From: an uncultured Thermoleophilia bacterium
GTDB lineage: Bacteria; Actinomycetota; Thermoleophilia; UBA2241
Direction of reading: 5' to 3'
Length of the DNA: 64,000 bases
Assembly: GCA_963702475.1 (NCBI GenBank)
Contig: CAVPCT010000001.1
Location: forward strand, 160,001-224,000
Position 1 is the stretch's first letter. Each line of letters begins with the position of its first letter. The notes below the pieces were generated by a model, which worked only from the letters and a program-made list of their open reading frames with translations, had not been told where the DNA came from and did not search any database. A program made the position numbers and the translations under genes. This document shows positions 1 through 64,000 of the stretch, in pieces.

Positions 1-1423
1 AGGCGCCGGCCGGGTGCCGTGACGCCGTGAGGACCTCGAGGGAGGCGCCGAGCCGCCCGGCCTCCGCCGTGAGCCGCCGCACGACGCCCGTGCACCCGGC
101 ACCGGCTGCCGGGGCGTCGGTGAACAGCGCGATCCGTGGTCCGGCGGTGGGAGGTCCGAGGAAGTGCTCCCTTATGGCCTCCTGGTCCGCACGGTCACGC
201 GTCTGGAAGCCGTAGGCGATGAAGTAGCCCGTCTCCAGGAAGTGGACCATGGCGACGGCGAACAGCGAGTCGCGGAACCGCCACTCGGGCCGTCGCTTCG
301 CCGGGTCGAGCAGAGGCTCCAGGTGGAGGTTGAGGACGTCGTCCGCGAGCGTGGACGTCACAGTGAAGATGCGTCTGTTGAACTCGCGGCTGCCGACCGT
401 GTGGATGCCGCCCGGGGCCCGCGCCAGCGCCCCGATCTCCCTCTCGAGCAGATCCTCCCAGGCCGGTCCCCGGCCGTCGTCGGGGCGGTACAGGCCGGGG
501 GCCACGCTCCTCACGCCGCGCACGGTCTTGTCGAGGACGGGCACGTCGCGGCCGATCCTCCCGAAGCCCTGCCTGATCCAGCCGAGGGCACGCTGCCGCG
601 GCTGGTCGGTGTCCATGCGAAGCATCTCGCGCAGACGCCAGAACGACGTGGTGTAGATGTTGTGGGCGAGCAGGCGAGCGTCGCCGTCCTCGCCCTCAGC
701 TTCGCAGGCGCCGCGCGCCACGGCGTCCAGGAAACCCTGCGGGGTGCCGTCGCCGCCGGCCACGGTGTACGCGCCGGCGGTGAACAGCCCGCTGTGGTCG
801 TCGGAGCCGCCCGTGAGCGCCTTGCGCCACGGCGTGTCGCCGTACGGCTCGATGCTCTGCCGCTCGGCCATGTCCCAGATGGCCCCGGGCGTGAGCTGCG
901 CGACGATGTCGCGCAGCAACCCGTTGCAGCGGACCACGCGTGCCCCGTTGCGCCCTTCCAGCACGTTGAAGAGCAGAAGCATCTTCTCGACGGTGTCGGG
1001 GGTGAGCCTGCCGGTCATGTCGAAGAGCGGGTGGGCGAGGTAGTGGGGCACACCGGCTCCGCGGAGCAGCCCGACCAGGTCGTAGATGGACGACTTGACG
1101 CTCATGGCCTCCGCGAACGTCGGCTCGTCGATGCCCAGGGCCACCACGTGCACGCGGCTGCCGTCCTCGGGGAACCAGGTGTCGAGCTCGCAGCTCAGGA
1201 ACGTGCCCGGCAGGTGCGCGATGGCCAGCGCCCCGTCGAGCGTGTTGTGGTCGGTGACCGTGACGAAGTCCATGCCCCGCGCGCGCGCCGACGCATATAC
1301 GTCCTCGGGGGCGGTGAAGGACTCTCTGCTGCGGAAGAGCCGGATGGCTTTGGCCGTGGGGCTGTCCGAGCACGCCGAGTGCACGTGGAGGTCGGCCCTG
1401 AAGGTGTTCGTTGCACCGTCCAC
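1..1423 (-). CDS. PHP-domain phosphoesterase, probably fused to a GT4-like glycosyltransferase region (3' end outside window)
   Basis: Manual translation from GTG at 1423 gives RADLHVHS, FVTVTDHNT, YLAHP and GGSDDH (PHP metal-binding motifs), then RIALFTD, which resembles a GT4 N-terminus. The frame is open to the window edge, so it is absent from the ORF track. Confidence 0.8.
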   Translation of the reverse strand, partial: MDGATNTFRADLHVHSACSDSPTAKAIRLFRSRESFTAPEDVYASARARGMDFVTVTDHNTLDGALAIAHLPGTFLSCELDTWFPEDGSRVHVVALGIDEPTFAEAMSVKSSIYDLVGLLRGAGVPHYLAHPLFDMTGRLTPDTVEKMLLLFNVLEGRNGARVVRCNGLLRDIVAQLTPGAIWDMAERQSIEPYGDTPWRKALTGGSDDHSGLFTAGAYTVAGGDGTPQGFLDAVARGACEAEGEDGDARLLAHNIYTTSFWRLREMLRMDTDQPRQRALGWIRQGFGRIGRDVPVLDKTVRGVRSVAPGLYRPDDGRGPAWEDLLEREIGALARAPGGIHTVGSREFNRRIFTVTSTLADDVLNLHLEPLLDPAKRRPEWRFRDSLFAVAMVHFLETGYFIAYGFQTRDRADQEAIREHFLGPPTAGPRIALFTDAPAAGAGCTGVVRRLTAEAGRLGASLEVLTASRHPAGA

Positions 1424-1526
1424 GCGTCCACTCTACCGGATGGCCCGCGGCCGCGTTCGCGCGGCCCTGGCGCGGTCATGCGCACCGCGTGTTGTGCGGC
1501 CGGGGGCGGCCCGGTACCATCCGGGC

Positions 1527-2057
1527 ATGACCGCGCTCTCGTACGTCGTGCTCACCGCCGTCGGCCCGGACCACCCCGGGCTGGTGGACGCCGTCACACG
1601 CTTCGTGCGCGACAGCGGCGGCAACCTCGAGGACAGCCGCATGGTCAACCTGCACGGCCAGTTCGCGATGATGCTGCTGGTGGCGGGTACGACCGCGACG
1701 GTGGAGAAGCTCCAGGCCGGCCTGCCCGGGCTGCAGGACGATGCCGGCGTTCACGCCCAGCTGCAGCCGGCGGCCGCGGCGCCGCAGGCGGCCGCTGCCC
1801 TGCCGCTGCGCATCACCGCCTGGGCCATGGACCACCCCGGGCTCATGCAGTCGCTGTCGCATCTGCTGGCGGGTCTCGACGTCAACATCGAGAGCGCCGA
1901 GACGTCGCTGAGCTCGGCGCCGCACACCGGTACCCCGCTCTTCACCATGCAACTGCTGGTGTCGGTGCCGGCCACCACGCAGGTCTCCCGGGTCCGTGAG
2001 GAGCTCGGAAGGCTCTGCGACGAGCTCAACATCGACTGGAGTCTGGCGCCGCTCTGA
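1527..2057 (+). CDS. ACT-domain protein, glycine cleavage system repressor GcvR-like
   Basis: Two ACT repeats (LTAVGPDHPGLV..GGNLEDSRM and ITAWAMDHPGLM..VNIES). TACCAT -10 lies 6 nt before the ATG. Confidence 0.85.
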   Translation: MTALSYVVLTAVGPDHPGLVDAVTRFVRDSGGNLEDSRMVNLHGQFAMMLLVAGTTATVEKLQAGLPGLQDDAGVHAQLQPAAAAPQAAAALPLRITAWAMDHPGLMQSLSHLLAGLDVNIESAETSLSSAPHTGTPLFTMQLLVSVPATTQVSRVREELGRLCDELNIDWSLAPL

Positions 2058-2100
2058 GGCCGGCCTGCGGGCTTCCGTCACGGGGCGCATACGCCTGCGC

Positions 2101-3825
2101 TCACGGCTCTGCGAGCAGCCGCGCGACCTCGTCCGTGGCGAACGCCGGCCAAGGCACCTCCGTGCCGTCCCGCCGGGCCGAGACGTCGTCGCCCGGCGCT
2201 CCGACCTCTCCGACGATCGTCGCCGGCACGCCCGCGGCCGTGAGGGCTTCGATGAGGGCCGCGGTCTGCCCGGGGTCGCAGCACACCAGCAGGCTTCCTG
2301 AGGCGATCAGCCCGAGCGGGTCGGCCCCGAGCAGGGTGCACACGCGTGCGGTCTGGGGCAGCACGGGGACGACGTCGCGGTCCATGCGGATGCCGTGCCC
2401 TCCGGCGTGGGCGACCTCGCGCACAGCCGTGGCCAGGCCACCTTCGGTGACGTCGTGCATGGCGTGCACGCCGTCGAAGCCTGCGGCCACGCGCGCCTCG
2501 GGGACGATGCTCATGAGAGGCAGGAGGGCCGCGCAGTCGGCCAGCTCGGCCTCGGACATGCCCAGATCGTGCAGCCTGCCGGCCGCCTCGGTGGCGAGGA
2601 TGGCAGTGCCCTCGACCGCCAGCGCCTTGGTGAGGACCACCCGGTCGCCGGGGCGGATGCTGCGCTTGTCGCGGAGTCGCTCGCGCGCGACGGTGCCGAG
2701 CGCGGTCACCGACACGACGGGCCGGGTGACGGCGTCGGTGACCTCGGTGTGGCCGCCGACGACCGGGGCCCCGACGGCGGCGGCCGAGGCGGCGACGTCG
2801 GCGAGCAGGTGCAGCGCCTGCGACGCGGTGGTGCCCGGTGGCAGCAGGACGGTGGTCAGCAGCCAGCGCGGTTCGGCGCCCGCGGTGGCCACGTCGTTGG
2901 CGTTGACGAGGGCCGCGAAGTGGCCCAGGTGCTCGCCGGTGAGCGTGATGGGGTCGCCATGTGCGACGAGGGTGGAGTGCTCCGCGATGTCCAGGGCGAC
3001 GACGTCCTCGCCGACCCCGGCCGGCACGAGGACGGCAGGGTCTGCCGGCCCCTGCACGGACTCGAGGTGCCCGGCCAGCAGGTCGTTGGGGAGCTTGCCG
3101 GGTGAGAGAGGCAGGCCGAGCCGTACCACCTCGTCGAGTCCGGCGAGGCCGTGCACGACGAAGTCGGGGGAGCCGTCGTGCCGGTCGGCGCGACCCGCTT
3201 CGTCCACACCGGCCGTCGCGCCGGTGGTGGCGGCGTGCGCCAGTGCCGTAGCCCCCGTCTCTCCGGCCGCGTCGGCGTCGTCGCCGTTCGTGAGGTACGC
3301 CGTCACGGCCCCGGCCGCCTGCCCGGCGAGCACGTCCAGCACGTAATCGCCGACCACGAGCAGCTCTTCCGGCGCGACGCCCATGGCCTCGGCGGCGTGC
3401 AGCACGCCGTCGGGCGCCGGCTTGGGCGCGGGCTCGTCGTCGCGCGTGACGACGACGTCGAAAGCGGAGGCGTCAAGTCGTGCGAACCGCGCCAGTGCGG
3501 CGTCCACAGCGGCCCTGCCGTTGCGTGTGAGCACCCCGATCCTGAGGCCGGCGCCGCGCAGGCGGAGAACAAGCTCCTCGGCGCCGGCGTTGGGTTCGGA
3601 TCCGGCGGCGCCGGCCAGCTCGAACCGCTCGAGCGACGCGAGCGCTTCCCGGCGCTGAGGTCCTTCGGCCAGCGCCTCGATCCACTCGAGGACGAAGCGG
3701 TCCGGCGGGCACCCGATCTCACGCTTGAAGGCGGCGAAGTCGAGCGCGCCGGGGCGAGTGAGGGTGCCGTCGAAGTCGAACAACACGGCCCGCAGGCGGA
3801 AGGGTCTGGGGGTGTGGGCGGTCAC
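2101..3825 (-). CDS. HAD-IA hydrolase fused to an AIR synthase/HypE-like (PurM superfamily) domain
   Basis: N-terminal LFDFDGTL, PKPAPDG and VVGDYVLD; C-terminal GVGEDV, DPIT, NANDVAT, VGGHTEVT and AMHDVTEGGL. Confidence 0.85.
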   Translation of the reverse strand: MTAHTPRPFRLRAVLFDFDGTLTRPGALDFAAFKREIGCPPDRFVLEWIEALAEGPQRREALASLERFELAGAAGSEPNAGAEELVLRLRGAGLRIGVLTRNGRAAVDAALARFARLDASAFDVVVTRDDEPAPKPAPDGVLHAAEAMGVAPEELLVVGDYVLDVLAGQAAGAVTAYLTNGDDADAAGETGATALAHAATTGATAGVDEAGRADRHDGSPDFVVHGLAGLDEVVRLGLPLSPGKLPNDLLAGHLESVQGPADPAVLVPAGVGEDVVALDIAEHSTLVAHGDPITLTGEHLGHFAALVNANDVATAGAEPRWLLTTVLLPPGTTASQALHLLADVAASAAAVGAPVVGGHTEVTDAVTRPVVSVTALGTVARERLRDKRSIRPGDRVVLTKALAVEGTAILATEAAGRLHDLGMSEAELADCAALLPLMSIVPEARVAAGFDGVHAMHDVTEGGLATAVREVAHAGGHGIRMDRDVVPVLPQTARVCTLLGADPLGLIASGSLLVCCDPGQTAALIEALTAAGVPATIVGEVGAPGDDVSARRDGTEVPWPAFATDEVARLLAEP

Positions 3826-3865
3826 CAGGGTCCGCGGGTCGCGTGCGCCTCCCGGCCGCCGGCGC

Positions 3866-5353
3866 TCACTTGCGCGCGTAGGCCTTGAGGCAGACGTTGA
3901 CGCCGGCGGTCTCGCCGTCGAGGGCGAGGTCCAGCCACGCGCCGCCGCCGGTGTTCCTCATGTAGCTCTGCCCGGCCTTCGCTCCGGCGTGCGACAGCCA
4001 GGCCTGCACCTCGCCGTCCCACGCCCGGCTCTCCACGGCGATGGGCTCGGTGCCGTCCGGGGTGACCATGCGGAGCGCGACGACGAACGACGCGCCCTTG
4101 CGCACAGCGAACGGCGTGGTGAACGCGACCGTCGTGAAGCCGGGCAGGGTCTGCGTCCCCTGGGCGCGCACGCTCAGCCTGGCCAGCGAGGGCCCTGCCC
4201 ACACCTCGTACCTGGCCCCTGCCGCCGGCACGTAGAACCCCGCGGCGGCGATGCGTTCGGTAGCCTTGGCGACGAACCTGTTGGCGCCCCATGCCTCGTT
4301 CGGCGCCTCTCCGTCCGCGTACCCGAGAGACTGGGTCCAGCCGAGCGTGTCGTACTGGTAGTTGCGCGCGTAGTTGCTCACGCTCTCCACGCGCGTGTAG
4401 CTGGTGAGCGGGCCGAAGGCGAAGGCGCGGTCGTGGTAGGAGACCCAGAAGTACCCGTCGTCGCCGTACGAGGCGCCGTAGCTGTTGCGGACGAGGAAGG
4501 CTCCGTCGCCCGGCGGCTGGCCGGACGCGGCGGCGAACCTGGTGCGCGGAAACGCGTCGTCCCAGCCCACCACGTTGACGCCGTGGTTCTCGGGGACCTC
4601 GTCCGCATCCTCCACGGCGTCGCCGTTGTCCAGCACCTTGCCGGAGTAGTACACCGGCCACCGGGACCCGGCGTCGTTCACCGACGTGTCGAACCGTCCC
4701 GAGTAGTACATGCCGACGCTCATGGCGCCGCTGTCGATGACGAGTTGCTTGATGAGATCGTTGTCGGCGACCCCAGTGCGGCCGGGAAGCATCACGGCCG
4801 CCTGGACGTGCTTGAGCACCTTGGCTGCCTTGGTCCTGGAGTCGCCGTACTTGTCGCTCTTCTCGTCGACTGGGCCTGCCCAGCGGGCCAGGTAGGCGAC
4901 GGCCATGAAGTCCCACCCGCCCCACTCGTAGGCGCCGCCGGGGAAGGGGCCGTAGCCGCTGCGCAGCACGACGTTGTCTTCGCTGAAGTCCCACTGCTTG
5001 CCGGGGAGGAGGCGGGACTCGATCGCGGCGAGGTTGGCGAAGGCCCAGCAGGTGCCGAGGTCTCCCTGGTCGCGGACGGCGGTGAGGCGCCCGAGAGCGC
5101 GGAGGTCGAAGGAGGCGGGGAGGACGGCGCGGCGGGCGCTCAGCCGGGCGCGCGCCGCCTCGTCGATCTGCACGACCACGGGCGCGGGGCGGCGGCCGAG
5201 CACGCCGGCCAGCGGGTCGTGGAACGACTGCACGAACGCCCGGTCGGGCGGCGCCGGCTGCGGCACGTCCTGCGCGCCGGCGAGCGCCGCCGGGGCGGCA
5301 CCGAGGAGCGTGGCGGTCGCTGCCACGAGCGCCGCCACCTGCCCGATCCTCAT
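3866..5353 (-). CDS. Secreted papain-family (C1A) cysteine peptidase with C-terminal lectin-like domain
   Basis: Signal peptide MRIGQVAALVAA; VRDQGDLGTCWAF (catalytic Cys), NHGVNVVGWDD (His), VRNSYG (Asn); C-terminal NVCLKAY. Confidence 0.9.
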   Translation of the reverse strand: MRIGQVAALVAATATLLGAAPAALAGAQDVPQPAPPDRAFVQSFHDPLAGVLGRRPAPVVVQIDEAARARLSARRAVLPASFDLRALGRLTAVRDQGDLGTCWAFANLAAIESRLLPGKQWDFSEDNVVLRSGYGPFPGGAYEWGGWDFMAVAYLARWAGPVDEKSDKYGDSRTKAAKVLKHVQAAVMLPGRTGVADNDLIKQLVIDSGAMSVGMYYSGRFDTSVNDAGSRWPVYYSGKVLDNGDAVEDADEVPENHGVNVVGWDDAFPRTRFAAASGQPPGDGAFLVRNSYGASYGDDGYFWVSYHDRAFAFGPLTSYTRVESVSNYARNYQYDTLGWTQSLGYADGEAPNEAWGANRFVAKATERIAAAGFYVPAAGARYEVWAGPSLARLSVRAQGTQTLPGFTTVAFTTPFAVRKGASFVVALRMVTPDGTEPIAVESRAWDGEVQAWLSHAGAKAGQSYMRNTGGGAWLDLALDGETAGVNVCLKAYARK

Positions 5354-5601
5354 GCGTTGCCCTCCGATCCTCCGTGCGCCTTTGCCGTCCAGTGTAGCGC
5401 GGTGGCATGGGCTTGTCGCCTCTGGTGCGTGGGGGTGCTCTAAACCTGGCGCCCGGCAAAGCGTCTCGCCCCTGCGGGCAGCTGCCGGGGAGACGGCCCG
5501 GTCGCCAAACGGGTTCCGGACGCGCCCACGGCTTGACGACGCAGCGGGCGGGGTAGGACGCCGCACGTGAGGGGGTGCATCGCGTCTGGCAGGGAGGAAC
5601 C

Positions 5602-6039
5602 ATGGGTACGATCTCGCTCACCGCTGAAGAGCTCAACGGCCGCAGGCTTCTGGACGAGACGGGCCGGGACATCGGCCCGATCGCCGACCTGTACGTGGAC
5701 GGCGACGGCAGGCCGCATTGGCTTCTCGTCGACACGGGCTTCTTTCCGGGCTTTCGCAGCGTGATCCCGGTCACCGACGTCCTCGTGACCGACCGCGGCC
5801 TGGAGGTCCACTACGGCATGGAGAAGCTCACCGGGGCGCCCAACTGCATGAAGGACAAGGACTACGCCGCGCACCGCGAGGGGCGACTCTACGACTACTA
5901 CGGGCTCGAGGCGCCGGAGGCGGTCCGGGACGCCGCCAGGCACGGCGTCGGCGAAGACCTCCTGCTGCCGCCCAGTGCCCTGTGCCGCTACTCCACGCTC
6001 TCGTGCGAGAACAAGCCGGTGGAGTTCGAGGCCGAGTAG
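5602..6039 (+). CDS. PRC-barrel domain protein
   Basis: GRDIGPIADLYVDGDGRPHWLLVDTGFF and 'RLYDYYG'; GGAGG RBS upstream of the ATG. Confidence 0.8.
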   Translation: MGTISLTAEELNGRRLLDETGRDIGPIADLYVDGDGRPHWLLVDTGFFPGFRSVIPVTDVLVTDRGLEVHYGMEKLTGAPNCMKDKDYAAHREGRLYDYYGLEAPEAVRDAARHGVGEDLLLPPSALCRYSTLSCENKPVEFEAE

Positions 6040-6080
6040 CCGCACCCTGGCCCGTCTCACCCCCAGCCTGTAGGGTTGCG

Positions 6081-6094
6081 TGAACGAACGTTCA
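6081..6094. promoter_or_regulatory. Palindromic operator TGAACG-AA-CGTTCA, likely TetR autoregulatory site
   Basis: Perfect 6-bp inverted repeat just downstream of a TAGGGT -10-like hexamer (6071-6076), at the 5' end of the TetR gene. Confidence 0.65.
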
Positions 6095-6121
6095 GTCAGT
6101 CTTCCTGGCGGAGGGCGGCGG

Positions 6122-6745
6122 GTGATCGGGAGGCCGATGCGGCGCGAGGAGAAGGCGCGGATCAGGCGGCGAGAGATGCTGGTCGCCTACTATGAGGTCC
6201 TGCTGGAGGAGGGGCTGACCGGTGCCTCCGTGGCCAAGGTCGCCGCCTGCGCCGGCGCGCCTCCGAGCCTGCTCATCCACTACTTCGGCACCAAGGAGCA
6301 GATGACCATCGAGCTGGTGGACTACCTGCTCGAGCGGTACCACGAGGCCTGCGGCGCCGGGCTGGAGAGCATCACCGACCCGCTCGAGCGGCTGTACGCC
6401 ATCGTCGGAGAGCTCTTCAGCGTCGAGTACCACCAGCTCCTCGACGACCGGGCATTCTACGCCCTCTTCTACGTGAGCCTCACACATCCGACGGTGCGGC
6501 GCGCCTTCGCCCGCGTCTACGAAGACTCGCTCGGGCTCATCGAGCGCGCCGTCGGTGACTGCATGGCCGCCGGGCTGCTGCCGGCCGACGACCCTCACGA
6601 GCTCGCCGTCACGCTCAAGGCGCTCGAGGAGGGCTACGCCTTTCTGATCGGTGGCGGCGCCGACGAAGCGGCCAAGGCCGAGATCGGCGCCGTCCTGCGC
6701 GCACGGGCGTTGCACCTGCTGGGCCTGCCGCCGCGTCCCGTCTGA
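6122..6745 (+). CDS. TetR/AcrR (BetI-like) transcriptional regulator
   Basis: HTH GASVAKVAACAGAPPSLLIHYFGTKEQM. Start chosen at the GTG after GGAGGG; 6080 or 6137 are also possible. Confidence 0.9.
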   Translation: MIGRPMRREEKARIRRREMLVAYYEVLLEEGLTGASVAKVAACAGAPPSLLIHYFGTKEQMTIELVDYLLERYHEACGAGLESITDPLERLYAIVGELFSVEYHQLLDDRAFYALFYVSLTHPTVRRAFARVYEDSLGLIERAVGDCMAAGLLPADDPHELAVTLKALEEGYAFLIGGGADEAAKAEIGAVLRARALHLLGLPPRPV

Positions 6746-6915
6746 ACGCCGCCGCCGGAGGTGGCCAGTCGCCTCATCCGCGGCGCCGGTCAAGCGGGCC
6801 GGCCAGAAGTGGACGCAGGGCAACGGCGGCACGGCGACGCTGAGGTTCACGGGGCCTGCCGCCGGGGACGGGGGCGCTGGTCGTCGTCGACCAGCCGCCC
6901 GCCCCGTCGCGTCGG

Positions 6916-7752
6916 TCAGTCGAGACCGAGGCGCCGCAGATCGTCCTCGTCGGCGCCGAAGTAGTGGGCCGTCTCGTGCAGGACGGTGATGCGGATCTGC
7001 TCGGCCAGGTCCTGCTCGTCCGCGGCCTCGCGCTCCAGGTTCCGCTGGAACAGCTGGATGAGCGTGAGCCCCTGCGCCCCGAGCAGCGACTGGTCGGGCA
7101 TCGCGGTGCCCTCGAAGAGGCCGACGAGGGTCCTGGGGTCCAGGCCGTCACGGACCATGTCCTCCGTGGGCCGGTCCTCCATGAGGATGGGCACGTTGGC
7201 CAGGTGGTGCCGCACCTCCGCCGGCAGCTCTTCGAACGCCGCGTCGGCGATCTCCTGGAAACGGTCGGCGCTGATGAGCGTGTCCTCGCCGTCGATCGAG
7301 GCGTCGAGGCGCAGGACCGCGAGCCACTCCGCGACCATGCGCTTGAAGTCGCCCCGCTCTTCGTACGCGACGCCCAGCAGGTGCCTGGCGTCGGCCTCCG
7401 CCTCAGGCTCCATCTCGCGCTCCTTCAGAACCCCCTCCAGGAGACGGACGGCTCTGCGCGGCTCCCCGAGATCGAGGTGCACCTCGGCGCATCCCAGCTG
7501 CGGCTCGATGTCGTCCGGCTCCACTTCGCTCCAGCGCCGGTACGCCTCGAGGGCGTCCTCCGGGCGGTCGTCGGCCAGGGCGTATTCGGCCGCCAGCTCG
7601 AGCACGTCCGGGTGGTCGGGCGCAGCGTTCCGCGCGCTTTCGAGGGCTCGCTCAGCCACCTCGAGGTCGTCCTCATCCAGGGCTTCCCATGCCCGCTGGA
7701 GGTGCCTCCGTATCGCTGCGGGGAGCGTGGTCTCGTCGTCCACGGTCGCCAC
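6916..7752 (-). CDS. TPR + Zincin_1-type metallopeptidase family protein (HExxH intact)
   Basis: TPR-like helices, then LVGLFEG, IQLFQRNL and VLHETAHYFG. Confidence 0.8.
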   Translation of the reverse strand: MATVDDETTLPAAIRRHLQRAWEALDEDDLEVAERALESARNAAPDHPDVLELAAEYALADDRPEDALEAYRRWSEVEPDDIEPQLGCAEVHLDLGEPRRAVRLLEGVLKEREMEPEAEADARHLLGVAYEERGDFKRMVAEWLAVLRLDASIDGEDTLISADRFQEIADAAFEELPAEVRHHLANVPILMEDRPTEDMVRDGLDPRTLVGLFEGTAMPDQSLLGAQGLTLIQLFQRNLEREAADEQDLAEQIRITVLHETAHYFGADEDDLRRLGLD

Positions 7753-7756
7753 CGGG

Positions 7757-8587
7757 TCAGTTGAGCCCGAACTGCAGGAGCTCGCCTTCGTCGGCGCCGA
7801 AGTAGCGTGCCGTCTCCTGCAGGACGGTGCTGCGGATCTGTTCGGCCAGGTCTTCTTCGTCTTCGGCCTCGCGCTCGAGGTTGCGCTGGAACAGGTGGAT
7901 CAATCCGGCGTCGGGCCCCCCCTCGGGGACCTGGGCCCGGCCGCCGGTGACGATGCCGTGGAACAATCCCAGAGTCCGCGGGTCGAGTCCCTCGAGTACG
8001 AGCGCCTCGGAGGGCCGGTCCTCGACGAAGATGGGCACGTTGCGCAGGCGCCTCAGCACCTGCTGCGGAAGCTCCTCGAGTGCGTCCTCGGCCACCTCCG
8101 AGAATCTGCCGGGGTCCAGCAGCCGCTCCGGCGGGTCGTTGGCGGCGTCCAGGCGGAGCACGGCGAGCCACTCGGTGATCGTGCCCTTGCGGTCGCCCTT
8201 CTCCTCGCAGGCCTCGCCCAGCAGGTGCCGGGCGTCGGCCTCGTCCAGCGGGTCGAGCTCGAAGTCGGCGAGCAGCTCGCGGAGCAGGCGCGCCGCCTCG
8301 GCCGGTTCGCCGTTGTCCAGGTACACCTCGGCGCTGCCGATCCACGGGCCGGCGTCGTCCGGGTCCGCTTCGCTCCAGCGCCTGAAGGCCTCGAGGGCGT
8401 CGTCCGGGCGCTCGTCGGCCAACGCGTACTCGGCCTCCAGCTCGAGGACGGCCGGGTCGTCGGGTGCGGCGTCCTTCGCGTACTCGAGCGCTTGCTGAGC
8501 CGCGTCGAGGTCGCCCTCGTCGAGGGCGTCCCAGGCGTCGTCCACGTGCCGTTGGGTCTCAGGGTCCAAGGGTGTCTCGTCGTCCAC
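7757..8587 (-). CDS. TPR + Zincin_1-like paralog with degenerate zinc motif (QETAR)
   Basis: Colinear paralog of 6916-7752; the motif reads VLQETARYFG. Confidence 0.8.
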   Translation of the reverse strand: MDDETPLDPETQRHVDDAWDALDEGDLDAAQQALEYAKDAAPDDPAVLELEAEYALADERPDDALEAFRRWSEADPDDAGPWIGSAEVYLDNGEPAEAARLLRELLADFELDPLDEADARHLLGEACEEKGDRKGTITEWLAVLRLDAANDPPERLLDPGRFSEVAEDALEELPQQVLRRLRNVPIFVEDRPSEALVLEGLDPRTLGLFHGIVTGGRAQVPEGGPDAGLIHLFQRNLEREAEDEEDLAEQIRSTVLQETARYFGADEGELLQFGLN

Positions 8588-8751
8588 GGCCCAACTATAC
8601 CCGCAGGCGCCGGGAAGTGGTGTCCTTCACGGGAAGGTGTCGCTGTGGGCCCGCGTCCGCCCTTCGTCATGACCGGGTCGCACGCCGCGGCATGCGCCCG
8701 GCGCACGGCCCGGAATGACGCGCCGTCCGGCCCTCTGATATAAGCAGCATC

Positions 8752-11700
8752 GTGGCAGTCCCCGCGCGCACCCCCAGGAACGAGACGAGCGACGGCGCGC
8801 CGTGCGCCGCCGGCTCGGGCGCCCTGTTCGCCGGCGTCGACATCGGCAAGGTCACGACCTGCCTTGCGCTCGTCGAGCGCACGGCTGCGGGCGGGCTCGA
8901 GGTCGTCGCCACCCACGCCGAGCGGCACCTGGGTGAGCCGCTGGCGCCCTTCGTGCGCTGGTACCGGACGCTCGATCACGGGCGGCTCGCCGGTCTCGCG
9001 GCCACCGGCGTCTACGGCGACCGGCTGGGCGGGCCTGCCCTCGGGGGCGTGCCGGAGGAGATCGCCCAGGAGACCGCCGCCGCCTGGTTCTACCCGGAGG
9101 GGCCGCTCAACGTGGTACGCGTGGGCGGCGGCGGCTACTCGGTGCTCACCCGGGACGCCCGCGGGCTCGTGGGCTACGAGGCCAACGAGCGCTGCTCCGC
9201 CGGCACGGGCGAGACTGTGGAGGGTCTCTGCACGCGGCTCGGCCGCGGTCTCGAGGAGGCCGTCGCGGCGGCCGAGGCCAGCCCCGACGGTGTCACCGTG
9301 ACCAGCCGCTGTGCCGTGTTCGCCAAGAGCGAGCTGACGCACTTCGCCAACCAGGGTGAGCCGCACGGCCGCATCTTCAAGGGCCTGTTCGCCGGCGTGG
9401 CCCGCAACGTGCACAGCCTGTACGACAAGAGCAAGGTCGACGGCCCCGTCGTCCTCGTGGGACACGGCGCCCTCATCGGTCCCGTCGCGAGCGGCATCGC
9501 CGAGCTGAGCGAGGCGCCGGTGACGGTAGCGCCGGAGGCCGGCGTGTTCGAGGCGCTGGGGGCGGCGGCGTTCGCCGCCGCGGCGGCGCCGGTCACACTT
9601 CCGGCCGACCCGGCCGCGCTCGTGCGGCCGGCGCGGTCGCGGATCGCGCGTCTCGAGCCGGCCGTCGCCGGGCCGGGCAGCGTGCACCGGCTCCACGACG
9701 CCGTCGCGGCCGGGGCCGGTGACGAGGAGGCGCTCGCACGGCCGGCCGTGCTCGGCCTGGACCTCGGTTCGACCGGGTCGAAGGCGGCCCTGCTCGACCT
9801 GGAGACCGGCGCCACCTTGGCCAGCGTCTACAGGCGCACGGAGGGCAATCCGGTGGAGGCGGCACAGGCGCTGGTCGCCGAGGTCGGCGAGCGGCACCCG
9901 GCACCGGTGGTGGGCGTCGGCGTCACCGGCTCGGGGCGCGACGCGGCGGCGGCTGTGTTCCGCGCGGCCTTCCCCGATCTCGGAGACCGTCTCACCGTGG
10001 AGAACGAGATCGTCGCGCACGCCGTCGCCGCCGCCCGGTTCGACCCGGACGGCGGTCGCAGCCTGTCCATCGTCGAGATCGGCGGCCAGGACGCCAAGTT
10101 CATCAACGTCGAGGGTGGCCGCGTGGTGGACGCCGACATGAACCGCGTGTGCAGCGCCGGCACCGGCTCGTTCCTGGAGGAGCAGGCGCAGGCCCACGGC
10201 GTGGACGACATCGTGGAGTTCGGCCGCCTCGCCGCCCTGAGTGACGGACCTCCGGACCTGGGCCAGACGTGTACCGTGTTCGTGGCCGACGTGGCCACGG
10301 AGGCGCTGAACGACGGGTACTCGCGCGAGGACATCTTCGCCGGCCTTCAGCACTCGGTGGTGCGCAACTACCGCAGCAGGGTGATGGGGCAGCGGCGCCT
10401 GCTGGACCGGGTCTTCTTCCAGGGCAAGCCGGCCACCGACCCGGCCCTGGCGCGGACGGTCGCCGCCGTCCTCGAGCGCGAGGTGTACGTGCCGGCCGAC
10501 CCGGGCGCCATGGGCGCCGTGGGTATCGCTCTGCTGGTGGCCGCCGCGCTGCAGCGGGACGTGGCTGACGGTGTCGCCGGCGAGCCACTCGCCGCCGTCG
10601 ACCTGCGGCGCCTGCTCGAGGCAACGGTCGCGGGGCGCCGTGAGTTCCAGTGCCGCGACCGCGACTGCAGCAACGCGTGCCATCTGGAAGTGGCCGAGAT
10701 CGACGTGCTCGGCGAACGGCGCAAGGTGGTGAGCGGCGGCCAGTGTCCCAAGTACGATGACGTCTCGCCGGCCGCCGAGAAGCTGCCGCGCGAGGCGCCC
10801 AACCCGTACCGCGAGCGCGAGGAGCTGCTTCGGGGTCTCCTCGATGAAGAGAAGGGGCGGGCCGTACCGGCCGGCCTCGTGCTCGGCCTTCCGTACGCGC
10901 ACTACCTCATCGACACGCTGCCGTTCTTCCACACGCTGCTGCGACGTCTGGGTCACGACGTACGGGTCCTTCGGCCGGGTCCGGGTACCCTGGCCGAGGG
11001 CGACCGGCTTTGCGCGGCGCCCGGCGCCTGCGCGCCGGTCAAGCTGCTGCACGGCTTGGCGGGGACCGGGGTGGACGTGTTCGTGACGCCGCTCTTCGTG
11101 CACCTTCCCGTGCCCAACGCCGGCGACGTGACGTACACGTGCCCGATGGCGCAGGGCGCCCCGGACATGGTGGCGCGTGCCCTCGCCGCGGAGGGCTCGC
11201 CGGTGCGTGTTCTGCGGCCGGTGCTCTTCGAGAAGGAGGGCGAGGACTTCGCGGGCGACCGTGCCCGCCGCGCACTGCGGCACGCGGTCGATGCGCTGGC
11301 GGAAGTGGCCGGGCGCGCGCCGGCACCGGCCGGTGCGTTCGCGCGGGCCTACGACGCCGCACTGCACGCGCAACGGCGCTTCGAGGCCGGGTTGCGGAGC
11401 ATCGGCTCGCGCGCTCTGGCGTGGGCGCGTGAGCACGACTACCCCGTGGTGCTTGTGGCCGGCGAGACGCACGTCATCCACGACGAGGTGCTGGACGCCG
11501 GCATCCACGAGCTCGCGGCGGCCAACGGCGCCCTGCCGCTGCCGGTGGACTGCTACCCGGTGCCGGCGGAGGTACCGGGCCTGCGTCGCGTGCACTGGGC
11601 CAGCGCCGGCCAGACGCTCCGCGCGACCGCGGCCGGCGCGCTGACCGGCGATGTGTACCCCCTGCTGCTCGGCGCCTACGGCTGCGGCCCCAACTCCATG

Positions 11701-13218
11701 ATCGAGCACCTGTTCGCCGACCTGGTCGACGACTGGCCGCACGCCGTGCTCGAGAGTGACGGGCACGGTGGCAAGGCCGGCTACGTGACGCGCGTGCAGG
11801 CGTTCCTGCACAGCGTGCGCGCCTGGCGGGCGGCGCACCCGCGCGGCAGCGGCCCGGCCGCCCTCCCGGAGGCGCGTCTGGAGCGCTTCGACCGGCCGTT
11901 GCCGCACAGTCTCGACGCCGGCTACGACCGCTTCTACTTCGGCCACGTCGGCGGCGGGCTGGGCGAGCACCTCGCCGCGGCCATGCGCGGCGCCGGGTTC
12001 GACGCCTCCTACGTCGGGGAGCCGGATGCGGCGGCGCTGCGCGCCGCCGGCGCCGCCTGTTCCGGCAAGGAGTGCCTGCCGTACCAGCTCATCTGGGGCA
12101 GCTTCGTCCGCTTCCTCGACCGCGAGGCGCAGCGGTTCGAGGGCCGGCGCGCCCTGTTCCTGAGCGCCGGCAACGGCTTCCAGGCCTGCCGCGCCAACAT
12201 CTTCCCGTACACCGTGCAGATGTCGCTGGAGCGCCTCGGCCTTGGCGACCGCGTCGAGGTCGCCGATTTCAGCCTGGTCACCGGCAACGTGCGCATGATG
12301 CCCGTCGTGTGGATCGCCCTGGTCGCGGTCGACCTGCTCAACATGCTGCGCTTCTACCACCTCGCCACGGAACGTGTGCGCGGCGACTCCGACGCGCTGT
12401 TCGAGCAGTACTCCGCGCGGCTGGTGGCGATGCTGGAGCAGCCGCGCCCCGACAAGGGGGCCGCAGGCAACGTCGCCGGGGCCTTCGCCTTCTGCGCCGA
12501 GGTCGAGGAGCTGCTGCACGAGGCCGCGCGTCGCTTCGGGGGCGAGCCCGGCGACCGGGCGCTCGCCCGCGAACTGCGCGACGTGTACCTGTGCGGTGAC
12601 CTGTACCTGCGCGTGGACGAGTGGGGCAACGACGACCTGCAGCGCAAGCTCTCGGACCAGGGCCTGCGTCCCATCTTCGAGCCCTACGGCGCCTTCTTCG
12701 AGCTGCTGCAGCTCCGCCAGATCCAGGACGGCGTGCGCCTCAGGAAGCTGCCTGAGAAGGAGCTCACGCTCCTGACCATGCGGTACGTCGTCGGGCGCCT
12801 GGTCAAGGCGGTGCGAGCGGACCATCCCTGGGTCTTCTGGAACGACGTGCGCGAAGTCGACCGCGAGAGCCGCCGCCTGGTCGCGCCCTACCCGTTCGGC
12901 GAGACGATCCCGGCGGTCGGCGGGGCGCTGCTGACCTGGCGCACGCAGCCCGTGGACGGCGTCGTCTCCGTGGCGCCACGCGGGTGCGGGCCGGCGCTGG
13001 TCGCCGAGGCCCAGCTTCGGCGCGAGGCCGGCCTGCCGGCGCTCTTCATCTACAACGACGGCGACCCCATCGACGAGGCGCGCCTCGCCGGCTTCGCCTG
13101 GCGGCTGCACTCGCGCCCGCCGCGCCGCCGCGGGAACAGCAGCGGCGGTCCGGCGTCCGGCGGCGCCGGCCCGGCGCGCCGCCTCGCCGCCCCGGCGGGC
13201 GCTGCCCGCCGCGCCTGA
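8752..13218 (+). CDS. 2-hydroxyacyl-CoA dehydratase activase-related protein (two BadF/BadG/BcrA/BcrD ATPase domains + DUF2229-like regions)
   Basis: GVDIGKVTT and GLDLGSTGSK, NERCSAGTG and NRVCSAGTGSFLEEQA, CAVFAKS and CTVF, EIGGQDAK, YGCGPNS, SDGHGGKAGYVTRVQAF. Confidence 0.9.
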   Translation: MAVPARTPRNETSDGAPCAAGSGALFAGVDIGKVTTCLALVERTAAGGLEVVATHAERHLGEPLAPFVRWYRTLDHGRLAGLAATGVYGDRLGGPALGGVPEEIAQETAAAWFYPEGPLNVVRVGGGGYSVLTRDARGLVGYEANERCSAGTGETVEGLCTRLGRGLEEAVAAAEASPDGVTVTSRCAVFAKSELTHFANQGEPHGRIFKGLFAGVARNVHSLYDKSKVDGPVVLVGHGALIGPVASGIAELSEAPVTVAPEAGVFEALGAAAFAAAAAPVTLPADPAALVRPARSRIARLEPAVAGPGSVHRLHDAVAAGAGDEEALARPAVLGLDLGSTGSKAALLDLETGATLASVYRRTEGNPVEAAQALVAEVGERHPAPVVGVGVTGSGRDAAAAVFRAAFPDLGDRLTVENEIVAHAVAAARFDPDGGRSLSIVEIGGQDAKFINVEGGRVVDADMNRVCSAGTGSFLEEQAQAHGVDDIVEFGRLAALSDGPPDLGQTCTVFVADVATEALNDGYSREDIFAGLQHSVVRNYRSRVMGQRRLLDRVFFQGKPATDPALARTVAAVLEREVYVPADPGAMGAVGIALLVAAALQRDVADGVAGEPLAAVDLRRLLEATVAGRREFQCRDRDCSNACHLEVAEIDVLGERRKVVSGGQCPKYDDVSPAAEKLPREAPNPYREREELLRGLLDEEKGRAVPAGLVLGLPYAHYLIDTLPFFHTLLRRLGHDVRVLRPGPGTLAEGDRLCAAPGACAPVKLLHGLAGTGVDVFVTPLFVHLPVPNAGDVTYTCPMAQGAPDMVARALAAEGSPVRVLRPVLFEKEGEDFAGDRARRALRHAVDALAEVAGRAPAPAGAFARAYDAALHAQRRFEAGLRSIGSRALAWAREHDYPVVLVAGETHVIHDEVLDAGIHELAAANGALPLPVDCYPVPAEVPGLRRVHWASAGQTLRATAAGALTGDVYPLLLGAYGCGPNSMIEHLFADLVDDWPHAVLESDGHGGKAGYVTRVQAFLHSVRAWRAAHPRGSGPAALPEARLERFDRPLPHSLDAGYDRFYFGHVGGGLGEHLAAAMRGAGFDASYVGEPDAAALRAAGAACSGKECLPYQLIWGSFVRFLDREAQRFEGRRALFLSAGNGFQACRANIFPYTVQMSLERLGLGDRVEVADFSLVTGNVRMMPVVWIALVAVDLLNMLRFYHLATERVRGDSDALFEQYSARLVAMLEQPRPDKGAAGNVAGAFAFCAEVEELLHEAARRFGGEPGDRALARELRDVYLCGDLYLRVDEWGNDDLQRKLSDQGLRPIFEPYGAFFELLQLRQIQDGVRLRKLPEKELTLLTMRYVVGRLVKAVRADHPWVFWNDVREVDRESRRLVAPYPFGETIPAVGGALLTWRTQPVDGVVSVAPRGCGPALVAEAQLRREAGLPALFIYNDGDPIDEARLAGFAWRLHSRPPRRRGNSSGGPASGGAGPARRLAAPAGAARRA

Positions 13219-13258
13219 GCCGTCCCGCCCCGAGCCCTTGACGTCCAGAGGAGGACCA

Positions 13259-14530
13259 GTGGCCGACTACCTGAAGAAGGCGACCCCGCCGGCCCCGGCC
13301 GACGAGCAGGCCGTGCGCGACACGGTGAGCGAGATCCTGCGGCGCGTGCGGGAGGAGGGCCTGGCGGCTGTGCGCGACTACTCGCACCGCTTCGACGGCT
13401 GGGATCCGCCCTCGTTCAGGGTGGATGAGGCCGAGATCACGGCGGCGCGCGACAAGCTCGCCCCCGAGGTCCTGGCATCCCTCGAGTTCGCGCACGCACA
13501 GGTGAGACACTTCGCCGAGCTGCAGCGCGCCAGCATGCTGGAGTTCGAGGAGGAGACGCGCCCGGGGGTCTTTCTCGGCCAGAAGCACATCCCCGTGGGC
13601 AGCGTGGGCGCCTACGTGCCCAGCGGCAAGTACCCGATGCTGATGAGCGCGCAGATGAGCATCCTCACGGCCAAGGTGGCCGGCGTGCCGCGCGTCGTCG
13701 GCTGCGCTCCGCCTTACGGCGGCGCGGGCATCTACCCCGAGGTGCTGTGGTCCATGCACCTGGCCGGTGCGGACGAGATCTGGGCGGTCGGCGGCGTGCA
13801 GGCGCTCGCCATGCTCGCCTACGGCATCGAGGGCCTGGAGCCCGTCGACCTCGTCGCCGGGCCCGGCAACATGTACGTGGCCGAGGCCAAGCGGCAGCTG
13901 TTCGGGACGGTGGGCATCGACCTGCTGGCCGGACCGACCGAGATCCTCATCATCGCCGACCGGTCGGCCGACCCGGTGATCGTCGCAGCGGACCTTCTCG
14001 GCCAGGCGGAGCACGGGCCCACCTCGCCCGCCGTGCTCGTCAGCACCTCTCGAGGGCTGGCTGAGGCGACGCTCGCGGAGCTCGATCGCCAGCTGCCGCT
14101 GCTGCCGTCCGCCGAGGTCATCCGCACGTCGTGGGGGCAGCTCGGCGAGGTGATCGTGGCGTCAGACGGCGACGAGGCGGTCGCGCTGGCCGACCGCTAC
14201 GCGCCGGAGCACCTGGAGGTGCAGACCGCCGACCCTGACTGGTACGGCGAGCGCCTGCGCAACTACGGCACCCTCTGCCTGGGCGAGGAGGCCACCATCG
14301 CGTTCAGCGACAAGGCCATCGGCACCAATCACACCCTGCCGACCGCCGGGGCCGCCCGCTACACCGGCGGCCTCTGGGTCGGCAAGTTCCTCAAGACCGT
14401 CACGTACCAGCGCTGCACCAGGCCCGGCGCCCTGGACATCGCCCCGCACGCCGGCCTGCTCAGCGACGCTGAGCTCATGCCGGGGCACGCAGCCTCGGCC
14501 TACGTGCGCATCGAGAAGTACCGGGACTGA
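13259..14530 (+). CDS. Histidinol dehydrogenase-family paralog (HisD-like/HpsN-related)
   Basis: VGAYVPSG, GPGNMYVAEAK, AGPTE, DLLGQAEHG, PEHLEV and DKAIGTNHTLPT. GGAGGA RBS before the GTG. Confidence 0.9.
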   Translation: MADYLKKATPPAPADEQAVRDTVSEILRRVREEGLAAVRDYSHRFDGWDPPSFRVDEAEITAARDKLAPEVLASLEFAHAQVRHFAELQRASMLEFEEETRPGVFLGQKHIPVGSVGAYVPSGKYPMLMSAQMSILTAKVAGVPRVVGCAPPYGGAGIYPEVLWSMHLAGADEIWAVGGVQALAMLAYGIEGLEPVDLVAGPGNMYVAEAKRQLFGTVGIDLLAGPTEILIIADRSADPVIVAADLLGQAEHGPTSPAVLVSTSRGLAEATLAELDRQLPLLPSAEVIRTSWGQLGEVIVASDGDEAVALADRYAPEHLEVQTADPDWYGERLRNYGTLCLGEEATIAFSDKAIGTNHTLPTAGAARYTGGLWVGKFLKTVTYQRCTRPGALDIAPHAGLLSDAELMPGHAASAYVRIEKYRD

Positions 14531-14540
14531 ATCCGCGCGC

Positions 14541-15821
14541 TCAGGCCCCGGGCGTCAGGGGCGGCTCCGGCTCGAGTCCGCCCGTGTCGTCGGGGACGCT
14601 CGGACCGGTTGCGCGGCGCAGCAGCAGGAACAGTGCCGCGCCGAGGAGTCCGCAGGCCCCGACCAGCGCGAAGGCCACGCGGCCGCCGAGGGCGTCGAGC
14701 ACGGCGCCGCCGATGAGGGGCCCCAGGGCGTAGCCGCCCATGTACACCAGCGTCCAGGCGCCCATGTACCGGCCACGCAGGTCCGCCGGCGCCAGGTGGG
14801 CGACCACCGCGGCCGCGATGGGGATGAACAGCACCAGCCCCACGGCCACGGCGATCATGCAGGCAAAGGTCCACGGCCACGGGACGAACGCGGCCGTGCC
14901 GACGCCGGCGCCCAGGCAGAGGCTCGCCAGCGCCAGAGAGACGAGCCGATCCCGCTTTCTCAGGGCCCGGATCAACGGGTACTGGAGCGCTGTCAGGACA
15001 ACGCCGTATGCGACGAGCAGCATGCCCCAGGCTTCGGCCGAGACCCCCTGCACGTCACCGAGCATGATGGGCATGGTCACCCAGATCTGCCCGAAGACGT
15101 ACAGCGGCAGCAGCGCCGCGAGGCAGAACCACAGCAGGCGCCGGTCGCGCAGCACCCTGCCGTACCCGTGCAACGAGCGCACGAGAGAGTCCGAGTGTCC
15201 GGCGCCCGGCCGCGTCTCGGTGAATCGGGTCAGGATCAGCACCAGGAACGCGGCGATGATGACGCCGCCCGTGAGGAAGGCCAGGCGGAAGCTGGGATCG
15301 GCTGCGAGCAGCGGCGCCGCGAGGAGTGGGCCGACGGTGATGCCGGCGTTCATGGCTACCCGAAGGATGCTGTAGGCCTCGTCGCGCCTGCCGACGGGCG
15401 CGAGGTCCGCGACCATGGCGTTCGTGGACGTGATGAACAGCGCCCAGCCGCAGGCCGCCTCGAAGGCGATGAGGGCGACAACCAGCCACAGCTGCGTGGT
15501 GAGCCCGAGTCCGATCAGGAGGCAGGTGGCGCTGAAGATCGAGAGGGCGAGGACGGGGCGGCGTCCGAAGCGGTCGACGGCCGCGCCGCCGGCGATCTGC
15601 AGCGGCAGGCCGGCGAGCAGGGACAGGCCGATGACGAGACCGACGGTCGTGGTGGAGAGGCCAAGACGCTGGTTCAGGTAGACGGTCTGGAAGGGATAGC
15701 ACGTGTTGTACCCGACCAGGAAGACGCACGCCCCCGCAGTCAGCAACCAGAACTGGCGCGGCAGGCCGCGCCGCCGGGCGCGGACCCCGGTCCTCGTGTG
15801 CTCGCTCAGTTGTGCTCCCAC
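14541..15821 (-). CDS. MFS transporter
   Basis: About 12 hydrophobic segments; motif A GAAVDRFGRRPVL; LRGRYMG. Confidence 0.9.
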   Translation of the reverse strand: MGAQLSEHTRTGVRARRRGLPRQFWLLTAGACVFLVGYNTCYPFQTVYLNQRLGLSTTTVGLVIGLSLLAGLPLQIAGGAAVDRFGRRPVLALSIFSATCLLIGLGLTTQLWLVVALIAFEAACGWALFITSTNAMVADLAPVGRRDEAYSILRVAMNAGITVGPLLAAPLLAADPSFRLAFLTGGVIIAAFLVLILTRFTETRPGAGHSDSLVRSLHGYGRVLRDRRLLWFCLAALLPLYVFGQIWVTMPIMLGDVQGVSAEAWGMLLVAYGVVLTALQYPLIRALRKRDRLVSLALASLCLGAGVGTAAFVPWPWTFACMIAVAVGLVLFIPIAAAVVAHLAPADLRGRYMGAWTLVYMGGYALGPLIGGAVLDALGGRVAFALVGACGLLGAALFLLLRRATGPSVPDDTGGLEPEPPLTPGA

Positions 15822-15955
15822 CTCCGCTGCGGACTCTACAGTCCCCCGGCTCGCACCTCACCCGCCGGGGCCGCCGGTCCACGACGGCGGACGGTGTTCG
15901 CGCGGCAGGTGTCGCGGGAAGGCTGCTCGAAGGAGCCGCACCCCGAGGAGGCCGC

Positions 15956-16900
15956 ATGAGCAGTACGTCGCCGCGCCGCGTGGAGCGAGTCGTGGAACCG
16001 CAGCCGGTGTTGGAGGGCGCCGGAGTGCGCCTGCGGCGCAGCATCGCCGGCGCGGCACTCGATTACCTGGACCCGTTCCTGCTGCTCGATCACTTCCAGT
16101 CGGACGAGCCGTCCGACTACCTCGCGGGTTTCCCGTGGCACCCGCATCGCGGTATCGAGACCGTCACGTACATGCTGGCCGGCGAGGTCGACCACCGCGA
16201 CAGCATCGGCAACGCCGGCGCCATCGGCCCGGGCGACGTGCAGTGGATGACCGCCGGCGGCGGCATCATGCACGAGGAGATGCCGCGGCCGGGCGCCGAT
16301 CGGCGGATGGGCGGCTTCCAGCTCTGGGTGAACCTGCCGGCCTCGCTGAAGATGACGAAGCCGCGCTACCAGGATCTGCCGTCGGCGAGCATCCCTGAGG
16401 TGCGTCGCGACGACGGCACTGTGGTGCGCGTGATCGCCGGCGAGGTGGACGGGGTCAGGGGTGCCGTCACGGAGATCTTCGCCGAGCCCGAGTACCTCGA
16501 CGTGACGCTGCCCGCCGGCGCGCACTTCGTCCAGCCGGTGCCGCGTGGTCACGCCGCCTTCGCCTACGTGTTCGAGGGCGAGGGCGCCTTCGGCGTGAGC
16601 GCCGATCTGGGCTACCGCGGCGAGCTGGACGGCGTGCTGCTCGCCGCCCCGCACCTGGCCGTCTTCGGTGACGGCGACGAGGTGCGCGTGGAGGCCGACG
16701 GCGGCCCGCTGCGGTTCCTCCTTGTCAGCGGCCGTCCGCTCGGCGAGCCCATCGCGCGCTACGGCCCCTTCGTGATGAACACGCGGGAGGAGCTGCAGCT
16801 CGCACTGCGTGACCTGCAGGACGACACCTTCGTGTGGCGCGACGACGCGGCTTGGGCGCGGCGCCGCGCGACCTGGTCGCCGGACGCATCCGCGCCCTGA
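15956..16900 (+). CDS. Pirin family protein
   Basis: DPFLLLDHF, GFPWHPHRGIETVTY, QWMTAGGGIMHEE, FQLWVNLP and YGPFVMNT. Confidence 0.95.
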   Translation: MSSTSPRRVERVVEPQPVLEGAGVRLRRSIAGAALDYLDPFLLLDHFQSDEPSDYLAGFPWHPHRGIETVTYMLAGEVDHRDSIGNAGAIGPGDVQWMTAGGGIMHEEMPRPGADRRMGGFQLWVNLPASLKMTKPRYQDLPSASIPEVRRDDGTVVRVIAGEVDGVRGAVTEIFAEPEYLDVTLPAGAHFVQPVPRGHAAFAYVFEGEGAFGVSADLGYRGELDGVLLAAPHLAVFGDGDEVRVEADGGPLRFLLVSGRPLGEPIARYGPFVMNTREELQLALRDLQDDTFVWRDDAAWARRRATWSPDASAP

Positions 16901-16927
16901 CGGATCGCCCCGGCCGCCGTTCCGAGC

Positions 16928-17755
16928 CTACGCGCTCAGCCGAAGCGTCGCCGCGACCGGCCAGTGGTCCGAGGGCAGGCCTTCCGCCGGCGTCCGCTGG
17001 ACCACGCGCGCGTCCAGCACCTCCCATTCCGGCGTGACGAGCACGTAGTCGATACGCGTGCCGTCGGCGGCGCCGTCCCACCCGTGGTGCGTGCCGGCGC
17101 CGGACCCGCGCTCGCCGGCGCCGGCCAGCGTGTCGCGCAGCCCCCCGGCGACCAGGGCCTTCACGGCCGGGTCGCCGGCCGTCGCGTTGAGGTCGCCGAG
17201 CACGATCCACGGCAGCTGCGGGTCGAGCCGATCGAGCAGGGCGCCGGCGCTGCGCAGTCGCGATGCCGCCGATGCCCCGTCCCAATGCGTGTCGGCCACA
17301 CCGAAGCGCCGGCCGCTGTCGAGGTCGGTGAACCGGCACAGGGTGACGATGCGCGTCGTCGGGTTGCCCCAGCTGCGCGACCCGGGGGTGGCCGGCGTAG
17401 CGGAGAGCCAGCGTACCGTCCATGAGTCCACACGCAGGCGCGCCGGCCTGTACAGCACGCTGCAGCGCTCGCCGCGCCCACGCCCGTCGTCGCGGCCCGC
17501 GCCCACGGCCGCGTAGCCGTGCAGACGGCGCGTGAGGTAGCGCTGCTGGAAGCCGTGGACCTCCTGCAGGCCCACGACCTCGGCGTGCAGGGCGTCGACG
17601 GCGGCCGCCGCGGCGCGACGCCGGAGGGGCCACGAATGGCGCCCGTCCCAAGCCAGGCCGTGGCGGAGGTTGAAGCTGGCGGCGACGAGGGCGGCGGTCC
17701 CTTGGTGCAGACCGTCGCCCTCGTCGCCCCCCGTGTCGTTGCCGCCGGCCTTCAC
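16928..17755 (-). CDS. Endonuclease/exonuclease/phosphatase family protein
   Basis: SFNLR, VVGLQE, DTHWD, LGDLNA, RIDYVLV and SDHWPV. Confidence 0.9.
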   Translation of the reverse strand: MKAGGNDTGGDEGDGLHQGTAALVAASFNLRHGLAWDGRHSWPLRRRAAAAAVDALHAEVVGLQEVHGFQQRYLTRRLHGYAAVGAGRDDGRGRGERCSVLYRPARLRVDSWTVRWLSATPATPGSRSWGNPTTRIVTLCRFTDLDSGRRFGVADTHWDGASAASRLRSAGALLDRLDPQLPWIVLGDLNATAGDPAVKALVAGGLRDTLAGAGERGSGAGTHHGWDGAADGTRIDYVLVTPEWEVLDARVVQRTPAEGLPSDHWPVAATLRLSA

Positions 17756-18189
17756 GCCGGGAACATGTCGGCCTTGGTGGCCGCGTCCTCGTAGCCCTTG
17801 GCGAGGTGGTCACTGGGTCGCTCGTGGCGCCGGCGTTCCTCGCGGGACTTCATCTCACGGAGCTCGTTCGCCGTGGGCTTGCCGTAATCGTGTCCGCCGC
17901 GCTCGACGTAGTCCTTGAAGACGACGAGGTCCCGGGCCATGTTCTGCTCCACGATGTCGGGAGACGGTTGTCCTGCGCCGTCGGTCTCGAAGGCGAACTC
18001 CACGATGGTGTGCGCGCCTTCACCGGGGGCGAACGAGACCATGCCGGCCTGGACGGCGTCGATGCAGACGAGCTCGTCGCACGCCAGGTGGTGCTGACCA
18101 TGGCGTACGGAGCGGACGAAATGCGACCAGGTGGCCTCGGTCACGGAGGGTGGTGCTTCGACCTCTATGCGGCGACGCAGCGTTGCCAT
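17752..18189 (-). CDS. Hypothetical protein, SRPBCC/cyclase-like stress protein
   Basis: RRRIEVEAPPS..W N-terminus and DLVVFKDYVE helix resemble SRPBCC proteins. Good RBS. Confidence 0.6.
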   Translation of the reverse strand: MATLRRRIEVEAPPSVTEATWSHFVRSVRHGQHHLACDELVCIDAVQAGMVSFAPGEGAHTIVEFAFETDGAGQPSPDIVEQNMARDLVVFKDYVERGGHDYGKPTANELREMKSREERRRHERPSDHLAKGYEDAATKADMFPA

Positions 18190-18227
18190 CTGAGGCCCCC
18201 TTCCTGCCTGTAGGGTACGCCGCGTAG

Positions 18228-18254
18228 GTACCCGGGCGCCGGAGACGGGGAAAC
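18228..18254 (-). promoter_or_regulatory. SigB/SigF-type promoter GTTT-N17-GGGTAC
   Basis: Matches the general-stress sigma factor consensus, upstream of the 17752-18189 gene. Confidence 0.6.
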
Positions 18255-18380
18255 GTCGCGCCGCTTTTCACAACCTGCGACCCGTGGAGCAGGCGAGAGG
18301 GGGCGGTGGCCGCGAGGTCACCGCCCCCTCTCGCTGCGCTCACCCGCGACCTGTCGGCGCCCGAGGCGCGGGCAGGTCTC

Positions 18381-18902
18381 TCAGGCCTGTTCCTGCGCCT
18401 CCAGCTCCCCGGCCGCCTGGGCGATCGCCTCCTTGAGGACGCCTTTGTCCATCTCGACCTCGAGCGAGGCGTAACGCTTCGCCCGCGAAAGCGCCGACTC
18501 GATGTACGACTGAAGCACCGATTCGCCCACGATGAGCAGCGCCGCCTGGCCTTCGTCAAGCAGGTCGCCGAGCTCCTTGACGTCGTGTCGCGACATGCCC
18601 TTCCAGAAGTGGCCGATCAGCCCGCCGACGACGCCGCCGACCGCCGCCGTGACCGGCACCGACGGCGGGAAGAGGATGCCGAGGGCAGCACCGGCGGCGA
18701 CGCCCGTCCACGCCGCATGCTGTGTGGGCTTCTCGTACTTGGACACGTGCACCCAGCCGCGGTCGCTCTTGGCGACCACGGCCGCGTCGTAGGTGCCCAG
18801 CTCGTGGTCGCGGTGCAGCTGCTTCACGTCCCGGAAGTCGTCGCGCGCCGCCTCCTCGGTGTCGTACACGGCCAGGAACAGGTATACGGGTTCGTCTGCC
18901 AT
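18381..18902 (-). CDS. DUF1269-family membrane protein
   Basis: YDAAVVAK, Gly-rich hydrophobic hairpin GVAAGAALGILF..GGVVGGLIG, LDEGQAALLIVG. Confidence 0.8.
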   Translation of the reverse strand: MADEPVYLFLAVYDTEEAARDDFRDVKQLHRDHELGTYDAAVVAKSDRGWVHVSKYEKPTQHAAWTGVAAGAALGILFPPSVPVTAAVGGVVGGLIGHFWKGMSRHDVKELGDLLDEGQAALLIVGESVLQSYIESALSRAKRYASLEVEMDKGVLKEAIAQAAGELEAQEQA

Positions 18903-19207
18903 GCCTCTCCCTCCTCAGGGGCGGCGCCGCGGTCTGACCGCCGGCCCGCCCATCGCTCCGTCGCCGAAGCGGCTGTTCGACGCGCGCCTCGGCGTGCTGC
19001 CGTTCGCACTCGGCCGTTGCGCGGGTACCAGGGAGCGGGTGCGCTTCACCTGAGCGCCGGCCGTGCCGACTCTCCCGCCTCGATCGCGGGTGGACGCTTC
19101 TGGATGCCCATGCGTTTTCCCGTGGAAACGTGGCCGGGGGTACTCTTCGCCGGAGGCCGCGCGGCCGATAGAATGTGCACACCTGCCGCGCGGCGCGAGG
19201 GGGAGCA

Positions 19208-19738
19208 GTGCCACCTTCAGAGCAGACCCGCACCAGCATAGGCGTGATCTCCGACACCCATGGGCACTTCGACCCGCTGGTGCTGGACCTCTTCGCCGGC
19301 GTCGACCACATCATCCACGCCGGCGACGTGATCGACACGGCCACCCTCGTCGCGCTGGAGACGGTAGCGCCCGTCACCGTGGTGCCCGGCAATCTCGACA
19401 CGGGCAAGCTGGCGCGCCAGCCGCGCGAGGTGGCCGGGTCCGTCGGCGGCGTGCTCTTCGTCGTCGGGCACAAGCGCAAGCGATTGCTCAAGAAGCTGCT
19501 CACGGGCAAGATCGACGGCCTGCCGACCGGACGTGAGCCCGACCTCGTGGTGTTCGGGCACGACCACATCCCCTCGGTCGAGTGGGTGGACGGCACCCTG
19601 TACCTGAACCCCGGCACGGCCTCCTCGCCGCACGAGGAGGACGATGACCCCACCATCGCCGTCGTGACGCTCGAGTCCACGGGTCTCGGTGTCCGCTTCG
19701 TGCCGCTGGTGCGCTCCGCAGAGGCGCTCACCGGCTGA
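19208..19738 (+). CDS. YfcE/MJ0936-type metallophosphoesterase
   Basis: ISDTHG, IIHAGD, GNLD, VFGHDH and LNPGT. Confidence 0.9.
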   Translation: MPPSEQTRTSIGVISDTHGHFDPLVLDLFAGVDHIIHAGDVIDTATLVALETVAPVTVVPGNLDTGKLARQPREVAGSVGGVLFVVGHKRKRLLKKLLTGKIDGLPTGREPDLVVFGHDHIPSVEWVDGTLYLNPGTASSPHEEDDDPTIAVVTLESTGLGVRFVPLVRSAEALTG

Positions 19739-19819
19739 CCGCGGCCCAGCGGCCGGGGCCGCGCCGCGGGCGGCCCCCGCCGGCCGCCCCGCCCCACCCG
19801 GTCACACTCCCCCCAGGAG

Positions 19820-20290
19820 GTGCTCGTGAAGTCGCACACCGCGTACAAGACGTTCCACGTCGACCAGCGCCGCGCGTTCGTGCGCATCACCGACGACGTG
19901 CAGCGGGCCGTCGACGAGAGCGGCATCCGCGAGGGCATGGCCCTGGTCTCCGCGATGCACATCACCGCCGGCGTGTGGGTCAACGACGACGAGCCCGGCA
20001 TCCAGGCCGACGCCCTCGAGTGGCTCGACAAGCTGGCGCCGCCGTCGTGGAAGGAGCCGGCCAACGACGTCGCCCGGGAGTTGCTCCCAGGCCCCGGGGA
20101 CTACCGCCACCACCGCGGCGGCTACGAGGACAACGGTGACGCCCACCTCAAGAACCTGCTGGTGCACCACCAGGTCATCGTCCCCGTCACGGACGGCCGC
20201 CTGGATCTCGGGCCGTGGCAGGCCGTCTTCTACTGCGAGTTCGACGGCCGGCGCGACAAGCGCCTCATCATCAAGGTGATGGGGGAGTGA
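19820..20290 (+). CDS. yjbQ: YjbQ/UPF0047 (secondary thiamine-phosphate synthase) family protein
   Basis: [19 protein letters not shown] and [16 protein letters not shown]. Confidence 0.9.
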
Positions 20291-20377
20291 CGTGCCTGGG
20301 CGTCAACCGGCGAGGAGTCGGGCAACGTGAGGGCGAAGTGAGCCGCGACAGGTTCGCGTGAACGGGGAGGATGCACG

Positions 20378-20926
20378 ATGAGTGACAGACAATCGGTCGT
20401 GGTCGTCGGCGACGGCGATGACCTTGTGAGGGGCAGCTGGGGGGTGATGCTGGCCATCGGCATCGTCGCCATCGTGTTCGGCGTCATCGTGCTGCTCAAC
20501 ATCTGGGGCGGCGTGCGACTGGTGGCCATCCTCGCCGGCCTCTTTCTCATCTTCGCCGGCGTCATGCAGTTCGTGAGTGTGCGCGGGCACCGGCGCAAGA
20601 CGGGACGCATCATCTCCGGCGTCATCGCGCTCGCCATCGGGATCGGGCTGATCGTCTGGCCGGACACGTCGGTCAAGACCGTGGCGGTGCTCGTCGGCCT
20701 GGCGTTCCTCATCTGGGGCGTCGCCTGGGCCGTCGCGGCGCTCGTCGACCGCGGCGAGGGCTGGGGCGTGGCCCTGGGCTTCAGTATCGTGCTCGCCGTC
20801 GTCGGCGCCGTGTTCATCGCCTGGCCGGGCCCCACCATCGCCATCTTGATGGCGCTGGTGGGCATCGCCGCTCTCGTGTTCGGCATCGCCTCGGTGGCCC
20901 AGGCCCTTGCCTTGAGAAAGGCGTAG
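20378..20926 (+). CDS. HdeD/DUF308 membrane protein
   Basis: Six TM segments with repeated 'IVWP'/'IAWP' motifs. Confidence 0.8.
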   Translation: MSDRQSVVVVGDGDDLVRGSWGVMLAIGIVAIVFGVIVLLNIWGGVRLVAILAGLFLIFAGVMQFVSVRGHRRKTGRIISGVIALAIGIGLIVWPDTSVKTVAVLVGLAFLIWGVAWAVAALVDRGEGWGVALGFSIVLAVVGAVFIAWPGPTIAILMALVGIAALVFGIASVAQALALRKA

Positions 20927-20938
20927 GGAGGGGCCCCC

Positions 20939-21028
20939 CTACGAGCGCAGAAGCGCGAACAGGAGGCAGGCCGCCACGGCGATGGCGCCGATGAGCAGGA
21001 CGATGCGCGTGGTGTACATGTGCCGCAT
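20939..21028 (-). CDS. 29-aa single-pass membrane peptide (MRHMYTTRIVLLIGAIAVAACLLFALLRS)
   Basis: ATG 12 nt after the stop of the ferric-reductase-like gene, GGGAG RBS 7 nt upstream, GC3-rich codons. Below the ORF-track cutoff. Confidence 0.65.
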   Translation of the reverse strand: MRHMYTTRIVLLIGAIAVAACLLFALLRS

Positions 21029-21040
21029 GCGGACGCTCCC

Positions 21041-22378
21041 TCAGACCAGGTCGAAGCGCTCGGTGTAGATGCTCGGCCAGGGCACGCCCACGCGCCTGAG
21101 CGAGTCCTCGACGTGATCCATCAGGGGTTTCGGACCGCAGACGAAGTAGACGTATCGCTCCTTCGTCGCAGGCAGCCATTCCTGCAGCATGGCGCGGTCG
21201 ATGCGGCCCCGCTCGCCCATCCAGTCGGCAGGCGCACTCGACGCCACCTCGACCACGCGCAGGTCCAGTCGCGACCGTAGCGCCTGGATCTCCTCGTGGA
21301 ACGTGAACTCGTCCGGGCCCCTGGCGCCGTAGAGCAGCAGGTGCGGCCGAGGGTCTGCGCGGTCGGCCAGCGTGCGCAGCATGCTCATGATCGGCGTGAT
21401 GCCTGTGCCGCCTGCGACGAAGACGCACCCGTCGCCCTCGTAGCGGTCCACGGTGAACGCGCCGTGTGGGCCTTCGACGAAGGCGGTCGTCCCTGGCGCC
21501 ACGGCGGCTACGCTCCGAGTGAAGTCACCGGTCTCTTTGATGGTGAACGAGATGCGGTCACGTGTCTCGGCACTGGAGGAGAACGAGAAAGGGTGATCCT
21601 CGATGGCGAACGGCGTGCTCCCCAGGGTGAGCCAGGCGAACTGGCCCGGGAGAAAACGAATCCCGGGGTGCCCCACCGGGCGGAGTACCAGCGTGGTAGC
21701 CCTTCCACGCTCCTCGATGACCCCATCCACCATCCATGGGCGGTGGAGCAGTCGAAGGGGGACGACGAAGCGCACGTAGACGAGCAGCCCGATGACGGCG
21801 AGCACCATGGCCGCCCAAAGGGCGCGCTTCCACGGAAGGTCGACGTACCAGCCGACGAGTTCGATGTGGACGAGCGCGAACGCCAGGGCGGCGACGGCGA
21901 GCACACCATGCATGGTGCGCCACCTCTCGTAGGCGAGGCGCAGCCTGCGCCTGAGCAGGGAGACGCCCACCAGGGCGATGAGGGCGACTGTAGCCGCCAG
22001 CGCGAAGCGGGCTCGCCAAGGAGCGGCTGCCACGTTGAGCAGGCCGAGAGCGTCCGTCCGGGTCGCGAACAGGATGAACGGGTGCGCAAGAGCCAGACAC
22101 ATGGCGAGGATCGAGATCTGCTTGTGGAAGCGCAGGACGATGTCGATGCCGTACGGCGCCGCGATGTGGCTGAATCGCGCGGTGATGGCGAACTGCAGCC
22201 CGATCATGGCCAACGCCACAAAGCCCAGCGCCACGGAGAGCTCGGTCCAGAAGTCGCGTCCGGGGTGCCCCCGGTAGAGGAACGCAACAGCGAGAGGCAC
22301 GAGGGAGAGGGTCACGTAGAGCGCCAGCCAGAAGATGCCGCCGAGGAGGCGACGCAGACGGGTGTCGTACGCTGCCAT
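21041..22378 (-). CDS. Ferric reductase-like transmembrane + FAD/NAD-binding (FNR) oxidoreductase
   Basis: Heme-ligand His pairs (RFHK..LAH and TMHG..LVH), PGQFAWL, HPFSFSS, EGPHGAF, AGGTGITP and FVCGP. Confidence 0.9.
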   Translation of the reverse strand: MAAYDTRLRRLLGGIFWLALYVTLSLVPLAVAFLYRGHPGRDFWTELSVALGFVALAMIGLQFAITARFSHIAAPYGIDIVLRFHKQISILAMCLALAHPFILFATRTDALGLLNVAAAPWRARFALAATVALIALVGVSLLRRRLRLAYERWRTMHGVLAVAALAFALVHIELVGWYVDLPWKRALWAAMVLAVIGLLVYVRFVVPLRLLHRPWMVDGVIEERGRATTLVLRPVGHPGIRFLPGQFAWLTLGSTPFAIEDHPFSFSSSAETRDRISFTIKETGDFTRSVAAVAPGTTAFVEGPHGAFTVDRYEGDGCVFVAGGTGITPIMSMLRTLADRADPRPHLLLYGARGPDEFTFHEEIQALRSRLDLRVVEVASSAPADWMGERGRIDRAMLQEWLPATKERYVYFVCGPKPLMDHVEDSLRRVGVPWPSIYTERFDLV

Positions 22379-22515
22379 GGCGGTAGTGTACCCCGGCCGG
22401 GGCCGGCACCTGCCTCGAGCGTCTGTTCGCAGGGAACCCGCCGTGCATGACGAAACCGGCACGCACGCGAGAGAGACGGCCTGCCGCGCAGGGCGGGCGT
22501 ACTGGAGGTCCACCG

Positions 22516-22968
22516 GTGGCACAGTTTCACGGCGACGACGAGCCGCTCGTCAGAGGTCTTCACTGGGTCATCCGTATGGCAGTACGAGTCCTCGCGATCC
22601 TCATGACCGGGGTGATCGCTTTCGGAGTCGCCGACGTGGTGTACGTCCTGTACAAACGACTCATGGCCGAGCCGGCCTGGTTCCTGGAGATCAGCGATAT
22701 CCTCGCCACGTTCGGTGCATTCATGGCCGTCCTCATCGCCATCGAGATCTTCGTGAACATCGTGAGCTACCTGCGCGAGGACGTGATCCACGTTCGCATC
22801 GTCCTCGCCACGGCCCTCATGGCCATCGCCCGCAAAGTGATCATCCTCGACTACTCGACCACATCGCCCCAGTACATCTACGCTACCGCGGCGGTGGTCG
22901 CTGCCATGGCGCTCGCCTACTGGCTCATCGTGCGGTACCGGCCGGTGAGCGGCGCGGAAGTCGACTGA
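22516..22968 (+). CDS. Phosphate-starvation-inducible PsiE family membrane protein
   Basis: FMAVLIAIEIFVNI and ATALMAIARKVIILD; GGAGG RBS before the GTG. Confidence 0.85.
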   Translation: MAQFHGDDEPLVRGLHWVIRMAVRVLAILMTGVIAFGVADVVYVLYKRLMAEPAWFLEISDILATFGAFMAVLIAIEIFVNIVSYLREDVIHVRIVLATALMAIARKVIILDYSTTSPQYIYATAAVVAAMALAYWLIVRYRPVSGAEVD

Positions 22969-23057
22969 CGCAGCGTCCACCTGGCCGGGCCCACTCGCGG
23001 CGCCGTGCGGGAACGGTGGTTCCTGGGCCCTCCGGCCGCTGAGCAGCTCGCCCGGCC

Positions 23058-23939
23058 TCACCGGTTCCGGAGCCGCTCGCGGATGTTCCTGTAGTGACGC
23101 GACTGGCCGAGGTTCTGTACGACCAGCGCCACCACGGTGATGAGGTAGAGCTGGCCGAGCACGGCTTCGCACGCGGCCGTCATGCGCCCCACGCTGCCGG
23201 CCGCCGTGAGGTCGCCGTACCCCACGGTCGTGATGGTGATGAAGCTGAAGTACAGGTAGTCGATCGTGCCGGCCCTCGCCGGCGGCTGGAGCTGCGCGAA
23301 GAACGGCGCGCCCTCCACCCAGGCCGTCAGGGAGTAGACGCTGGCGAAGAACATGGCCAGCAGCAGGTAGATGCAGACGGCGCCGTAGAAGGTATTGAGG
23401 CTCACGGTGGGGTGTGAGGCCAGGCGCCTCACGATGGCGACCGGAGCGACCACCACCAGCAGCACGGTGAGCGCGGCGGCCACGCCGCGCCCGGTCTCTT
23501 CGCTGCCGAGGACGGTGGCGACGACGGCTGCCGCGGTGGCGATGGGGATGAGCGCCATCGCCCAGCGCAGCAGGAGGCGCTGCACGCGCGAGGCACGCAG
23601 CGCCAGCCAGGTGGTGGCGGCGAGCAGCACCAGCGAGGCCACCCGGCCCCAGGTGTCGTCGCCGCCGATGGCCGTGACGAAGAAGGTCGACACCAGCAGC
23701 AGAAGCACGAGGCCGAAGCTGTCGGTGAACCTCAGGCCCTTGTCCTCGGACTCCTCCTGGCCCTCGATCGTGTCGAGCAGGTCCTCGAGCTTCTGAGCCT
23801 CGCCGGGCGTCACCTCGGGCGGAGTCGCGGCGGCCGGAGCTCCGGTGGAGGCCGCCTCTCCCTGCGGCCGGTCCGGCTGACCCGGCATCCCGGGAGGCTG
23901 CCCCTGGGGCGGCCGTGCGTTGTCGTCGGCGGCGGTCAT
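23058..23939 (-). CDS. Potassium channel family (Ion_trans_2) membrane protein
   Basis: Pore signature YFSFITITTVGYGD; EAVLGQLYL. Start uncertain. Confidence 0.9.
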   Translation of the reverse strand: MTAADDNARPPQGQPPGMPGQPDRPQGEAASTGAPAAATPPEVTPGEAQKLEDLLDTIEGQEESEDKGLRFTDSFGLVLLLLVSTFFVTAIGGDDTWGRVASLVLLAATTWLALRASRVQRLLLRWAMALIPIATAAAVVATVLGSEETGRGVAAALTVLLVVVAPVAIVRRLASHPTVSLNTFYGAVCIYLLLAMFFASVYSLTAWVEGAPFFAQLQPPARAGTIDYLYFSFITITTVGYGDLTAAGSVGRMTAACEAVLGQLYLITVVALVVQNLGQSRHYRNIRERLRNR

Positions 23940-24117
23940 GGTCCCGGCGAAACTGTATCTCAGGCGCGCCGTGGTGCAACTGCGAGCGCGGGGCCGGGTG
24001 GCGCCGGCGGCGAGCGGTCGCGCAGCGGCCGCTGCACCGAAGCCGTCGGCAGGGCTGCCGGAGCGCGCGCCGAAGCCCTGTGGTCTACACTCGTCGTACA
24101 GCGACTGCGAGGAGGGC

Positions 24118-25044
24118 ATGGACTACCAGCGGTACACCTCGGGCCCACGGCGCGACCGTAGCTACCGCCGGCGCCGGCTGAGGCGCCGGCGTCTCACAGG
24201 GCTCGTCGTGGTCGTCCTCGTGGTCGCCGCCGTCGCGACCGCCCTCGTAGTGGTCACTCGCGGCGGTGACGGCGGCGGCGGCACGACCGCCGCCCCCTCG
24301 TCGTCCTCCGGCGCCGCGTCGGCCTCCGCCACTCCGACCCCCAGGCCGACCGTGCCGCCCCCCGAGGTCTGGGAGGCGAGCGCTTCCAGGCCCGTGCGCG
24401 TGTGGGTCGGTGGCGACTCCATGGGAGGCGAGCTCGGCTGGAGTCTCGCGCCCATGCTCGAGAACACGGGCGTGCTCGAGCCCATCCTTTTCTACAAAGA
24501 CTCCACCGGCATCTGCCGCTGGGATTTCTACCACTGGGGCGACAAGATCGAGTCGGTCATGCGCAACGACGAGCCCGACGCCGTGGTGCTCATGATGGGC
24601 ACCAACGACACGCAGTCGGTGTGGCAGAACGGCGACTGGATCGCGCACGGCGATCCCGACTGGAAGCGCGTCTACCAGAAACGTGTCGCCGACATGACGA
24701 AAGACGCCATCAAGGGCGGCGCCCGCCGCGTCTACTGGGTCGGCATGCCCATCATGCAGGAGGACTGGCGCAACCCCTGGATGAAGTCCATCAACAAGAT
24801 CGTGCAGAAGGCGGTGGCCGAGATCCCGGGGGCGCGGTACATCGACTCGTGGGAGCTCTTCGTGGACGACGACGGCGAGTACGTGTCCTCGCTACGCCTC
24901 GGCGACGGCGTGCACTTCACGGTGGAGGGTCAGAAGCTCGTCGGCAAGGCCGTGCTCAAGGCCATCAAGAAGGACTGGCTGCCCAACGGCGTGCCGTCGC
25001 CGGAGCCGGAGGCGACCCCGATGCCCGAGGCCTCGTCGATCTGA
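24118..25044 (+). CDS. Membrane-anchored SGNH hydrolase (DUF459/PatB-like)
   Basis: N-terminal TM; GDSM, GTNDTQ, VYWVGMP and DGVHFT. Confidence 0.85.
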   Translation: MDYQRYTSGPRRDRSYRRRRLRRRRLTGLVVVVLVVAAVATALVVVTRGGDGGGGTTAAPSSSSGAASASATPTPRPTVPPPEVWEASASRPVRVWVGGDSMGGELGWSLAPMLENTGVLEPILFYKDSTGICRWDFYHWGDKIESVMRNDEPDAVVLMMGTNDTQSVWQNGDWIAHGDPDWKRVYQKRVADMTKDAIKGGARRVYWVGMPIMQEDWRNPWMKSINKIVQKAVAEIPGARYIDSWELFVDDDGEYVSSLRLGDGVHFTVEGQKLVGKAVLKAIKKDWLPNGVPSPEPEATPMPEASSI

Positions 25045-25084
25045 TGCCGGAGCGGCTTCCCGCGCCGGGGGCCATAATGGGACC

Positions 25085-25966
25085 ATGATGCCACCGTTGT
25101 TCGCCACACTCCCGCTCGACGTGTTCGACGCCGCCAAGCGGCCGCTCTTCTTCCTTCTCCTGGCGTTCATTCTCACGTTCGTGGTGGTGCGCATCAACAC
25201 GCGCCGGGTCCGGGCCAAGGGGGGCGCCGGCACGGGCGCCGGCAGTATCGTCACTCCCGGCGGACTGCACATCCACCACTCGGTGTTCGGCATCATCATG
25301 ATGGTGGTGGCCGGCATCCTGGAGTTCGCGCTGCAGTCGCGCACGCCATACGTGGAGATCATCGCCTGCGCGTTCGGCGTCGGCGCTGCTCTCACGCTCG
25401 ACGAGTTCGCCCTCATCCTGCACCTCGAGGACGTCTACTGGACCGGCGAGGGCCGCCAGTCGATCGACGCGGTGATCCTCGGGCTCACGTTCATGATCCT
25501 GCTGCTGACGGGGCTCGTGCCGGGCGGCCTCTCCGAATTCGGTGACTACCTCACCATCTCGCGGTGGGCGGCGGTCGCCTTCGTGTCGTGCAGCGCCGTC
25601 TTCGTCATGGCCTGCTACCTCAAGGGCAAGCTCTTCATGGGCACGGTCGGCATCTTCATCTCGCCGATCGCCCTGATCGGCGCCGTGCGCCTGGCCAAAC
25701 CCAACTCGCCGTGGGCGCGCCTGCGCTACGCGCGGAGCCCCATCAAGATGGAGCGCGCCCGCCGCCGGCACGAGGGGTTCAACCGACGCTGGCGGGAGCG
25801 CAAGCACTACGTGTGGGACCTCATCGGCGGGCGGCCGCACCTGCACCTGCCGCACCTCCACGGGCAAGCGCGCAGAAGCGCGCCAGCCGCAGTGGCGCCC
25901 GTCGCCCCGCAGGAGGCGGGTGTTCTGCCCGAGGTCGAACGGGACCCGGCGGCCGCGGCGCACTGA
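25085..25966 (+). CDS. Conserved actinobacterial integral membrane protein
   Basis: GGLHIHHSVFG, LTLDEFALILHLEDVYW and VRLAKPNSPWAR motifs. Confidence 0.75.
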   Translation: MMPPLFATLPLDVFDAAKRPLFFLLLAFILTFVVVRINTRRVRAKGGAGTGAGSIVTPGGLHIHHSVFGIIMMVVAGILEFALQSRTPYVEIIACAFGVGAALTLDEFALILHLEDVYWTGEGRQSIDAVILGLTFMILLLTGLVPGGLSEFGDYLTISRWAAVAFVSCSAVFVMACYLKGKLFMGTVGIFISPIALIGAVRLAKPNSPWARLRYARSPIKMERARRRHEGFNRRWRERKHYVWDLIGGRPHLHLPHLHGQARRSAPAAVAPVAPQEAGVLPEVERDPAAAAH

Positions 25967-26053
25967 GGTCCCTGCCGGACTCCTCAGGGTCCGGCCGAAG
26001 AACGCCGGTTGGCAGCGCGTCGTCCCTCCCCCTAGACTGACGCCCGGACACGC

Positions 26054-27712
26054 ATGCTCTTCCCCACCATCACATTCGCGGTCTTCTTCCTGCTGGTCTT
26101 CATCGGGAACTGGCTGCTCATGCCCAGACCGCGGCTGTGGAAGCCGTTCATCCTCGTGGCCAGTGCCGTGTTCTACGGCTGGTGGGAGTGGCGCTTCGTC
26201 CTGCTGCTCGCCGTGAGCGCCGTGGCCAACCAGCTGTTCGCGTCCGCCATCCAGGGCGCCCGCACGCGGAGCGGCAGGAAGTGGCTGCTGGCCGGCGCCG
26301 TGGCCGCCAACCTGGGCGTGCTGGGCTGGTTCAAGTACTACGGCTTCTTCGTGACCTCGGTGGTCAACTTCCTCGGCGCCTTCGGCCTCAACGCCGACCT
26401 GCCGCTGTTGCGCATCGTGTTGCCGATCGGCATCTCCTTCCTCACGTTCCGTGTGCTCAGCTACGTCATCGACGTGTACCGCGGTACCCTGCGCACGGCC
26501 TCCCTGCTCGACTTCGCCGTGTACGTCGCCTTCTTTCCGTACACTCTCGCCGGACCCATCGCCCGCGCCTCGGAGTTCCTGCCGCAGCTCAACGCGCCCC
26601 GCGACCCCCGCCGCGTGGACACGTCGAGGGCGTTCTTCCTGATCTTCGCCGGACTGGCCAAGAAGATGCTGCTGGCCGACTACCTCGCCACACACATCGT
26701 CAACGGCGTGTTCACCACGCCCGGCGAGTACTCGTCGCTGGAGGTCCTGGTGGGCGTCATCGGGTACTCGGTGCAGATCTACTGCGATTTCAGCGCGTAC
26801 GCCGACATCGCCATCGGCATCTCGCTGCTGCTCGGCTTCGAGTTGCCGGACAACTTCGACCGGCCGTACACCGCCGTCTCGGTGCAGGACTTCTGGCGCC
26901 GCTGGCACATGACCCTGTCTCGCTGGCTGCGGGACTACCTGTACATCCCGCTGGGCGGCAGTCGCAGGGGCCAGGTGCGCACGTACGTGAACCTGATGCT
27001 GACCATGGTGTTGGGCGGCCTCTGGCACGGCGCGGGATGGACGTTCATGTTCTGGGGTCTGCTGTACGGCGGCGCGCTCGTAGTCGAGCACCGGCGCCTC
27101 GACGTACGCAAGGCCAGGGCGGCCCGGCGGCAGCGTGTGGGAGGGTCCCTGGCCGTGCCGTCCGCCGGGGCGGGCGCCCTTCACGATGGCGCGGAGGCGT
27201 TCGCTCCCGGGACGCCGGCGGCCGCCGGCGTCTCCGACCTGGAGCGCAGCGCCCGCGCCCTGGCCGCCATGGGTCCCAGCGGGCCGGTCTTCGCGGCGCC
27301 GGTGGCGGCCGTGGCGGCGCCGTCGCGCTCCGGCCCCGTGCCGGCCGCGCCGCTCCAGTACGACAGGCGCCCCTGGGGCGGCGGCTGGCTGCCGCGTCTC
27401 GGCGTGTTCGCGTTCGTGACCTTCGCCTGGGTGTTCTTCCGCTCGCCCACGTTCGCGGCCGCGCTCGACGTGCTCGCCCAGTTGTTCCGCGGCTGGGGCA
27501 GTGTGGGCGCCGCCGTCACCCCGGCCGTGCTGCTGGTCATCGTCGTCGGCGTCGGCGTGCAGTACGTGCCGAACACGGTCTACCAGCGCGTGCAGGCCGG
27601 GTTCTCGGTGCTGAACCCTGTGCTGCAGGGCCTCGCCCTGGCCGTGGGCTTCATGCTGCTCGACGTGCTCGGCCCGACGGGACCGGCCAGCTTCCTCTAC
27701 TTCCAGTTCTGA
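26054..27712 (+). CDS. MBOAT O-acyltransferase (AlgI/PatA-like)
   Basis: LPIGISF, QIYCDFSAY, FWRRWHMTLSRWLRDYLYIPLGG, GLWHGA, C-terminal FLYFQF. Confidence 0.95.
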   Translation: MLFPTITFAVFFLLVFIGNWLLMPRPRLWKPFILVASAVFYGWWEWRFVLLLAVSAVANQLFASAIQGARTRSGRKWLLAGAVAANLGVLGWFKYYGFFVTSVVNFLGAFGLNADLPLLRIVLPIGISFLTFRVLSYVIDVYRGTLRTASLLDFAVYVAFFPYTLAGPIARASEFLPQLNAPRDPRRVDTSRAFFLIFAGLAKKMLLADYLATHIVNGVFTTPGEYSSLEVLVGVIGYSVQIYCDFSAYADIAIGISLLLGFELPDNFDRPYTAVSVQDFWRRWHMTLSRWLRDYLYIPLGGSRRGQVRTYVNLMLTMVLGGLWHGAGWTFMFWGLLYGGALVVEHRRLDVRKARAARRQRVGGSLAVPSAGAGALHDGAEAFAPGTPAAAGVSDLERSARALAAMGPSGPVFAAPVAAVAAPSRSGPVPAAPLQYDRRPWGGGWLPRLGVFAFVTFAWVFFRSPTFAAALDVLAQLFRGWGSVGAAVTPAVLLVIVVGVGVQYVPNTVYQRVQAGFSVLNPVLQGLALAVGFMLLDVLGPTGPASFLYFQF

Positions 27713-28839
27713 TGGGCGACCCCGGCGACAAGCTCCCGTTCGGCCGCCGCCGGCGCACCGCGGCCAGCGCCCTCGTGGTGATCCTCATCGCCTTCGGCCT
27801 CGGGGTGCTGTTCAACGCCCCGGCCATGAAGAAGACCGCCCTGGAGCTGCCGTTCGGCGGCGCCCGCAGCTTCCGCCTGGCGCTGGTCGGCCCCGCCGCC
27901 GCGGTCAGCGGTTGGTTCTACCTGGACCGCCCGGCACGGTTCGCCGCAGGGCTGCTCGGCAAGCCGGACCCGGGACCGCGCGAGGTCCAGGTGGTGGAGG
28001 TGCCGACGCCGACCCCCGAACCATCGGCCACGAAGAAGGGCGACAAGGGCGACAAGGACGGCGGCAAGACGCCCATCGGCGAGCGCCCGCTGCCCAAGCC
28101 CTACGCCGGCCACCCGATGCACCTGTACATCGCCGGCGACTCCATGGCCGGCATCCCCGGCATGGCCCTCGTCAATCTGGCCAAGGACACCAGGCTCATC
28201 AAGCCACTCCTCGACTACCGTATCTCCACCGGCCTGGTGCGTCCCGACTTCTTCAACTGGCCGCTGCAGCTGAAGCAGCAGGTGAAGGCGTTCGATCCCG
28301 GCGCCGTCGTGGTGATGTGGGGCGCCAACGACAACCAGGGCGTCGAGACGTCGACCGGGAAGGTGTACCAGTTCGGGAGCAAGGGCTGGCAGAAGGAGTA
28401 CCGCAAGCGCATCGAGGACGTCATCGCGATCCTCTTCGCCGGCGGCGTGCGGCGCATCTACTGGGTCGGCCAGCCCATCATGCCGGACGCGTCCTACGAC
28501 CGGCAGATCCGCCTGATGAACGACCTGTTCGAGAGCGTGGCGGCCGGGCACGCGGGCGTGCGGTACATCGACGCGTACTCGGTGCTCTCCACCGGCAGCG
28601 GAGGGTACTCGCAGTATCTCAAGGACGAGCAGGGCGAGACCCAGCAGGTCCGTGAGGCCGACGGCGAGCATCTGACCTATGCCGGCGGCATGCGCCTGGC
28701 CAGGGAGGTCATGGCGGCCATCAAGGCCGACTGGCTGACGAAGGACAAGAAGGAAGGCTCCGGCCGGAGCAGAGCCGGGGTCTCCTCCTCACCCTCGGCC
28801 AAGGCGTCGCCCAAGGCGAGCGCCACGCCGGCGCCCTGA
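27712..28839 (+). CDS. SGNH hydrolase (DUF459/PatB-like)
   Basis: ATG overlaps the MBOAT stop (TGATG); GDSM, GANDNQ and DGEHLT. Confidence 0.85.
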   Translation: MGDPGDKLPFGRRRRTAASALVVILIAFGLGVLFNAPAMKKTALELPFGGARSFRLALVGPAAAVSGWFYLDRPARFAAGLLGKPDPGPREVQVVEVPTPTPEPSATKKGDKGDKDGGKTPIGERPLPKPYAGHPMHLYIAGDSMAGIPGMALVNLAKDTRLIKPLLDYRISTGLVRPDFFNWPLQLKQQVKAFDPGAVVVMWGANDNQGVETSTGKVYQFGSKGWQKEYRKRIEDVIAILFAGGVRRIYWVGQPIMPDASYDRQIRLMNDLFESVAAGHAGVRYIDAYSVLSTGSGGYSQYLKDEQGETQQVREADGEHLTYAGGMRLAREVMAAIKADWLTKDKKEGSGRSRAGVSSSPSAKASPKASATPAP

Positions 28840-28944
28840 CGCCGGCCCGCTTGCGGGACCGCCCGGGCGGCCGGGTCCGTCCACCGACGCCGCCCGGGCG
28901 CGGCGGCATGGGGCCGACCCCGGTCGCTGTAGTAGCATCCGGCC

Positions 28945-30384
28945 ATGCTGTTCCCGACCATCACCTTCGCCGTCTTCTTCCTCGTCGTCTACGCGCTCAG
29001 CTGGCTGCTGATGCCGCGGTTCCGGCTGTGGAAGTGGTTCATCATCGCGGCGAGCTACGTGTTCTACGGCTGGTGGGACTGGCGCTTCGTCCTGCTGCTC
29101 GTGGTCGCCACCATCGCCAACCAGGCGCTGGCGGTGCAGATCCGGCGGGCGCGCGGCCGGCGCAGCGGGGCGCGCGCCGCGAAGGGTTGGCTCACCCTCT
29201 CAGTCGTCTTCAACCTCGGCCTGCTCGGCTACTTCAAGTACGTCGACTTCTTCGCCGTGAACCTCGACCACCTGCTCAGCAGCATCGGTCTGGGGGCGCC
29301 GCTGCCGCTGTTGCGCGTGCTGCTCCCGGTGGGCATCTCGTTCCTCGTGTTCCGCGTGCTCACCTACACGATCGACATCTACCGCGGGCAGCTGGCGCCG
29401 GCCTCCACCCTGGACTTCGGCGTGTACGTCGCCTTCTTCCCTTACCTCCTCGCGGGGCCCATCGCCCGGGCCCGCGACTTCCTCCCGCAGCTGGCCTCGC
29501 CCAGGAACCCGCACTCCGTGGACGCCGGGCGCGCCTTCGTGCTCATCCTCGGGGGCCTCGCCAAGAAGCTTTGGATAGCGGACTACCTGTCCACGCACAT
29601 CGTCAACGGGGTCTTCCTGTCGCCGCAGTCCTACTCGGCCTGGGAGACGGCGTGGGCCATCGCCGCCTACTCCGTGCAGATCTACTGCGACTTCAGCGCC
29701 TACAGCGACATCGCCATCGGCATCTCGCTGTTGCTCGGGTTCGAACTGCCCGAGAACTTCAACGCCCCGTACACGGCGCGCACCGTCCAGGACTTCTGGC
29801 GCCGCTGGCACATCACCCTCTCCAGCTGGCTGCGCGACTACCTCTACATCCCGCTGGGCGGGAACCGCAAGGGACCCGGGCGCACCTACGTGAACCTCAT
29901 CGTGACGATGCTGCTCGGCGGCCTCTGGCACGGCGCCGGGTGGAACTTCATCCTCTGGGGCGGCATGCACGGCGTAGGCATGGCGCTGGAGCGGGCCCGC
30001 GGCGAGACGCGGCGGCGGCGCGGCATCCCGGACCCGGGTCGCACGGCCGGCGCGCGGGCGCTGCAGCGCGCCGGCGTGTTCGTGTTCGTCAGCATCGCCT
30101 GGGTGTTCTTCCGGGCCGACTCCGTCGGCGCCGCCTTCTCGGTGCTCTGGCGCCTGATCGCGGGGCTGGGCAGCATCGGCACGGCCGTCACCTGGCCGGT
30201 GGTCGGGCTCGTCGTGGTGGGCGTCGCCATCCAGTACGTGCCGCGCGGCTTCATCGAGCGCCTGGAGGGAGGGCTCTCGCGCATCGGGTGGGCCGGGCAG
30301 GCCGCGGTGCTGGCGGTGGGTCTGTTCCTGATCGACACGCTGGGGCCGCAGGGCGCGGCCGAGTTCCTCTACTTCAAGTTCTGA
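28945..30384 (+). CDS. MBOAT O-acyltransferase (AlgI/PatA-like), second copy
   Basis: Same motifs as 26054-27712; C-terminal FLYFKF. Confidence 0.95.
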   Translation: MLFPTITFAVFFLVVYALSWLLMPRFRLWKWFIIAASYVFYGWWDWRFVLLLVVATIANQALAVQIRRARGRRSGARAAKGWLTLSVVFNLGLLGYFKYVDFFAVNLDHLLSSIGLGAPLPLLRVLLPVGISFLVFRVLTYTIDIYRGQLAPASTLDFGVYVAFFPYLLAGPIARARDFLPQLASPRNPHSVDAGRAFVLILGGLAKKLWIADYLSTHIVNGVFLSPQSYSAWETAWAIAAYSVQIYCDFSAYSDIAIGISLLLGFELPENFNAPYTARTVQDFWRRWHITLSSWLRDYLYIPLGGNRKGPGRTYVNLIVTMLLGGLWHGAGWNFILWGGMHGVGMALERARGETRRRRGIPDPGRTAGARALQRAGVFVFVSIAWVFFRADSVGAAFSVLWRLIAGLGSIGTAVTWPVVGLVVVGVAIQYVPRGFIERLEGGLSRIGWAGQAAVLAVGLFLIDTLGPQGAAEFLYFKF

Positions 30385-30409
30385 GCCGGGTGACGGCTGC
30401 GGAGACCTG

Positions 30410-31783
30410 ATGGCGGACTGGGACGACGAGGGCAGGGACAACAGGCCGTTCCCGGACGGGGACGATGAGGACCTGTTCGTGTGGGGCGAGCTGCGGCCGC
30501 CGGCGCGGTCGCCGGGGCGCGAGCCCCCACGGCCGCGCCGGGACAGGCCCGGACCCGTGCCGGCGGCTTGGGACGATCTCGACCGGACGGCTCGGTACCG
30601 GCCGGCGGAGCCCCGGCCGCGGCCGCGGCCCGACGAGGACGACACCGGCGGGTATGAGGTGCCGACCGGGCGGCCGCGCCCGGCCGACGTGCGCCGCGAC
30701 ACGCGGTACGGCGCCGACGACGAGTGGCAGGAGTGGCTCGATCCGGGAGAGGGAGCGCAGTCCCGCCGGCCGGTGCCCGGCGAAGGGCCCGGCGGCCCGT
30801 TCGGGCCCGACGCGCTCGGGCCGTTGCCCGAGCGCGCCAGGCCACGCCGCCGCCGGGCCTCCGCCGGCGCCGTGCTCGCCGCCATGTTGCTCGGCTTCCT
30901 GGTCGCCGGCCTGCTCGACGCCGCCGCCATCCAGAAGCGCGTCGAGGGCGAGGAGCTCGGCGGCATGCGCAGCCTGCAGCTCGCCCTGCTCAAGCCGGTC
31001 GTCGCGGCGAGCGGCTGGCTGCAGCTCGACCGCCCGGCCGAGGCGCTCAACGCCGCCCTCGGCCGCGGCGAGGAGAAGCACCACACGCTCGCCGAGACGA
31101 AGACGCAGAAGAAGTCGCACTGGCCGCGGGAGATCACCGCGGCCAAGCCACTGCGCCTGTGGATCATCGGCGACTCGATGGGCCAGGTCTTCGGCTCGTC
31201 GCTCGAGAACCTCGCCGAGGACACGGGGCTGATCAAAGCCAAGATGGAGTACAAGGTGTCCAGCGGTCTCAGCCGTCCGGACTTCTACGACTGGCCGCAG
31301 CACATGATCGACCAGATCGTCGACTGGAACCCCGACGCTACCGCCGTGCTGTTCGGCGCCAACGACGGCCAGAACTACTACCACGAGGGCAGGGTCCTCA
31401 AGGTCGGCACCAAGGCCTGGCAGGCGGAGTACGCGAGACGTGTGGGCAAGGCGATGAAGATCCTCACCAGAGGCGGCCGCCGCGTGTACTGGGTCGGGCA
31501 GCCCATCATGCGCAACTCCGTGTATCGAGACAAGACGGCGATGATCGACAAGATCTACGCGGCCGAGGCCAAGAAGCACGACGGGGTGCAGTACATCTCC
31601 ACGTGGATGCTCTTCGCCAACGAGAAGGGCGGGTACACGGAGGCGCTGAAGGACGAGGGCGGCGACCTCGTGATCATGCGCGCTCCCGACGGCGTCCATC
31701 TCACGCGCGCCGGCGGCGACCGCATGGCGCAGGTCGTGCTGGACGTCATCGAGCAGGACTGGGGCATCCCGCAGCAGCCGTAA
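30410..31783 (+). CDS. SGNH hydrolase (DUF459/PatB-like) with long disordered N-terminus
   Basis: About 145 aa D/E/R/P-rich region, a TM segment, then GDSM, GANDGQ and DGVHLT. Confidence 0.85.
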   Translation: MADWDDEGRDNRPFPDGDDEDLFVWGELRPPARSPGREPPRPRRDRPGPVPAAWDDLDRTARYRPAEPRPRPRPDEDDTGGYEVPTGRPRPADVRRDTRYGADDEWQEWLDPGEGAQSRRPVPGEGPGGPFGPDALGPLPERARPRRRRASAGAVLAAMLLGFLVAGLLDAAAIQKRVEGEELGGMRSLQLALLKPVVAASGWLQLDRPAEALNAALGRGEEKHHTLAETKTQKKSHWPREITAAKPLRLWIIGDSMGQVFGSSLENLAEDTGLIKAKMEYKVSSGLSRPDFYDWPQHMIDQIVDWNPDATAVLFGANDGQNYYHEGRVLKVGTKAWQAEYARRVGKAMKILTRGGRRVYWVGQPIMRNSVYRDKTAMIDKIYAAEAKKHDGVQYISTWMLFANEKGGYTEALKDEGGDLVIMRAPDGVHLTRAGGDRMAQVVLDVIEQDWGIPQQP

Positions 31784-31903
31784 GCGCGCCCCGGCGCCTG
31801 TCCCCGGCGCCTCCGGGCGCGCTCTCCTGCGTCGCCTGCCCGTGGCGGACGGCGCCGGCCGGACGCTCCTTGCGCAAGCAGCGTCAGGCCGGGCCGGCCG
31901 CGG

Positions 31904-32935
31904 TCACCAGGCCCGCACCTCGCCGGCATCGGTGATCCAGTCGCGGGTGAGGAACAGCCAGAAGGCCAGCCCGGCGAAGGGCCCGTAGGGCCGGAACCGC
32001 CGGCGGATCGTGGCGTCGGGCACCAGCCTGCCCGCGTGCTTGCCGACCAGGCGGGCGTACTTGGGCCTGGTCCAGGAGTCGAACACCAAACGCGAGTGGC
32101 GCCCGAGCAGCATCATGATGTGTGCGGCCGCGTAGGGTCCGACGCCGGGGAGTGCCAGCAGCCGCCGCTCCACCTCGTCGTCGGGCAGTCCGTCGGCCGG
32201 CGTCTCGTACAGCTCCTCGAGGTCGACCTCTCCGCCGGCGACGGAGGCGGCGAGGGCGCGCAGGCGCGGTCCGCGGTAGCCGGCCCGCGCCACCTCGCGG
32301 TAGAAGCTCTCGGGTGCCGCAGCCATGGCGACGGGGCTGGGAAAGGCGTGCCCGGCGCAACGTTCGCCCGAGGGACCCGGCGCCCGCTCCCCCAGTCCTC
32401 GCACCAGGGCGGCGACCATGCGCTCGGTCGCCGCCCAGGCGCAGTTGGTGGTGCACACGGTCTTGACCACGTCCTCGAAGACCGTCGGACTGCGCACCAT
32501 GCGCCCGGCGCCGGAGCACGCCCAGGCGAGCGCCGGGTCGCCCGCCGCCTTGGCGTAGAAGGCGCTGAGGTCGTCGTCCAGGCAGAGCATGCGCCGCACC
32601 GCCCCCGTCAGGGCCGTCGCCGCGGCCCGTGTCACGGGTGCGCCGGCGTCGGCGGTGGAGATGCCGACGTAAGCGACGGGGAAAGCCCGGTGTTGGTCCG
32701 GGGCGCCGTGAGGGCAGCTGCCGTCGACGGAGCAGCCCGGCGCGCTGCCGGCCGCCGGAGCCACGCGCACGGTCCGAGGGCCGCCGGGCGCGGCCAGCGT
32801 CACGGCGAACGACAGGCCGCGAGCGTCCACCGCCGCCGGCGGCAGCGAGGCGATCCCGTGCGAGAGGAGGGTACGGCGCAGATCCACGGGCTCTCCCGCC
32901 GGGCCGCGCAGGGTGAGTCCGGCGAACGCGCTCAC
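31904..32935 (-). CDS. HhH-GPD DNA glycosylase-like protein (AlkA/OGG family)
   Basis: SPTVFEDVVKTVCTTNCAW, AGYR, HhH LLALPGVGPYAA. GTG start overlaps the EamA stop. Confidence 0.8.
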   Translation of the reverse strand: MSAFAGLTLRGPAGEPVDLRRTLLSHGIASLPPAAVDARGLSFAVTLAAPGGPRTVRVAPAAGSAPGCSVDGSCPHGAPDQHRAFPVAYVGISTADAGAPVTRAAATALTGAVRRMLCLDDDLSAFYAKAAGDPALAWACSGAGRMVRSPTVFEDVVKTVCTTNCAWAATERMVAALVRGLGERAPGPSGERCAGHAFPSPVAMAAAPESFYREVARAGYRGPRLRALAASVAGGEVDLEELYETPADGLPDDEVERRLLALPGVGPYAAAHIMMLLGRHSRLVFDSWTRPKYARLVGKHAGRLVPDATIRRRFRPYGPFAGLAFWLFLTRDWITDAGEVRAW

Positions 32936-33864
32936 CCGGCGGCGATGAGGGCCACTCCGGCGAGCGCCACGGCCACGCCGGCCACCTGATGCCTCGCGAT
33001 GCGCTCGCGCAGCACGACGTAGGCGAGAAGCACCGTCACGACGGGGTAGACCGAGCCCAGCACGGCCACCAGGCTCAGATACCCCTGCGTGGTGGCCACG
33101 GAGAACAGGCCGTTGGCGCTGGTGTCGAGGATGCCGACGGCGATGAGGTACGGCACGGCCGCGCGCGTCATGCGGACGCGCGGCCTCAGCACCAGGAACA
33201 GCACCGCGAACAACGTGGCAGACGACATGCGTCCGCCCAGCATGGCCCACAGGGGATCGTGCCGGGCCGTGACGTCGTAGCCCACGAGCACGAGACCGAT
33301 GCACAGCGCCGCGAGCAACGCCAGGCCCACGGCGAGACGGTGGTCGCGCCGCGCCGGCCGCGCCGCGGTCGCGACGCCGAGACCGCCGCGCACCGCCTCC
33401 GGCTCCACCGCCGGCTCGTTGGGGAGCGCGGCTACGCCGATCGTCTCGCCGGGACGCTCCGGTTCGACGGCGGCGAGCACGACGCCGACGGCCGCCAGGG
33501 CGACCCCCACCAGCTGGACCGTGCCCGGCCGCTCCCCGCTGATGATGCCGGCCACGAACGGCACCACGGCACTCGTCGCGCTGATGGGGGCGACGATGCT
33601 CATCGTCCCGATGGCAAGGGCCTTGTAGAACGACGAGATGGCGACCACGCTGGCCATCCCGCCGAGCAGGACCGGCCACACCACGCCGAGGCCGGGCCAG
33701 GCGTGGCCGGTACCCAGCGTGACGGCTGCGGCTGCGGCGAGCCCCACCGCCTGGCTCCCGAGGATGACGGCCCACAAGCTGGCGCGGCGCGCGGTGAGGC
33801 CGCCCAGGAAGTCGCCCGATCCCCAGCAGAGGGAGGCGCCGAGGGCGAGAGCGATGGCGAGCAT
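32932..33864 (-). CDS. EamA/DMT family transporter
   Basis: WGSGDFLGG, GTMSIVAPISA and SVYPVVTVLLA..LRERI. Confidence 0.9.
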   Translation of the reverse strand: MLAIALALGASLCWGSGDFLGGLTARRASLWAVILGSQAVGLAAAAAVTLGTGHAWPGLGVVWPVLLGGMASVVAISSFYKALAIGTMSIVAPISATSAVVPFVAGIISGERPGTVQLVGVALAAVGVVLAAVEPERPGETIGVAALPNEPAVEPEAVRGGLGVATAARPARRDHRLAVGLALLAALCIGLVLVGYDVTARHDPLWAMLGGRMSSATLFAVLFLVLRPRVRMTRAAVPYLIAVGILDTSANGLFSVATTQGYLSLVAVLGSVYPVVTVLLAYVVLRERIARHQVAGVAVALAGVALIAAG

Positions 33865-33924
33865 GCCCGGAGGCTATCACGGCCGGTGGTAGGCTTGACG
33901 GGCGCCGCTCCCGGCGCCGCCGTC

Positions 33925-34284
33925 ATGACCGAGCCCATCGACATCCCCGAGAGCGACGACGACCTCCTCGCCCAGTGCGACGTGGAGACGTTCCGTGCCG
34001 GCGGGCCCGGCGGCCAGCACCAGAACGTCACCGACAGCGCCGTGCGGCTGCGGCACCGCCCGAGCGGCGTCACGGTCACGTGCCGGGCGCAGCGCAGCCA
34101 ATACCTGAACAAGATGGACGCCCTGCGGCGGCTCCGCCTCAAGCTGCGGCGCCTGAACGAGCCGCCGCCCCCGCCGCGCAAGGCCACACGGCCGTCGCGC
34201 GCGGCGGTCGAGAGGCGGCTTGCGGAGAAGCGCGGGCGGGCGGCCCTCAAGCGCCTGCGCCGCCCGCCCGGGACCGCCGAGTGA
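33925..34284 (+). CDS. arfB: ArfB-like peptidyl-tRNA hydrolase (RF-1 GGQ domain)
   Basis: AGGPGGQHQNVTDSAVRL, RSQYLNK, basic tail RKATRPSRAAVERRLAEK. Confidence 0.8.
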   Translation: MTEPIDIPESDDDLLAQCDVETFRAGGPGGQHQNVTDSAVRLRHRPSGVTVTCRAQRSQYLNKMDALRRLRLKLRRLNEPPPPPRKATRPSRAAVERRLAEKRGRAALKRLRRPPGTAE

Positions 34285-34291
34285 GGACGGC

Positions 34292-35101
34292 GTGACCACC
34301 CTCCTGGCGGTCTTCGCGGTCGCCGTCGTGGCGGGGGTGTTCGGCAGCATGCTGGGCGTGGGTGGCGGCATCATCATGGTGCCGATGCTCTCGCTGGCGT
34401 TCGGGGCGCCGATCAAGGTCGCCATCGCCACGAGCATCGTCTGCGTCATCGCCACGTCCACCGTCGCCCAGACCAGCTTTGCTCGTCGCGGCATGACCAA
34501 CATGAGGCTCGGCATGCTCCTCGAGATCGCCACGACGGTCGGCGCGGTGGCCGGCGGCGTGACCGCCGTCCTCATCCAGGGGAGCGTCCTGCAGGTCGCC
34601 TTCTCCGTCCTCCTGGTCTACGTGGCGTGGATGATGAACCGGCGCCGTGGCGACGCCGTGCCGGAGCCCACCGGGGTGCTGGAGGACTCCTACTACGACC
34701 CCGCGCTGAGGGAGCAGGTGACCTACGGGTGCAGGCGCGTGCCGCTCGGGTTCGTGCTCAGCCTGGTCGCCGGCAACGTCTCTGGGCTGCTCGGCGTCGG
34801 GGGCGGGGCCTTCAAGGTCCCGGTGATGAACCTGCTGATGGGCGTGCCGCTCAAGGCCACCATCGCCACCAGCAACCTCATGATCGGTGTGACCGCCGCG
34901 GCGAGCGCCGCGATCTTCTACGGGCGCGGGTACATGGACCCGCGGTTCGCCGTGCCCGCCGCCCTGGGCATCCTCCTGGGCGCGCGCTTCGGCCCGGGAC
35001 TGGCCGTGCGTCTCTCCGCCCGGGCCCTGGGCGTCGCCTTCCAGGTGGTCCTGGTCGCGTTCGCGCTGCTGATGGCGCTGCAGGCGGCGGGGGTGGTGTG
35101 A
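34292..35101 (+). CDS. TauE/SafE sulfite exporter family protein
   Basis: GSMLGVGGGIIMVP, SGLLGVGGGAFKVP and ATSNLMIGVTA. Confidence 0.9.
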   Translation: MTTLLAVFAVAVVAGVFGSMLGVGGGIIMVPMLSLAFGAPIKVAIATSIVCVIATSTVAQTSFARRGMTNMRLGMLLEIATTVGAVAGGVTAVLIQGSVLQVAFSVLLVYVAWMMNRRRGDAVPEPTGVLEDSYYDPALREQVTYGCRRVPLGFVLSLVAGNVSGLLGVGGGAFKVPVMNLLMGVPLKATIATSNLMIGVTAAASAAIFYGRGYMDPRFAVPAALGILLGARFGPGLAVRLSARALGVAFQVVLVAFALLMALQAAGVV

Positions 35102-35538
35102 TGGGCGACGAGCCGCGGGACCCGCGCCTGATCGCGGCCGACAGCGCTGCTCGCGAGGAAACGCCCGGCGGCGCGCCGGCGTCCGCGTCGCCGCCGGCGC
35201 ACGTTATGGACCCGCTCGAGCGCACGGTCCAGCGGGTGCTGCGCGACGGCCTCGCCGTGAGCTTCGCGCTGATGGCGGTGGGGATCGTGCTGGCGGTGGC
35301 CCGCGGTCAGGGTCTCGCCCCGCGCGTGGTGCCGCTCGGTGAGCTCGGCGCCGGACTGGTCGCCCTCGACTCCGCCGCCTACCTCTCGCTCGGCCTGATC
35401 GCGCTGATCGCGACGCCGTTCGTGCGCGTGGCCGGCTCGCTGCTCGCCTTCATGCGGCTCCGCGACCGGCGCTACGCCCTGGTGACGGCGGTCGTGCTGG
35501 CGGTGATGTTCGTGAGCGTCGCCCTCGGAAAGGCCTGA
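35101..35538 (+). CDS. DUF1634 family membrane protein
   Basis: LGLIALIATPFVRV..DRRYA; translationally coupled to TauE, the usual pairing. Confidence 0.85.
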   Translation: MGDEPRDPRLIAADSAAREETPGGAPASASPPAHVMDPLERTVQRVLRDGLAVSFALMAVGIVLAVARGQGLAPRVVPLGELGAGLVALDSAAYLSLGLIALIATPFVRVAGSLLAFMRLRDRRYALVTAVVLAVMFVSVALGKA

Positions 35539-35544
35539 GCGGGC

Positions 35545-35618
35545 CAGCCTGGCGGAACGACGGCCTGACCGGGCGCGCAGCCCGGCGGAACGAACGCCGG
35601 AGCGGGCGCGCGGCCCGG
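35545..35618. repeat. Imperfect 33-bp tandem repeat (about 2.2 copies)
   Basis: CAGCCTGGCGGAACGACGGCCTGACCGGGCGCG / CAGCCCGGCGGAACGAACGCCGGAGCGGGCGCG / CGGCCCGG between convergent genes. Confidence 0.55.
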
Positions 35619-35626
35619 TCGCGGTC

Positions 35627-36886
35627 TCAGAGCGCGCAGGACGGCGGCGCGTCCAGGCCGCGCACCGCCGCCGCGGCGCGGCGCCCCGATTGCAGGGCGC
35701 CCTGCAGCGATCCGGTGTCGCGGTGGTCGCCGCACACGAAGAGCCCCTCGCGCAGTCGCACCGGGCGCTGGGCGGACGGCAGGGCGGCCGGCGTCTGCAC
35801 CGGAAGGGCGAACGGGATGCGGTGCACGGCCAGGCGCCGCCACGCGTCGACCTGGGCGCCGAACCAGCGCCGCACTTGATCGCGCACGGCGTCGTCGAGC
35901 GCTTCGTCGTCCAGCGGCGGTATGCCGAGGATGCTGGCCGACACGAGCGCCGCGCCCGACGGCGCATAGCTGGGCGCCACGTCGCTGGGCACGCACAGCG
36001 TGTTGACCGGGCCCTGACGCTCGCCGTTGAGCACGAGCACCGGCTCGTTGACCGGCGAGCGTCCGGCCGCGTAGTACACGCACGTGGTGGCACGGCCGGC
36101 CGGCGCCTCCAGGGCGCCGGTGAGCCGCGCCGCCTCGGGTCCGTCCGCGGCCACGACCACGGCGGCGGCCTCAACGCGCTCGCCTCCGGCGAGCGTGACA
36201 CCGCCGCCGTCCACGGCCTCGACCGTGCAGCTCAGGCGCAGCGCGCCCCCCGGCAGGCGTGAGGCCAGTTGCCGGGGCAAAGCCTGCATGCCGCCTGCCG
36301 GCAGTGTGGCTTCGCCCTCCGCGAACATCTTGAAGACGAAGGCGAAGAGGCGGCTGGATGTCTCGAGCGTCGGGTCCAGGAAGATGCCGCCGAGGTACGG
36401 CCGCCAGAACCCGTCGATCATGTCTGCGGAGAGACCCTCGCGCCTGAGCGCCTGTGCCGTGGTGACCTGCGGAGCGTCGAGGAGCTCGTTCAGCGAGTGG
36501 CCGATGAGACGCGAGCGCAGGCGGGCCACACGGAGCTTGTCGAGCAGGGAGCCGGGACCCTGGCCCAGGGACCTGGCGGCGTCCATCGGGTGCCGGAACG
36601 GGTCGGCGAAGCGGCTCACCCGTCCCTCGCGCCAGACGAGGGCGCCGGCGTAGAACGGGCGCAGGCCGAGCGCTTCGTAATCGAAGGCATGCCGCGCCTC
36701 GGGGTACGCGGTGGGAAACACCTGGAACCCGCGATCGAGCAGGAACCCGTCCGCGGCGTCGGTCCGCACGCGTCCTCCCGCAGCGCCGGAGCGCTCGAGC
36801 ACGAGCACGTCGGCGCCGTGACGCGCCAGCTCCACGGCGCAGCTCAGGCCGGCCAGGCCGGCGCCGACGACGACGACGTCGCTCAC
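35627..36886 (-). CDS. FAD-dependent oxidoreductase (flavin amine oxidase/protoporphyrinogen oxidase-like)
   Basis: VVVVGAGLAGL, GGRVRTD, LDRGFQV and CGDHRDTGSLQGALQSG. GTG overlaps the MarR stop. Confidence 0.9.
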   Translation of the reverse strand: MSDVVVVGAGLAGLSCAVELARHGADVLVLERSGAAGGRVRTDAADGFLLDRGFQVFPTAYPEARHAFDYEALGLRPFYAGALVWREGRVSRFADPFRHPMDAARSLGQGPGSLLDKLRVARLRSRLIGHSLNELLDAPQVTTAQALRREGLSADMIDGFWRPYLGGIFLDPTLETSSRLFAFVFKMFAEGEATLPAGGMQALPRQLASRLPGGALRLSCTVEAVDGGGVTLAGGERVEAAAVVVAADGPEAARLTGALEAPAGRATTCVYYAAGRSPVNEPVLVLNGERQGPVNTLCVPSDVAPSYAPSGAALVSASILGIPPLDDEALDDAVRDQVRRWFGAQVDAWRRLAVHRIPFALPVQTPAALPSAQRPVRLREGLFVCGDHRDTGSLQGALQSGRRAAAAVRGLDAPPSCAL

Positions 36887-37398
36887 AGCGGCGCTCCCTC
36901 CCGTGCCGCCTCGAGCCGCGTCGCGGCCGGACCCGCGGCCGCGGCGCCCGGCAGCACGCGCTCCCAGTACGCTGCGAGGCCGGCCAGGTCCTCGGCGCCG
37001 AAGTGGCTGAGAAAGAGCCGGCGGACGCCGGCCAGGTGGGTGGGCCGCGCCACCGCGAGCTTCTCCCGTCCGCCGGCCGTGAGGACCGCCCAGTACCCGC
37101 GACCGTCCTCGTCGCACCGCTCGCGGCGCACGAGTCCGTCGCGCTCCAGGCGGTCCACGAGGCGGCTCACCCCGCTCGCGCTGAGCAGCACGGAGGCGCT
37201 CAGCTCGCTCATGCGGAGGCGTTCTCCGGAGGCCTCGCCGAGGTGCAGCAGCACCTCGTACGAGCGCAGGCCGATGCCGTGGGCCGTGCTGAGGTCGGTG
37301 TCCATCGTGCGCAGCAGGTAGGCATGCACGCGCAGCATGCCGCGCCAGGCCGCGAGCTCCGCGGCGCTCAGGGCGGCGTTGTGGGTCGGCTGCGTCAT
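36883..37398 (-). CDS. MarR family regulator
   Basis: YEVLLHL, RMSELS, SRLVDRLERDGLVRR and DGRG. Confidence 0.9.
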   Translation of the reverse strand: MTQPTHNAALSAAELAAWRGMLRVHAYLLRTMDTDLSTAHGIGLRSYEVLLHLGEASGERLRMSELSASVLLSASGVSRLVDRLERDGLVRRERCDEDGRGYWAVLTAGGREKLAVARPTHLAGVRRLFLSHFGAEDLAGLAAYWERVLPGAAAAGPAATRLEAAREGAPL

Positions 37399-37412
37399 GT
37401 CTCCCCCGACTG

Positions 37413-37426
37413 CTTGACTGGTCAAG
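37413..37426. promoter_or_regulatory. Palindrome CTTGAC-TG-GTCAAG, likely MarR operator
   Basis: Perfect 6-bp inverted repeat between a TATACA -10-like element and the marR RBS. Confidence 0.6.
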
Positions 37427-37612
37427 GGGAGTGTATACCTCACGGTGTCCTCCTGGTGATTGCACGGGGTGCACCCGCCGCGTAGAGTCACTCCCAGGCG
37501 GCCCCAGAGCCGTGGGGCCACGCTCCGGCTGCTCGCACAGAGGGCTCCCGTGTTTGCCGGCGGGAACGCTCTCAGTATCTACACGGTAGTTGAGTCGGAC
37601 GGAGGTCCGGTC

Positions 37613-37975
37613 ATGTCTGAGTCCAAACCATCGGCGTGGCAGCGACGTGAGCGGAGCCGTGATCTCACGGGTCTCGGCTGGCTCGAGGCGGACGTGCTCC
37701 GTGTGGTGTGGGACAACGGCGAAGTCACCGTGCGCGACGTGTACGAGGCGCTCCGCGAGCAGCGCCGCATCGCTTACACCACGGTCATGAGCGTGTTGCG
37801 CAACCTCGCCGCCAAGGGCCTGCTCGAGCAGGACCGGACCAAGGCTGCGTACGTCTACCGGCCCAAGGTCAGCGATGAAGAGGTGGCCAGAGGCATCCTC
37901 GACGCGCTGGTCGAGAAGATCATGGGCGGCCGTACGGAGCCGCTCATCGACTACCTGCAGCACCCGCGGCACTGA
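37613..37975 (+). CDS. BlaI/MecI/CopY family regulator
   Basis: LEADVLRVVW, TVRDV, IAYTTVMSVLRNLAAKGLL and YVYRP. Confidence 0.9.
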   Translation: MSESKPSAWQRRERSRDLTGLGWLEADVLRVVWDNGEVTVRDVYEALREQRRIAYTTVMSVLRNLAAKGLLEQDRTKAAYVYRPKVSDEEVARGILDALVEKIMGGRTEPLIDYLQHPRH

Positions 37976-38041
37976 CCGGAGCAGGAGCGCCGAAAGGCCG
38001 CGGGTCCGGGCTTTCCCGGACGGCCTCGTCGCCGGCCGGCG

Positions 38042-39412
38042 CTAGGCCCTGACACGCCGCCGCTCCTCGGCGCCGTGGAGCACCACCTGATCGCGGCCGC
38101 CGGCCTTGGCCGCGTAGAGAGCCTTGTCCGCCAGTTCCATGAGCTCGTCCAGGTCCGTGGCGTCGCGCGGGCAGGTGGCGACCCCGACGCTGATGGTGAT
38201 GTTCACGTCGGCCGGCAGGCCCAGCCCCGTGTAGCGTGTGCCGCTGAGGGTGCGTCGCACGCGTTCGGCGACGAAGAAGGCGTTCTCGCCGGGCGTGCTG
38301 GGGAGGAGCACCGCGAACTCCTCGCCGCCGTGCCGTGCGCAGGTGTCGGTGGTGCGCAGGGCGTCGCGGATGGCCTGCGCGACCGTCTGCAGCACGCGGT
38401 CGCCGGTCGCGTGGCCGTAGGTGTCGTTGAAGTCCTTGAAGTGGTCGATGTCGATCATGAGCACGCTCAGCGGCGCCTGGTGGCGCAGGCTTCGCGCGAT
38501 CTCCTCTCCGGCGCGCTTCATGAAGAAACGCCGGTTGTACAGGCGCGTGAGGTGGTCTGTGACCACCTGACGACGGATGGCGTCGTACTTGTAGGCGTTG
38601 GCGAGGGCACTCTGCACGTGACTCTGCAAGGTCTCGAGGATTTCCGGGGAGAGAAGCGAGACGTAGTCGCCGCTCGTGGAGGTCGCCAGCACAGCCATGT
38701 CGCCGACGTTCTCGACCTGCACGGGGACGACGACCTGTCCCTGCATCGTGTGTGGGAACAGCGTGCAGGCGTGCCCGGTGGCGCGCACGATCCGCCCCGA
38801 GCTGATGGCCTGCCGTACGGGGCAGTCGGGCACGAAGGCGCAGCAGTCGGCCGATGCGTCCGGCAGTTGCACCCCTTGGGGACTCTCCACGATCGCGAAG
38901 GAGCGGGCCTCCGCGTCCAGCAGCAGGAGGGCAGCGAAGTCCGCGTGCAGGAACTGCCGGGAGCGCGAGAGCACACGGTCCACCGTCTCGCTGTACGGCA
39001 GGGCCGCGTTCATCTCGCGACCCAGCTCGCCGACGTCCATGAGCTGGCGGTTGAGGGCCTGCACGCGCTCGAGGTCGTCTTTGATGCTCTGCGACACCCA
39101 CTCCTTGTCCTCGTTGGCGGTGAACACGGCGACGAGCGTACCGACCAGGTAGCCGAGCTCCCTGATCTCGTCGCGGTAGTAGGGATCGCTGCGCTCGTAG
39201 TTGCCGCCCAGGCGGGCGCGGGCGCGGCGGATGAGTCCGTTCACAGGGCGGTACACCCAGAGGTCCAGCACAAGGGCGATACACACGAAGGCGGCGAGCG
39301 TCGCCACGGCGAGCATCCACAACGGCGCGGCATGAAGCCACACCGAGGACGCAAGGAAGAAGACCCCGAGCACGACCGCCACCACGGCGACGGTCTTGAG
39401 CTCGAGGCTCAC
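38042..39412 (-). CDS. Membrane diguanylate cyclase (2TM-HAMP-GAF-GGDEF)
   Basis: TDHLTRLYNRR, MIDIDHFKDFNDTYGH, I-site RTTD, active site GGEEF. Confidence 0.92.
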   Translation of the reverse strand: MSLELKTVAVVAVVLGVFFLASSVWLHAAPLWMLAVATLAAFVCIALVLDLWVYRPVNGLIRRARARLGGNYERSDPYYRDEIRELGYLVGTLVAVFTANEDKEWVSQSIKDDLERVQALNRQLMDVGELGREMNAALPYSETVDRVLSRSRQFLHADFAALLLLDAEARSFAIVESPQGVQLPDASADCCAFVPDCPVRQAISSGRIVRATGHACTLFPHTMQGQVVVPVQVENVGDMAVLATSTSGDYVSLLSPEILETLQSHVQSALANAYKYDAIRRQVVTDHLTRLYNRRFFMKRAGEEIARSLRHQAPLSVLMIDIDHFKDFNDTYGHATGDRVLQTVAQAIRDALRTTDTCARHGGEEFAVLLPSTPGENAFFVAERVRRTLSGTRYTGLGLPADVNITISVGVATCPRDATDLDELMELADKALYAAKAGGRDQVVLHGAEERRRVRA

Positions 39413-39589
39413 CCCCCGGTCGTAGCCGAGACTGTCGCCCCGGCGCCGTTCAGGCTGCTGCTCGGACGTGGCGGGCCTCACTGGGTTGGGCGGTCTCTTG
39501 GGGTATCGGCAGAAGGCCCGCTTCCATGAGGGCCGCGCAGGCGGAGAGGAGGCGTGCGGCCGGCGCGCCCGCGGGGCCCCGGCGCGGGC

Positions 39590-39766
39590 TCAGAGCCGGC
39601 CGAGGATGCGCCGGTCGTGCGTGGGACGGGGGCACGAACGTCGCTCGCCGACACGTCGTTCTCGCACGTAGTACGCGCACGCGGCGCAGTAGGTGCTGCA
39701 GCGAAGACGCGTGTCCACATCGGCGACGCACAGCAGCGGCTGGAACGTTTTGCGGGCCTGGTTCAT
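39590..39766 (-). CDS. 58-aa Cys-rich, Arg-rich small protein (not in ORF track)
   Basis: MNQARKTFQPLLCVADVDTRLRCSTYCAACAYYVRERRVGERRSCPRPTHDRRILGRL; co-oriented, filling the gap between the receiver and GGDEF genes. RBS is weak. Confidence 0.6.
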   Translation of the reverse strand: MNQARKTFQPLLCVADVDTRLRCSTYCAACAYYVRERRVGERRSCPRPTHDRRILGRL

Positions 39767-39833
39767 CGCGCACGTAGTTCGGCGCGTCTCCGGTGCTTCC
39801 TGCCCACCCGCCGTGGCCTGGCCGGACCGCGGC

Positions 39834-40202
39834 TCAGCCCTGGAGGTAGCTCTCCACGACGGTCAGCACCTGCGCGATACGGAACGGCTTGGTGATGTAG
39901 CCGTCGATGCCCGCGTCGGTGGCGCGCTCCATGTCGGTGGCCATGGCCTTGGCAGACAGCCCCACGATGGTGATGTCCCTGGTGGCAGCGTCGGCCTTGA
40001 GCTCGCCGACCGCCTCATACCCGCTCACGACCGGCATCATCATGTCCATGAGGATGAGGTCCGGATGGTGCTCGTGCGACAGATCGACGGCCTCGCGCCC
40101 GTTGGTGGCCTTGTACACCGTGTAACCCTGCGTCTCCAGGGACATGGAGACGATGCTCAGGATGTCGGGGTCGTCGTCTGCGACAAGGATGGCCTTCGCC
40201 AC
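39834..40202 (-). CDS. Single-domain response regulator (CheY/DivK-like)
   Basis: ILVADDD, DLILMDMMMP and YITKPF; GGAGG RBS. Confidence 0.92.
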   Translation of the reverse strand: MAKAILVADDDPDILSIVSMSLETQGYTVYKATNGREAVDLSHEHHPDLILMDMMMPVVSGYEAVGELKADAATRDITIVGLSAKAMATDMERATDAGIDGYITKPFRIAQVLTVVESYLQG

Positions 40203-40215
40203 GTGGAGCACCTCC

Positions 40216-42054
<1,839 letters not shown>

Positions 42055-42182
42055 CGCTCGCCTTCCTGCTCTCCCGGCACCCACGGGGCCGAGGGTAAAG
42101 TATTCTATCGCGGGACCAGATGTCCGTCCCGGGCGGGCGGCCCGCCGTGCGCGGGGCGCGTCCGGTCGAAAGGAGGATCTCG

Positions 42183-43535
42183 ATGTCGGTGCCCAGGCTC
42201 GTGCTCTGCGGCCTCGAGCCCGGTCCGGCCCTCGCCCTCACCGCCGGCGCCGTGCTGGCGTCCCCCGGGCGTGGACGCACCGCCCGGGCCGTGACCGTCG
42301 GCGTCGACCTGCCCCTGTGGCGCCTCCTTCAGGCGAGTCCCGGGCGGGGGCCCCGTGTGCTCGACCCTGCGTTGCACGGCGAGTCCATGCTCGAGCTGTT
42401 CGACTCCTGGTGTGCCGGGATGGACCTGGTGCTTGTGGTCGCCGTCGAACCGGCGCTCGACCGCTGGCAAGGTGTCCGCGGGTCGCGCGCCGTGGACCTC
42501 GCGGCGGGCCTCGACGCGCCCCTCGTGCTCGTGCTCGAGGCCGGTGGGCGCGGCGCCACGGCCGCCGCCGCCGCGCGCGGGGTGCGCGACCTCGCCGGCC
42601 GCGCCGAGGTCGCCGGTGTGATCGTGGTGGGGGCGGACGACGCGCGCGTCGCGGAGCTCCGCGCGGTGCTGGGCGCCGACGCGGCTCTACCGGTGCTCGG
42701 CTGGGTCCCGCCGCGCCTCAGTGCGGTCTTCAGCGGTCTCTACGATGGCTTGCGTCGGCCGGGCGACGCTGCGGGGGCGCAGCAGGTGTGCGCGGAGGCG
42801 TCATCCTTCCTGGACGCGGCCGAGCTGTCCGCGGCCGCGGCCCGCCGAGGGTTCGTGCCGGCTCGGCCGCGGCGCGTGCTCACGCCGGACCGCGGCGCCT
42901 CCGGCCTCACGCTCGCCGTGGCCGTGGCGTCGCCTCTCGAGCCGTTCGCGCCCGAGAACGTCGACCTGCTCCAAGCCGTGGGGTTGCGCATCGAGCGGTT
43001 CGACCTGGGCCGCGACGAGTCGCTTCCGGACGGGTCGTCGGGACTCCTGCTGTGCGGCGGCCTGGACGAAGGCGGCCTGAGCGGATTCGCCGCCAACGAG
43101 CCGCTCAACGCCGCCCTGGCGGCCGCGGTCGCGGCCGGGCTACCCACGCTCGCCATGGGTGGAGGCTGCCTCCTGCTGCTGGACGGGCTGGCCGACACGC
43201 GAGGCGTCGTCCACCAACTCGCCGGCGCCTACGCCGGAGAGGCCGAACTGCTCGGGTGGTACGAGCGTCCCCGCTACGTGCCCGTGAGGGCGGCGCCCGG
43301 CAACCCTTACGACCGCGGAGACGGCGTGTTCTACGACCTGTTCGACGAAGACTTCCTGCTCCTCGAACAGGAGGCCGTCGCGTATGAGGTGAGTGGGCCC
43401 GCCGGGCAGGGCGAGACCGACGGTCTGGCCCTGCCCGGCTGTCTCGCCACCACGCTCGTGGCGTCCCTGCCCGGGAGTCCGGCGCTCGCCGCGGGGTTCG
43501 TGGCGGCGATGAAGGCGTGGGAGCGGCCCGCGTGA
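42183..43535 (+). CDS. Divergent CobB/CbiA (cobyrinate a,c-diamide synthase)-like protein lacking P-loop and GATase Cys
   Basis: PRLVLCG, DLAAGLDAPLVLVL, AGVIV, LPVLGWVP, ENVDLLQAVG, GLLLCGG. The expected GKT and ECGG motifs are absent. Confidence 0.6.
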   Translation: MSVPRLVLCGLEPGPALALTAGAVLASPGRGRTARAVTVGVDLPLWRLLQASPGRGPRVLDPALHGESMLELFDSWCAGMDLVLVVAVEPALDRWQGVRGSRAVDLAAGLDAPLVLVLEAGGRGATAAAAARGVRDLAGRAEVAGVIVVGADDARVAELRAVLGADAALPVLGWVPPRLSAVFSGLYDGLRRPGDAAGAQQVCAEASSFLDAAELSAAAARRGFVPARPRRVLTPDRGASGLTLAVAVASPLEPFAPENVDLLQAVGLRIERFDLGRDESLPDGSSGLLLCGGLDEGGLSGFAANEPLNAALAAAVAAGLPTLAMGGGCLLLLDGLADTRGVVHQLAGAYAGEAELLGWYERPRYVPVRAAPGNPYDRGDGVFYDLFDEDFLLLEQEAVAYEVSGPAGQGETDGLALPGCLATTLVASLPGSPALAAGFVAAMKAWERPA

Positions 43536-45253
43536 GCTCCCCGGCCACCGCGCTGCCAGTCCCGCGGGCCATCCGCTTGCCGTCTCGCGGCTCGCTCGTC
43601 TGGCTCTTCGTCTCCCCGGTGGCGGCGCTGACCCTCGCCGGCCTCACGATGTACCTCCTCGGCGTCTCGGGGGGCGATGACCCCGCTCACCTCTACAAGA
43701 TCGCCCTTCTTCGTGACGGGCAGTCGGTGCTGTGGGACAACTACTGGTACGGCGGCTCCTACGGGGCGCTCACGTACGGCCTCGTGTACTACTGGCTCGC
43801 CCAGTTCGTACCGGGCATCGCCATCACGGTGCTCGCCGGCGGTGCTCTGCCGCTGTTGTTCCACCTGTACCTGCGGGACGGCTGGGGGGTCACATCACGG
43901 GCCCCTGCCTGGACGCTGGCGGTCGTCATGGTGGTGTACCTGGCGTGGGGCCAGTCGCCGTTCCTGCTGGCGATGTGCCTCACGATGGGTGGGCTGGCGC
44001 TGCTGGCGCGCGGCCGGCCGTACGTGGCCGCGCTTCTCTGCGGCGTGGGCGTCTTCACCAACCCGCTGGCCCTTGTGGCGGCTGGCGTGTTCCTCCTCGG
44101 CATGCTCGCGGGCCGGCCTGACTCCAGGCGCCCCGTACTCCGCTTCGTCCTCGCCATGCTCCCCGTGGTGGCCGTCCGCGTCGCCCTCGCCGCCGTCTTC
44201 GCGGCGCCGGCGTGGGAGTTCCACTACACGGCCGAGCTGGCGGGGCTGGCGGCCGTCGCCGTGATCGGTATCCTGCTGGCGCGTGCCTCGGAGGAGCCTT
44301 CGCTGCGTGCCCTGCAGTGGGTGTTCGTGGCGCTCCTCGCCGTCGTCGTGCCGGCCTACCTGCTGCCGGACACGCAGATCGGCAACAACGCCGGGCGTTT
44401 CTTCTACGTGTTCGGCGGGCCGCTGCTGGTGGCAGTGGCGTGGCCGAGCCGGCTCCCCCGGGTCGTGCCGCTCGTCGCCGTGGCCGTGGTTCTCGCGTTC
44501 CAGCTCGCCTTCCCGGTGTGGATGCTCGCCAGGGCGCCGACGTTCACGGCCACCCGCGAGGCGTTCTTCGCCTCGGCCCTGCGCTACGCGGCCACCGTGT
44601 ACGACCCGGACTTCCGCTTTCACGTGGTGACGCCCGAGATGCACTGGGAGTCGTACTACTTCCCTGCCGCCGGGTTTCCCATCACCCGTGGCTGGTACCG
44701 CCAGGCCGACGCCCTGCACAACGTGGACCTGTACGATGAGCAGCTCACGCCCGACGCCTACGCGTTCTGGCTGCGGCGCCTGGCGGTGGAGTACGTGTTC
44801 GTGCCGCACGCTCCTCTGGTATCCACCTCGAAGCGGGAGGCGGCTATCCTCGCCTCGTCGCCCGATTTTCGGCTCGTGTATCGCGGCAACCAGTGGACCG
44901 TCTACAGGCTCCTCGACGCGGAGCCCCTCGTGGTGCCGCTGGCGCAGGCGGACGCCCGGGTGTTCACGATGGACCACACCAGCATCCGCTTCGGGGTCAC
45001 GCGCCCGGGGCCGTATCTCGTCAAGGTGACGTGGTCGCCGTACTGGCAGGTGGCGAGGGCGCCGTCCGGCCCGGCCTTGAGCGGCAGGGACGGGCATGCC
45101 GGGCAGCGGTGGCGGGCCGACGCTCTGGAACCCGCCCGCGAGCTTCTGAGCGAGGACTCGCACGGCTTCATCATCTTCCGCGCCCCCGCCGAGGGCGTCT
45201 ACGCGCTGCGCTTCGACGTGGCCGGCACCGCTCAGGCGGAGCTCATGCAGTGA
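43532..45253 (+). CDS. Polytopic membrane protein, putative GT-C-fold glycosyltransferase
   Basis: DDPAH, WDNYWYGG, more than 10 TM segments, extracellular ITRGWYRQAD and WLRRLAVEYVFV. Confidence 0.6.
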   Translation: MSSPATALPVPRAIRLPSRGSLVWLFVSPVAALTLAGLTMYLLGVSGGDDPAHLYKIALLRDGQSVLWDNYWYGGSYGALTYGLVYYWLAQFVPGIAITVLAGGALPLLFHLYLRDGWGVTSRAPAWTLAVVMVVYLAWGQSPFLLAMCLTMGGLALLARGRPYVAALLCGVGVFTNPLALVAAGVFLLGMLAGRPDSRRPVLRFVLAMLPVVAVRVALAAVFAAPAWEFHYTAELAGLAAVAVIGILLARASEEPSLRALQWVFVALLAVVVPAYLLPDTQIGNNAGRFFYVFGGPLLVAVAWPSRLPRVVPLVAVAVVLAFQLAFPVWMLARAPTFTATREAFFASALRYAATVYDPDFRFHVVTPEMHWESYYFPAAGFPITRGWYRQADALHNVDLYDEQLTPDAYAFWLRRLAVEYVFVPHAPLVSTSKREAAILASSPDFRLVYRGNQWTVYRLLDAEPLVVPLAQADARVFTMDHTSIRFGVTRPGPYLVKVTWSPYWQVARAPSGPALSGRDGHAGQRWRADALEPARELLSEDSHGFIIFRAPAEGVYALRFDVAGTAQAELMQ

Positions 45254-45275
45254 CACCTGCCGGAGGGGTGCGACG

Positions 45276-46925
45276 GTGACGCTCGCCGGAGTCGAGGACC
45301 GCCTCAAATCGCGGGGCGGCCTCCTGGCGCTGTGGCTGACCGCCACCGCCGCGGCCGCCCTCGTGGCCGTGCTCATGTGGTCGAACGGCGTCCCCGGCTG
45401 GGACGACTTCGCCCACGCCTACAAGGTCTTCCTCCTGCGTCGCGGCGACTCGGTCTTCTGGGACAGCTACTGGTACGGCGGCTCCTATGGGGCGGTCAAC
45501 TACGGGTTCGTCTTCTACTGGCTGGCGCAGTACGTGCCGGCCAAACTGATCGTCGTGCTCGCCGCGGGTGCCATACCGCCGCTCTACTACGTCTACCAGC
45601 GGGATCTGTGGCACTGCGACGACGTGTGGCCCGCCTGGGCCTTCGCTGGGGTGATGAGCGTCTACCTGGCACACGGTCAGGACCCCTTCCTGCTCGGCCT
45701 GGCGCTCACACTGGGCGGACTCGCGCTGCTCGCCCGCGACCATCCCCTCCTCGCGGCGCTGCCGGTCGCGCTCGGCGTGTTCGCGAACCCCATGGCGTTC
45801 GTGGTGTGCGGGCCGCTCATGGTCGCCGACGTGCTCGGGCGCCCGGACTGCCGCCGGCGCTATCTGTGGTTCTTCGTCGCCCTGGCGCCGTTCGTGCTCG
45901 TGCGTCTGGGTCTGGCGGCGGCGTTCAGCGAGCCCGGCGACTATCTCAACGAGACCTCGCAGCTCATGTTGTACCTCGGGTTCGCGCTCGCCGGGCTGGC
46001 CCTCGCGGGTGTGAACGCCGTCCACCCCCGCCGCCCGTTCACCATCCTCTTTCTCACGTACTCTGCCCTGTGCGTGCTGTCCTTCGTCACGCCGGGGAGC
46101 CCCTTGGGCAACAACATCGGACGGTTCTTCTTCGTGTTCGGGTTCCCGCTCCTGTTCCTGCTCCGCCACTCGCGGCTCAAGCGACCGTTCCCGTACGGCG
46201 ACCTGGCGATGATCCCGATCGTCCTGTTCGGACTGCTGCAGGTCAGCGCCCCGTACAGCCACTTCACGCGCACGGACGAGTGGCCGCAGACGCGCGCCGC
46301 GTTCTTCGCCCCGGCACTGGCCGCGGCGCGCGACTACTACGACCCCGACTATCGCATCCACGTGGTGGCGCTGCGCCGCCACGGGGAGGCGGCTTACTTC
46401 CCGAAGGCCGGTTTCCCGATCACCCGCGGCTGGTACCGCCAGGCGGACGCCGTGCACAATGGGCTCTTCTACACCACCTACGACGCCGCCGCCTACGCGG
46501 CGTGGTTGAGGGCGATGGGCGTGGAGTACGTCTTCCTCGCGGATGCGCCGCTCGACGCGTGGAGTCAGCGGGAGGTCCGCATCCTGCGGACGTCGCCGCA
46601 GTTCGAGCCGGTGAAGAAGACGGGCGTCTGGACGATCTACCGCCTGCGGCGCCCCGAGCCGCTCCTCGTCGGCCTGGAGGGCGGGAGTGGGGACATCCGC
46701 CGTGTCGGCCACCGCGAGATCGACTTCAGGGTCGGCGCGCCGGGCCGGTACAAGCTGAAGTTCTCATGGTCGCCGTACTGGTCACTCGAGGGCGGAGGCG
46801 GGGAGCTCGCTCCCGACGAGGGCTTCATCGGCCTGCGTCTGGACGCCTCCGGCCCCCACGTCCTGCGCTTCGTCGTCACACCGGGCCGTGTGCTGGACAC
46901 GACACTCGAGAAGCTGGGGATCTGA
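45276..46925 (+). CDS. Paralog of 43532-45253, putative GT-C-fold glycosyltransferase
   Basis: DDFAH, WDSYWYGG, GNNIGRF, ITRGWYRQAD and WSPYW. Confidence 0.6.
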   Translation: MTLAGVEDRLKSRGGLLALWLTATAAAALVAVLMWSNGVPGWDDFAHAYKVFLLRRGDSVFWDSYWYGGSYGAVNYGFVFYWLAQYVPAKLIVVLAAGAIPPLYYVYQRDLWHCDDVWPAWAFAGVMSVYLAHGQDPFLLGLALTLGGLALLARDHPLLAALPVALGVFANPMAFVVCGPLMVADVLGRPDCRRRYLWFFVALAPFVLVRLGLAAAFSEPGDYLNETSQLMLYLGFALAGLALAGVNAVHPRRPFTILFLTYSALCVLSFVTPGSPLGNNIGRFFFVFGFPLLFLLRHSRLKRPFPYGDLAMIPIVLFGLLQVSAPYSHFTRTDEWPQTRAAFFAPALAAARDYYDPDYRIHVVALRRHGEAAYFPKAGFPITRGWYRQADAVHNGLFYTTYDAAAYAAWLRAMGVEYVFLADAPLDAWSQREVRILRTSPQFEPVKKTGVWTIYRLRRPEPLLVGLEGGSGDIRRVGHREIDFRVGAPGRYKLKFSWSPYWSLEGGGGELAPDEGFIGLRLDASGPHVLRFVVTPGRVLDTTLEKLGI

Positions 46926-46966
46926 GCCGGCCGGGCGTCGGCGCAGGCTGGTGTAGACTGCCGCTC

Positions 46967-48064
46967 ATGTCGCCTGAGCGCCTCTCTGCCGACCTGTTCG
47001 CCCTCCCCGTCGACGCCATCAGGGAGGGGTTCTACACGGACGCCTATTTCAACGGCGCCCGCCGGGTCCTGGAGGAGCAGAAGCTGCACCCGCGCGTCAC
47101 GATGCAGGTCTTCCAGAAGCGCGAGGACACCCTTCTCTGCGGCATGGACGAGGCGTTGGCGGCGCTGCGCCTGTGCGCCGGACGCTACGCGGGTGAGGGG
47201 CAGCACCGCCGTTGGGAACCAGGCTGGGACCGGCTCGTCGTGCACGCCCTGCGCGACGGCGACGAGCCGGCCTCGTGGGAGACGGTGATGACCATCGAGG
47301 GCGACTACGGCCTGTTCGCACACCTCGAGACCGTCTACCTCGGGCTGCTGAGCCGGCGCACGCTCATCGCGAGCAACGTGCGCCGCGCGGTGCGCGCCGC
47401 TTCCGGCAAGCCGGTCCTGTACTTCCCGGCCCGCTTCGACCACTGGGCGGTCCAGCCGGGCGACGGCCACGCGGCGCGCGTGGGAGGCGCATCCGGCGTC
47501 AGCACCGACGCTCAGGCGGCCTGGTGGGGAGGCAGGGGTATCGGCACCGTCCCGCACGCCCTCATCGCCTGCTGCGGCGGCGACACCGTGGAGGCCGTGC
47601 GCCGCTTCGCCGACGTCCACTATCCCGCGGTCGACGTCGTCGCGTTGGTCGACTTCGACAACGACAGCGTGAGCACCAGCCTGGCGTGCGCGCGCGCCCT
47701 GGGCGAGCGCCTGTGGGGCGTGCGCCTGGACACCAGCGAGACCATGGTCGACCGCTCGCTCTGGCATACCATGGGCAGCTTCCGCCCCGTCGGTGTCGCG
47801 CCGGAGCTCGTGCGCGAGGTCCGGCGCGCTCTGGACGCCGAGGGCTTCCAGCGGGTGCGCATCGTGGTGAGCGGAGGGTTCGACGCGGACCGCATCGCCG
47901 GTTTCGAGGCGCAGGGCGTGCCTGTCGATGCCTACGGCGTGGGCAGCAGCCTGCTGCGCGGCGCGACCGACTTCACGGCCGACGTCGTGCAGCTGGACGG
48001 CAGGCCGTGCGCCAAGGTGGGCCGCGCGCACCGCCCCAGCCCGCGGCTCGAGCGGGTTCGCTGA
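46967..48064 (+). CDS. pncB: Nicotinate phosphoribosyltransferase
   Basis: YTDAYF, FPARFDH, GTVPHAL, LVDFDND, GVRLDTS, VVSGGF and YGVGSS; adjacent to a nicotinamidase. Confidence 0.85.
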   Translation: MSPERLSADLFALPVDAIREGFYTDAYFNGARRVLEEQKLHPRVTMQVFQKREDTLLCGMDEALAALRLCAGRYAGEGQHRRWEPGWDRLVVHALRDGDEPASWETVMTIEGDYGLFAHLETVYLGLLSRRTLIASNVRRAVRAASGKPVLYFPARFDHWAVQPGDGHAARVGGASGVSTDAQAAWWGGRGIGTVPHALIACCGGDTVEAVRRFADVHYPAVDVVALVDFDNDSVSTSLACARALGERLWGVRLDTSETMVDRSLWHTMGSFRPVGVAPELVREVRRALDAEGFQRVRIVVSGGFDADRIAGFEAQGVPVDAYGVGSSLLRGATDFTADVVQLDGRPCAKVGRAHRPSPRLERVR

Positions 48065-48090
48065 CAAGCCTCGAGGGGCAGATTCTGCGC

Positions 48091-48645
48091 ATGGACACGT
48101 ACACGCCCGACCCCGCCACCGCCGTCGTCGTCATCGACATGCTCGTGGGCTTCTGCCGGCACGGCAACCTCCACAGCCCTCGCTTCGAACCGCTGGTGCC
48201 GCGCCTGTACGCGCACCTCAAGCGGGCCGAGGAGAAGGGCGCCCACCTTGTGTTCCTGGCCGATACGCATGCCCCGGACGACCCCGAGTTCCGCATGTTC
48301 CCGCCGCACTGCGTGGAGGGCTCGGGCGAGGAGGAGGTCGTGCCGGAGCTGGCCGAGTTCGTGCGACGCGGCACCCTGGTGCGCAAGCACACCTTCTCGG
48401 GGTTCAGGGGTACGGAGCTGGACGACGTCCTCACGCGACTGGCGCCGAAGCGCGTGGAGGTCGCGGGCGTGTGCACCGACATCTGCGTGCTGCACACCGT
48501 GTACGACCTCGAGGTGCGGGGCTACGAGGTCGTCGTGCGCAAGAGCCTGGTGGAGACGTACGACGCGCCCGGGCACGACGCCGAGGAGTTCAACCGCTTC
48601 GCTCTGGGGCACATCCGCGACGTTCTGGGCGCGGCGGTGGAGTGA
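48091..48645 (+). CDS. pncA: Nicotinamidase (isochorismatase family)
   Basis: VIDML, DTH..DPEF..FPPHC and GVCTDICV. Confidence 0.85.
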   Translation: MDTYTPDPATAVVVIDMLVGFCRHGNLHSPRFEPLVPRLYAHLKRAEEKGAHLVFLADTHAPDDPEFRMFPPHCVEGSGEEEVVPELAEFVRRGTLVRKHTFSGFRGTELDDVLTRLAPKRVEVAGVCTDICVLHTVYDLEVRGYEVVVRKSLVETYDAPGHDAEEFNRFALGHIRDVLGAAVE

Positions 48646-48648
48646 CCG

Positions 48649-49284
48649 TCAGTGTTCGCCCTCGGCGTTCACGGCGTCTTTGCCGTCCAGCAGGTCGACG
48701 AAGCTCTGCGAGCGGCGTCCGATGACCGTCGTGGGGTCGATCAGGGCGGCCTTCTTCCACTGGTCACGCGCCTGTCGGGAGCGGTCGGTCGAGAAGTAGA
48801 TGATGGCCAGCGAGTAGTGGGCCTCCTGGTCGCCGGGTCTGGCAGCCAGCACCTTGGTGATGGCCTTCTCGGCGCGTTTGGTCTGTCCGTCGGCGTGCCA
48901 CACCATCGCGAGCTTCACCTTGGCGGCGGCGCTGTCGGGGTCCAGCGCCAGCACGTCGGCGTACACGTTCGCCGCGCGCGCGTTGTGCTGGGCCATGAAG
49001 TGGGCGTCACCAAGCTTCAGGAGGGTCTGGATGTCGTCGGGGTCGTCGGCCACCTCGCCCTCGAGCCGGGCGATGGTCTGCTGGATGGACGTGCTCGCGC
49101 TGGGGGCGGGCGAAACGGTCGCGGCCCCGGAGTCGCCCACGCTGGGGTGTCCGGACGGGAGCCCGTCGGGACTGGTCGCGCCCGCCGTTCCGGACTCATC
49201 GCCGGAGCGCAACCCCACCGCCACGACGAGCGTGGCGAGGGCGAGCGCCAGCGCAACGCCGGTCAGCAGGTAGTGTCTCCTCAA
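48649..49284 (-). CDS. Membrane-anchored TPR protein (CcmI/CycH-like, LPxGHP motif)
   Basis: N-terminal TM, LPSGHP, three TPR-like repeats. TTG start after a GGAAAGGA RBS. Confidence 0.7.
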   Translation of the reverse strand: MRRHYLLTGVALALALATLVVAVGLRSGDESGTAGATSPDGLPSGHPSVGDSGAATVSPAPSASTSIQQTIARLEGEVADDPDDIQTLLKLGDAHFMAQHNARAANVYADVLALDPDSAAAKVKLAMVWHADGQTKRAEKAITKVLAARPGDQEAHYSLAIIYFSTDRSRQARDQWKKAALIDPTTVIGRRSQSFVDLLDGKDAVNAEGEH

Positions 49285-49466
49285 ACGGGTCCTTTCCGGG
49301 CGGTGGAACAGGCTCAGGCAGGATAGCACCGGCACACCGGCGCTCGCGACCGCCGGAGGCCTCCTGGGGCCTGTGGCGGAGCGCATCCAACCAACCTTAA
49401 CCGGCGCTTAACACCTGTCGCCGGTCGAGTCTCTCACCCGCCGCCGCCGGGCCTGGAGAGGCCGTG

Positions 49467-49517
49467 TTGACGCGCCGCCGCGGCGAGGATACAGTTCAAG
49501 AAGACCGTTTTCGTCCT
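49467..49517 (+). promoter_or_regulatory. Housekeeping-sigma promoter TTGACG-N17-TACAGT followed by imperfect palindrome AAGAC-N7-GTCCT (likely Rrf2 operator)
   Basis: -35 at 49467-49472, -10 at 49490-49495, palindrome 49501-49517 over the predicted TSS. Confidence 0.65.
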
Positions 49518-49542
49518 GTCTCGAAGCGACGGTGAGGTACGC

Positions 49543-49959
49543 ATGGGACTCCAGCTCACGCGCGGTGGCGAGTACGCCATCCGGGCCATGACGTATCTGG
49601 CACGTTTCCCCGACGGGCATGTGGCGTCCCTGCACGACATCGGGCAGGCGCAGGACATCCCGGAGAGCTTCCTCGCCAAGATCCTGCAGAGTCTCGTGCA
49701 CGGAGGGCTGGCCGTGTCGCAGCGCGGCGCGCACGGTGGCTTCGCCCTTGCGCGCCCGGCCTCCGATATCACCATGCGGGACGTCATCGAGGCTGTGGAC
49801 GGCCCGGTGGCCCTCAATCAGTGCGTGCTGTGGCCCGAGGACTGCCAGCGAAGCGGCGATTGCGAGACCCACAAGGCCTGGGCCAGGGCGCAGGCGCAGC
49901 TCATGGACGTGCTCGACACGGTCACGCTGCGAACCCTGGCCCCGACCCCAGTCGGCTGA
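49543..49959 (+). CDS. Rrf2 family regulator with three Cys (Fe-S type)
   Basis: EYAIRAM, FLAKILQSL, SQRGAHGGF and C-x5-C-x5-C. Confidence 0.92.
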   Translation: MGLQLTRGGEYAIRAMTYLARFPDGHVASLHDIGQAQDIPESFLAKILQSLVHGGLAVSQRGAHGGFALARPASDITMRDVIEAVDGPVALNQCVLWPEDCQRSGDCETHKAWARAQAQLMDVLDTVTLRTLAPTPVG

Positions 49960-49989
49960 GGCCCCGGGGGCGGGCTCCCGCCCGCCCCG

Positions 49990-50961
49990 TCAGGACCCGT
50001 ACCCCTCCGGGTGCGTCTGCATCCACGCCCAGGCGTCGCGCACGGCGTCCTCCAGCGAACGCGACGGACGCCAGCCCAGTAGCTCCCCGGCGCGTCGGTT
50101 GCCTGCCACCAGGGCGGGCGGGTCGCCCGGGCGGCGCGCGGCGACGCGGGCGCGCAACTCCCGGCCGGTGACGCGCCGCACGGCGTCGAGCACTGTGTGC
50201 ACCGAGTCGCCGGTCCCCGTCCCCAGGTTGAACGCGCCCTGGACGCCGGGCAGCGCCTCCAGGGCGGCGATGTGGGCGTCGGCGAGGTCGGCCACGTGGA
50301 CGTAGTCGCGCACACACGTGCCGTCCATCGTGGGGTAGTCGTCGCCGAACACGTCCAGGGTACCGCCGTCGCGGGCGGCGCGCAGCGCCAGAGGTACCAG
50401 GTGCGACTCGGGGTCGTGGTCCTCACCGCACGGGCCGTCGGCGCCGCAGGCGTTGAAGTAGCGGAGCGCCGTGAAGGCGAGGTCGCCGCGAGACCGCGCC
50501 TCGCCGAGGAGGCGTTCTCCTTCGAGCTTGCCGGCGCCGTAGGGATTGGAGGGCGTGAGGGGGTCCTCCTCGTCGATGGGGACCCCCTCGGGCTCGCCGT
50601 ACACGGCGGCGGTGGAAGAGAACACCAGGCGGCCGGCCCCGGCCGCGCACGCGGCCGCGCTCACGGCCGCCGTGCCGTTCACGTTGACGTCGTGGTACCA
50701 GGCGGGCTCGCGCACCGACTCGCCCACCTCGGCGAGCGCCGCCATGTGCACCACGGCTTCGCAGCGGTGCGCGCGCAGCGCCTCCGTGAGGCGCACGCGG
50801 TCGCGCACGTCGCCCCGCTCGAAGGCCGCGCCCGCGGCCACCGCGCCGCGGTGGCCGCGGAACAGGTCGTCGTACACGGTGACGTCGTGGCCGCGCTGCA
50901 GCAGCCTGCGCGTGATCACGCTGCCGATGTAGCCGGCCCCGCCGGTGACCATGACCCTCAT
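49990..50961 (-). CDS. galE: UDP-glucose 4-epimerase
   Basis: VTGGAGYIGS, FSSTAAVYG, YGAGK, LRYFN, GEDHDPESHL and CVRDYVHV. Confidence 0.92.
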   Translation of the reverse strand: MRVMVTGGAGYIGSVITRRLLQRGHDVTVYDDLFRGHRGAVAAGAAFERGDVRDRVRLTEALRAHRCEAVVHMAALAEVGESVREPAWYHDVNVNGTAAVSAAACAAGAGRLVFSSTAAVYGEPEGVPIDEEDPLTPSNPYGAGKLEGERLLGEARSRGDLAFTALRYFNACGADGPCGEDHDPESHLVPLALRAARDGGTLDVFGDDYPTMDGTCVRDYVHVADLADAHIAALEALPGVQGAFNLGTGTGDSVHTVLDAVRRVTGRELRARVAARRPGDPPALVAGNRRAGELLGWRPSRSLEDAVRDAWAWMQTHPEGYGS

Positions 50962-50988
50962 GTGGTGTCCCCGGTCCCGCCGGCCCAT

Positions 50989-53340
50989 CTACTTGACGTT
51001 GTCCACGAAGACCGTCATGCCCGCGGAGGTCACGCTCCTGACGCGGATGCGCACGCCGAGTCCGGCCGGCACGGCGACTCCCGCTCCGGGAGTCTCCGGG
51101 AACCAGTACTGCCAGTCGTCGTTGAAGGCCGGCGCCGGCAGCTTGCCGGGCGCCTCACGTGCGCCCACGTTCACCCCTTCGCTGTAGTCCCGGAAGTAGA
51201 TGGATTGGGCGGGTGTGTGCCCGAGACCGAAGGCCGCGTCCCGCAGCTGGATGCGCGGCCGCCAGTAGCCCGTCGTGTCATCGTAGGCGACCCCATCCGG
51301 GTTGGGCCGGGCGTCGACCACCAGCCACCCGCCCTCACCGGGGTGCGCGCTGACGTTGTTGTCCGTCCAGAACGTGTCGCGATAGATGAGGTGGAGGCCC
51401 TCGTTGTACGAGTACCAGTCGACCCAGGAGGTGAGGTCGCGGTCGAACTCGTAGCAGTTCTGCAGGCCGGCGTCGCTGCCCTCGTGGGTGCGGAACTCGG
51501 CGATGTAGTAGTTGTCGGTGTACAGGGTCTTCTGGCCGTCCACGCGCAGCCAGCCGTCGCTCGTGAACGCGGCCTCGGGCAGCGGTATGCCCCCGACGGC
51601 GATGGAGGTGACCTCCCAGCCGCGCTGGGTGACACCGACGTCGGTGACGTAGCGGAAACGCAGCAGGACCTTCTGTCCCGCCCAGGGGCTCAGGTCGTAG
51701 CGCACCGGGCGAGCCCACTGTCCGGTGTCGGAGCCGGTGAGCGCCCACACGCCGTCGGCGATCTCCTCGGTGAGGCGGTCGCTCCGGACCGTGGTCCAGC
51801 TTGCGCCGCCGTCGGTGGAGACGAGGACGAAGCCGAAGTCGTACCCGTCCTCGATGTCGTACCAGGTGCGGAACGTGAGCGCGGGATCGGCGGCGGGGAC
51901 CGTGACCGGGCTGACCGTGGTCAGCGTGGTGTCGATGCCGTCGCCCATGTCCGAGTACCACTCGTTGGCTCCGTCCTTGACGCTGAGCTCGACGACGTGT
52001 CTGCGTTTGGGCAGCTGGATGATGAAGCTCGTGGAGTCCTCGGCGCCCGTGGCGGCTGGCTCCAGCCTGATGGTGGCGGACGTACCGCGCTTGACCACCT
52101 TGGGCGTGGTGAACCCGAGCGCGGCCTTGTCCCACGCGTTCATGGGACCGGGCGCGCTGCCGAGGCCCCACTCACGGCCGAGCCACGACCCCTGCGCCAT
52201 GACCGTCCAGAAGCCGGCCGCGTCCTGGGGGCTGCCGGCCGTGTCGTATTCGTCGGGCAGCCCGAGGTCGTGGGAGAACTCGTGGCAGAACACGCCCGGA
52301 TCGCCGTCTTCGGGATCGAGGGTGTACGGGAAGACCCAGATGCCCTCGCCCTGCGGGCCCTGTCCGTCGGTGTCCGGCACCATCATGCCGGGCAGGTCGC
52401 CGGGGCCGCCGTTGACGCTGTGGTAGATGCCCGAGGAGTGGGGCCAGATGGCGTCGGAGCCCTGCGCTCCGCCGCCTGCGCTCTGCCCGCTTCCGGCGTG
52501 GATGATGATGAGGTGGTCCACGTACCCGTCGGGTTGGGCGAAGTCGTCGCCGGCGATGCCGAACTGGTTCTCACGGTCGTAGTCGGCCCAGGGGAAGTCG
52601 GGGTTCTCGGCGGCGAACTTGAGCACCGCGTCGCGGGCCACGCGCCACGCAGGGCCGGTGAGATCGTCGGTGACCTCCCACGGCGTGCTGTCGGCGCCGT
52701 ACCACGACTCCGGCATGTCGAGCTTGACCCAGTTGCGGATCTCGCCCGCGACGGTGAAGGCGCCCTTGGACTGCTCCAGGAACCAGGTGCGCATGGTGGT
52801 GTCGTTGTCACCACGGTAGGAACCGGTGGCGTCGTACATCGGGAAGGAGTCGCCGAACAGCTCGAGCTGGTAGTGCCGGGGGGAGAAGTCGCCCGGCCAG
52901 AACGTGTTGTTATCGTCGGCGGACGGGGCGGGGATCTGCCCGTGCAGCGGTCCCGGCGTCATGGGTCCGGTCGGCGCCGGGGAGCCGGACGGCCACGCCT
53001 GGTCGCCGAACTCCACGAGGAGGACCAGCGCCTTGGTGGTGTAGGGCTGTGCGGCACCCCGCTCGCCGGTGCTCTTCCGGAGAAAGCTCGTCAGGGCGGT
53101 CTCGCCCCCGCTCGAGGTGCGCTCTACGAGGGGCGACTTGAGCTCGTACCGGGGAGCGGTGGCGTCCAGCGCACGCACCGCCCTGGCGGCCATGCGGCCG
53201 GTGGCCCAGGGCGCGATGACGCCGATGCGCTGGAGGTTACGCGCGATGAGGACCTCGTTCGGCGGCACGGCCCCGGCCGGCGCCGCCACGGCGAGCACGA
53301 GTAGAGTCGCGAGCACTGCCGCGACGGTGAGTCTGCGCAC
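50989..53340 (-). CDS. Secreted immune inhibitor A (M6) metalloprotease
   Basis: Signal peptide; ALVLLVEF, IIHAGSG, HEFSHDLGLPDEYD, WTVMAQGSW and LRFRYVTD. Confidence 0.92.
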   Translation of the reverse strand: MRRLTVAAVLATLLVLAVAAPAGAVPPNEVLIARNLQRIGVIAPWATGRMAARAVRALDATAPRYELKSPLVERTSSGGETALTSFLRKSTGERGAAQPYTTKALVLLVEFGDQAWPSGSPAPTGPMTPGPLHGQIPAPSADDNNTFWPGDFSPRHYQLELFGDSFPMYDATGSYRGDNDTTMRTWFLEQSKGAFTVAGEIRNWVKLDMPESWYGADSTPWEVTDDLTGPAWRVARDAVLKFAAENPDFPWADYDRENQFGIAGDDFAQPDGYVDHLIIIHAGSGQSAGGGAQGSDAIWPHSSGIYHSVNGGPGDLPGMMVPDTDGQGPQGEGIWVFPYTLDPEDGDPGVFCHEFSHDLGLPDEYDTAGSPQDAAGFWTVMAQGSWLGREWGLGSAPGPMNAWDKAALGFTTPKVVKRGTSATIRLEPAATGAEDSTSFIIQLPKRRHVVELSVKDGANEWYSDMGDGIDTTLTTVSPVTVPAADPALTFRTWYDIEDGYDFGFVLVSTDGGASWTTVRSDRLTEEIADGVWALTGSDTGQWARPVRYDLSPWAGQKVLLRFRYVTDVGVTQRGWEVTSIAVGGIPLPEAAFTSDGWLRVDGQKTLYTDNYYIAEFRTHEGSDAGLQNCYEFDRDLTSWVDWYSYNEGLHLIYRDTFWTDNNVSAHPGEGGWLVVDARPNPDGVAYDDTTGYWRPRIQLRDAAFGLGHTPAQSIYFRDYSEGVNVGAREAPGKLPAPAFNDDWQYWFPETPGAGVAVPAGLGVRIRVRSVTSAGMTVFVDNVK

Positions 53341-53496
53341 AGGTCCCTCCCTTGGTCCGCCCAGGCACGGGTACCGGCCGGCGGCTGTGCCCGCCGCCGG
53401 CCGGTCCGAGTGTACTGTGCCGCTCCCACGCGCGCGAACGCGCCGCAGGCCTTCACCGTCAGTGGTCGGCATCCGCGCCTCTTCCCTCAAGAAACG

Positions 53497-53532
53497 CCGC
53501 GGGGCGGGGCGCCTTTGCGCCCCGCCCCGCGG
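53497..53532 (-). terminator. Intrinsic terminator downstream of the FmdB-family gene
   Basis: Perfect 16-bp GC stem (CCGCGGGGCGGGGCGC), 4-nt loop, followed by CGTTTCTT on the minus strand. Confidence 0.75.
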
Positions 53533-53542
53533 GACCTCACGA

Positions 53543-53560
53543 GCGGCGCGACCGCGCCGC
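53543..53560 (-). promoter_or_regulatory. Candidate bacterial SECIS hairpin GCGGCGC-GGTC-GCGCCGC
   Basis: Begins exactly 11 nt after the TGA at 53572-53574; apical GGUC. Confidence 0.65.
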
Positions 53561-53565
53561 GGCGA

Positions 53566-53775
53566 TCAGCCTCAGCCGAAGCGGCTGCCGGCCGGAGCCG
53601 AGCAGCCGCCGCCGGAGCTGGAACCGCCCAGGCTCTTGAGGAAGCTCGTGAACTTCTGGTGCACGTCCTCGGAGCCACACTCCGGGCAGACGCGGTCCTC
53701 GTCCTTGAGGAATCCCTGGCGGAACACTTCGAAACGGTTGCCGCAGGCGTCGCAGACCAGATCGTAGGAAGCCAT
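53566..53775 (-). CDS. FmdB-family zinc-ribbon protein, candidate selenoprotein (ends ...CSAPAGSRFG-U-G). If TGA is a stop, the CDS is 53572-53775.
   Basis: MASYDLVCDACG..CPECGS, low-complexity tail, TGA GGC TGA, then a SECIS-like hairpin. GGAGGG RBS. Confidence 0.85.
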
Positions 53776-53800
53776 GACCCTCCACGCGGTTGGTGTCCTG

Positions 53801-53820
53801 ATACCCTGGGGGGTATTATA
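53801..53820 (-). promoter_or_regulatory. TATAAT -10 overlapped by CsoR/RcnR-family-type operator ATACCC-TGGG-GGGTAT
   Basis: Inverted repeat with central G tract at 53801-53816; TATAAT (minus strand) at 53815-53820. Confidence 0.7.
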
Positions 53821-53911
53821 CCTTGCATCGCAGGGCGCGCAAACGTCCGCCGTGGATTGTACGCTGTCACGCGTGACCGGCGCTCGCGCCGGAGGAACGA
53901 GAGGGGAGACC

Positions 53912-54430
53912 ATGAGGCGCACCAGGACCGTCCACTTGTTCGCGGCACTCGCGCTGATCGTGTCCGCGGCGCTCGCAGGGGGGCTCGCCGGCGCCTGCGG
54001 GTCCTCGTCCTCCGACGCGGCCTCGTCCTCAGGCTCGCCCTCGGCCGAGGTGCCGTTCATCCCGGCGGACGACTTCGACATCGCGGCGTATGCAGGCAAG
54101 CCGCTGGTGGTCAACTACTTCGGCTCCTGGTGCCCTCCGTGCAACCTCGAGGCCCCGGCGCTCTCGTCCTGGCTTCAGTCCCACCCCGGCGCGCAGTTCG
54201 TCGGCATCGCCGTCGACGACACTGAGGACGGCGTGACCGGTTTCATGGACGAGCACGACCTCTCGTATCCTGTGGTCCTCGACCCGGGCTGGAACCTCGC
54301 CAACGAGAACGGGGTGAGCGGCGTGCCCACGACGATCTTCTACGACGCCGAGGGCAACGAGGTCGACCGCGTCGTCGGCGCCATCTCGGAGGCTCAGATC
54401 GACCTGAGCTACGCCAGGGCCTCCGAGTGA
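53912..54430 (+). CDS. TlpA/ResA-type thiol-disulfide oxidoreductase lipoprotein
   Basis: Lipobox LAGAC, VVNYFGSWCPPCNLEAP and GVPTTIF. Confidence 0.9.
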   Translation: MRRTRTVHLFAALALIVSAALAGGLAGACGSSSSDAASSSGSPSAEVPFIPADDFDIAAYAGKPLVVNYFGSWCPPCNLEAPALSSWLQSHPGAQFVGIAVDDTEDGVTGFMDEHDLSYPVVLDPGWNLANENGVSGVPTTIFYDAEGNEVDRVVGAISEAQIDLSYARASE

Positions 54431-54496
54431 AGCCGGCGCGGCCGAGCCTTCGCCTGAGCCGCGCCGGCGTGTCCCGTCGCAGCTGACCGCCGCGCC

Positions 54497-55219
54497 GTGA
54501 TCGCCGTCACCGTCACCAGCCTCAGCCTCTCGGCCGCCGCCCTGGCGTTCGTCGCCGGGCTGCTGTCGTTCATCTCGCCCTGCGTCCTGCCGCTGCTCCC
54601 CGTGTATCTTTCCTTCATCTCCGGCGTAGGGGTGGACCGGCTGGGCGGGGAGCGCCGCCGGCTGCTGTGGACGTCGCTGCTCTTCGTGGCCGGCTTCACC
54701 GTGGTGTTCATGGTCATGGGGGCGGGCGCCGGCGGCGTCGGCCGGCTCCTCGTGCGGTATCGCCAGGAGCTGACCATCGTGGCCGGCGCCTTCGTGGCCT
54801 TCAGCGGCCTGGTGGTGGCCGGCGTCATCCCTCTGCCCAAGCCGGTGATGCGGGTCTCGCCCAAGCATCGCGGCGCCGGCGGAGCGTTCGTCACCGGCGC
54901 CGCTCTCGCGGTGGGCTGGACGCCGTGTGTCGGCTACGTCCTCGGCGCCATCCTCAGCATGGCCGCCTCCAGCCAGAGCGCCGCGGCCGGGTCGCTGCTC
55001 CTGCTCATCTACTCGCTCGGCCTGGGCGTGCCGTTCGTCCTCGCGGCCCTGGCCTTCGACTGGGTGAGCGCCCGCCTCAAGGTCATCAAGCGCCACTACC
55101 GCGGCATCCAGATCGGTGCCGGCGTGCTGCTCGCCGTCTTCGGTGTGCTCATGATGCTCGGCGTGCTCGACCGGCTCACTCGCTGGCTGCCGTACGTCGC
55201 CCCGCCGGGCGGTCTCTGA
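54497..55219 (+). CDS. ccdA: Cytochrome c biogenesis/thiol-reduction protein CcdA
   Basis: SFISPCVLPLLPVYL, GWTPCVG and YSLGLGVPF. Confidence 0.92.
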   Translation: MIAVTVTSLSLSAAALAFVAGLLSFISPCVLPLLPVYLSFISGVGVDRLGGERRRLLWTSLLFVAGFTVVFMVMGAGAGGVGRLLVRYRQELTIVAGAFVAFSGLVVAGVIPLPKPVMRVSPKHRGAGGAFVTGAALAVGWTPCVGYVLGAILSMAASSQSAAAGSLLLLIYSLGLGVPFVLAALAFDWVSARLKVIKRHYRGIQIGAGVLLAVFGVLMMLGVLDRLTRWLPYVAPPGGL

Positions 55220-55236
55220 GCGGTATCCTTGGGGCG

Positions 55237-58131
55237 ATGAGCCCCCGCCACCGCATCGCCGAGCCCACGCCCGAGGCTCGAGCCGCCGCCGAAGCCTTGC
55301 GACCGCTGGTCGCCGGCCAGATCTCCCTGTCGCCGCTGCAGCGCTGGCTGTACTCCACCGACGCCTCCAGCTACCGCGTGGTGCCCGACGCCGTCCTCGT
55401 GGCCGGCTCGGTCGACGACCTCCACGCGGTGATGGACGTGGCGCGCCGCTACGGCGTGCCCGTGGTGGCCCGCGGAGCGGCCAGCAGCTGCGCGGGCCAG
55501 GCCGTCGGTCCGGGCATCGCCGTTGACTGCTTTGGACTTGACCGGGTGCTCGCCATCGACCCGCGGGAGCGGACGGCGCGGGTCGAACCGGGCGTCGTCC
55601 AGGCCGCCCTCAACCGCGCCGCAGCCGTCCACGGCCTGGAGTTCGGACCCGACACGTCCACCGTGGACCAGGCCACCATCGGCGGCATGGTGGGCAACAA
55701 CTCGTCCGGTTCGCGGTCGATCGTGTACGGGGAGACCCGGGACAAGGTCCTGGAGGTCCGTGCCGTCCTCGCGGATGGGTCGGAGCTGACCGTGGGCGCC
55801 TGCGACGGCGAGGATCTTCGCAGCGGGCTGCGTGGGGCGGCGGCGGACGCTGTGGCGGCGGGTCTCGTGGCCGTCCGCGAGGCGTTCCGCCGCCCGATCG
55901 CAGACGACTATCCGCGCACCCGCCGCTGCACGACGGGCTACGACCTGCGCGCGCTGCTGGAGCCGCGGCCGAGGCTGGCCCGGCTCCTGGCCGGGTCAGA
56001 GGGCACCTTGGGCCTCTTCACCGGGATCGAGGTACGGCTGGACCCGCGCCCGGAACTGCGCGTGGGTGCGGCCCTCACCTTTCCGGCGCTGCGGCCTGCC
56101 CTGGAGGCGAACCTGGTCATCCTCGAGACCGGCCCTTCCGCGGTGGAGATGGTCGACCTGGTGCCGCTGCGGGCGGCTCCCAACCTCGCCGCGTACCGGC
56201 GCGTGGCCTCGCTGCTCGACGGTGACGAGCGGGCCATGCTCACGGTGGAGTACCAGGGCACGGAAGAGGATGCCCGGGCTGGGCTGGCGCGGCTGCGGGC
56301 CGTCGCCGGTGAGCTCGGTGCGGTCCGCGCGGTGTGGCTCGAGGAGGCGGCGGCCATGGCCGAGGCCGCCGCGTTGCGCCGTGCCGTGACGCCGCTGCTC
56401 ATGGGGGCGCCCGGCGCCGCCCGGCCCACGGCCTTCGTGGAGGACACGGCGGTGGCCCCCGAACGCCTGCCAGACTACCTGGACGCCTTCGAGGCGCTCG
56501 TCGCCGCGGCCGGCGCACGCGGCTCGTTCACCGGTCACGCTTCCGCGGGGTGCACGCACGTGCGGCCGCTGCTCGACCTGAAGACGGCGGCGGGCGTGCG
56601 GCAGATGGAGGAGCTCGCCGCAGGTGTGGCGCGTCTCGTGGCGGAGTACCACGGCGCCATCTCCGGCGAGCACGGCGTGGGGCGGGCGCGCAGCTGGGCC
56701 CTGCCCGGCGTGCTGGGGCAGGGCCTCTACGACGCCATGGTGGCCGTGAAGGACGTCTTCGACCCCGCCCGGTTGCTCGCTCCGGGCATCGTGGTCGACG
56801 GGCAAGGGGTGACCGAGGCCCTGCGGTACGGCGGCGACTACCGCGGGGGCCGCGCCTGGGCGCCGCGCCTGTCGTACGCCGCCGAGGGGGGGTTCGACGC
56901 GGCCGTGGAGCGCTGCTTCGGCGCCGGCCAGTGCAAGAAGACCACCGGCACCATGTGTCCGCCGGCCGCGGCCACCGGCAGCGAGGCGCGGGCCACCAGG
57001 GCGCGGGCCAATGCACTGCAGGGCGTGGTGTGCGGCGCCGTTCCCCTGGCGGCCATCTCCACCGAGGAGTTCCGCGAGGTCCTGGGCACGTGCGTCGCCT
57101 GCAAGGCGTGCAAGACCGAGTGCCCGGCCGGCGTGGACGTCGCCGCCCTCAAGGCGGAGTGGTTGGCGGAAGTGCGCGCCCGTGAGGGCGTGCCGCCTCT
57201 GGCACGTGTGGCCGGCGGCTTCCGTCGCGCGGCGGCTCTGGCGGCACCGTTCGCTCCCCTCGTCAACGCCGCCGCCGGCACCCGCGCCGCACGCGCCGTC
57301 GCCGGCCGCTTGGGTGTCGCCGGTCGCCGGTCGCTCCCGCCGCTGGCGCGCCGGCCGCTCACGCGCCGCCTGCCGTCCTGCGGCGCCGAGGCCGGCAGGG
57401 CGCCCTCCGCCGGCCGGCCCTCCGCCGCCCTGTTCGTCGACTGCTTCGTGCAGTACCAGGAGCCTGAGGTGGGCGAGGCGCTCGCCGCGCTGCTGCGCGC
57501 CGCCGGCGTGCCGCTCGCCCTCGTCGATGCCGGCTGCTGCGGCCGTACGGCGCTGTCCACGGGGCAGATCGACAAGGCCCGCCGGGCTGCGGACCGTGCC
57601 TTGCGCGCGCTGGCGGAACATGCCGCCCGCGGCGAGCAGCTCCTCTTCGTCGAGCCGAGCTGCCTCTCCATGGTGCTCGACGACTGGCATCGGCTGCTGC
57701 CGGGCGACCCGCGCCTCGGCCCTGTCGCCGCGGCCGCGCGCCCCGCGCTCGGCCTGGTGGCCGATCTCGCGGAGAAGGGCCGCCTGCGCTTCCGCCCCGG
57801 CGGCCCAGCCCTCCTCCATGCGCACTGCCACGAGAAGGCCCTGGGCTTCCAGGCCGACACGGAGCGCGCCCTGCGCGCCGTCCCCGGCCTGGCCCTGCAG
57901 GCGCTGGACGCCGGCTGCTGTGGCATGTCCGGCGTCTTCGGCTACGAGGCCGAGCACTACGACCTCAGCGTCGCCATGGCGGAGCGCGTGCTCCTGCCGG
58001 CGGTGCGGGCCGCGCCGCCGGCCGCCGCCGTGCTCGCCACCGGCACATCGTGCCGCGCACAGCTCGCCGATCTGTCCGGCCGGCGGGCGGAGCACCCGTT
58101 GACCTTCCTGGCCGGGAGCCTCAGCCGCTGA
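55237..58131 (+). CDS. FAD-binding and Fe-S-binding oxidoreductase (GlcD/GlcF-like fusion, YdiJ/Dld-II type)
   Basis: ATIGGMVGNNSSG, GSEGTLG, SGEHGVG, CFGAGQC, CVACKACKTECP, CCGR and CCGMSG. Confidence 0.92.
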   Translation: MSPRHRIAEPTPEARAAAEALRPLVAGQISLSPLQRWLYSTDASSYRVVPDAVLVAGSVDDLHAVMDVARRYGVPVVARGAASSCAGQAVGPGIAVDCFGLDRVLAIDPRERTARVEPGVVQAALNRAAAVHGLEFGPDTSTVDQATIGGMVGNNSSGSRSIVYGETRDKVLEVRAVLADGSELTVGACDGEDLRSGLRGAAADAVAAGLVAVREAFRRPIADDYPRTRRCTTGYDLRALLEPRPRLARLLAGSEGTLGLFTGIEVRLDPRPELRVGAALTFPALRPALEANLVILETGPSAVEMVDLVPLRAAPNLAAYRRVASLLDGDERAMLTVEYQGTEEDARAGLARLRAVAGELGAVRAVWLEEAAAMAEAAALRRAVTPLLMGAPGAARPTAFVEDTAVAPERLPDYLDAFEALVAAAGARGSFTGHASAGCTHVRPLLDLKTAAGVRQMEELAAGVARLVAEYHGAISGEHGVGRARSWALPGVLGQGLYDAMVAVKDVFDPARLLAPGIVVDGQGVTEALRYGGDYRGGRAWAPRLSYAAEGGFDAAVERCFGAGQCKKTTGTMCPPAAATGSEARATRARANALQGVVCGAVPLAAISTEEFREVLGTCVACKACKTECPAGVDVAALKAEWLAEVRAREGVPPLARVAGGFRRAAALAAPFAPLVNAAAGTRAARAVAGRLGVAGRRSLPPLARRPLTRRLPSCGAEAGRAPSAGRPSAALFVDCFVQYQEPEVGEALAALLRAAGVPLALVDAGCCGRTALSTGQIDKARRAADRALRALAEHAARGEQLLFVEPSCLSMVLDDWHRLLPGDPRLGPVAAAARPALGLVADLAEKGRLRFRPGGPALLHAHCHEKALGFQADTERALRAVPGLALQALDAGCCGMSGVFGYEAEHYDLSVAMAERVLLPAVRAAPPAAAVLATGTSCRAQLADLSGRRAEHPLTFLAGSLSR

Positions 58132-58176
58132 GCGCGGGCGCGCACCCCTCGCGAGGGGTGCGTGTACCATGACGCC

Positions 58177-58356
58177 GTGAGCGTCGTCATCCTCATCGCC
58201 GGCATCGCCGGCCTCGCCGTAGCGGGCTACGGTCTCGTCACGCTGTCACTGGACGCGGTCCGCCGCCGTCAGTACGTGGATGTCGCCGTGGCCGTGGCCG
58301 TGGCCGCCGGCGTCGTCGTCGCCCTCGTGCTGTGGGGCGACCGTCTGTTGCGCTGA
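58177..58356 (+). CDS. Small two-TM membrane protein
   Basis: Two hydrophobic segments; TACCAT -10 lies 6 nt before the GTG. Confidence 0.6.
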   Translation: MSVVILIAGIAGLAVAGYGLVTLSLDAVRRRQYVDVAVAVAVAAGVVVALVLWGDRLLR

Positions 58357-58537
58357 GGCCGACGGCTCATGCACAGGCCGGAGCGTGCCGATACGGTGAG
58401 CGGCGGTCAGGAAAGCGGCATTGCGGCGCGCATGTCAGAATGGCGGCCGGCGAGAGCGCGCCCTCGCCGAAGCGGTCGCTTGCCGCCCTGAGGGACGTCG
58501 ACGCCGGGCCTCAGGGCCCCGGTGAAAGAGTGAGGAC

Positions 58538-59122
58538 ATGACCAAACGCATCCTCGTCGTAGACGACGAGCCCGACATCCGCAGACTGGTGGCCGAGGCC
58601 CTCGAGGTGACGGGATACGACGTTCAATCCGCCGCCAACGGTGACGAAGCCATACGTGCCGCCTCGCTGTTCCTCCCGGACCTCGTGCTGCTGGACATCA
58701 TGATGCCCGATCTCGACGGCTTCGCCGTGTACGAGCGCCTGCGGGCCAAACCCGTCGACCTGAAGTCGCCCATCATCTTCCTCACCGCGCGGCGGGAGAT
58801 CGACGACAAGCTGCTGGGCTTCGAGAAGGGCGCCGCCGACTACATCACCAAGCCCTTCCACATCAAGGAACTGCTCGCCCGGGTCAAGGTGCACCTCGGT
58901 GAGCTGGGACCGCCCAAGGGGGATATCCACAACCCGCTCACCGACCGGGAGCTCGAGGTGCTCGGCCTGCTTGCCAGCGGCAAGACGTACAAACAGGTGG
59001 CACGCGCCCTGGACCTTTCTCAGAGCACGGTGCGCAACCACCTGCACAACGTCTACCACAAGCTCAATGTGGTCGACCGCGCCCAGGCGGTCATCGTGAG
59101 TCGCGAGAACGGCTGGATCTGA
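58538..59122 (+). CDS. Response regulator with LuxR-type HTH
   Basis: ILVVDDE, LLDIMMP, YITKPF and LTDRELEVL..TVRNHLHNVYHKL. Confidence 0.92.
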   Translation: MTKRILVVDDEPDIRRLVAEALEVTGYDVQSAANGDEAIRAASLFLPDLVLLDIMMPDLDGFAVYERLRAKPVDLKSPIIFLTARREIDDKLLGFEKGAADYITKPFHIKELLARVKVHLGELGPPKGDIHNPLTDRELEVLGLLASGKTYKQVARALDLSQSTVRNHLHNVYHKLNVVDRAQAVIVSRENGWI

Positions 59123-59157
59123 GGGGACGCCGCCTCGGGGCGGCGGTCACGTACGCG

Positions 59158-59198
59158 ACGCGGATGGGGACGGCCGTACCGGCCGTCCCCATCCGCGT
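59158..59198. terminator. Perfect 19-bp hairpin between convergent genes (bidirectional terminator)
   Basis: ACGCGGATGGGGACGGCCG-TAC-CGGCCGTCCCCATCCGCGT. Confidence 0.75.
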
Positions 59199-59203
59199 GC
59201 CGA

Positions 59204-59461
59204 TCAGGAAGCCGAAAACGGCATGTCGGGCAGCGACCAGGTGCTGACCTGGCCGCGGCGGTCGCCGCGGCGCCGTTCTGTGAACGGCCCGGGCCCCGTC
59301 ACCCAGCGGTCGTGCCGGCGCTCGCCGACCCTGCGGTCGACGATGACCATCACGTCGTCACGTCCCGCGAATCTCCTTGAGAGCCGCTCGTGGAAGTGGC
59401 TCTCAAGGGGCCGCGGGATGACGATGACCCTCGGCTGCACGCTCTCGATGGTCCCGGCCAT
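59204..59461 (-). CDS. Small hypothetical protein with DRRxxERR / ERRxxDRR motifs
   Basis: VMVIVDRRVGERRHDRW..ERRRGDRR; strong GGGGAGGAAGG RBS. Confidence 0.7.
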   Translation of the reverse strand: MAGTIESVQPRVIVIPRPLESHFHERLSRRFAGRDDVMVIVDRRVGERRHDRWVTGPGPFTERRRGDRRGQVSTWSLPDMPFSAS

Positions 59462-59478
59462 CCTTCCTCCCCAGACAG

Positions 59479-61149
59479 TCATATCGTACCCTCGGCTGCA
59501 GCAGGTGATTCGCCGCCGGAGGACTCATCTCCTTGCTCGGTGACCGCGCTCTGCTTTGCGGCGCGCAACGCCAGGGCGCAGAGCCCTCCGGCCGCCGCGA
59601 GAACGACGGCGACGATGAACGTGCTGGCGACGGCGTCGGTGAACCAGCCCTGGAACGTCGTCTTCATCATCGCCGCGGCCGTCTCAGACAGGCCTGAAGC
59701 GCCGGACGGCATGCTCATGGCGCCGCCCTCCGCGGCCGCCGCGACGATCTTCTGCTTGACGGCGTCCGGGATGCCCTGGAGGGCCTCGACGCCGGCCGTG
59801 ATGTTGGCCGTCACGCGGTTCTGCAGGACGGCTCCGAGCACGGCGATGCCCAGCAGGCTGCCGACCTGGCGCATGGTGGAGAGGACCCCGGAGGCGTTGC
59901 CGATGCGCTCGCGCGGGGCGGTGGCCATCACCGCCGACGTCACGGGCGCCACGGCCAGCCCGATGCCGATGCCCGAGATCAGGAAGGGCACCAGCAGGCT
60001 CATCGGCGTGGTGTCCGGCGAGATCTTCTCGATGCCGGGCAGCAGGCCGGCCATCCACGCGAGGCCGGCGGCGAGCAGGAACATGCCCAACGCCACGATC
60101 CACGTGCTGCCCAGCCTGTCCGACAGCATGCCCGCCGCCGGCGCCGCGACGATGATGATCAGCGACATCGGCACCATGACCAGGCCGGCTTTGATGGCGC
60201 TGTAGCCCAGCACCGACTGCAGGAAGATCGGGATCATGAAGAAGGCGCCCATCATGGCGGCGCTGAGCAGGAGCCCCGTCGCGTTGCCGGCGGCGAAGGT
60301 GACGCGGCGGAAGAGCGAGAAGTCGATGAGCGGCTGGCTCACGCGGTGCTCGCGCCGGAAGAACAGGACGAAGGCGACGGCAGCGGCGGCGAAGAGCCCG
60401 ATGATGGTGGCCGAGGTCCAGCCGTAGCTCTGCCCCTCGATGAGCGCGAACGTCAGGCAGAACAGCGAGGCCGTCACCAGTCCCACGCCGGGGAGGTCGA
60501 GGCTCTTCACGGCGGTGGGGTTCCTGCTCTCCGGGACGAGTCTCAAGGCGAGCAGCACGCCGATCACGCCGATGGGGATGTTGACGAGGAAGATCCAGCG
60601 CCAGCTGTCGGCCGCATCCGGCCAGGTGACGTACTGGACGATGACGCCTCCGAGCGTGGGACCGATGGCGGTGGCCAGACCCGACACACCGCCCCACACG
60701 CCCATGGCTGCGCCGCGCTTTCCCGCCGGGAAGACGGCGGCGATGATGCTGAGGGTGGCCGGCATCATGGCCGCTCCGCCGATGCCTTGCACCACGCGGA
60801 AGGCGATGAGCAGCTCGATGGTGGGAGCCAGGCCGCAGGCGAGCGAGCCGGCGGTGAAGAGGACCATGCCGATGATGAAGAGCTTGCGCCGGCCCCACAG
60901 GTCGCCGAAGCGGCCCAGGGTCACGAGCAGCACGGCGAACGCCAGGATGTACGCGTTCATCACCCATTCGATGCTGCCGAAGGTCGTGTCGTAGGAGGAC
61001 TGGATGTGGGTGAGGGCGATGTTCACGATCGTGCCGTCGAGAAGGATCATGAAGAGGCCGAGGCAGAGCACAGCGAGGACGGCCCACGGGTTGCGGGCGG
61101 GCCTCACCTCGCCGGTCGTGTCGTGGCCGGTCGGGACGGGTGAGCTCAT
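59479..61149 (-). CDS. DHA2 (EmrB/QacA) 14-TM MFS efflux transporter
   Basis: LLDGTIVNIAL, GRFGDLWGRRK, WRWIFLVNIPIG and ASGVLSTMRQVG. Confidence 0.95.
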   Translation of the reverse strand: MSSPVPTGHDTTGEVRPARNPWAVLAVLCLGLFMILLDGTIVNIALTHIQSSYDTTFGSIEWVMNAYILAFAVLLVTLGRFGDLWGRRKLFIIGMVLFTAGSLACGLAPTIELLIAFRVVQGIGGAAMMPATLSIIAAVFPAGKRGAAMGVWGGVSGLATAIGPTLGGVIVQYVTWPDAADSWRWIFLVNIPIGVIGVLLALRLVPESRNPTAVKSLDLPGVGLVTASLFCLTFALIEGQSYGWTSATIIGLFAAAAVAFVLFFRREHRVSQPLIDFSLFRRVTFAAGNATGLLLSAAMMGAFFMIPIFLQSVLGYSAIKAGLVMVPMSLIIIVAAPAAGMLSDRLGSTWIVALGMFLLAAGLAWMAGLLPGIEKISPDTTPMSLLVPFLISGIGIGLAVAPVTSAVMATAPRERIGNASGVLSTMRQVGSLLGIAVLGAVLQNRVTANITAGVEALQGIPDAVKQKIVAAAAEGGAMSMPSGASGLSETAAAMMKTTFQGWFTDAVASTFIVAVVLAAAGGLCALALRAAKQSAVTEQGDESSGGESPAAAEGTI

Positions 61150-61622
61150 GGCGTGTCCGGTCCTCTCAGCTCGTCGATGAGGGCGCCCAGAAAGGCGACG
61201 AGCGTCTCGGGGGCGATGTCGGGAAAGCGCGCGGAGACGGAGGCCAGCCGCGCGCGCCAGATCTCCAGGGCGCCTTCGGCCATGGCCTCGGCCGTGCCCG
61301 CCAGGCGCACGCGCACCACACGCCGGTCACCGGGATCCGCTTCGCGGCGCACGACGCCCTTCTCCAGCAGCCGCGTGACCAGCTCGCTGGCGGCCGCGCG
61401 CGAGATCTCGAGGCCGGAGGAGAACTCGCTCATCGTCACGGTGCCGCGGTGCGCGAGGAACATGACGGCCTGCATCTGGCGGCCTGTCAGGGGGGCCAGA
61501 GCTGGGTCCGGCCTCGCCTCGGCGTGGTGCGGAGCCGAGTCGTAGAGCGCCACGGCGAGCTCCGGCAGCAGCCTTGCGAGGCGGGTGGTGACGTCGTCCT
61601 CTTTGTTCGACTGCTCGTTCAT
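61146..61622 (-). CDS. MarR family regulator
   Basis: LTGRQ, SELVTRLLEKGVVRR and DPGDRRVVRVRL; overlaps the MFS start. Confidence 0.9.
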   Translation of the reverse strand: MNEQSNKEDDVTTRLARLLPELAVALYDSAPHHAEARPDPALAPLTGRQMQAVMFLAHRGTVTMSEFSSGLEISRAAASELVTRLLEKGVVRREADPGDRRVVRVRLAGTAEAMAEGALEIWRARLASVSARFPDIAPETLVAFLGALIDELRGPDTP

Positions 61623-61637
61623 TCGGTACCCGAATGA
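61619..61637. promoter_or_regulatory. Palindrome TCATTCGG-TAC-CCGAATGA over the marR start (likely operator)
   Basis: Perfect 8-bp arms; a second imperfect copy (AAGGTATCCGAA) at 61639-61650. Confidence 0.65.
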
Positions 61638-61722
61638 TAAGGTATCCGAACTAGTTCGTCCAGCGCGCCGTCGTAGCCGACGTACAATCGGGACGTGTCG
61701 TGACTTCCGACGCGCACGTGCC

Positions 61723-62442
61723 GTGACCACTCTCCACGACGACATCCCCACGCGCCGCTTCCCGGCCGTCACGGCGATCCTCATCGCCGTCAACGCGGCC
61801 GTGTTCGTCTTCGAGCTGACCCTGCCGCGCTACGGGCTCACGCAGCAGGGTCTCTTCGCCAAGATGGGGGTCGTCCCCTACGAGCTGGCACACGGGTACG
61901 ATGTCCCGCCGGCCGATCTGGTCCCGTGGTGGGCGACCATGTTCACCGCGTTGTTCATCCACGGCGGCTGGCTGCACGTCATCTTCACCATGCTGTACCT
62001 CTGGGTCTTCGGCAACGACGTGGAGGACAGGCTCGGGCGCTGGCGCTTTCTCGGCTTCTACCTGGTGTGCGGCATCGTCGCCACGGCGCTCGAGGTCCTC
62101 GTCTCCCCCGAGTCGACGGTCCCCGTGATCGGCGCCGGCGGGGCCGTCGCCGGGGTGCTCGGCGCCTACCTTGCCCTCCACCCCCGGGCGAGGGCGTTCA
62201 CGGTGTTCGGCCTGGGCATCGTCCTCCCGGTCGTCTCCGTGCCCGCCTGGATCCTGCTCGCCGTGTGGTTCGGGCTGCAGGCGGTGCAGGGTGTGCTCTC
62301 GTTCGGGCACCCCGCCGTGGCCGTGGCGTTCTTCGCCCACGTCGGCGGCTTCGTCGCCGGGCTGGCGCTCGCCGTGCCGCTCGATCGCATCGGCAGGCGG
62401 CGTTACGGCCGCGCGGGCCTGCGCGGCGGCCGCAACGTGTAA
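61723..62442 (+). CDS. Rhomboid-family membrane protein lacking catalytic Ser
   Basis: FIHGGWLHVIFTM, VFGNDVEDRLG, IGAGGAVAG (GASG expected) and AHVGG. Confidence 0.85.
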   Translation: MTTLHDDIPTRRFPAVTAILIAVNAAVFVFELTLPRYGLTQQGLFAKMGVVPYELAHGYDVPPADLVPWWATMFTALFIHGGWLHVIFTMLYLWVFGNDVEDRLGRWRFLGFYLVCGIVATALEVLVSPESTVPVIGAGGAVAGVLGAYLALHPRARAFTVFGLGIVLPVVSVPAWILLAVWFGLQAVQGVLSFGHPAVAVAFFAHVGGFVAGLALAVPLDRIGRRRYGRAGLRGGRNV

Positions 62443-62451
62443 GCTGTCGGC

Positions 62452-63264
62452 ATGGTCGCCGACCACCACATCCATACGGGATTCTGCCCTCATGCCACGG
62501 GAGAACCCCGGGCGTGCGTGGAACGTGCGCTCGCCCTCGGCATGACCGAGCTCGGGTTCGCCGAGCACCTGCCCTTCCCGCCGGGGTGGCGGCCTCGCCA
62601 CGACGTCACCGACGACTGGGCCATGTCGTGGGACCAGGTGGACGAGTACTGCGCGACCGTCCAGGATCTCGCCCGGGAGTACTCTGCCGACGTCCGCATC
62701 GTGCTCGGCATCGAGGTGGACTATCTGGACGACTCCGTGGAGCAGACGGCCGCGGCCGTCGCCGCGTACCCCTTCGAGTACGTCGTCGGCTCGGTGCACA
62801 TCGTCGGCGACAGGTTCGCCTTCGACCACCCCGACCTGCGTGACGAGCTCACCGCGTACGGCCTCGACCGCATCCACCTGGAGAGCCTCGCGCTGGCTGA
62901 GCGTGCCGCCGCCAGCGGGCTCTTCGACGTCATCGGCCACCTCGACCACGCCGTCAAGTTCGGGCCGCCGGCGGACGAAGACGCCGTGCGCGCCGCGGCG
63001 GGCAGGGCCCTGCGGGCCGTCGCCGCGGCCGGCATGACGCTCGAGCTCAACACGGCCGGCTGGCGCAAGGCGGGGCGGCCGTTCCCGGCGCCGGAGCTGC
63101 TCGCCGAAGCGTGCGCGCTCGGTGTGCCGCTCGTGATCGGCTCCGACGCCCACCGGCCCGACGATGTGGGGGCCGACTTCGCGCGCGCCGTGGAGGCGGC
63201 GCGCACGGCCGGCTACAGCGAGATCCGCCGCCTGAGCGGCGCGCCGCCGGAGCCGCTGCCGTGA
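62452..63264 (+). CDS. PHP-family histidinol-phosphatase (HisJ/HisK-like)
   Basis: DHHIHT, FAEH, GIEVDY, VGSVH, GHLD, LELNTAG and GSDAH. Confidence 0.85.
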   Translation: MVADHHIHTGFCPHATGEPRACVERALALGMTELGFAEHLPFPPGWRPRHDVTDDWAMSWDQVDEYCATVQDLAREYSADVRIVLGIEVDYLDDSVEQTAAAVAAYPFEYVVGSVHIVGDRFAFDHPDLRDELTAYGLDRIHLESLALAERAAASGLFDVIGHLDHAVKFGPPADEDAVRAAAGRALRAVAAAGMTLELNTAGWRKAGRPFPAPELLAEACALGVPLVIGSDAHRPDDVGADFARAVEAARTAGYSEIRRLSGAPPEPLP

Positions 63265-64000
63265 ACAGCCACCGCAGGCACACTGTCGAGGGGGGCGCCG
63301 CAGGAGCACCGCTCCGCACCTTCGGCAGCAGGCTGATGGCGGTCTTCAACGCGCACTCCGGCGGCGGGGAGTTCCGCCGCGACCTGCCGCTCATCCTCGG
63401 CGCAATGAGGGGCCTGGGGTACCGCGTCGACGAGCGCGAGACCGAGGGCGTCGGCGACGCCACGCGTCTCGCGCGTGAAGCCGTGGCGGGCGGGTACGAC
63501 CTGGTCTGTGCCATCGGTGGCGACGGCACGGTGAACGAGACGCTCAACGGTCTGGCCGGCACCGAGGTGCCGCTCGCCATCGTCCCGACGGGCACCGTCA
63601 ACGTGCTCGCCATGGAGCTGGGCATCCCCTTCGAGCCTCCCGACGCGGTCAGGCTCCTGCAGACGGGCAACGTCTCGTGGATCGACCTCGGCCTCGCCGG
63701 CGAGCGGCACTTCGCGCTGATGGCCGGCGTCGGCATGGACGCGGCCGCCGTCGCCTCGCTGAACCCGGTGATGAAGAAGGCCTTCAAAGAGGCCGCCTTC
63801 GCCGTGCAGGGGTTCGCCAACTTCCTCACCAAGGATGACCCGCTCATCCGCGTCGCCAGCGCCGAGCGCACCGTGGAGGGGTACTTCGCCGTCTTCGGCA
63901 ACTCGTCCAACTACGCCGGCGGTTTCGGTATCACTCCTCTGGCAGACATGCGCGACGGTCTCCTCGACGTGTGTGTGCTCAAGGACAAGTCGTTCCTGAG
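63261..64000 (+). CDS. Diacylglycerol kinase-family (YegS/DAGK) lipid kinase, truncated by window end
   Basis: Manual translation: VFNAHSG, AIGGDGTVNE, PTGTVNVLA and MAGVGMDA. Confidence 0.9.
   Translation, partial: MNSHRRHTVEGGAAGAPLRTFGSRLMAVFNAHSGGGEFRRDLPLILGAMRGLGYRVDERETEGVGDATRLAREAVAGGYDLVCAIGGDGTVNETLNGLAGTEVPLAIVPTGTVNVLAMELGIPFEPPDAVRLLQTGNVSWIDLGLAGERHFALMAGVGMDAAAVASLNPVMKKAFKEAAFAVQGFANFLTKDDPLIRVASAERTVEGYFAVFGNSSNYAGGFGITPLADMRDGLLDVCVLKDKSFL

Follow-up and report, generated by a model that had tools for sequence, protein, structure and literature searches.

The minus strand of the window (the whole 64,000-nt stretch of DNA analysed here) carries a gene that, with a probability of roughly 0.88, encodes a 69-residue FmdB-family zinc-ribbon selenoprotein ending in C58-x9-Sec68-Gly69. 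In this reading, which was put forward in a first-pass annotation, the first of two in-frame UGA codons specifies selenocysteine (Sec) and the second is the stop. Comparison with relatives supports the proposal, and the tests named with it as able to refute it were all run, none of them with that outcome. The locus most likely belongs to a widespread selenoprotein class that current annotation cuts short.

Layout of the locus and its zinc-ribbon protein

Every element originally described for this locus, namely a 67-aa FmdB open reading frame (ORF), TGA-GGC-TGA, a hairpin at 11 nt and a separate terminator, is present on the minus strand:

53778..53783, minus strand: Shine-Dalgarno-like GGAGGG, 2 nt upstream of the ATG, read from the sequence
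53569..53775, minus strand: FmdB-family zinc-ribbon coding sequence as proposed, 69 codons (M1...G67, Sec68, Gly69), from the sequence, Pfam PF09723 and TIGR02605 above their cut-offs, and orthologues
53572..53574, minus strand: UGA proposed to encode Sec68, TGA in 53 of 53 distinct orthologues
53566..53568, minus strand: UGA proposed as the true stop, 5 nt upstream of the hairpin, from the sequence and the second stops of 94 unique tails
53543..53560, minus strand: SECIS-like hairpin in the 3′ UTR with a 7-bp stem, GCGGCGC/GCGCCGC, and apical loop GGUC (53553-53550), from the minimum-energy fold, conservation and covariation
53497..53532, minus strand: intrinsic terminator-like hairpin, 16 G-C pairs, then CGTTTCTT; the terminator scan found 1, with 0.2 expected in shuffles

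On this strand, the reading frame opens with an ATG at 53775-53773 and runs for 67 codons up to the first TGA; a GGC codon (Gly69, 53571-53569) lies between the two TGAs, and a spacer, TCGCC (53565-53561), leads from the second TGA to the hairpin. The stem begins exactly 11 nt after the first TGA, and the distance from this UGA to the apical loop is 18 nt. The terminator-like hairpin is a separate element 3′ of the SECIS-like hairpin, which places the latter inside the transcript. A terminator role for the SECIS-like hairpin itself was rejected, as it has no T tract and the real terminator lies further 3′.

Contigs from one soil RNA run (X20, oligo-dT) align to the window over 53648-53794 only, that is, to the 5′ part of the gene, and do not cover its 3′ end or the hairpin; DNA carry-over is possible in this run, and one of the contigs, with 8 differences, comes from a relative.

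In FmdB proteins, two CxxC motifs start close to the initiator Met, and the C-terminal region beyond them is degenerate and of low complexity. Profile matches and motifs both place the predicted product in this family: PF09723 (Zn_ribbon_8) matches residues 1-41 (E = 4.3e-12, 46.3 bits against a cut-off of 34.4) and TIGR02605 (CxxC_CxxC_SSSS) matches residues 1-45 (41.3 bits against a cut-off of 31.3). The CxxC pairs, C8xxC11 and C30xxC33 (CxxC-x18-CxxC), are followed by a Gly/Ser linker, GGSSSGGG, and by a tail, ...GGGC58-SAPAGSRFG67, that runs into the TGA as C-x9-TGA. All four ribbon Cys are invariant in alignment A1. Codon 68 is the sole in-frame UGA, both CxxC motifs being free of TGA.

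In the mechanism we propose, the hairpin, positioned 11 nt past UGA68 in the 3′ UTR beyond the stop, would tether SelB-GTP-Sec-tRNA(Sec); Sec would be inserted at UGA68, Gly69 added and translation terminated at the second UGA, which lies just 5 nt from the hairpin and would thus fall outside decoding distance. Some termination at the first UGA is expected, giving a 67-aa form. SelB binding and actual Sec insertion are inferred steps; the comparison itself shows the conservation, the covariation, the phyletic pattern and the presence of the Sec machinery.

Evidence bearing on the first UGA

The hairpin alone could be a chance occurrence on this sequence. GCGGCGC-GGTC-GCGCCGC is the minimum-energy fold; it is not unusually stable for its composition (z = -0.67, with an equal or better fold in 44 of 200 shuffles), and the source genome, at 70% G+C, contains 57 perfect stems of at least 6 bp with a GGTC loop. 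A search of Rfam (E-value mode, 351 nt) matched no family, SECIS included, and gave only chance-level hits to unrelated families, mostly over the terminator (best E 0.29), and none of the NCBIfam selenoprotein models matches the locus at E up to 1. TGA is also the commonest stop in the genome, closing 2964 of 4128 coding-like ORFs under a 100-codon filter and 3416 of 5793 under a 50-codon filter, and in 113 of the 120 database relatives listed the publicly annotated protein stops at FG. All of this would suit an ordinary stop at the first TGA, with TGA-GGC-TGA as a tandem back-up stop and the hairpin as a 3′-UTR element acting in mRNA stability, regulator binding or as part of termination. Several lines of evidence, however, make that account very improbable.

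First, the combination of second stop and hairpin is not due to chance. The 50-codon filter, unlike the 100-codon one, which leaves out the short FmdB genes, gives 3414 coding-like ORFs that end in TGA. A second stop follows within 1-2 codons in 98 of them, and in 8 a 7-bp hairpin whose 4-nt loop contains GT lies 9-14 nt downstream. The two occur together in 4 ORFs, against about 0.2 expected if they were independent, and 3 of these 4 are FmdB paralogues. In 4.3 Mb the exact 18-mer hairpin turns up 3 times, and every copy follows the terminal TGA of an FmdB paralogue by 11-13 nt; with only these 3 copies, all in one context, the idea of a REP-like or mobile repeat was rejected.

Second, the geometry is that of a bacterial SECIS element. 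The accessible text of two papers gives a UGA-to-apical-loop distance of 16-37 nt (PMC10778597) and an invariant G in the apical loop (PMC4607533); the distance of 18 nt falls inside this range, and the GGUC loop contains GU. Two reference elements in the same genome are similarly arranged: the UGA of selD is followed by 11 nt and then a 5-bp stem with loop CGUGC, and that of the Bcp-type peroxiredoxin by 9 nt and then a 7-bp stem with loop AGUU.

Third, the UGA and the hairpin are conserved together. Orthologues occur in 24 of the 24 same-genus genomes searched. Among 30 loci from relatives, 22 have FG-TGA, one codon, TGA and the identical 18-mer, 6 from more distant relatives carry TGA and, 1-2 codons later, a stop (TGA, TAA or TAG), and 2 do not fit. 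Across 53 distinct orthologues, TGA-GGC-TGA is conserved at 96-100%, with the first TGA in all 53, and the hairpin at 99.9%; the spacer, of 4-6 nt, takes 42 different sequences, third codon positions are 83% conserved and the 15 nt 3′ of the hairpin 47%, the compared genomes being kin, so that these counts are not independent. The hairpin also covaries, the stem of more distant relatives differing by compensatory changes around a retained GGTC loop: in 12 distinct hairpins with this loop, a set chosen by at least 5 of 7 pairs and therefore leaning towards structure, both partners are substituted in 4 of the 7 pairs, pairing holds in 95.2% of cells and the loop never varies. The covariation score was reached by 0 of 500 shuffles.

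Fourth, the tails of homologues continue past the UGA. All 94 unique Sec-type tails consist of TGA, 1-3 codons and a stop, a continuation of the frame so short that it counts for less than one past an internal Sec would. The codon after TGA is Gly in 82 of the 94 (GGC in 75, GGG in 5, GGA in 1 and GGT in 1), and the second stop is TGA in 86, TAG in 5 and TAA in 3. Homologues were also checked for TAA or TAG in place of the first TGA: the examined tails ending in FG, YG, FT, FS and HG all proceed as TGA, 1-2 codons and a stop. Only one of the 120 database relatives listed (P0078) ends GSGFGCG, with Cys exactly at the UGA position; the ends of remoter relatives are rich in Cys, for example ..CGCG(H).

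Fifth, the source genome has the machinery for Sec use. All four components singled out for a search are present: contig 3 carries selD (with 1 in-frame TGA), selA and selB side by side, and a tRNA-Sec with anticodon TCA scores 68.3 bits. SelA is above cut-off in 19 of the 24 same-genus genomes; SelB and a convincing tRNA-Sec were not found in the bins G004 (93% complete), G022 (90%), G012, G016 and G011. Four of these five bins keep the in-frame TGA in their peroxiredoxin orthologue, which indicates that the bins are probably incomplete and weakens the objection that they pose. With the UGA retained in the peroxiredoxin active site of four of the five, true loss of Sec use in the SelA-negative same-genus genomes was rejected. 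Separately, a scan of the source genome for internal-Sec genes returned 3 unverified candidates; its length filter missed selD, and it is not used as evidence.

Bacterial decoding of UGA as Sec competes with release factor 2. This competition, the short 7-bp hairpin and the five same-genus bins without detectable sel genes would all be consistent with a genuine SECIS and UGA at which decoding is inefficient or selenium-conditional, the main product being the 67-aa FG form and the Sec form being minor or regulated. We regard this as improbable: the UGA, Gly codon, stop and hairpin are under strong purifying selection in the 53 orthologues and three paralogues, which suggests that the extended product matters, and the peroxiredoxin retained by four of the five sel-negative bins is Sec-dependent.

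Sixth, such tails recur in paralogues and in other lineages, in a phyletic pattern consistent with Sec use. The three FmdB-type ORFs with the exact 18-mer in the source genome end, before the stop, in ..FG-U-G, ..GYG-U-GC and ..CHHG-U-G. In the second paralogue group, 15 of 17 fetched loci have ..G[YF]G-TGA-G(C or R)-stop and the hairpin, the other 2 not having been parsed. In the four genomes of family f2, which are 97-99% complete and gave no SelA, the only tails are Cys-rich or end in PP, with TAA, TAG or TGA as first stop, and the SelA-positive families f4 and f6 have F[GST]-TGA-x(1-2)-stop forms. Unrelated lineages are represented by 72 metagenome FmdB genes with complete ends, all of MPIYE[YF]xC type. 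Where the tail ends F[GSTV], TGA is followed by no more than 2 codons before a stop in 6 of 6 cases, and all 6 have a stem-loop 10-15 nt downstream, with GU in 5 of the 6 loops (the exception, L242, has CGGGA). The first stops of the other 66 genes are TGA in 31, TAA in 20 and TAG in 15, and 7 have a second stop within 2 codons. Separately, DNA contigs in X2 and X7 match 53543-53590 only, with unlike flanks, which fits a module that recurs in other genes or organisms.

An ordinary stop with a tandem back-up would leave much of this unexplained: the Gly codon kept through synonymous changes, the extensions of 1-3 codons closed by any of three stops, the Cys-Gly-stop homologue at the same position, the invariant loop on a covarying stem and the module common to three paralogues. 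The absence of such tails from relatives in which SelA was not found, and the separate terminator 3′ of the hairpin, also count against it. Decoding of the first UGA as Sec is the well-supported reading.

Neighbouring genes and possible function

Two genes on the plus strand, divergent from the FmdB-family gene, suggest a context for the protein:

53912..54430, plus strand: TlpA/ResA-like thioredoxin-fold lipoprotein, divergent (Pfam AhpC-TSA, Redoxin and Thioredoxin-like); as listed, the ORF begins at 53774, the probable start being the Met before a signal/lipobox-like LAGAC
54497..55219, plus strand: CcdA/DsbD-type transmembrane thiol-disulfide electron transporter, downstream of the TlpA-like gene (Pfam DsbD_TM, E = 2.6e-16)

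The TlpA-like neighbour lies beside 80 of 97 Sec-type loci, the 17 without it being mostly from more distant lineages, and a CcdA-type gene is present in 75 of 109 related loci. In the proposed protein, the flexible Gly/Ser linker would carry the Cys58...Sec68 pair on the zinc-ribbon scaffold, where two roles are conceivable: that of a redox-active swinging tail passing through a selenenylsulfide, or that of a ligand for a metal or metalloid. We tentatively favour a thiol/selenol redox role tied to the divergent TlpA-like/CcdA relay. More speculatively, and with considerable doubt on our part, a large, taxonomically broad and so far unannotated class of 60-75-residue zinc-ribbon selenoproteins with a Cys...Sec tail might serve as cytoplasmic selenol/thiol donors to the CcdA-TlpA extracytoplasmic reducing pathway, a thioredoxin-independent selenium feed into cytochrome and thiol maturation.

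The main alternative concerns function rather than decoding. The Cys...Sec tail may act mainly as a metal or metalloid ligand, in a chaperone, a sensor or detoxification, a possibility that we likewise hold only loosely. Tails rich in Cys, among them ..CCGGSCGCG(H) and ..CSSCSxxxCSSC(H), are found in non-Sec relatives, the contig-4 paralogue is directly downstream of an ArsR-family HTH gene, and the C-terminal Sec of the SaoC and UXX-star families has been suggested to be a metal ligand, according to the accessible text of a review (PMC13188914). By contrast, the orthologue group represented in the window is linked to the thiol-disulfide relay (TlpA-like, CcdA) in 80 of the 97 loci, with no metal-handling gene observed next to it.

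If Sec is inserted as proposed, annotation pipelines cut short this protein together with two or more paralogues in each genome, and all 113 of the FG-ending relatives among the 120 listed miss their reactive residue. The class may be large, since among the best 150 FmdB-family representatives 57 of 140 small proteins have an aromatic-G/S/T end of the same kind, and a sizeable part of Sec use in Thermoleophilia-like Actinomycetota may be due to it. Many annotations would be mended by an NCBIfam-type model that combines the F-G-U-G tail with the hairpin and is flagged as a selenoprotein. For the functionally obscure FmdB family, the Cys...Sec pair on a flexible tail would offer a testable chemical handle.

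Comparison with known selenoproteins

The first-pass annotation had cautioned that FmdB selenoproteins might already have been predicted, and they have, but at another site. In the GOS marine metagenome (Zhang & Gladyshev 2008, PMC2398784), FmdB 'putative regulatory protein' selenoproteins comprise 2 Sec sequences with 807 Cys homologues, and FmdB is repeated as a family with Sec-containing members in the accessible parts of two reviews (PMC9312934 and PMC13188914). The GOS proteins share the domain family of the present locus (zinc ribbon, TIGR02605); they have Sec in CxxU (later U/CxxU and UxxU) and, in the accessible text, no database accession, whereas the protein described here has four ribbon Cys and a predicted penultimate Sec in C-x9-U-G, its only UGA being at codon 68 and not in a CxxU or UxxU motif. 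Within the literature searched, as far as its accessible text goes, the CxxU proteins of 2008 are the only FmdB selenoproteins that we found in print. A C-x9-Sec-Gly tail with a SECIS after the stop was found neither in NCBIfam nor in the accessible text of that literature, including deep-Sep, BSepDB, the 2022 and 2026 reviews, and the Haft & Gwadz and Actinomarina preprints, whose supplementary tables may list more families.

Other small bacterial selenoproteins share the position of Sec at the very end of the chain. In DUF466/KCU-star (NF033934) and SaoC (Cys-Cys-COOH, NF040734), as here, Sec at the extreme C terminus means that the SECIS hairpin follows the stop codon and that gene callers truncate the protein; in the accessible text, DUF466 has U followed by TAA or TAG (PMC4607533), and a SaoC example has UGA-UAG and a 7-bp stem with loop GGU (preprint 10.1101/2022.07.06.499078). 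These families, unlike the FmdB-family protein with its predicted penultimate Sec in C-x9-U-G, have a CU dipeptide with Sec last and unrelated folds and motifs, with no HMM relationship. UXX-star families (NF041114 and NF041211, 'gluta_UXX_star_2') have Sec 1-3 residues before the stop and a GxGU motif that resembles the G-F-G-U here, as compared through a review table; NF041211 is glutaredoxin-like, unlike this FmdB protein, and its profile matches other loci in the source genome, below cut-off, and not the FmdB-family locus. The dual CXXC motif small (seleno)protein, NF041197 (CxxC_Se_CxxC), is likewise small, with two CxxC motifs and a Sec form; its profile gave no match to the FmdB-family locus, its best matches in the source genome lying elsewhere at E of 0.9 or worse.

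Mammalian thioredoxin reductase, to which the tail had been likened from the outset, resembles it in part. The predicted tail shares with it a penultimate Sec, the Gly that comes next and a flexible C terminus; the adjacent Cys-Sec pair of the mammalian enzyme is absent here, the Cys lying 10 positions upstream, and in place of a flavoprotein domain the carrier is a 57-residue zinc ribbon and linker. The mammalian Gly-Cys-Sec-Gly end has been made in E. coli with an engineered SECIS after the stop (Arner et al. 1999, as described in the accessible text of PMC10778597). The locus described here would be the natural counterpart of that design: a bacterial SECIS in the 3′ UTR, at a fixed distance after the UGA, that follows the stop codon of a protein with a penultimate Sec-Gly, in the same layout that engineers use to produce mammalian thioredoxin reductase in E. 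coli.

The candidate gene and its 3′ elements

The first-pass annotation had proposed that a minus-strand FmdB-type gene ends in Sec68-Gly69, with a second UGA as its stop, and its coordinates, 11-nt spacing and C-x9-UGA arrangement all proved exact. Beyond the second CxxC, the encoded protein continues through a Gly/Ser linker into the tail GGGC58-SAPAGSRFG67.

Features of the candidate locus
53775 (ATG), minus: Zn_ribbon_8/FmdB open reading frame, 67 codons to the first TGA, with C8xxC11 and C30xxC33
53574–53572, minus: first TGA (proposed Sec), directly after FG67 and followed by a GGC codon
53568–53566, minus: second TGA (proposed true stop), five bases before the hairpin
53560–53543, minus: hairpin GCGGCGC-GGTC-GCGCCGC, beginning 11 nt past the first TGA
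53532–53497, minus: terminator of 16 pairs with a T-rich tail, separate from and beyond the 18-nt hairpin
50989–53490, minus: M6 metallopeptidase of InhA-like type with catalytic, MAM-like and VEG domains, lying 3′ of the FmdB gene
53912–54430, plus: TlpA/ResA-like thioredoxin-fold lipoprotein
54497–55219, plus: CcdA/DsbD-type membrane electron transporter
54667–58131, plus: long open reading frame with FAD-linked oxidase, 4Fe-4S dicluster and CCG domains, beyond CcdA; its real start is probably later, because the listed start overlaps CcdA

Judged alone, the hairpin is unremarkable. Folding gives it as the minimum-energy structure, yet 44 of 200 shuffled versions of the same G+C-rich stretch are at least as stable, and the genome (70% G+C) holds 57 perfect GGTC-loop stems of at least 6 bp, so the functional case must rest on comparison. 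Orthologues, stem covariation, paralogues and the distribution of SelA all support the proposed Sec tail, and from these sequence comparisons we put the probability of Sec insertion at the first UGA at about 0.88.

Conservation and covariation of the tail and hairpin

First, every one of the 24 same-genus genomes searched has a match to the protein; over all relatives the figure is 35 of 41. Among 30 fetched loci, 22 carry F-G, TGA, one codon (GGC in 21, CGC in 1), TGA and the identical 18-mer; six more distant loci have TGA, one or two codons, then TGA, TAA or TAG, and two fall outside the pattern. A one-genome-per-species scan gave 80 loci, all from metagenome-assembled genomes (MAGs) labelled Thermoleophilia, Actinomycetota or similar, with the same arrangement in 70 and other, mostly Cys-rich, tails in 10. 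When all loci were pooled, 94 of 106 unique FmdB reading frames had TGA, at most three codons and a stop (TGA 86, TAG 5, TAA 3), a Gly codon following the first TGA in 82 of the 94 (GGC 75, GGG 5, GGA 1, GGT 1). Homologues that end here with TAA or TAG, named in the first-pass annotation as a refuting case, were not seen: none of the FG, YG, FT, FS or HG tails among the 106 is followed by TAA, TAG or a long open frame.

The clearest single result is the conservation profile of 53 distinct orthologues. TGA-GGC-TGA is 96–100% conserved and the hairpin 99.9%, compared with 83% at upstream third codon positions; the spacer between these two blocks (4–6 nt) takes 42 different sequences, and majority identity is 47% over the 15 nt past the hairpin. 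This profile indicates that the 18-nt non-coding block is under selection of its own, because it is more conserved than coding sequence while its flanks are free to vary.

Second, 12 different hairpins with a GGTC loop, all taken from more distant loci, were aligned and their pairs counted. Paired cells reached 95.2%, versus 83% in shuffles, a figure favoured by the choice of hairpins with at least 5 of 7 pairs; unaffected by that choice are the double changes, with both sides altered in four of the seven stem pairs (G-C to C-G, A-U and so on). The covariation score was reached by none of 500 shuffles, the signal was destroyed by sliding the partner 1–3 columns, and all four loop bases are invariant. 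Selection in distant relatives thus appears to act on structure rather than sequence. Other lineages have, at the same distance, different stems and loops such as GUNG, CGUGA or CGUGC, and AGUU.

Third, the 4.3-Mb genome holds just three copies of the exact 18-mer, each 11–13 nt past the terminal TGA of an FmdB-type reading frame. Genome-wide there are 3414 coding-like TGA ends; a second stop follows within two codons at 98 of them, and a comparable hairpin at 8. Both features coincide at four ends, against about 0.2 expected, namely the three FmdB paralogues and the gene on contig 5 for a ~141-aa protein listed below.

Further proposed C-terminal Sec genes and reference genes in the genome (U, Sec)
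Contig 4, ~327399–327629, minus: FmdB paralogue (L052), ..GYG-U-GC* and identical 18-mer
Contig 5, ~484098–484330, minus: FmdB paralogue (L053), ..CHHG-U-G* and identical 18-mer
Contig 5, 781820–782251, plus: predicted secreted ~141-aa protein (L054/L265), ..WFTPKYS-TGA-GGA-CCC-TGA
Contig 3, 145461–146408 (L018), plus: selD, itself a selenoprotein gene, one in-frame TGA, ..FAAKSG-U-AAKLG..
Contig 6, TGA at 284040 (L167:615–1061), plus: Bcp/PrxQ-type peroxiredoxin, ..FFYPKATTGG-U-TTEA.., Sec at the peroxidatic position

Relatives supplied 17 loci of the contig-4 type: 15 show ..G[YF]G-TGA-G(C or R)-stop with a hairpin after it, and the remaining two did not parse. The ~141-aa protein is probably a second C-terminal selenoprotein, unrelated to FmdB: GCCCGGC-GGTC-GCCGGGC lies 10 nt past its first TGA, followed by a terminator, and three orthologues (~60% identical) show ..Y[ST]-TGA, two codons, a stop and a hairpin whose loop reads CGUGU. 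The second-stop and hairpin pattern is missing from four more distant paralogues, which end ..KPNYN-TGA.

In two DNA metagenome runs, X2 and X7, contigs match only 53543–53590 of the window (46–48 nt), the flanks diverging on both sides. The matched module comprises the last codons, TGA-GGC-TGA and the hairpin, which suggests that other genes or organisms in those communities carry it too.

Sec machinery and distribution

The assembly (9 contigs, 93.8% complete) contains all four components of the Sec machinery named in the first-pass annotation: selD, selA and selB are adjacent on contig 3, and tRNA-Sec lies ~17 kb from them (68.3 bits; SeC with anticodon TCA by ARAGORN). Gene content thus indicates that the organism is able to decode Sec. 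Two selenoprotein genes of textbook type supply reference elements, selD (UGA, 11 nt, a 5-bp stem and loop CGUGC) and the peroxiredoxin (UGA, 9 nt, a 7-bp stem and loop AGUU), the latter keeping its in-frame TGA in four of five relatives tested. A short UGA–hairpin distance and GU in the apical loop are common to both and to the candidate. Three more candidate internal-TGA genes, on contigs 3 (minus), 5 (plus) and 8 (plus), are coding-like on both sides of the TGA and carry a GU-loop hairpin; one reads ..VSTIVT-U-CAAAQ...

Among the 120 nearest proteins in the database, 113 end at FG, under the names 'FmdB family regulatory protein' or 'zinc ribbon domain-containing protein', and none is extended. 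A Cys at the UGA position, anticipated for homologues, occurs in one of the 120 (P0078, ending ..GSGFG-Cys-Gly). In a Thermoleophilia-labelled MAG, the FmdB orthologue L126 has the TlpA/CcdA neighbourhood and ends ..GRCCGPLGQR-TAA; its Cys-Cys tail, with no UGA, is possibly a Cys-type replacement of the Sec tail.

Among the 24 same-genus genomes, 19 have a SelA scoring over the cut-off, and SelA was also found in families f3, f4, f5 and f6 of the class. None of the four f2 genomes (97–99% complete) gave a SelA match, and their FmdB homologues have only Cys-rich tails or a tail ending PP, with TAA, TAG or TGA as first stop; in SelA-positive genomes of f4 and f6 the tail takes the form F[GST]-TGA-x(1-2)-stop. 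The five same-genus bins in which SelA was not found, nor SelB or a convincing tRNA-Sec, would count against Sec decoding, but these bins do appear to use Sec, because four of the five keep the active-site TGA of the peroxiredoxin orthologue in frame. Most likely their ~22-kb sel region is unbinned; the summed missing fractions of the 24 bins predict ~3.5 absences, against five observed.

Further afield, 4241 of 1.84 billion representatives matched in a profile search at E ≤0.001; among the best 150, 57 of 140 small proteins have [FYH][GST] ends, typically ..C-x(3-10)-G-F-G/S/T. A divergent group of lower G+C, starting MPIYE[YF]xC, also served as the query against metagenome contigs and gave 72 loci with complete ends. 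All six with F[GSTV] tails have TGA, at most two codons and a stop, with a stem-loop 10–15 nt downstream (GU in the loop in five; CGGGA in L242). The other 66, with Cys-rich tails, end in TGA (31), TAA (20) or TAG (15), and only seven have a nearby second stop. The tail motif is therefore predictive of the UGA and the hairpin in an independent set of loci.

Proposed decoding, possible function and precedents

The evidence best supports bacterial Sec decoding of the classical kind, in an unusual layout. SelB would bind a hairpin located 3′ of the true stop codon, because Sec is the penultimate residue, and the second UGA would terminate translation, lying 5 nt from the stem, too near for recoding on established knowledge of spacing. 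The E. coli fdhF element likewise has GGUC at its apex. The candidate's UGA-to-loop distance, 18 nt, falls inside the 16–37 nt quoted for bacterial SECIS elements (PMC10778597), of which a conserved loop G is a recognized hallmark (PMC4607533; Haft & Gwadz preprint).

Because of the conserved tail, C-[AS]-x-P-x(3-5)-F-G-U-G on a Gly/Ser linker, and the TlpA-like and CcdA genes divergent from the candidate across ~136 bp, we tentatively suggest that a redox-active Cys58/Sec68 pair might feed a TlpA-like/CcdA thiol–disulfide relay. The TlpA-like neighbour accompanies 80 of 97 Sec-type loci, which are kin (divergent in 74), and is missing from 17, mostly in distant lineages. About as likely as this redox role, the tail might be a metal or metalloid ligand, as the Cys-rich tails of Cys-type FmdB relatives and the position of the contig-4 paralogue, immediately 3′ of an ArsR-family HTH gene, would suggest.

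FmdB is already among the listed selenoprotein families, through two CxxU-motif reads from GOS, given with no accession (PMC2398784); Sec lies within CxxU in those proteins and would lie in a C-terminal F-G-U-G in the candidate. The C-terminal form was not found in the main texts of the literature searched, and NCBIfam has no model for it. It probably represents a large unannotated FmdB subfamily. What is new is the proposed Sec site within a known domain family; the decoding mechanism is known, and the layout is rare but precedented. A SECIS beyond the stop, as proposed for the candidate, occurs naturally in DUF466/KCU-star and SaoC, and expression in E. coli of thioredoxin reductase from rat and human provides an engineered precedent.
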